A stretch of DNA of 64,000 nt, from positions 85,374,001-85,438,000 of the forward strand of contig OX597821.1 of assembly GCA_951406725.2 (NCBI GenBank). The letters are read 5' to 3'. Positions within the stretch are counted from its first letter, which is position 1. The number at the start of each line of letters is the position of its first letter. The translations under genes and the position numbers were made by a program. Positions 1 through 64,000 of this stretch are shown here, in pieces. A model generated the notes under the pieces. It searched no databases and was not told the origin of the DNA. It saw nothing but the letters and a program-made list of their open reading frames with translations. Source of the DNA: Octopus vulgaris (taxonomy: Eukaryota).

Positions 1-173
1 TTTGCCTTGAATTTATACCTAACAGAGTAAACGGTATTCTTTCAAATAATTTCCTTTTGAAGTAATTTTCTCTCACAATGTTGACTGTCAACATTTTATG
101 CTAGTAAATTCAAGATGGAGTTTTTCCAACATGGCACCTGTCTTCATCTTCCTCGCCATTTTTTCTCATGCAA

Positions 174-335
174 TTACCACTCTGAGCATGCACAGTGGAT
201 GTGCTTGCCAAATCTCAAGAGTTCCCTATTGCATTCGCCTGTCTCGATTTCTCCACGCGGCCGGACTTTGACTGCCATGCACATGAACAGCGTTATCATC
301 AACACCGCCAATACTGTCACCACCTCAGCCTTCAT
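174..335 (-). CDS. Candidate 53-aa micropeptide MKAEVVTVLAVLMITLFMCMAVKVRPRGEIETGECNRELLRFGKHIHCACSEW (N-terminal hydrophobic helix, C-terminal HCAC)
   Basis: Manual translation. In-frame TAG three codons upstream of the ATG. Lies downstream of a good acceptor (ctgtttttgcAG| at 464-463). The 3' half retains CpG. The hydrophobic part could partly reflect GGT/GAT-rich low complexity. Confidence 0.4.
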   Translation of the reverse strand: MKAEVVTVLAVLMITLFMCMAVKVRPRGEIETGECNRELLRFGKHIHCACSEW

Positions 336-500
336 ACCAGACTACAGTGCTTACGTCACCACTTCCATGGTTTCAACACTAATTTCGAATCATTCCTGCA
401 CCATCTTCTGTACAGCAACCAGTTTTGTAGCCTTATACAGTAAATTTCAGCCACTCTGAGCACTGCAAAAACAGATACAGTAGCCCCTTGTAGCCTTCTA

Positions 501-598
501 ACTGTCCAACCCATGCCAGCATGGAAGGCAGATGTTAAATGATGATGATGATGACGATGATGATGTTGATGATGATGATGATGATGATGATGATGTTG
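501..598 (+). mobile_element. 3' tip of RTE-type LINE/SINE with (GAT)n tail
   Basis: gtccaacccatgccagcatggaaggcagatgttaaatgatgatg matches the 3' ends of the copies at 3436, 53120, 58916 and 60991. Confidence 0.8.
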
Positions 599-640
599 AC
601 ATATAAGCTATATAAATAAAAGCCTGGAAATATCAATATG

Positions 641-646
641 CGTGTT

Positions 647-677
<31 letters not shown>

Positions 678-700
678 TTGTGTGTGTTTGTGTGTGTGTG
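641..700. repeat. (GT)n microsatellite
   Basis: Directly visible. Confidence 0.95.
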
Positions 701-1122
701 CATGTAATACTTTAATATGCATCCTTATTTAGGGACCCAGATGGTTCCAATAAAAACGAGAAAAGAAAACATGTCAAACAGAAGATAATTTGTTCAAAGA
801 GTTATTTCAGAACTTGTCTGTTTTCACTGATATTTTTCTCTTGTCTAAAGTCTACCAGTTTTCACAAAAGCCTTTAAAGTATATCTCTCCACTCATCAAC
901 TTCACGAAATGGTGATACACTATGATTTGCAGCAGCTGTCTGCTTTTAACTCTAGAGAACCATTACTTATTTGAAATATATGTTCCTTTGGCTTTTGTGA
1001 AAAACAATTGTAGTCCTTAGATTTCTTCATTTCCTTTTGTTTCCTTCCATTGTGTTGAATGGAAGGTTTGAGGGACTGCTGGGATTTTAGTGACATTAGA
1101 AAATGTATGTACTATTAGCATC

Positions 1123-1125
<3 letters not shown>

Positions 1126-1154
<29 letters not shown>

Positions 1155-1196
1155 ATGAATAAAGAAATAAAGAATGAAAGAAAGAAAGAAAGAAAA
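1126..1196. repeat. (AAAT)n/(AAAG)n microsatellite
   Basis: Directly visible. Confidence 0.9.
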
Positions 1197-1475
1197 ACTT
1201 GTGTGCTCATTTCTGCAGAACTTCATATGAGAATTTGTCATTAGGAATAAAGTAGAAATTCAATATAGATAGAATTTTGCCTTTTTTTTTTCTTTTTTTT
1301 TCTACTTGACACAGAACCAACAGAGTTAGGAAGAAAACTTAACTGTTTCATAACTTTTTAAGTGGGTGTAGCAGAAATGCTTTTTAAAAGGCTGCATGAA
1401 ATATTTGGTAGGCAGACACAGAAAGCAACCTACCATACACAGACACACACACACACACACACACAAACACACACA

Positions 1476-1712
1476 TTGTCATCATCGTCATTGCTGTTGT
1501 CGTCATTGTCGCTAACATCATTGTCATTGTCGTTGTCGTCATCATCATCATATGTCTGTTTTCCATGTTGGTATGTGCTGGATGGGTTGACAGGAGCTAG
1601 CAAGTCAGACAGCTACATGAGGGTCCATTTGTCTGGTTTGGCATGGTTTCTATGGCTGGATGCCCTCCCTGATGCCAACCCCTTTACAAACTGTACTGGG
1701 TGCTTTTTTATG
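1476..1712 (-). mobile_element. Degenerate RTE-type 3' end with (CAT/CGT)n tail
   Basis: ttccatgttggtatgtgctggatggg...ggctggatgccctccctgatgccaacc is a diverged reverse complement of the RTE-tail family. Confidence 0.7.
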
Positions 1713-1897
1713 TGGGGTCATTTGTTTCCAATATTCTGTGAAAACATATCTGGTCATTAAGAAATATCACCTTTCTTGGAAACAAGGAAGAGTTAATGGA
1801 AAGAAGTGGATCTGGCTGAACAAAAAATCTTCCTCAATTAACCATTTCCAGCCCTTGCAAGGATGATAAAGTGGACTTTAAAACTATGATGATTATA

Positions 1898-2162
1898 AGA
1901 TAAATAAAAATAAATGTGCCCTTTTAAAGCCTAGCTAGGCTCATGGGCCTGGTTTCCCTGTTTCTATGGCGTATGTGTTCCCCAGCTGGATGGGACGCCA
2001 GTCCATTGCAGCGTTACTCATTTTTGCCAGCTGAGTGGAGTGGAGTAACATGAAATGAAGTATTTTGCTTGAGAACACAATGCGTTGCCCAGTCCAGGAA
2101 TTGAAACCACAATCTTATGATCATGGTGCTGACACCCTAACCACTAAGCCACGCGCCTCCAC
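1898..2162 (-). mobile_element. tRNA-derived SINE (V-domain-like family) with 12-bp TSD
   Basis: Head ggaggcgcgtggcttagtggttagg (A box) and gatggactggcgtccc-type central motif. Perfect TSD atgatgattata at 1886-1897 and 2163-2174. Homologous to 61511-61782. Confidence 0.9.
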
Positions 2163-2802
2163 ATGATGATTATATACTTTAAAAAATGTTTCATGTTTTG
2201 TATCACAAGAGATTATATAGCTCTTCCTGTGGTTTAGTGTGAGGTCAGCCCTCAGTGAGCAATCCTATGACCAAAGGCATTCCAGTCACAACCATCCTAC
2301 CTTTTCAGAAATACCTGGTTCTATGTTAATCAATCTGTCCTTCCTTTTTAAGATGGTGTATTTGACTTGAAGGATATTTGACTGCTGTTTTAAGCACATC
2401 AAGTAACCTCATTGAATCCCTCTCACGAATACAGTCTTTCTCATTTGAAGTGGGTAAGGGGTCTGTGAGGATTAAAAAGATGAATACAGGCAGCTGCCAG
2501 GTTTAATAAGATTAAGATAGCTTTAAACTTGTCCAACACCAAGACAAAGAAAGAAAAATTACAAGGTTGCAAACTCTATTTTGTTTCCTTATTAATAAAG
2601 CAGGAAAGGGACTGAAAATTTCAATTTTTGTTTTTTGATATGAGAGTTGGTATTTCTCTATATGAAAACCCATGCCCCCATAGAATGTATGCCTACTTGC
2701 TTTCCAGCTAACAATAGATTGATTATAAAGCAAATAGTGAGCCATAAATTCTTTCCCCTTCTCACCTGGGCATATTCTGTAGTCTTATTTCAGTCAAGTA
2801 AT

Positions 2803-3330
2803 GAAGACACATGGCTTGGAGGTTGGGTCTTTTGGCTCATGATCATAAGGCCATGAGTTTGATTTCCAGCAGTATGTTGTGTCCTTGAGCAAGACACTTT
2901 ATTTCACATTGCTCCAATCCACTCAATTGGTAAAAATTAGAAATACCTATATTTTATAGGGCCAGGCTTGTCACACACTGTGTCATGCTGAAACTCCCTA
3001 AGAATCACATTAAGGGTACATATCTGTGGAGCGAGCTGGCAGAAATGTTAGCAAGCCGGGCGAAATGCTTAGCGGTATTTCATCTGTCACTACGTTCTGA
3101 GTTCAAATTCCACCGAGGTCGATTAAATAAGTACCAGTTACACACTGGGGTTGATATAATCGACTTAATCCGTTTGTCTGTCCTCTCTGTGTTTAGCCCC
3201 TTGTGGGTAGTAAAGAAATAGGTACATGTCTGTGGAGTGCTCAGCCACTTGCATGTTAATTCCATGAGCAGGCTGTTCTGTTGATCAGATCAACTGGAAC
3301 CCTCATTGTTATATCTGACTAAATGCCAAT
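2803..3330 (+). mobile_element. Older tRNA-derived SINE (tgtgtccttgagcaagacacttta core), interrupted by a younger SINE
   Basis: Degenerate tRNA head plus CORE-like motif; sequence resumes after the duplicated target at 3221. Confidence 0.7.
3032..3220 (+). mobile_element. SINE (Meta-domain-like family) nested in an older SINE
   Basis: cgagctggcagaaatgttagc...gttcaaattccaccgaggtcga head. 17-bp TSD ggtacatRtctgtggag at 3015-3031 and 3221-3237. Confidence 0.9.
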
Positions 3331-3435
3331 TATTTCAATCAAGTTGTAACTTTATTGATATTTGTGTCTGACTAAATTGGAAAACAACGACCAGGATTGA
3401 GGCGATTGATGTTTATATTGAAGATCAAATTCGAT

Positions 3436-3835
3436 GACTGGCATCCGTGCTAGCGGGGTGCAAAGAGCACCATAAGAGAGTGATCGTTGGCAGAGCGGCT
3501 AACTGGATTCCATGCCAGTGAGACATAAACGGCACCATTTGAGTGTGATTGTTACCAGCATTGCCTTACTGGCACTTGTGCCAGTGGCACATGTAAAAAC
3601 ATTCGAGCGAGGTCGTTGCCAGTACCGCCTGACTGGCCCCCGTGCCGGTGGCACGTAAAAGCACCTACTACACTCTTGGAGTGGTTGGCGTTAGGAAGGG
3701 CATCCAGCTGTAGAAACTCTGCCAGATCAAGATTGGAGCCTTGTGCAGCCATCTGGTTCGTCAATCCTCAGTCAAATTGTCCAACCCATGCTAGCATGGA
3801 AAGCAGACATTAAACGATGATGATGACGATAATGA
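3436..3835 (+). mobile_element. RTE-type LINE 3' UTR fragment with internal ~70-90 bp subrepeats and (GAT)n tail
   Basis: Repeated actggc..gtgcc.gtggcac.taaaa units; ggcgttaggaagggcatccagctgtagaaac; tail aaacgatgatgatg. Confidence 0.85.
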
Positions 3836-4548
3836 CAATCTAAAGAAGCCATTCCTTTTGTATTGTTGTTGCTGTTGTTTAGTCCTAAGTCAGCTCTGAT
3901 CAAGCAGATCTTTGATTAAAAGTATTGCAGCTGTGACAATCCTTTGTTTAACATGGATTACATTGCTCAAAGTGTTCTTCTTTATTTAAAATATTTGGCC
4001 ATAATTTGAAGGAGATTTTGTTGCTATTTATTGCAGAAAAAGCAGCTCTATAAATGCTCCTTTGTAGGTGATGATTAGCTTAATTTCATTATTAATTTGG
4101 CAGTGGTTATGTAAAGTAGAATGGGTTGAGGTAAAATGACTTGAAAGACTAAGGTATTTGAATAATGTTGCATGAGTTATCAATTCAAATTAATCTCAAG
4201 TGTCTAAGTAGGACATTCAATTATATACATGTAATTCGTTATTATTATGATTATATGTATAATTAATTATAATTATGTGCCTCAGTTTACCTTCCTGTAA
4301 ATTTGGATTTACTGGGAAAAATTAATAGATAAAGACCATATTCATGGAAAGATTTGTGCTTCATTCAGCAGAAAGTAGAGAGATGTACCACTTCTATAAG
4401 ATTGTTGGTGATTAATTTAAAGGTTAAACTAAATTTAACACTAAGTAAAATAGATCTTTCACTGGAAACTCATCAAATGGTATTGCTTATAAAACATCCA
4501 CTCCCTTATACATTACTGCTTCGTTAAAACATTGAGCTTCCCCACTGC

Positions 4549-4582
<34 letters not shown>

Positions 4583-4952
4583 ACTCTCGAACTGTAATGC
4601 AATAATGTTTACTTTAAAAACGATTTTTTTTCAAACTCATTTCTATTGATATCTCAATGTTTCAACTGATCTTATTACAACCATTTTCTCCACCCATTTT
4701 CTTTCATCTGTCTTCCTTGCAACAACTTTGATGATACTGTTTAGTTTTGTAAAATTAACAACTTTTTTGTGTTGCTTTTGATGGATATTATCTCATGTTA
4801 TTTATTAAAAAAAAAAAAAATTGATCTACTTTTAATTAACCAAAGTTTCAAATAGCTTATTTATTTCCTTTACTCAACCAGTTTCACAGAGATCAGAGAA
4901 TAGAACATATGCACCAGAAAACTTTGGCCAATATTAAAACTGACCACTAGTC

Positions 4953-5152
4953 AGGCAGTGAGCTGGCAGAATTGTTAGCGTGCTGGGTAAAATACTTAGC
5001 AGGATTTCATCCATCTGCATGTTCTGAGTTCAAATTCCACCAAGTTCAACGTTGCCATTTGTTTTTTTGAGGTCGATAAAATAAGCCCCAGTTGAACACT
5101 TATCCCTTCCCCACCAAATTTCTGGCTTTGTGCCAAAATTTGAAATCAATAT
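4953..5152 (+). mobile_element. SINE (Meta-domain-like family), diverged
   Basis: ggcagtgagctggcagaattgttagc...gttctgagttcaaattcc...ggtcgataaaataag. Confidence 0.8.
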
Positions 5153-5849
5153 CAAACTGATAACAACTGGCATTAATTATAACTGTAATTAGCATTATCA
5201 TCACGAGGTCATTTATTCTACAGTAGGAGCTGCTTTCTGTTCTTAAGCATGTTAGCTCTTATTGCTACGAATTACCGCAAGTGTTTAAGAAACGAAGAAT
5301 TGATTACCATCACTTTGTGTCTCTGGTATTTTTTTTCACCTAAATGCCATCTTAAAAGGATTGTAATGTTGATATAAAAATTAATCAGAAGTATCTATTA
5401 AATTTGTTTTTAAACATGACCTCCTTTCTAACCTATCTGTCATTTGATTTCAATGTTATCAGTTTCAGAATGCTTCTCTGGTGGTTTAGCTAATCAAAAT
5501 TAATAAACCTGTTGCTTTGCTTGCTATGTTTTCAAAGAAAATCCAGTAATTTGTCACTCAGTGTTTTGTTTGTAGTTTATATTCATTGTCCCCAAGATCT
5601 TCAAATCTCATTTGGTAAGTTGTAAATTTTACAGGTTTTATATCAAATACCATTTTAATTTATCTGTCTTCTGTAATGTCATATGATTTATAAAATATTC
5701 CAATTATTCTATTTTCTTTGAATTTTAGCCTGTATAAGCAGTTTGCCTCAGATATATAGCATATGGTCTACCCTTTATAATGTTTTGCTCATTTTTATAG
5801 ACGTATCTGAACTTTGCTAACAATGTTTGAAAATAGTCATTCATTTGTA

Positions 5850-6666
5850 CCATCTGGGTGGATTCTGCCTACAACTGCAACTAAAGACTATCATCTATAA
5901 AGAAAAACTAGCCTTTTGCATGTCATATCTTAAATGTTCTCCCTCCTCCATCAACTCTCCAAATGCAGCCAATTTTTCTGATCTTTTGCTACAAATTTTG
6001 TGGAAGCCTCTTATCTACCACTCCTTCAAAATTAGTAGTTATTTAGAGAAAGTCTCTGCCTGCCTTGTATCTAACTTCACATCGAACATACTTGACCAAA
6101 CTCCTCTAAAACTTTGCCTTCATTCCATCAGTTTCAACATGACATTTACATACACGCAAATTGCCAAAATACCTCTAATTACACCAAACCAACAAAACAA
6201 CCACCCTTAACAATATTCCTTCTATCAATCTGTCTCTCTGTTTCTCCAGAAACAAACCATGGTCTATATACTATAGTATATGTCCATTCCTACAGAAGTG
6301 AAATTCTGACCCTGCCACCTATCTAACTATTACATTTCTTTCCAAGTTCTCCAAATGATGAAAATAATTGTTCACAAACACCTTTTCCAATGCCTTGAGC
6401 TCCTCTCTGTTTCCAGTATCCACAAGTACGGTTTCCATATAACCCAGATCTGTGGAGGACCTGTTGTTCTCTTATGTCAATCACAATTGTTGTCCCTGAG
6501 AAATATGATTGATGCAGTGTTGTTGCACTGAGCTTCAGCAAAACCTTTGACCATATTTGGCATGAAAATATTCAGGTCAAACTATCGACCAATGGGATTC
6601 ATCTTACGTTAGTCTCTTAGGCTAGAAGATTCCTGTTAGAACATACTGCTTACTTGCTAACTGACT

Positions 6667-6715
<49 letters not shown>

Positions 6716-7240
6716 CATATATATATATGAATCAAAATATACAAAATGAATATAAAAATATAAGTATAAAAGAAGTTTAAGAATATACAACATATATATG
6801 CTCCACAAACACACACACACACGCACACACACATGCACACACACACATTGTTGAATGGTTGTTGACTACTCATTAGTTGTTCTGCCCTTTGACGAGTCTT
6901 ACTTTACATTTGCCAGGGTGTCCAACAATCCCCCTCCTCACTTAGCAAGCTTGGTGGGGCTGGCAGTTTAGTTGCTGATGACCTGACCATGTAATAGGTT
7001 GTACTGGGCTACATGTTACCAGTAGTGTTCAAGAGCAACCAATAGCACTCGAGAGTGACCCGACCACTATTACAGTATGCTCAGACTGGGCTCTCTCCGA
7101 TTTGCTACTTACCACATCAAGGGGTACTTACCACATCTGGTGCACGTCAAGGCTCAGATAAGTAACCCACACTGTTTCTCTTGAATATTGATGATCTGCT
7201 TGCTGTACCCTCAGCAAAGTTCATTCCTCTTTTCACTCCT
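5850..7240 (+). mobile_element. Degraded non-LTR (CR1/Jockey-like) reverse transcriptase pseudogene, interrupted by microsatellites and an insertion at ~6650-7165
   Basis: Frameshifted translation of ~6320-6640 gives SNY..FSK.MEIIVHKHL..YGFH..RSVEDLL..VVALSFSKTFDHIWH..VKL..GI (RT motifs SNYRPIS/QYGFR/ALDISKAFDRVWH). 7170-7210 gives LFLLNIDDLL (the motif preceding YADD). Confidence 0.75.
6670..6846. repeat. (TA)n and (CA)n microsatellites
   Basis: Directly visible. Confidence 0.9.
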
Positions 7241-8149
7241 CATCTACAGGTAAGTGTTCTCATTCCACTCTTTATTCTTTTATTAATTTATGCCCACAGG
7301 TGTCATCCATGGGCAACTTAGACAACTGACGTTATACCTGCATGGTTCCCATAAGCAGAACCCTTGAAAAATTTCTCCTATAGCAGCACAATTATGTTGT
7401 TTTCTTCAACAGGACAAAGACACAATGCACATTAAAGTTACTTCATTACAAATGCAAGGACTTGCAAATCACTGATAATTTCTCCCCTTTGGAGATAGAA
7501 AATTACTTCAGCTCCGAACAACAACTCAATCTCATTAAAAACGTAAAAATTGAAACCTTGTAATAGAGTACTGTTCCTACAACCATCACAGTACTTCTGC
7601 TACACATATAAAAATTCACGGTTGCATCCAAACAAAGAAATGTCCAGCTGATTGACAAATAATCTCACACCAACACATTCTAACCTCTTCTACACAGACA
7701 TGCTGTCTGTGTACAAGTGGTTGACACAGGAACTTTGAGACACATCAGGATTGGCAGGCTGTGAGTCAGAGAGATTTCCATCTGTGCAGCATGCATAGAT
7801 GTTCATTCTGCCTCTTCTACCACTACAACACTTACTGTACTTTAGATCTAGTTACTTACATACCACTTCTACCTAAGCTCAGATGTCACACTCATCTCTC
7901 CTCCCCTCATCACCTTCTCTGTGTATCCCCTCCCAGACCCTTCACTAACTATTACACCCATTCATTCCTCCCTATGACGTCAACTTTTTAAGATTCTCAT
8001 CTCACTCAGATTTTTACCATAAACCAGTCTTCAAGAATCTGTGAAGGTCATGGATACAGATCATTCCTCCCAACCAACTAAAACCACAAAGAAAGCTTCT
8101 TTTATCATCTCTGCTTTTATTTGATTACTGCCTAATTAAGTCAGCTTAC

Positions 8150-8242
8150 CTCACATCTTCCTAAGTAGGCTTCATCCACAAACTTCACACTTCCAAGGTC
8201 CATAACCACTGGCTTCAAATCACCCAACTACTTTTATTATGG
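8150..8242 (-). other. Candidate 93-nt exon containing the start of short ORF MDLGSVKFVDEAYLGRCE (8203-8150, phase 0)
   Basis: Acceptor ctacatttcAG| and strong donor GAG|gtaagc; unique sequence. Confidence 0.45.
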
Positions 8243-8852
8243 CTGAAATGTAGCAGTACAGGTGAAAAACGCTGCACATAACACTTGGAGAAAATGATCT
8301 ATCATTCGAAATGGAGAAGCCTCTGTTTAGCCTCTCAACCTACTAGAAATAACAGCTAAATAGGAGAAAAAGTCATCATAGATGTAATCCCTTTGATAAT
8401 AAGACTAACCTGGGATAAAACAATAACAAACAACACTTATAAGATGACCACCAGAAAATCAAAACACACCCCACTTACACAATACAGTCAGTCAGTAAGT
8501 TCTCCTGTCTTCTAAATTATATCCTGGTCTTCTGGTTTACTCCATTTAAAATTTCCTTTTTTTGTTGGTGGTTAAGTTAGAGGAAGAAAAGGGGCAGTGA
8601 TTGTTAAGTTTTGTTTTTGACTTTGCAGGGCCTCTTAGACCAGTGGGAAAAGGGGAGATAGAAAGCATAACTTAATGGTTGTCCTCTGAACTGGTCCAAA
8701 TGCCTGCAACAAAAATGAACTCAGGGTCCATATTATTAAACAATATTAGTTTGTGCAATAAATTTTGGTCTCTCATTTCTTAGAATCTGCTATAAACTGG
8801 TGGAGACAGCATTAAAGAAAGGGACCTAATGTTAGGGTTTCTATTAGTCTAA

Positions 8853-9002
8853 GTCATGCATGGGCAACCTTTTTCAAGAAGTGGGCCATAAGAGACATTA
8901 CTCATCATCAGGAGGGTCACACTACTAAAATATTTCAAAGTCATTCAGACTTAAGTGTGCCATTCAGAAAGTTCATCCGAGGCTGCTGTTTGCCCATGAC
9001 TA
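8853..9002. mobile_element. hAT-like MITE
   Basis: Inverted termini catgggcaacc ... gtttgcccatgac; a related copy lies in the opposite orientation at 10644-10766. Confidence 0.55.
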
Positions 9003-9080
9003 TTCTAAGCCAACAGAAAGTATGAAACTAGGCAGTACTGAGATAAATAAAGCAGTCATCCCAAGAAGGTCCCCACTTAC

Positions 9081-9296
9081 TTTGTAGAATTCTTCTGCTT
9101 TTCATTCAACCAAAATGACTGTGAGAAGTACTTCTAGCAACAAAACTACCACATTTGCAGTCCGTTTATCTTTCTAGACGACTCTGTACAAAACTTCTGA
9201 TAAATTCACTTTCATCATTCTACATGTCTCGCTGCCGCATACACAATCACAGAACTGATAGAATTCCATGTGTCACCCTCAGACATTGTGTTGCAG
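9081..9296 (-). other. Candidate exon containing short ORF MEFYQFCDCVCGSETCRMMKVNLSEVLYRVV (9269-9174)
   Basis: Canonical donor aaa|GTAAGT at 9080. Acceptor is weak (tatttctAG| 9298-9297; alternative ctttgtcAG| 9398-9397). Unique, CpG-containing sequence. Confidence 0.4.
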
Positions 9297-9442
9297 CTAG
9301 AAATACCGTCTTTACCAAACGTTTTAATATTTCCCTTTTCCCAGAGATCTAGTCAAGTGTATGCAACATTGTTCCATCAGTCAGCTTGGAGAACAGCTGA
9401 CAAAGTTTTGAATTGTACTTGATTATTTACTTGTGTGAACAT

Positions 9443-9846
9443 GGCGCAGGAGTGGCTGTGTGGTAAGTAGCTTGCTAACCAACCACATGGTTGCGGGTTC
9501 AGTCCCACTGCGTGGCATCTTGGGCAAGTGTCTTCTGCTACAGCCCCAGGCCGACCAATGCCTTGTGAGTGGATTTGGTAGACGGAAACTGAAAGAAGCC
9601 TGTCGTATATATGTATATATATGTATGTGTTTGTGTGTCTGTGTTTGTCCCCCTAGCATTGCTTGACAGCCGATGCTGGTGTGTTTACGTTCCCTTCACT
9701 TAGCGGTTCGGCAAAAGAGACCGATAGAATAAGTACTGGGCTTACAAAGAATAAGTCCCAGGGTCGATTTGCTCGACTAAAGGCGGTGCTCCAGCACGGC
9801 CGCAGTCATTTGACTGAAACCAGTAAAAGAGAGAGTAAAAGAGTAT
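9443..9846 (+). mobile_element. Full-length tRNA-derived SINE (family with internal TA/TG microsatellite and (AAAGAGT)n tail)
   Basis: ggcgcaggagtggctgtgtggtaagtagc (A box), gggttcagtccc (B box); homologous copies at 16385, 55963, 58095. Confidence 0.92.
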
Positions 9847-10643
9847 GTGTACTTCTCTGCATGTGTAAGTAAATATACGCACATGAAAATATGTATAGTT
9901 TAATGCCACCATTATCAAATCCTTAGGTGCAAGCATTCAGATTATACCCCAATTCCCTAAAGACCCATGTTTCTATGGTAGACACGTTCAGGTTAGGCAT
10001 CAGTGATATTAATCTCATCAGTCAACCAAAGCTTTCAAAAAATCTTGTTTGCTGAATATTGATTTTTCTGTAAAAGATTTCATGTTATTTGTTGTAAAGA
10101 TTGCATCAAAGCATATATGACTAATTCTATCTCAATATATTTACCTTAATTATTAATCTCACCTTTACCTTATCTTATGTCATAATTAAACCTGTGTGTG
10201 TGTGCACATTTTTTTCTTTGTGCGCTAGTTGCAAAACGTATGAGTGTGCACAAGGGCACAGCTTTGAAAGAACGTGGGTTACGTCTGGAATTTGTAAATG
10301 CCTGTGATCATAGATCTGAAAATATGATTAATCAATACAATTTTCCCTGTCACTCATATTCATCCTTTAAGATAATTTAATTCACCTTTCGCACCCAAAC
10401 TTTGTTATAAATCGTATCTTTGAATTTATGAAAGATACGTTTTATTCTGTTTTTAACTTACGGAGGATAACTAGGTTTATAAACAGGAATAAAAGGAAAT
10501 TAATAGACGTTATTAACCAGAACGTGTTGCCCTGACTAGCACTACCAACTGACCCTTGTATGGCTTTAGTAGAGTCCATACTGAGACAAGCAAACTAGCC
10601 AACTTTCTAGTCTAAGAAAAACCTCCTTCTGCGTGTCATAGAT

Positions 10644-10766
10644 CAGTCATGGACAACCTGAGGCTCGCCAAACGAAAAATAAGCTTAAATTTTTTAGTGG
10701 TGCAGTCTGCCAAATAATGAACCATGTCTCATGCGGCCCGATTCTCGAAAAAGATTGGCCATGATT
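10644..10766. mobile_element. hAT-like MITE (second copy)
   Basis: cagtcatggacaacc ... gattggccatgatt termini; tgtctcatgcggcccgattctcgaaaaag is the reverse-complement homologue of 8870-8897. Confidence 0.5.
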
Positions 10767-11355
10767 ATCATCGAAGCTCTGAAAAGTGTTATAAACGTAG
10801 CTTTTCCTTCTGTGATTTCGCGTCATTAAAAAGATGACCATTGACATTTCAGGGGAAGTAACTCTTAGAGTATAATTAGACTCAAGAAATCTGACAATGC
10901 AATGGAAGTAATTGATATGATATGGAGTGGAAAACTGGTTGGGGAAAACCAACGTCTGCCTTCCATGGGTCAGCATGGGTCAGCTAAAACTCCTGCGTAG
11001 AGTTTTATTTAGTAATTATAAAGTTACCAGCTGAAACAGTGTAACGTGATTTGTCGAAGGACTTCTAGAAGTATTATTGTTTAACTTCAGGTTAACTTTG
11101 ATTGAACAAATAGCGATGACCATATAATCACCTTTTTTGTAATGTATATTTAGGAATACATTGTCCAATGTGTGTGTGTGTGTGTGTGTTTTTTTAAGGC
11201 AATAGGGTAGGATTTGATGGAGATTTGACTTCTGTTTCTGGCAGATCAAAAAACTATGTAGAGCAGGGTCGGCGATCCCTTTACTCATGGGCAAAATTTT
11301 ACCCATTTTCGTCTGCTTGTTGATAAAGTATTAAACGAAACGCATAAAGGTTCCA

Positions 11356-11496
11356 ACACACACACACACACACACACACATACTTACACGTAAAATACTT
11401 CCATTTTTGCCGAGCATCAAACTAATACACCTGCTTGTTGTTCTACACTTGTCTTCGTCTTTTGTTTTCTGTAAATTTGGAGCATATATACATACG

Positions 11497-11550
<54 letters not shown>

Positions 11551-11620
11551 CATACATACATACATACATACATACATACATACATACATACATACGTACA
11601 CACACACACATATACACAGA
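11356..11620. repeat. Compound (CA)/(TACA)/(TA) microsatellite enclosing a ~100-bp interspersed repeat (11384-11484)
   Basis: Microsatellites directly visible; aatacacctgcttgttgttctacacttgtcttcgtcttttgttttctgtaaatt is a microsatellite-associated repeat end (Penelope-like affinity inferred). Confidence 0.75.
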
Positions 11621-11739
11621 CATGAAAGAAGTAAATACACACTCTTATAATCATTAAAATTTATTTAAATGTGAAATTATACATTCAAATTATTTTATTA
11701 ATTGTTATAATGTGAACATTCAATATTTAGTTGACATGC

Positions 11740-12120
11740 TCTTTGCATTTTTCAGTGCAAGGGCCCTATTTGGATTGTTACTGATCAGATGGTGAATATT
11801 CTCTTGTGGAATTTCTTTCCAAGTTCCATGCAATAATCTCAAAAGATCTGGCTTTGAAGATGCTTTCTTGTTCTGTTTATGAAATGTCCTGTCCATTATG
11901 CCCCAAAGGTATTCTATAGGGTTTCATATCTGGTGACTAGCTTGGCGATGGAAGCTTTCTAATGCCATTCTTTTCCAACAAATCTTGGGTCATTTTAACT
12001 GTGTGACAAGGAATCCCATCTTCCATAAATAGAGAGCCTTCTTTAATCATTTCACCACTGGAGAAGTTTGGAAGGAATCCTTTCTGCAATATGGTCACAT
12101 ATTTATCTGAGTTTATGTTT
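11740..12120 (-). mobile_element. Tc1/mariner transposase remnant (DDE catalytic C-terminal part)
   Basis: INSDKYVTILQKGFLP..LFMEDGIPCHTVKMTQDLLEKNGIRKLPSPS*SPDMKP matches the Tc1 F.QDNAPCH.AK...W....I..L.WP.QSPDLNPIE motif; contains stops and frameshifts. Confidence 0.85.
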
Positions 12121-12344
12121 ATATATATATATATATAGTGTAGCATCCTCATATTTGTCATAGTTATCATTTCTGCCATTCTACCTGCCAGCTTTCTTCA
12201 TTACTTCAGTAATCTTTGAGGCACAAACTTGCCTAGGTTCTAGCATGGCTGTGTAATTAAGAAATTTTTAAAAAATTTAAATCTAAAAGGAAGAGGAAAG
12301 ATCGATTCTTGATGTTTGCAACTTTGCCTTGACTCCCTTCATGT

Positions 12345-44200: not shown

Positions 44201-45363
44201 ATGGATGGATGGATGAATGGATGAATGAATGGATGGATGGATGGATGGATGGATGAATGGATGGTTGGATGGATGAATGGATAGTTGGATGGATAGATAG
44301 ATGGATGGATTGATAGATGGATGGATGTATGTATGTATGAATGGATGGATTGATGAATGGATGGACGGATAAATGAATGGATGTATGAATGGATTGATGG
44401 ATGAATGGATGGATGAATGGAAGGATGGATGAATGGATGGATGGAGGAATGGATGTATGAATGAATGGTTGATGGATGGATGGATGAATGGATGGATGGA
44501 TGAATGAATGAATGAATGGATGGATGGATGGATGTATGGATGAATGGAAGTATGGATGGATGGATGGATGGATTGATGGATGGACGAATGGATGGATGGA
44601 TGGATGGAAGTATGGATGGATGGATGGATGTATGGATGGATGGATGGATGCAAGTATGGATGGATGGATGGATGGATCGATGGATGGATGGATGGATGGA
44701 TGGATGGATGGATGGATGGATGGATGGATGGATGGATGGATGGATGGAATGGATGGAAGTATGGATGGATGGATGGATGGATGGATGGATGTGTGGAAGT
44801 ATGTATGGATGGATGTATGTATGGATGGATTAATTGATGGATGGATGGAAGTATGGATGGATGGATGGAAGTATGGATGGATGGACTGATGGATGGATGG
44901 ATGGATGGATGGATGGAAGTACGGATGGATGGATGGATGGTTAGAAGGATGGATGGATGTATGTATGGATGGTTGGATGGATGGATGGAAGTATGGATGG
45001 ATGTATGGATGTATTGATGGATGGATGGATGGATGGGTGCATGGATGGATGGATGGATGGATGGATGAAAGGATGGATGGATGGATGTATGTACGTAAGT
45101 ATGGATGGATGGATGGATAATTGGCTGGCTGGATGGATGGATGGAAGTATGGATGGTTGGAAGTATTGATGTTTGTATGTATGTATTGATTGATGGATGT
45201 ATGAATGGTTGGATGGATGGATTTATGGATGGATGGATTGAAGGATGGATTTATGGCTGAATGGATGGATGGACGTATGAATGGATGGATGGTTGGATTT
45301 ATGGATGGATGGATGGATTGAAGGATGGATGTTTTTCTGAATGGATGGATGGATGGATGGATG
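17205..45363. repeat. ~28.2-kb degenerate (GGAT)n/(GAAT)n tetranucleotide satellite with nested internal duplications
   Basis: Continuous ATGG units with single-base variants (GAAT, GTAT, AGAT, TGAT, GGTT, GCAT, CGAT); bounded by (GTTT)n on the left and (GT)n on the right. Confidence 0.99.
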
Positions 45364-45911
45364 TGTGTGTGTGTGTGCGTGTGTGTGTGTGTGTGTGTGT
45401 TTGTGTATGTATGTATTTTCTGAATAAACAAGATTTTAACTCATTTTATTAATCCATTCATTGTTTAATTTTCTTCAAGCAGATGTAATCATTTCATCTT
45501 TTATTCAAACATCATATATCCAGAACTACATCCCAGTTCTCTCCTCCCCACTCTCTCTCACGCGCGAGGTTTTTAATGAACATAGGCGGATTATAATTTG
45601 AGAGATTTATATTTAGTTGCTCCTTGTAGTTAGTATCTCCAGGGTGCATAATACAGGGATAAGGAGGTTTCTCTTTGTCGTGTTGCTACTTCTTCGCATC
45701 GACGGATCACAACCCTTCTACTACATGCATGTGATTAGAATATCGAAGAAGAGAACGGCAAAACAGATTGTTCAAGCCGAGCTAATCGCCGAAGGACTTC
45801 GGAATAAATAAAAAATGATACGTTTGGAGAATATCCGTAGTTTCAGTTGGTTACGCTAATGACTTGCTTCTGAATCCAACAGGAAAGTATAGAATGATGA
45901 TGATGATAATG

Positions 45912-46037
45912 AAATTATTGTATACAGTGCTCAGGTGCACCACAACTTGTCAGAAAGTGCGTATAAAGTATATGCAGTAATGTACAAAAGCCTGGAAAGC
46001 GAACAATGTATGAGTCAGATACATGCTTGTGTGTGTA
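45912..46037 (-). mobile_element. CR1-like LINE 3' UTR fragment
   Basis: Near-identical to 54481-54607. Confidence 0.8.
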
Positions 46038-46731
46038 TAATGACAGCAGACTTTTGAGTGGACCCTATGGGGGAAATGCTTGAGCACTCTATCCCAATGA
46101 CCCTCCCAGAAATATTGGATGGAGAAGAGGATGGACGGAATGTTACTATTTCTCGTACGTCAAATATAAGCGTAGAGGTTCCCGTCTTAGCTTGTAGAGC
46201 CATTTGTATGTGTAAACGTGGCAATTGAACAAGTAATCTCCCTTTATTTGATTTTAAAGCTTATTTGACTTCTTAGTGATTTGTGTTTGGTTTACATGTA
46301 TCATTAATTCCTTTAGTCTTATGATAAGATAGCATAGAGCACAACTTAGTGTCATGTCATGCAGCATGGGAGTATGTAGATAAAGTTAGTCCAAGAACCG
46401 AACCTTCGATCTTATGACCATAAACCCGGTATCCTAACAACGAGATCGCATGGCTTCACGCGTGCGCAAATTATGAATATCATTACATTTTTATGATATC
46501 GTGAATGAGGATTTTTTCCCGTTTTTTGTTTGTTTGTTTCATAATTAATTAAGAAAGGTAGTACCATGACCCCTTTCAGGGGCCTCTGATATTTGAAGGA
46601 AGGAGAGAGCGGACGGTATCCTCAAACCATAGACTTAACACGAATGTTTGCATCAAGTGAGAGCTAATGGTGTTAAACCGGGCGACGGAATAAGTCTGAG
46701 TGGCCCTGACAGGATATGAACGTAGAGCGCA

Positions 46732-46815
46732 CAGAATCGGAATCTTATTTCTTTTTTGCAGGCTCTCCGGGATCGAGACCAGCGCCAGCAAAAAAGAAAT
46801 AAGATACCGATTTTG
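46732..46815. ncRNA. Candidate pre-miRNA-like hairpin (32-bp stem, 20-nt loop)
   Basis: cagaatcggaatcttatttcttttttgcaggc / gccagcaaaaaagaaataagataccgattttg pair with 2 mismatches and 1 G-U. Confidence 0.35.
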
Positions 46816-46845
46816 AGACACTGCATCTTCTTCGTGACTCAGCAA

Positions 46846-46846
<1 letters not shown>

Positions 46847-46905
<59 letters not shown>
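46847..46905. repeat. (TA)n(GA)n microsatellite
   Basis: Directly visible. Confidence 0.95.
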
Positions 46906-46909
<4 letters not shown>

Positions 46910-47438
46910 GAAAAATAAAGGGGTATATCATGACCGATTGGTTTGGAGATTAATAAGGGCTACAATACCCCCGAATAAAATGTTGCAGGTTACTGGATGT
47001 TTTCAAATAGTGTAAAGTATTGTTTCAATAACTTCTATTTTAAAATACAGATCATGAATAAAGATTAGAAGTAAAGAAAACAATTTTGATTCTGACAAAA
47101 AAAGACCCCTTAATTTTCTCTATAATTCATATTATTTTGAAATCATTCAGTAGCAAAACAGCTGATCTTTTGGTATAGAGCAGAGATGGTCCTAATCTGA
47201 TAAAACTGAGGAAAAGCAATTCTCCGGCCTTGCAGATCCCGTCTTATTTTCGGACTTAGTGTATCTCTAATATTATTTAGAAAGATCTTCTATTTTTAGA
47301 TGGTTGAGTGTGATTTGAGGGAGATTTCTCTGATGTTTTGACTCCTCCATGGATTCCTATAAAAGTGGTGAATATATAAAGTAAACAAAAATTGAATTTT
47401 AACAATTAGTAAGAATTGAGAGTTATTTCCCTTGGACC

Positions 47439-47476
47439 ACTACGCTTTGATCTTAGCCAAAAGGCTGGGAAGTGAT
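47439..47476 (-). pseudogene. U2: 3'-truncated U2 snRNA retropseudogene (first ~38 nt)
   Basis: Reverse complement ATCACTTCCCAGCCTTTTGGCTAAGATCAAAGCGTAGT vs U2 5' end ATCGCTTCTCGGCCTTTTGGCTAAGATCAA(A)GTGTAGT; flanked by an 18-bp direct repeat (47424-47441 and 47477-47494, 2 mismatches). Confidence 0.9.
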
Positions 47477-49461
47477 TTTTTCCTTTGGACCACTCTGAGA
47501 ACCACGGCTATCTCTTGAGCGCGAGTGTGATATAGTAGCACATGCTAGGTTTTTCCTAATTGTTATTCAACAGACATGGGCACTTTCAGCTCTCCTATTC
47601 TTGATCTAGCTGCCAGATATAACACCTGAAGGGAGAGAGAGAAAGCGTGAGTAGAGCGGAACGTGAAATAAAGTGCCTTGCAAGACTACAACTTGCTTCC
47701 TAATCCAGAAATCGAAGCCACGTGAGCTCAATGCATTAACCATTAAGCTACATATATTTACTAGACCACTGAATATTTACATCTTTGTTTTGCAAACTAT
47801 TACATTTTATAGATGCTTATTATTATTATTTATTTCAATGAAAAGTTTACTTTTCCGGAGAACTTAATTTTAACCCAGGCACTAATTTCTTTAGAGGAAG
47901 AGCATAATCAAATTAGTCATCTGTTAAGGCATAGCCGTTCCTGGTTATTACTTTCAGATAGTATTTAAATTAACAGGTATTGTTTGGTGTATTGCATGAT
48001 CGAGCTCAGGTGTGTTTCTAGAGAATTACTAGTCATATGCAACTACTGTAACAGAACAAAAAAAAATTGTGGTTATTGGACATTCCGCTACAGCGACATT
48101 TTTTATTAGCTCTTTTAAATTGATATTTTTGCCGACGTTCTCCTAATACCGAAGTTTCAATTCGCAATTAAAGCTTAGATATTTTACATTGGCAATTTAT
48201 TTTAAAAAAAAGTGAAATCCTTACAACTTATTTCTCTTTTTAAAAAGCTCAACCAACCAACCATTTATTCATTCATCCATCCATCCATCCGGCTTCTTCG
48301 CTCTCTATTCCTGGAATAGTCGTGAAGATCGCGTCACAAGACACCTGTATAGAATCCTATCAGAAGGAACTATCATTAGACTTTCCTTCCCAATCATTAA
48401 TGAGCCCGCATAAGGGCTCTGGAACATGCATCCCTTGTGATTTCACTTCACGCCTCCCAGAACAAATTCTAGGCTTATTGCTGGTTGTACCGGGGTTGCG
48501 TGGAAGAGGCTGCTACACAGTTTTTGAACGGATCTTTCTGTTTTCTTGGTATTAATAATTACATTTTAGATTTCCTTTTTTTACAGTTCTCCAAATCTTC
48601 CTCTCTATATATTTTCAAAATAGAGACACGATAACCAGTATATCAGATAACCTCTTTGAATGAGATTCTCAGCTGTTGTCTATAAAACAGTCATTACTAT
48701 AAACTTAGATGTAATCTTGGTTCTTATTTACCTGAAATTATCTCCCCTTCTTCTTCTTGAGCCTTATTAACAATTACGAAATTTTAGTTTGCTTCGAACT
48801 CCCTTGAAATTAATTATCCAAAGTCATGCCATTGACTTATTTGAATTATTTCCCTTAGTTCATTCTATTTCTAATTATACAAGTTATACTGACCAATAAA
48901 ATTCTGTAACTCTTGTTTGTATATATAAAAATCTGTGTATCATACTTAGAGTAGATACATGGTTGAAAGCTTAATTATCTGTGGTAGTCGTCTTGAGATA
49001 TCTCTTGAAGATGTACAGTGTTTAAAAAACACAAAACAATATCAGAAGATGAAAATCGTCGAGTTGCGATGTTAGCATTGGTAAATGTATATTTCTGCCT
49101 CTTTGGGGTTTGTCTGTAGCTAGAATATACTGGCAACCACATGTTAAGACCAAAATCTGCCAATACTAATGTAGTAAAACAGTGATTGAAAAATTATCGA
49201 TGTTACAATTAGCTCACGGATTGATAGGTTCAGTTAGATTGTATTATGCTGATGCGGTCTAACAGACTGAAACATGTCTAGAGTTGTCCTGGTACTTTTT
49301 GGTGATCTCAGACCCATTAAAAAATTTCCATTAAAAAATTGGGTCATCTCCCCACTAAAATATTGAGTTTATGTGGCGACAAGAGATTAAATTAAAAGAG
49401 TTAGATCCTTTTGATTCAATACTTCAACACATTGTTGACTTTTGGCCTCCTCAATTGGCAC

Positions 49462-49580
49462 GGTATGATTTATTATAAAAATGTTATCAGATTCAATAAA
49501 ATGTTTAATTTTTTCAGTTTTGTATGATTTGTTTTAAAAATATTATCAGATTCAATAAGACGTTTAATCTTTTCGATTTT
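49462..49580. repeat. Two-copy ~60-bp tandem duplication
   Basis: gtatgattt...aaaaatRttatcagattcaataa...gtttaat repeated. Confidence 0.8.
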
Positions 49581-50000
49581 CATGTTTATTTATATTTCTT
49601 TTTTTTGTTTTATTGAGAGTTAAGCAATTTTTTTAGTTGGGGGAAATAACTCAATTTTTTTAACGGGGGTGAGAAAACCAAAGTGTACTGTTGTCGCTTG
49701 CCTATAAATTAAGACCAGGTTGTGCTACATCTAAATATGTAAAATAACTTTGCAAAATTAATTTCCTGAAACTATTTCCTCTTTACTAATAAATGCCACA
49801 AGGTTTTTAATTTTTTTCTCCTAAGAATTTGGTATTTTCAATCAATTAAATTTTTCTTTTCATACTGCATTTCAGTACATTGCTGCTATTTCTTCACCTA
49901 AAATTTTAAGTAAACTATTTTCTTTGCAGTTAGTAACTGGTGTACACCTTTGTGGGTTTACTGTTTGAGTTGACATCATTCAATATTATGTATTTCATAA

Positions 50001-50215
50001 AGCGGCAAGCTGGCAGAAACGTTAGCATGCTTGGTGAAATGTTTAATGGTATTTCGGCTGTCTTTACGTTCTGAGTTCAAATTCTACTAAGGTCGACTTT
50101 GCCTTTCATCCTCTCAGGGTTGATAAATGAAGTACCTGCTGCATACTGGGGTTGATCAAATCGACTGGCTCCTTCCTCCAAAATTTCAGGCCTTGTGCCT
50201 AGAGTAGAAAAGAAT
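50001..50215 (+). mobile_element. SINE (Meta-domain-like family)
   Basis: gcctttcatcctctcagggttgataaatgaagtacc core; TSD tatgtatttcata at 49987-49999 and 50215-50227. Confidence 0.9.
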
Positions 50216-50270
50216 ATGTATTTCATACTTCTGAAATTTCAGTCATAAGTATGGAAATACTCTAAAAAAT

Positions 50271-50474
50271 ATTCTCTTCTACGGCCTGGAATTTTGTGGG
50301 AGGGGACTAGTTGATTAGATCAACCCCAGTACGCAACTGGTACTTAATTTATTGACCCTGAAAGGATGAAAGGCAAAGTTGACCTTGGCAAAATTTGAAC
50401 TCAGAACGTAAAGACAGACGAAATACTGCTAAGCATTTCGCCCAGCATGCTAATGATTCTGCCAGCTCACCGCC
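50271..50474 (-). mobile_element. SINE (Meta-domain-like family), tail-to-tail with the previous copy
   Basis: Reverse complement homologue of 50001-50215. Confidence 0.9.
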
Positions 50475-51042
50475 TTTTCTGCCTTACTCTAAGAAAATTG
50501 ATGGTGGTTATTTTATATTAATTCCTGAGATGGAAAAATATTGTTATTTACCCATAGGTGCCATCATGGCTGTGTGGTTAAGAAGTTTGCTTCCCAGCCT
50601 CATAGCATGACATCTTGGGCAAGTGTTTTCTGCTATAGTCCTGTTTTTCTACCATTGTTTACAAAGACGTATTCATATACGAAATGTCATGACTTTCAGT
50701 GCTGGCTTTAAGTTCCTATAGAATATCTGTGGAAATAACTTTAAAAAGTGATATGTATATATGTGTGTGTGTGTCCTTGTCTTCAGATTGTGTGATAGTT
50801 GTAAATATGTACTGCTCTTAATACATGTGGAGTCATTCATTTCCAATATTCTGTGAAAGCATGTCGGGCCAATGGAGAATTATAGCCTGGCTTGGAAACA
50901 GGTGAGGGTTGATGAGAGAAAGTGCATCTGGCCATGTGAACTTCATCCAAACCATTCAAGCACAGACATTAAAACAACGATGGTGATGGTATACTGATGT
51001 ATTCAAACTAATGTCTTTACACTGATTGTTACAGTGTTTTAG

Positions 51043-51263
51043 CTGATGGGAAAATGTCCTTGTTTTGGACATCTAATCAGAGAATATCTCTGGTATGGAC
51101 AGCATAATGAGAACAATCTAGCTGCGTTGATTTAACAAAGTCTGCAGTTTAAAATAACAAAAGCTCTGCTGAATACAACAAACATCTGAATAAGACTGGA
51201 GAGAACAATGGCCAAAACATGGTGACTTAAAGAAGCAAGATGAGAATAGTTTTGGAGATACCA
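51043..51263 (+). other. Candidate 5' exon containing short ORF MGKCPCFGHLIREYLWYGQHNENNLAALI (51046-51135)
   Basis: Branch-like ctaat at ~51008, acceptor tgttttAG|, donor cca|GTGAGT; unique sequence between repeats. Confidence 0.4.
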
Positions 51264-51289
51264 GTGAGTTATAATTGCTTCACATTTAG

Positions 51290-51492
51290 GCAGAAGGGCA
51301 GCAACTTTCGGGGAAATGGTTAGTTATTTACATCAACCCCTGTACTTAATTGATACACTACTTTGTCAACCCCAGAGGTATGAAAGGTAAAGTTAACTCT
51401 GGTGAGATTTGAACTCAGAGTATAGAGAGTGATGACTAAATACTAAGTACTGCATTTTGTTTGCTGCACTAACAATTCTGCCAATCCACTGC
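51290..51492 (-). mobile_element. Diverged SINE (Meta-domain-like family)
   Basis: tgaaaggtaaagttaactctggtgagatttgaactcaga...ctaacaattctgcca. Confidence 0.7.
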
Positions 51493-51756
51493 TCTGTATC
51501 AATATGTAACAATGATTCATGTTTGTTGTTGTTTAGTACCTGGTCATCCTTCATTAAAAGTCCTTTGATGCATGGCCTCCCAGCTGTGACTCTCTTATCT
51601 CACTGTTTATTTGGGATAATCTTGCTTAATTCGTCCTTTCTCTTTTAAATCTTTTGTAACTACATTTCACTCTAATGAATCACTCCCACTGTGTGTTACC
51701 ATTAAACATCATAATGCTTTAAAATTGAAAATATTGTATTATTAAGCTCAAGGTGT

Positions 51757-52043
51757 GTGGAGGCACATGGCCTAGTGGTTAGAGCAGCGGACTCACGGTC
51801 GAGGGATTGCGGGTTCAAATCTCAGACCGGGCAATGTGTGTGTTTATAAGCGAAACACCTGAGCTCCATGTGGCTCTGGCAGAAGGTAATGGCGAACTTC
51901 TGCTGACTCTTTCACCACAAATTTCTCTCACTCTTTCTTCCTGCGATGGACTGGTGTCCTGTCCAGGTGGGGAACCTATATGCCAAGGAAACCGAGAAAC
52001 CAGCCCTATGAGCCAGGCATGGCTTGAGAAGGAACAAACAAAC
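51757..52043 (+). mobile_element. tRNA-derived SINE with V-domain-like core and (AAAC)n tail
   Basis: tggcctagtggttagagc A box, gggttcaaatc B box, gcgatggactggtgtcctgtccagg motif. Confidence 0.85.
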
Positions 52044-52053
52044 TCAAAGTGCA

Positions 52054-52262
52054 AGGTGATGAGCTGACAGAATTGTTAGCATGGTGGACAAATTGCTTAG
52101 CAGCATCATGTCTGTCTTTATATTCTGAGTTCAAATTCTACCAAGGTTGACTTTGCCTTTCAGGGTTGATAAATTAAGTACCAGTTGAGTACTGGGGTCG
52201 ATGTAATTGACTTAACCTCTCCATCAAAATTTCAGGCCTTGTGCCTATAGTAGAAAAGATTA
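52054..52262 (+). mobile_element. SINE (Meta-domain-like family)
   Basis: Homologous to 50001-50215. Confidence 0.85.
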
Positions 52263-52504
52263 TTAAACTTGAAGTAGTTTCAAACAGGTTCTTGTCAAAA
52301 GGTCATTTGAAGTTGATTTGGTTGCTATTTCTAGCAGGTTGAGTGACAATGGTTACCTCACTGGATCAAGATGCTGGAAGTAAGTGCAGTTAAACTTTCT
52401 GATATTTTGCAGTTAATTGAAATTAGCTGGGAAATCCACCTGTTTACATGCTATGATTTTCATTTGTCTGCTAAAGTCTGATTTGACTAAGTCTTTTATT
52501 TCAG

Positions 52505-52525
52505 CAGAAATTCAATACAAAAATT
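52505..52525 (+). other. Candidate 21-nt (or 18-nt, NAGNAG) 5'UTR micro-exon
   Basis: Branch point tgactaa at ~52484, acceptor tcttttatttCAG|CAG, donor att|GTAAGT. Confidence 0.6.
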
Positions 52526-52768
52526 GTAAGTGAATATTCTTTAAGTATTTAGCAATTAATATTGTATGATTATAATAATTCTTCATTTACATACAAAAGC
52601 ACCGATTGAAACCGTAAAATTAAATTTCTAAAAATGTAAATAATTGATTTGCAATTAATCTCAGATAATTAATGCAATATTTATGAATTCTGTTACTTTT
52701 ATGTCAGATTAAAATGCCAAATTACTGACCTGTTATCTCATAAATTTTAATTTAATTTTCTTCCAGAG

Positions 52769-52945
52769 ATGTCTAATGAATATCAGGCAGAGAAGACAGA
52801 CTTGCTTATCTCCTACAACACAATTGCTTCTGTTGCAGTTGTGGGTGTTTTGATGTTTTTGGCCATAACATATTTCTATTGGGAATATTGGTATGAAAGA
52901 CATCATTTGGAAACTGCCAACATGTGTGTTTGCCAGAAGTCATAA
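52769..52945 (+). CDS. Candidate 58-aa single-pass membrane micropeptide MSNEYQAEKTDLLISYNTIASVAVVGVLMFLAITYFYWEYWYERHHLETANMCVCQKS
   Basis: Strong acceptor taattttcttcCAG| at 52766 with ATG 2 nt downstream. Clear ~20-aa TM (IASVAVVGVLMFLAITYFYW) with aromatic boundary and C-terminal CVC. AATAAA at 52945-52950. Non-repetitive sequence. Confidence 0.65.
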   Translation: MSNEYQAEKTDLLISYNTIASVAVVGVLMFLAITYFYWEYWYERHHLETANMCVCQKS

Positions 52946-53050
52946 ATAAAAGTCTCAAAGCATCTCAAAGTTGAACCCTGTGCTGTCAACCTATGGTAAT
53001 GATCACCTGAAACTAATATTTTTGTTTTTTACCATCACATCAACACACGG

Positions 53051-53350
53051 ACATTATTTGAACAGTTAAACATTATTTGAACAGTTAAAAGCACCATCTG
53101 ACATTATTTGAACAGTTAAAAACACCATCCGAGCGTGGCCGTTCGCCAACCTCGTCTGGCATCTGTGTCGGCGGCACATAAAAAGCACCCACTACACTCA
53201 CGGAGAGGTTGGCGTTAGGAAGGGCATCCAGCCGTAGAAACACTGCCAGATCTGACTGGGCCTGATGCAGCCTTCGGACTTCCCAGACCCCAGTTGAACC
53301 GTCCAACCCATGCTAGGATGGAAAGCGGACGTTAAACAACGACGATGATG
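53051..53350 (+). mobile_element. RTE-type 3' fragment (53120-53350) preceded by a triplicated 19-20 bp junction sequence
   Basis: acattatttgaacagttaa x3 at 53051-53119, then the family sequence ending aaacaacgacgatgatg. Confidence 0.85.
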
Positions 53351-53496
53351 AAAAGCAGTGCTTCCAATGAGTTCCTAATTTTTTTTATGGAGTTATAAAT
53401 ATCCCAGGCCCAGAGACAATTCCAGTGATCTACTATTATCTAGACTGGAGCTGATTAAGTGAAATGGCCAAATTGTTGGAGCATCAGCCTCATGCT

Positions 53497-54020
53497 AAGG
53501 TGGTGGACTGGCAGAATTGTTTGCAAGCTGGATGAAATACTCAGTAGCATTTCATATGTCTTTACATTCTGAGTTCAAATGCCACCGAGATTAACTTCAC
53601 CATTCATCCTTTCAAGGCTGATGACGTAAGTACGAATTAAGCATTTAGATCAATGTAATCAACTAGCCCCGCTCCAGACCAAATTTCAGGCCTTGTGCCT
53701 ATAAAAGAAAGGATTATCTGAACTGGACCTCACGTCCGTGTTAAAGACTTTACACTGTTCAACATGTCATTATCAGGAACTGATCTTGTGCCAAAGACCA
53801 GATACCACACACCATGCCTTTATCATCGCCAGCTATGTTGTTGGATTGACAGAATCCTCAGAGCAATGGACAAAATGCCTTGTAGTATTTGTTCTGACTC
53901 TATTGTGTTTTGAGTTCAAATCCCACAGAGGCCAACTCTGTCATTTTGCAGGTTGATATAATAGAATAACATTCATCCCTAAAGGTTGCAGACCTTGTGC
54001 TTGAATCAGAAACAATTATT
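53497..54020 (+). mobile_element. Two tandem diverged SINE copies (Meta-domain-like; 53497-53716 and 53835-54020)
   Basis: Both contain tgagttcaaat...gag and ccttgtgc tail motifs. Confidence 0.7.
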
Positions 54021-54480
54021 AAGATCGGATCTCTTAAGGACAATATCACATATTATTCAACGTGTCATTATCAGAACCTGATCTGTGAAACATCTCAAAA
54101 CTTGTCATCTGATATTTTACAATTTTTATGGAAAGATATAACCCCAAATCTCTTTATATTTAAAAAAATATTTTTATCATCCCCCACCCCATTCTACAAT
54201 TTGCTATATTTATATTTATTTTACAAATGTTTTGATTTACACCAAACATCATATGTAATAAATATATATTTACGTAAGAGAAGTTGCTGTATGTTGGTTA
54301 ATTTAGTTTCATGAGAATGGAAGATAGGGTCCACTGATGAGGGATGAAAAATGATGAAATATCACCATAGTTAGCAGGATAAAGGAGAGATGGATGTTAC
54401 ACAGATAAGTTATAGGGAAAGCTTGATATAGATTGAGTGCAGGGGTATAGAATATCTAATAATAATAAAAATAATAACGA

Positions 54481-54725
54481 AATTATTGTATACAGTGCTC
54501 AGGTGCACCACAACTTGTCAGAAAGTGCATATAAAGTACATGCAGTAATGTGCAAATGTCTTGAAAACGAACAATGTATGAGTCAGATACATGCTTGCGT
54601 GTGTATGGAGGGGAGAAAATCAGGTGTAGTGTTGGCGAATCTCAGGAAGCATGGAAGTTTTGAAGGATGCAGTGCTCCGACAACTAACAACTGATCCTGG
54701 CAGTTTGTTCCAGGCTTCAGCAACT
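54481..54725 (-). mobile_element. CR1-like LINE 3' end (ORF2 C-terminus + 3'UTR)
   Basis: Minus strand reads VAEAWNKLPGSVVSCRSTASFKTSM (the WN.LP..VV...S...FK motif); (ATT)-type tail. Confidence 0.85.
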
Positions 54726-55619
54726 TGCACTCCATTGGAAAAAAGAAAATGTTGTTGTTAGTCTCACTAGCAGCAGTGAAAGAAGAAACACTTTTATCTT
54801 TTTCTATTCTCCATTAAAGAATAGGATTCCAAAATATCTGAATTTTTCTTATCAAAACAATCAAACTTATCAGTTGATAAATTCTCTTTTAGACTGATTT
54901 TTCTTGATGCAGATCCTCACCAGTTCTCTCGTATTCTGGATATTATATATTCAAAATATTTGTGTAGACTTATGGAAAGTATTTTGGAGTAAGACTATAT
55001 ATGTAATTATGAGAGAAAGAAAATGAAATTCATGAGACTCTATTCCTTATGATCATTTTGACCCATTGTGCATTGGTGCCTTACAGGTGAGATGCTGTAT
55101 AAACAACTGTACATTGTAGGCACAGGTGTGTCTCCTCAGGTGACTTGTTTTTTTTTTATCAGCCATTTCGTTTATTTGTATAACAATCCATTTCTGTTCA
55201 TTGTTTTCAACCACCACCATTGCGACCATAACTGCCATACATATACCGTTCAGACTTCTGATGCCACCACCATCAATACCTTTGACTTGGTCAACTTCCC
55301 CTCCACCACCATCACCACTGTCTTTCACATCACTTACTATTAATGTCATCTTGACTGCCTCAGCTACCACCACCACCGTCATCACCATTGCCTCTGCCAT
55401 TAGCTGTTGTGGTGTGCTGTGCCTTGAAGTAAATCCAGTGGAATATACTTCCACATTGTTGATGACATTAGGTAACCTAATATTGTGAACAGGCTTTAAA
55501 CAGCACACTTCGAGGTGTCTACCTGAATGTAAAATCGTTATTCATATATATATATGGTTTGGTGTATTGAATGGTTGCAACCACATCAGTAACTATTGAC
55601 AACAACAACTTAAACCATC

Positions 55620-55800
55620 TTCACTCGGGCATTTCCATCTCATTCACCTCTCATTGTTGTGTCTTCAACTCCCCACCTCCTTTAATCTCTATACCCAGTC
55701 CTTCTTTTGAGACCAGCACCCTCTGGAATTCCCTGTCAGCTCATATCTTCCCAAAAGGTGTTGACTTTAAGTGGAACATTAATAACATCAGCTTCCCTGG
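55620..55800 (+). mobile_element. Degraded non-LTR ORF2 C-terminal fragment
   Basis: TSTLWNSLSAHIFP resembles the RT..LWNSLP...FP motif of Jockey/CR1-like elements. Confidence 0.5.
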
Positions 55801-55962
55801 TCTGGTTGAACCTGCAAAAGGCCATGAGCATTGGTTCTTTCTCCAGTAAGAAAATCATTTTTAGCAAGACTTTAACTTGGAGAGGGAAGGTTTAGCATTA
55901 GATGTGCTTGGCTCAAACTATTTTACAGCAGAAGATAAAAAATTGTTTTTTTTAAAACTATA

Positions 55963-56127
55963 GGCGTATGAGTGGCTGTGTGGTAAGTAGCTTGCTTATG
56001 AACCACATAGTTCCGGGTTCAGCCCCACTGCATGGCACCTTAGGCAAGTGTCTTCTACTATAGCCTCAGGCTGACCAAAGCCTTATGAGTGTATTTGGTT
56101 GACGGAAACTGAAAGAAGCCTGTTGTG

Positions 56128-56161
<34 letters not shown>

Positions 56162-56385
56162 TATGTGTGTGTATATGTTTGCCCCCCCCCCCACCACATT
56201 GCTTGACAACTGATGCTGCTGTGTTTATGTCCCCGTAACTTAGCAGTTCAGCAAAGGTGACCGATGGAGTAGGTACTGGGCTTGCAATGAATAGGTTCTG
56301 GGGTCAATTTGCTTGAGTAAAGGCGGTGCTCCAGCATGGCCACAGTCACATGACTGAAACAAGTAAAAGAGTAAGGAGTAAAGAA
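55963..56385 (+). mobile_element. Full-length SINE (9443 family)
   Basis: Homologous over its full length; more CpG-decayed. Confidence 0.92.
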
Positions 56386-57534
56386 TGACGGTTCTTACTT
56401 GTCTCTGTGTTCATGGTTATGGTGTGCTTACCTTCTTTTTTAAATTTAATGTTTACATAAAATGTATTGTGTTTATAGACGCATATATAAGTATTCACAG
56501 ATTAAAGAGATGTCGATAAAAATGATTTTAATGTTGAGGTAAGTGTCCAGAGTTTATACTTTGTCAGATAAGTTCATGTAAGGAAATTTTTTTTATATAT
56601 AGTACATAAATTGACTCAAATAGGTGTACAGTCAAGTAATATGTGTTTAATTTTTAATGTGTATTCTCTTCAATGAGTATAAGAGGTACACTTAAATAAG
56701 GGTGGTTCACTTTTTAACAAGAAAGTGGATAGCCAGGAGGATCCAGTGAAGAAATAATCTATAATAATAAATGCCAAAATGAATTTGTGTGTCAGTGTGT
56801 CACATTTTAACCCTTCTCTCACTGTTCAATGACACTTCTACTATTCCTCAGGTTGGGGTTGGGGTAATAGTAGAGCATAGAGACGGTGAAGGTGGTAGTA
56901 GATTAATAGCTGTGATGGTAATGGGGTGATAGTAATAGTATGAGCTGTAGTTGGGACAGAGGCAGAGGCGATGGTGGTGGTGGCGGTAGCTGAGGCAGTC
57001 AAGATGACATTGATAGTAAGTGATGTGAAAGACAGTGGTGATGGTGGAGGAGGGGAAGGTGGCCAAGTCAAAGGCATTGATAGTGGTGGCATCAGAAGTC
57101 TAAATGGTATGTGTATGACAGTTATGGTTGCAATGGTGGTGGTTGAAAACCAACAGAAAGAGAGAGAGGTAAGCTAGAAAAAAAACATTGTACTGTGGCC
57201 TGAATGAGAAGACCAAAACTGTTGCTTATCATGCAGCTTTGCAATAGGTTCCAAGTTGACAAATTATATCATTGTTTTGATGAAAATTGTTCATTGCTTG
57301 AAAAATATTGGTCAAGTTTAATAAAATTTACTATGTACTCAATGCATGACGTGTCACTGTTGGGCTCAAGACTCAATGAAGAGCCCTCCACAGGAGCTAG
57401 CTTCAAAGCCACCCAGTAGGATGGCTCTTAAGCTAATTGGAAATAAATTTCATATTTTTGGAAATTATGGTTTGGAATGAATTTTTGATAAAGCAAATGC
57501 TAGATCTCAAAGTCCCATCTTTTTTGAGATCATC

Positions 57535-57720
57535 ATTATCATCATCTAATGTCTGTGTTCCATGTTTACATGAATTGGATGGTTTGACAAGATCCAACAA
57601 GCCACAAGACTACATTGAGTTTCTAATTTGGTATGGTTTTTATGGCTGGATGCCCTTCTTAATGTCAACCACTTTGCAGAGTGTACTGGGTACTTTTTTC
57701 CATGGCACTACCAGTAGTAA
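57535..57720 (-). mobile_element. Degenerate RTE-type 3' end
   Basis: catcattatcatcatctaatgtc...ggctggatgcccttcttaatgtcaacc. Confidence 0.7.
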
Positions 57721-58094
57721 GGTTACCATGTAACTTGCAAGACAAAACTCCCCTTGACTGAGTAGAGGAGTAGTACTGAAGGAGGTAGCTTTGTGCTAAG
57801 TGTTGAGAAGCTAAAGTGTGATAGAGGGACAGGTGTTGCGCAGTAGAGGAAATATATGGCTACCCCAGCTGGAAAGGGAGATAAGATGGTAGTGATGGAT
57901 AGATAAAGAAAGAATAGGGACAGAGAATCAAGGATGGCTTGATGTGTAGAGCCATGAGAGTGACAGATGGTTAGGGATGAATGCAATGGAAGGTGAACAT
58001 GGATAGGGGCTTGGTCACTAGTGAATCTCAGAATTCTTTTTTGGTGGGGATATAAAGGGAAATAGGAGTGAAACAGAGAAAAGGCAGTATAGAC

Positions 58095-58461
58095 ATAGGA
58101 GTGGCTGTGTGGTACTGGGTTCAGTCCCACTGCATGGCACCTTGGGCAAGTGTCTTCTACTATAGCCTCGGGCCGACCAAAGCCTTGTGAGTGGATTTGG
58201 TAGATGGAAACTGAAAGAAGCCCATCGTATATATGTATATATATGTGTATGTGTGTGTATATGTTTGTCCCTCCAACATCGCTTGACAACCGATGCTGGT
58301 GTGTTTACATCCCCGTAACTTAGCGGTTCAGCAAAAGAGACTGATAGAATAAGTACTAGGCTTACAAAGAATAAGTCCTGGGGTCGATTTGCTTGACTAA
58401 AGGTTGTGCTCCAGCATGGCCACAGTCAAATGACTGAAACAAGTAAAAGAGTAAAAGAGTA
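58095..58461 (+). mobile_element. SINE (9443 family) with a deletion in the tRNA head
   Basis: gtggctgtgtggtactgggttcagtccc lacks the segment between the A and B boxes; the remainder is homologous. Confidence 0.9.
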
Positions 58462-58915
58462 CAAAAAAAAAAGGCAAAACTAATAAAACATTAGATAGAT
58501 GAGAAACAGAGAGATAATGTGAAGTGTGAGTAAAAGGGGAAGGTGTGGACAGTGACAGAGAGAGAAGTCTGAAGTATGTGGTGGGAGACATAGTGAGTGA
58601 CAAAGGGGGTGGGGGATTGATGGCAGATATGAGAGGTGGTCAGAGGAAAGGGACATTCAGTGGAAAATAAAATGGTAGGTAATAATGTTGAGAATGTGGG
58701 ATGGGTGAAAAGGGAAGTGGTTCCAAAGAGAAGAATAACAAGTAGCACAAAAGTGGTGGGGCGTGTGTGAAATATGTGCATTTCTGCCCTTGTATAATTA
58801 CAGCAGCTGAGGAAATAGTGCTATAGTCAGGAAGATAAAGGTAGGATGGATGTCATGAAGATGATTTGTGGGTAAAGCTTGGTACAGATTGGGTGGAAAG
58901 AAAAAAGACATAAAT

Positions 58916-59099
58916 GACTGGCCCCCGTGCCGGTGGCACGTAAAAAGCACCCACTACACTCTCGGAGTGGTTGGCATCCAGCTGTAGAAACTCTGCCAGA
59001 TCAAGATTGGAGCCTGGTGCAGCTATCTGGTTTGCCAGTCCTCAGTCAAAACCGTCCAACCCATGCTAGCATGGAAAGCGGACGTTAAACGATGATGAT
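58916..59099 (+). mobile_element. RTE-type 3' fragment
   Basis: Homologous to 3631-3826. Confidence 0.88.
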
Positions 59100-60202
59100 A
59101 TCCGTTTAGGACCTACTTTCTTTTTTTTGTTGTTGAGAAATTGGATCTTGAGCCAAGTGAATCAGTAACCATCTTAATTCTTTTGTCATTTCCATTATGA
59201 AATTCAACAACCTGAGATCAGTCTTCTCTACTTCATTCTATGCCTTCCAAAGGCCCCATACACATTTAGCAGCCATATATAAGTTATATGTAAATATATT
59301 TGCTAATTTAAGTGGGTGCTGCCCATAAATTTACCCAACAAAAAAGGGGTTTAATTATTTCCAGTGTTTAAACGTTGACGACGGCTTAGAAGTTATCTCC
59401 TGAGTTATCTCCCTTACTTCCTTTTCCAGAGGCCGACATAAGTAAATTTCTTTCTCTCTAATCATTAGATTTAACCATGTGATTACTTCGGGTGTTTTAA
59501 ACATTGTAAATAACCAAACCCAGCCTTTTTATTACACACACTATATATTATTAGTCTTAAAGGCTTGTTGTATTTGACTTACACATTTCTAAAGATGCTA
59601 ACACAGCCAGGGCACTAAGGTTTCTTGGTTTAGCATCACAGAATTCTTAGAATGTATGAATGATTCAGAGATCTGTCCAAATTTCAGATAAACAATGTAG
59701 TTAGGTCTGAAAAATTTGATTCCCATACAAGTGCAACTAAAAAGAAAAATCTGTGTACAAAACTCTCCACCTATCTTGATACTTACAACCATTTCACTCC
59801 GTTAGGAGCACAGCCATTGATGGCTTTTCTCTTCCGTTCTTAACTCAGGGCTGAGTGTTAGAAGATGCTTGGTTGCACAGTTCTGCCAACAACAGACTAA
59901 ATGCAAATCATTGCATCATGTTTCCTTAAGGGAAGGCCTTCCTCCTCCTGATTTTCTTGGCAGTGATGCTTCTGTAACTTTGCTTCCATTCTAGATACAG
60001 GCGTTGGCCCAAACAGATCTACTTTTACCTCTGGGATGAGTTGGTCCATATTAGTCTGGCCTCTGTCCAGTATGAGAGGCCCTATCAGCCATGTATTGGT
60101 GTCAGCCTTGCGTCTATATTACAAACATTATTTAGATTATTGTTTAGGCCTGAGTTAACCATGATTAAAAGCATGCCAGTTATGACCATCCTTTAAGGCC
60201 CT

Positions 60203-60306
60203 CATGCTTTCCGAAATCCGCCGAAACTACACCTGATTATATATACACTTTAGATGAGTTGTAGTGCACCTGAGCACTGTACACAATTATTATTATTATT
60301 ATTATT
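60203..60306 (+). mobile_element. CR1-like 3' end, internally deleted, (ATT)n tail
   Basis: gtgcacctgagcactgtacacaattattatt matches the reverse complement of 54481-54510. Confidence 0.7.
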
Positions 60307-60990
60307 ACCTTTGCTTAAAAATGGAAGTATATAATATGAAGATTTGTGAGCAGTTAGGCTGCAATATCATATATCTCTTTCACAAATTCTCTCTAATCTC
60401 ATCTGACCTATCTCCACTATCATCAAACATCACAAAATGAGAGCCCCTACTGGGTCACTTGGTATGGTAAAAATAGCAGCCAAATTTCCCTCGAAATCAC
60501 AATCTAGTCTTAAAAAAAAAATTCATTGGAGAATCAACTCCTAAACATACTAATCCTCAAATAGAAATGATATGGTTGTAATTGTAACACCTAAGATTGT
60601 AGATTGGATCACTCAGAACTTATCTTTGCCAAAACAATTTCATGTATCACGTATTACATATAGACCTGACAATGCAGCCATGTTCTCTTTTAGTATTCAT
60701 ACTTTTTACATGTGATAACCTCACAATTTTTAAAGTTTGAGAACACCTTCCTGGTGTTTGTGGATTGCAGGACAGGAATGAGATGAGAAAAACTAGCCAC
60801 TGAAAATAAGCCTGTTGAACCATATTTCTTTGGAATGATAATAATAAGGCTCAGGTATCTGGTGCACTGTGTCTTTCAAAACTTGTGGATGTGCTAACAA
60901 CCTATCCATCACCACTAACTTAAAAAGGTGTATATCATGTTGCATTGGTATAACACAATGTTGAAAAACGTTCTTTGCTAAAATTTACAG

Positions 60991-61219
60991 CCATCCGAGT
61001 GTGGCCGTTCGCCAGCCTCGTCTGGCACCTGTGTCGGTGGCACATAAAAAGCACCCACTACACTCACTGAGTGGTTGGCGTTAGGAAGGGCATCCAGCTG
61101 TAGAAACACTGCCACATCAGACTGGGCCTGGTGCAGCCTTCGGGCTTCCCAGACTCCAGTTGAACCGTCCAACCCATGCCAGCATGGAAAGCGGACGTTA
61201 AACGATGATGATGATGATG
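60991..61219 (+). mobile_element. RTE-type 3' fragment, same subfamily as 53120
   Basis: ccatccgagtgtggccgttcgcc...aaacgatgatgatg. Confidence 0.88.
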
Positions 61220-61510
61220 TGTAGAAGCTGACTTGGTTGTTCCAGGGTAGTGCATGCCAACGCAGTTCAATTTCATCCTTATTACATTCTTAGAAGATTA
61301 GGAGTCATTCAGTCTTAAATCATTTTACTTCTTCCTGAATGGTTTGATTTCCTTAGTTGGTATGCTACCTGCTTCATTAACAGTAATTTTACGACCCATT
61401 CAAGGACAATTTCTATATTATTACAAACAGTTAAAATCTTCTAAATTCTTGATGACCATTCACATTGCTAACTTGTAATAGCTCTGAGAATTTCTACACA
61501 ATGGACAATA

Positions 61511-61782
61511 AAATATAAAAAAAAATTAAATGCACCCTTTTTTTTAAAGCCTAGCCAGGCTCATGGGCCCGGTTTCCCAGTTTCCATGGCGTATGTGTTC
61601 CCCAGCTGGACGGGACGCCAGTCCATCACAGCATTACTTATTTTTGCCAATTGAGTGGACAGAACCAACGTGAAATGAAGCGGTTTTCTCAATAACACAA
61701 TGCTTCGCCTGGTCCAGGAATCAAAACCACAATCTTACGATCATGATGCTGACACCCTAACCACTAAGCCACGCGCCTCCAC
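61511..61782 (-). mobile_element. tRNA-derived SINE (V-domain-like family) with 15-bp TSD
   Basis: Homologous to 1898-2162; TSD acacaatggRcaata at 61496-61510 and 61783-61797. Confidence 0.9.
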
Positions 61783-61949
61783 ACACAATGGGCAATACTA
61801 CCAAAAAAATCATTGATGAATAAACTGAAGCAAACTAATCTTTGTTTCTCAGTGAGTATCATTAAATTTGAAAACAAAATCACAACCAGATGATATAATA
61901 CTGCATGAACAGAATTACTATAAAGAAAATTTGTTTCAGTTAATTCCTG

Positions 61950-63300
61950 ACAAATTTACACAGAGAATTTCTGATCAAGAAACTGTAGTGTTTATTAGAG
62001 ATGTGTGTGATAACGAATAAAGGAAGGGTCTGATAGAGAGTAACAAGCTAAATACAGTTTAAAAGAAGCAGGGAGAGGCAGGGCAAATAAATTCAAATAG
62101 TTAACTTAGTCAGAGGCAGAGAGTGTGAAGTACAAGAACTCAATATTTATGATGAATTTACCATGTTTGGTAGAGTGTGCAACACTCATTTAACATACCC
62201 AGAAAAAATACCCCTATAGTTCTGATAATCAAAGACTGCTGCAAAAGGTAATACTGGTAGTTACTTTTTTAGATCAGACCTCATTTGGTGTATCCAATAT
62301 CTGGCTAAACAGGTGTCTAAAACATTTTTCATTACCATGGAAAGTTCCTCTTTACCAAAGTGAATATATTTTAGGGTATGTGAAATCTATAATTTTCCAT
62401 GATCAGTTCTTCAGTATCTTTAAGTAATTAATAAACTAATTAAACTCTTCATTTATTTTCTGTGATCATAACAAACTATGATAACATTTGGTGGTATTTG
62501 TAGAAAATATTAAATTGATGGAACGGCTTCGCAAAGAATTATCAAAAACACTACAAGGTTGTCTCCCTTGGTCTGTTTGAGTGTTTTACCTGAAACTAGA
62601 GTTGTTGTCAAAGTAGAAAAATAAAAGGCAGAAAAAGAAATGTTGGAGCAAAGGTTTTATGATGTCAAAATAGTAGAGAGAATTATATAAAGTGGAATCT
62701 ACTTTGTGATTTTTACCTCAAGATCACTAACAGATTTAAAGATCCGAGAGGTGTATATAATATCCAAAAAGGTATTTCGCATTCAAGAGAATGCAGATAA
62801 GTTTCCTTTTCTTTTTTTCTTTTTTTGTATTACCCGAATGGATAAATTCTTTGATATATTTTTTATTTGTTTTTAATTTTATATATTTTTTTTTATTATT
62901 GTTAAAATCTGCAAATCAGTCCTCACATCTGGTGATCTTGCTAGAGCCAGAGGGTAAGAAAGGGTGTTAAGTATTCGTGTTATTGTGATTTTCTGTTTGG
63001 TCAAGGATTCAAGAGAGTTCTGTTGCCATTTGTTCCTGATGATTTAGCACAGATCTCTGCATCCGGAATTGGAAAGACACCACAATGTAATTAGAATAGC
63101 TGACTTATGGAGGGACAATGACGTGGTGTGTGGGTGAGTGAGTGTTGTTTTGTACTGTGTATGGAGAGTAAATTATACACAATCATAATTGAAAATAAAT
63201 AATAAAAAAGAGAGAGAGAGAGCTAGTTGTGTGAGGTTAATGGGGGAGAAAATCTGCTACAAAAATATTCGCCGGAGATCTGATGGAGATGTAATCATAT
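61950..63300 (-). mobile_element. Possible heavily degraded Penelope-like retroelement RT region
   Basis: Only scattered motif-like fragments (NLT..LSL, FLDII.TP, DNN..F..Q..G); no continuous frame. Confidence 0.3.
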
Positions 63301-64000
63301 TACACTGTGGACACAACTTCTTGGCTCCCTGGCAAAAAATGGAGAAAAAGAAACAAAACAATGTAAGATAATGAATTAATTAGTTACACAGATTTTTCAA
63401 CATAAAGAAGTATTAGGCATTTTAGGCAGCAATTGTAGACAGTATTATTGAGGGGACTTGAATCACATATCCATTGCTAGCTGGACATTTGCATTACAAA
63501 TTAATATTTAATAAATATATAGACATTTGTTAACATATAATACACCTACATGTATATCATCATCTATATTTAAGGAGTGTGGAAGAAAAGCTGTTGTAAC
63601 AACATTACAGCTGTTATTCAATAGCAATGCAAGGGGAACAGACAAATTCTATATCTGAATTTGGTAACTTCACAATGCCACAGTCAAACGTATGAATAAA
63701 TTGAAAAACTTTTATGTAAGAATGGTGAATATAACACAGCAGGATCAGAGAATGGTTTATAACATTCGCAGGAAAACATCCACTGAAAAACTAATGTAGT
63801 TAATAGAAAACTTAATGAGAATGAGATGGCTGAGTAGACATGACAATTTATTAACAGATCATAAATCAAAATTTGCTGCTGGCATTTTGTTGGGTTTCTA
63901 GATATAACACTTGTCTTACATTAACCTACCGTAACTGTTTGCAAAGAATAACAATGAGTTCATCTATTTCAAATTAGTGTCTGTCAATTTTCTTGGGTTC

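What the first reader, a model, noticed from the sequence alone, without database searches (positions are those of the whole stretch)
52484..53000. Unannotated-size 58-aa single-TM micropeptide gene with a micro-exon and C-terminal CxC
Seen: branch point, acceptor, 21-nt micro-exon and GTAAGT donor, then a 241-nt intron, a strong acceptor and an ATG 2 nt into the exon. Splicing the micro-exon creates an in-frame TAG immediately before the ATG (aatT|AG ATG), which fixes the start. The peptide has a polar N-terminus, one clean TM helix, a YFYWEYWY aromatic belt, HH and CVC-QKS-stop. It is below the ORF-track cutoff and not repeat-derived. Inference: a small membrane regulator or chaperone with a possible metal-binding or palmitoylated tail. 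Stannin/hemotin (TM + CxC) and the insect photoreceptor small TM proteins XPORT-A/B and INAF are architectural comparators only; I cannot show homology.
Basis: partly seen in the sequence, partly recalled or inferred. Interest (0 to 1): 0.72.

Follow-up and report, generated by a model that had tools for sequence, protein, structure and literature searches.

The report
Unannotated octopus membrane micropeptide gene candidate
An octopus gene missing from protein databases makes a spliced RNA whose last exon opens with a 58-codon reading frame that likely encodes a tiny one-helix membrane protein with no known relatives, though its translation is untested and its codon use looks non-coding.

Summary
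The ORF is real (52769-52945, 58 aa, single copy). In 5 of 6 probable RNA runs (4 studies, 2 organisms), contigs enter the genome exactly at the 52767 acceptor, so this is the start of a spliced exon that probably ends near AATAAA 54257.

The micro-exon story is not supported. In all five contigs the base before the acceptor is G, not the micro-exon's T, so the codon before ATG reads GAG, not TAG, and an N-terminal extension stays possible.

For a protein: its polar-helix-polar layout beats 315 of 315 neighbouring non-coding ORFs (post hoc test). Against: codon statistics look non-coding (352 of 354 coding chunks score higher), neither flank is positively charged, no homologue was found, and the only coding variant seen is non-synonymous (L47W). 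CQKS is not a farnesylation motif, and no link to XPORT, stannin/hemotin, INAF or Purriato was shown.

Verdict: about 60% a translated, lineage-restricted, tail-anchored-type micropeptide (some of that with an extra N-terminus), about 35% a lncRNA or proto-gene. Interest is modest.

The parts
45501..46750 (.). CpG-rich stretch, candidate promoter or first-exon region (inferred)
   Evidence: CpG o/e 0.8-1.07 against a regional median of 0.22; an X4 contig lies on 45598-45792 with 0 differences. Link to the ORF not shown.
48001..48500 (.). second CpG-rich stretch, alternative candidate promoter (inferred)
   Evidence: 15 CpG, o/e 0.89
   Evidence: spliced contigs carry G, not T, before 52767
52526..52766 (+). 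3' part of the intron ending at the used acceptor
   Evidence: GC 0.22; contigs of 5 probable RNA runs leave the genome here while DNA-like run X19 reads through
52767..54280 (+). spliced exon, probably terminal (about 1.5 kb, with repeats in the 3' UTR); 3' end inferred
   Evidence: contig pieces 52764/6-53146, 53287-53576, 53548-54145, 53704-54187, 54073-54223; AATAAA at 54257
52769..52945 (+). 58-codon ORF (P0001): first and longest ATG ORF of the exon
52820..52876 (+). predicted transmembrane helix, residues 18-36
   Evidence: KD19 2.23, Hessa-scale sum -0.65; single-sequence AlphaFold helix 3-56, mean pLDDT 83
52871..52894 (+). aromatic belt YFYWEYWY, residues 35-42
52925..52942 (+). C-terminal CVCQKS; not a farnesylation motif
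52945..52950 (+). AATAAA overlapping the stop codon; contigs read past it
54257..54262 (+). AATAAA, likely main poly(A) signal
   Evidence: contig pieces end at 54145, 54187 and 54223

Best explanation
A single-copy octopus gene is spliced into an exon that opens with a 58-codon ORF, which is likely translated into a lineage-restricted one-helix membrane micropeptide that would insert into the ER after translation and would act as an accessory subunit of a larger membrane protein. Shown: ORF, single copy, splicing into 52767 from an upstream exon ending in G, one uncharged 19-residue hydrophobic stretch 22 residues from the C-terminus. Inferred: (1) the upstream exons are short 5' UTR exons from the CpG-rich region 4-7 kb upstream, so the ATG at 52769 with G at -3 is the start; (2) with so short a tail the helix leaves the ribosome only at termination, so targeting would be post-translational, as for tail-anchored proteins, probably through EMC given moderate hydrophobicity and a non-basic tail; (3) the N-terminus would be cytosolic and the aromatic belt, HH and CxC luminal, where the cysteines would form disulfides rather than take lipids; (4) by analogy to XPORT-A, it would pack against a multipass client. 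Odds: translated membrane peptide starting at 52769 about 0.5; the whole chain including step 4 about 0.25.
For: Splicing: 5 of 6 probable RNA runs laid (X1, X3, X4, X7, X11; studies P1-P4; organisms A and B) have a contig that matches from 52764-52766 onward and carries 28-77 further upstream letters that do not continue the genome; X2 and DNA-like X19 read through. The ORF is the first and longest ATG ORF of the exon. Chance: of 543 comparable acceptors in 590 kb of unique flanking sequence (both strands, ours included), 16 have a first-ATG ORF of 58 codons or more, 5 of these have KD19 >= 2.0, and 3 have the ATG within 5 nt; only ours has all three features. Helix-versus-flank contrast is 3.06, above 315 of 315 non-coding ATG ORFs of 45-100 aa (maximum 2.65), and reached by 0.015% of 20,000 residue shuffles (the statistic was chosen after seeing the peptide). 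Different match starts within organism A (CAG against G) suggest at least two upstream exon ends, which fits alternative 5' UTRs. Tail-anchored definition, a single TMD within about 50 aa of the C-terminus, and EMC's preference: PMC13220792 passages. XPORT-A is a tail-anchored, EMC-inserted chaperone whose luminal His and Tyr contact Rh1: PMC10663829 passages.
Against: Codon statistics resemble non-coding ORFs. Order-2 Markov score -9.5: 352 of 354 cross-validated coding chunks and 12 of 12 neighbouring housekeeping chunks score higher, as do 247 of 351 non-coding ORFs. Synonymous-only score: 328 of 354 coding chunks higher, likelihood ratio 0.35. Against TM-matched GPCR chunks the ratio is 0.17-0.57. 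There is no positive-inside bias: the 10 residues on each side are net -1, whereas human single-pass proteins average +2.34 on the cytosolic side, so orientation is uncertain. No homologue at 31-102 aa, at 103-2000 aa or among 1.84 billion representatives, although the database holds Octopus sinensis and many molluscs (control). The only coding variant seen is non-synonymous, T52908G = L47W, in X2 and X19. X11 carries one gap of unknown position within 52765-53066. The upstream exon was not identified, and G|AG leaves the frame open. No partner is known.
Confidence: 0.5

Rival explanations
1. The transcript is a spliced lncRNA, or a young proto-gene, whose T-rich first ORF happens to encode a hydrophobic stretch. 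Any translation would be incidental and not under selection.
For: Non-coding-like codon scores. No homologues. The only coding variant is non-synonymous. No basic flank. About 12% of O. vulgaris neural transcripts were classed as lncRNA, many with TE fragments (PMC9115989 passages). T-rich DNA readily yields TM-like ORFs (PMC7005711, search listing only); 33 of 315 local non-coding ORFs reach KD19 >= 1.8.
Against: The coincidence of a clean TM architecture (0 of 315 non-coding ORFs reach it) with an ATG 2 nt behind an acceptor that is really used. No snoRNA or miRNA cargo that would explain a host lncRNA.
Confidence: 0.35
2. The exon is the membrane-anchor end of a somewhat longer protein. An upstream coding exon would join in phase 1 (G|AG = Glu), perhaps bringing a signal peptide (type I topology, CxC cytosolic and palmitoylatable). 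The micro-exon, if ever included, would then act as a poison or secreted-form switch by creating TAG.
For: All five spliced contigs give GAG before the ATG. Phase-1 junctions are typical before TM exons (established knowledge). 8 of 33 candidate G-ending donors in 45400-52740 have an in-frame upstream Met.
Against: No database protein of 103-2000 aa contains the peptide, although Octopus proteomes are held. No gene-like long ORF lies between the EHD gene end and this exon apart from reverse-transcriptase remnants. The three unique-sequence donors with an upstream Met are weak and add 6-9 residues; the other five lie in repeats. At least two different upstream exon ends are implied.
Confidence: 0.12
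3. One reading: the 21-nt micro-exon is spliced in, its TAG fixes the start, and the tail is a lipidated or metal-binding cytosolic motif as in stannin.
For: Branch-like CTAA, YAG and a perfect GTAAGT are present. HH and CxC could bind metal.
Against: 0 of 5 spliced contigs carry the micro-exon's last base before the acceptor. CQKS is called negative by 4 of 4 prenylation predictors (PMC9231725 supplement row), has a yeast enrichment factor of 0.18 (PMC10320760 supplement), and Lys at a2 is restrictive.
Confidence: 0.03

Closest known systems
Drosophila XPORT-A (tail-anchored chaperone of Rh1 and TRP) and XPORT-B
   Same: [quoted passage not shown]
   Different: No sequence similarity. XPORT homologues are described in insects and the locus is bicistronic; this exon has no second ATG ORF of 50 aa or more. 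About half the length (recalled). No client known.
Purriato (CG9034), 77-aa single-TM smORF of protostomes
   Same: Single-TM smORF peptide with alternative 5' UTRs; the family has an Octopus bimaculoides member (PMC10036370 sections 16-17).
   Different: That homologue was found by PSI-BLAST, so it should be in protein databases, whereas P0001 has no hit. No [WFY]xx[LIV] LIR core in the C-terminal tail (sequence). The alignment figure was not visible and the supplement tables hold no octopus entry.
Hemotin / Stannin
   Same: Small transmembrane smORF peptides (PMC4807881 passages); stannin has a CxC (recalled).
   Different: 88 aa; the CxC sits right at the helix end in stannin (recalled), here 17 residues beyond it at the C-terminus. 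No Pfam or sequence hit. 14-3-3 binding untested.
De novo TM micropeptides from T-rich non-genic DNA (PMC7005711, search listing only)
   Same: Short orphan ORF, hydrophobic helix, non-coding-like codon statistics.
   Different: Here the gene has a spliced structure and polar flanks cleaner than any local non-coding ORF. Age not determined.

Membership tests
Tail-anchored (type IV) membrane proteins | single TMD within about 50 aa of the C-terminus, no signal peptide | tested here: met
   helix 18-36, 22 residues follow; definition from PMC13220792. Holds only if 52769 is the start.
Tail-anchored (type IV) membrane proteins | positively charged cytosolic flank | tested here: not met
   10-residue flanks are net -1 on both sides (sequence) against +2.34 for human single-pass proteins
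Tail-anchored (type IV) membrane proteins | N-cytosol/C-lumen insertion by EMC or GET | not testable with these tools
   needs topology and knock-down assays
XPORT-A/B | sequence homology to insect XPORT proteins | tested here: not met
   no hit
XPORT-A/B | bicistronic mRNA | tested here: not met
   next longest ATG ORF in the exon is 49 aa; upstream exons unseen
XPORT-A/B | KP-x21-HxWKxW motif (recalled, from no call) | tested here: not met
   only the WxxW spacing (W38, W41) is present
XPORT-A/B | needed for rhodopsin/TRP maturation in photoreceptors | not testable with these tools
   tissues of the runs are coded; no full octopus rhodopsin was available to fold with it
Stannin/Hemotin | profile match; CxC at the membrane interface (recalled) | tested here: not met
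   Pfam gave only Cation_ATPase_C at E 0.099, below cut-off; CxC is at 53-55
Stannin/Hemotin | 14-3-3 binding, endosomal location | not testable with these tools
   PMC4807881
INAF proteins | InaF motif (family recalled as being in Pfam) | tested here: not met
   no such Pfam hit at E up to 10
Purriato | homology to the protostome family; C-terminal LIR | tested here: not met
   no database hit, no LIR core in the tail; no direct alignment to Prto was possible
CaaX prenylated proteins | C-terminal CXXX accepted by farnesyltransferase | tested here: not met
   CQKS negative in 4 of 4 predictors, enrichment 0.18, Lys at a2 restrictive; yeast data
Protein-coding smORF under selection | translation and codon-level conservation | tested here: inconclusive
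   codon scores non-coding-like, architecture protein-like; X19 differences 3 of 166 intron against 1 of 177 CDS bases, Fisher p 0.29

The most novel reading that the evidence does not exclude
An octopod-specific membrane microprotein that arose de novo from T-rich non-coding DNA, gained its own CpG promoter and splicing, and serves as a dedicated accessory subunit (XPORT- or regulin-like) of a cephalopod membrane protein, with a His/Cys tail acting as a luminal redox or copper/zinc sensor.
Probability: 0.12. Interest if true: 0.7.

Novelty: new member of a known kind. Interest (0 to 1): 0.36.

Why it matters
Single-pass micropeptides (XPORT, hemotin, Purriato, the regulins) are known regulators of large membrane proteins and are missed by annotation. 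None of the top listings of my two searches on cephalopod micropeptides dealt with an unannotated cephalopod one. A confirmed case with no relatives and non-coding-like codons would be a tractable example of de novo gene birth or fast divergence in octopus. It is still one orphan among probably many, with no partner or phenotype, so it would not by itself surprise a specialist.

Tried and rejected
Homology, all blank: Pfam, NCBIfam (one chance hit at E 0.1), 5.8-billion database near and longer, 1.84-billion representatives, ESM Atlas (best 0.78, not usable), PDB sequences (only the ErbB3 TM peptide at E 0.49), Foldseek. The single metagenome locus L043 is a chance match inside a long bacterial ORF.

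No RNA holder is listed on record; the RNA label is the tool's guess.

Parts without cover, which are not evidence: no 52525>52767 joint was listed, X3 has no cover on the micro-exon, and X3 and X4 have none at 47855-48341, where the good donor 48010 lies.

The upstream exon was not found. Repeat-derived rows crowded the joint and loose-end tables in both lay calls, and 33 candidate donors were listed but not resolved.

A host gene for a small RNA was rejected: Rfam gave only a sub-threshold U2-like copy, and no pre-miRNA-like hairpin stood out. Antisense origin from the convergent RING gene was rejected for the spliced contigs, which break at a + strand AG.

The O. vulgaris transcriptome FASTA in PMC9115989 (Additional file 2, 87 MB) and the O. 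bimaculoides one (file 6) were too large to read. They bear directly on the upstream exon and on conservation.

No complex prediction was run, since no partner is claimed. Earlier scan findings: none. My first notebook entry misread T52908G as H>Q; it is L47W.

Full report
Setting. The window is G000:C8:85374001-85438000 of a 2.8-Gb animal genome. An upstream neighbour is 100% identical over its last exon to an Octopus sinensis EH-domain protein, so this is an octopus of that group. The EHD gene (+) ends about 38 kb before the window. A RING-finger gene (minus strand, RNF220-like by recall) ends at about 63255-63326. The finding lies between them, after a 28-kb satellite. ORF lists for the interval show no other gene-like long ORF apart from reverse-transcriptase remnants (10 of the 128 listed ORF regions were run against Pfam, the rest judged by eye).

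Observation. The ORF and 700 bases around it are single copy. The helix is residues 18-36. AlphaFold from the single sequence gives one helix, 3-56, which says little.

Expression and splicing. Twenty of 24 listed runs hold part of 52300-53100; none is on record as RNA, and 16 of those 20 are guessed RNA. I laid six guessed-RNA runs and one DNA-like run. In X1, X3, X4, X7 (organism A, three studies) and X11 (organism B, a fourth study), a contig matches from 52764-52766 onward and carries 53, 77, 38, 31 and 28 further upstream letters that do not continue the genome. X2 and DNA-like X19 read through the intron. A break at the same AG in five runs and two organisms is splicing. Further pieces reach 54145-54223, just before AATAAA at 54257, so the exon is probably terminal and about 1.5 kb long; contigs cannot show strand or ends. 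CpG-rich stretches at 45.5-46.7 kb and 48.0-48.5 kb are the likely promoter region, but the link is not shown.

The micro-exon. If it were spliced in, the base before 52767 would be T. In all five contigs the match includes the G at 52766 (four with zero differences); in X11 it includes AG and in X3 CAG. The upstream exon therefore ends in G, the codon before ATG is GAG, and position -3 is a purine. Similar micro-exon-like patterns occur about 0.4 times per window by chance. X1 has a 151-base contig that reads straight through both of its splice sites. A rare isoform cannot be excluded. CAG against G within organism A suggests at least two upstream exon ends, which I read as alternative 5' UTRs (inference).

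Is the ORF coding? For: among 543 acceptors as good as this one in 590 kb of unique sequence, ours included, 16 have a first-ATG ORF of 58 codons or more, 5 of those are hydrophobic, 3 have the ATG within 5 nt, and only this one has all three features. Its helix-to-flank contrast exceeds 315 of 315 non-coding ATG ORFs and 99.98% of residue shuffles.

Against: a codon model trained on 47 GPCR and cadherin ORFs of this genome (21,936 codons) separates coding (mean +11) from non-coding (mean -5.7) 58-codon chunks and scores this ORF -9.5, below 352 of 354 coding chunks and all 12 housekeeping chunks. Synonymous-only and TM-matched versions give likelihood ratios of 0.17-0.57. Neither flank is basic. 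The only coding variant is L47W, in X2 and X19; intron against CDS divergence in X19 is 3 of 166 against 1 of 177, p 0.29. No homologue was found at any length, with a positive control showing that octopus and mollusc proteomes are held; small unannotated ORFs of other species would be missed by these searches. On balance I put translation under selection at about 0.6, including about 0.1 for an N-terminally extended form.

Mechanism. With 22 residues after the helix the peptide fits the tail-anchored definition (PMC13220792 passages), so it would be targeted after translation. Moderate hydrophobicity and a non-basic tail point to EMC and the ER (same passages; PMC10200711 seen only as a search listing). 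The default orientation puts YFYWEYWY at the luminal interface and HH and CxC in the lumen, where disulfides are likelier than lipids. Farnesylation is unlikely in either orientation: CQKS is negative in 4 of 4 predictors (PMC9231725 supplement row), had an enrichment factor of 0.18 in a yeast screen, and has a restrictive Lys at a2 (PMC10320760 supplement rows and passages). By analogy with XPORT-A, a tail-anchored, EMC-inserted chaperone whose luminal His and Tyr touch Rh1 (PMC10663829 passages), the likeliest role is an accessory helix on a multipass client. Every step after splicing is inferred, and orientation is uncertain.

Comparison. It works at most like XPORT-A, Purriato (PMC10036370 sections 16-17, passages and two supplement tables) or hemotin/stannin (PMC4807881 passages). 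It failed each sequence or motif test I could run, so I do not file it under any of them. The lncRNA rival is serious: about 12% of O. vulgaris neural transcripts were classed as lncRNA under a rule of longest ORF below 100 aa (PMC9115989 passages), a rule that would also catch a real micropeptide gene. That paper's transcriptome files could not be read and may settle the upstream exon and conservation.

Verdict. A real, spliced, unannotated octopus gene with a plausible but unproven single-helix micropeptide. The micro-exon mechanism is not supported. It is a new member of a known kind; interest 0.36.

Noticed in passing
window 17100-45400: About 28 kb of (GGAT)n-type satellite with GC skew near 0.95 lies directly upstream of the CpG-rich candidate promoter.
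   Followed up: no
window 47349-47476 (-): Degenerate U2 snRNA-like copy, 35.7 bits against a gathering score of 46, E 2.6e-4; probably a pseudogene.
   Followed up: partly
window 63255-63326 (-) and L023:1344-1697 (-): Last two coding exons of a RING-finger gene (RNF220-like by recall), tail to tail with the finding.
   Followed up: partly
L017:4626-5111 and L019:928-1647 (+): EH-domain (EHD) gene, last exon 100% identical to an Octopus sinensis protein. Further upstream, in L004-L005, exons that look like ornithine decarboxylase (recalled, not tested).
   Followed up: partly
window 53050-53115: Short tandem repeat in the 3' UTR; X19 has a 12-base insertion at 53069.
   Followed up: no
window 52908: T>G variant (L47W) shared by X2 (organism A) and X19 (organism D); Trp may be the ancestral residue.
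   Followed up: partly
window 45598-45792: Exact-match contig of run X4 in the CpG-rich stretch; possible first exon or promoter-proximal transcript.
   Followed up: no
window 49290-49690: A dispersed repeat family with at least 40 copies elsewhere in the genome; it carries one of the candidate donors (49669).
   Followed up: no
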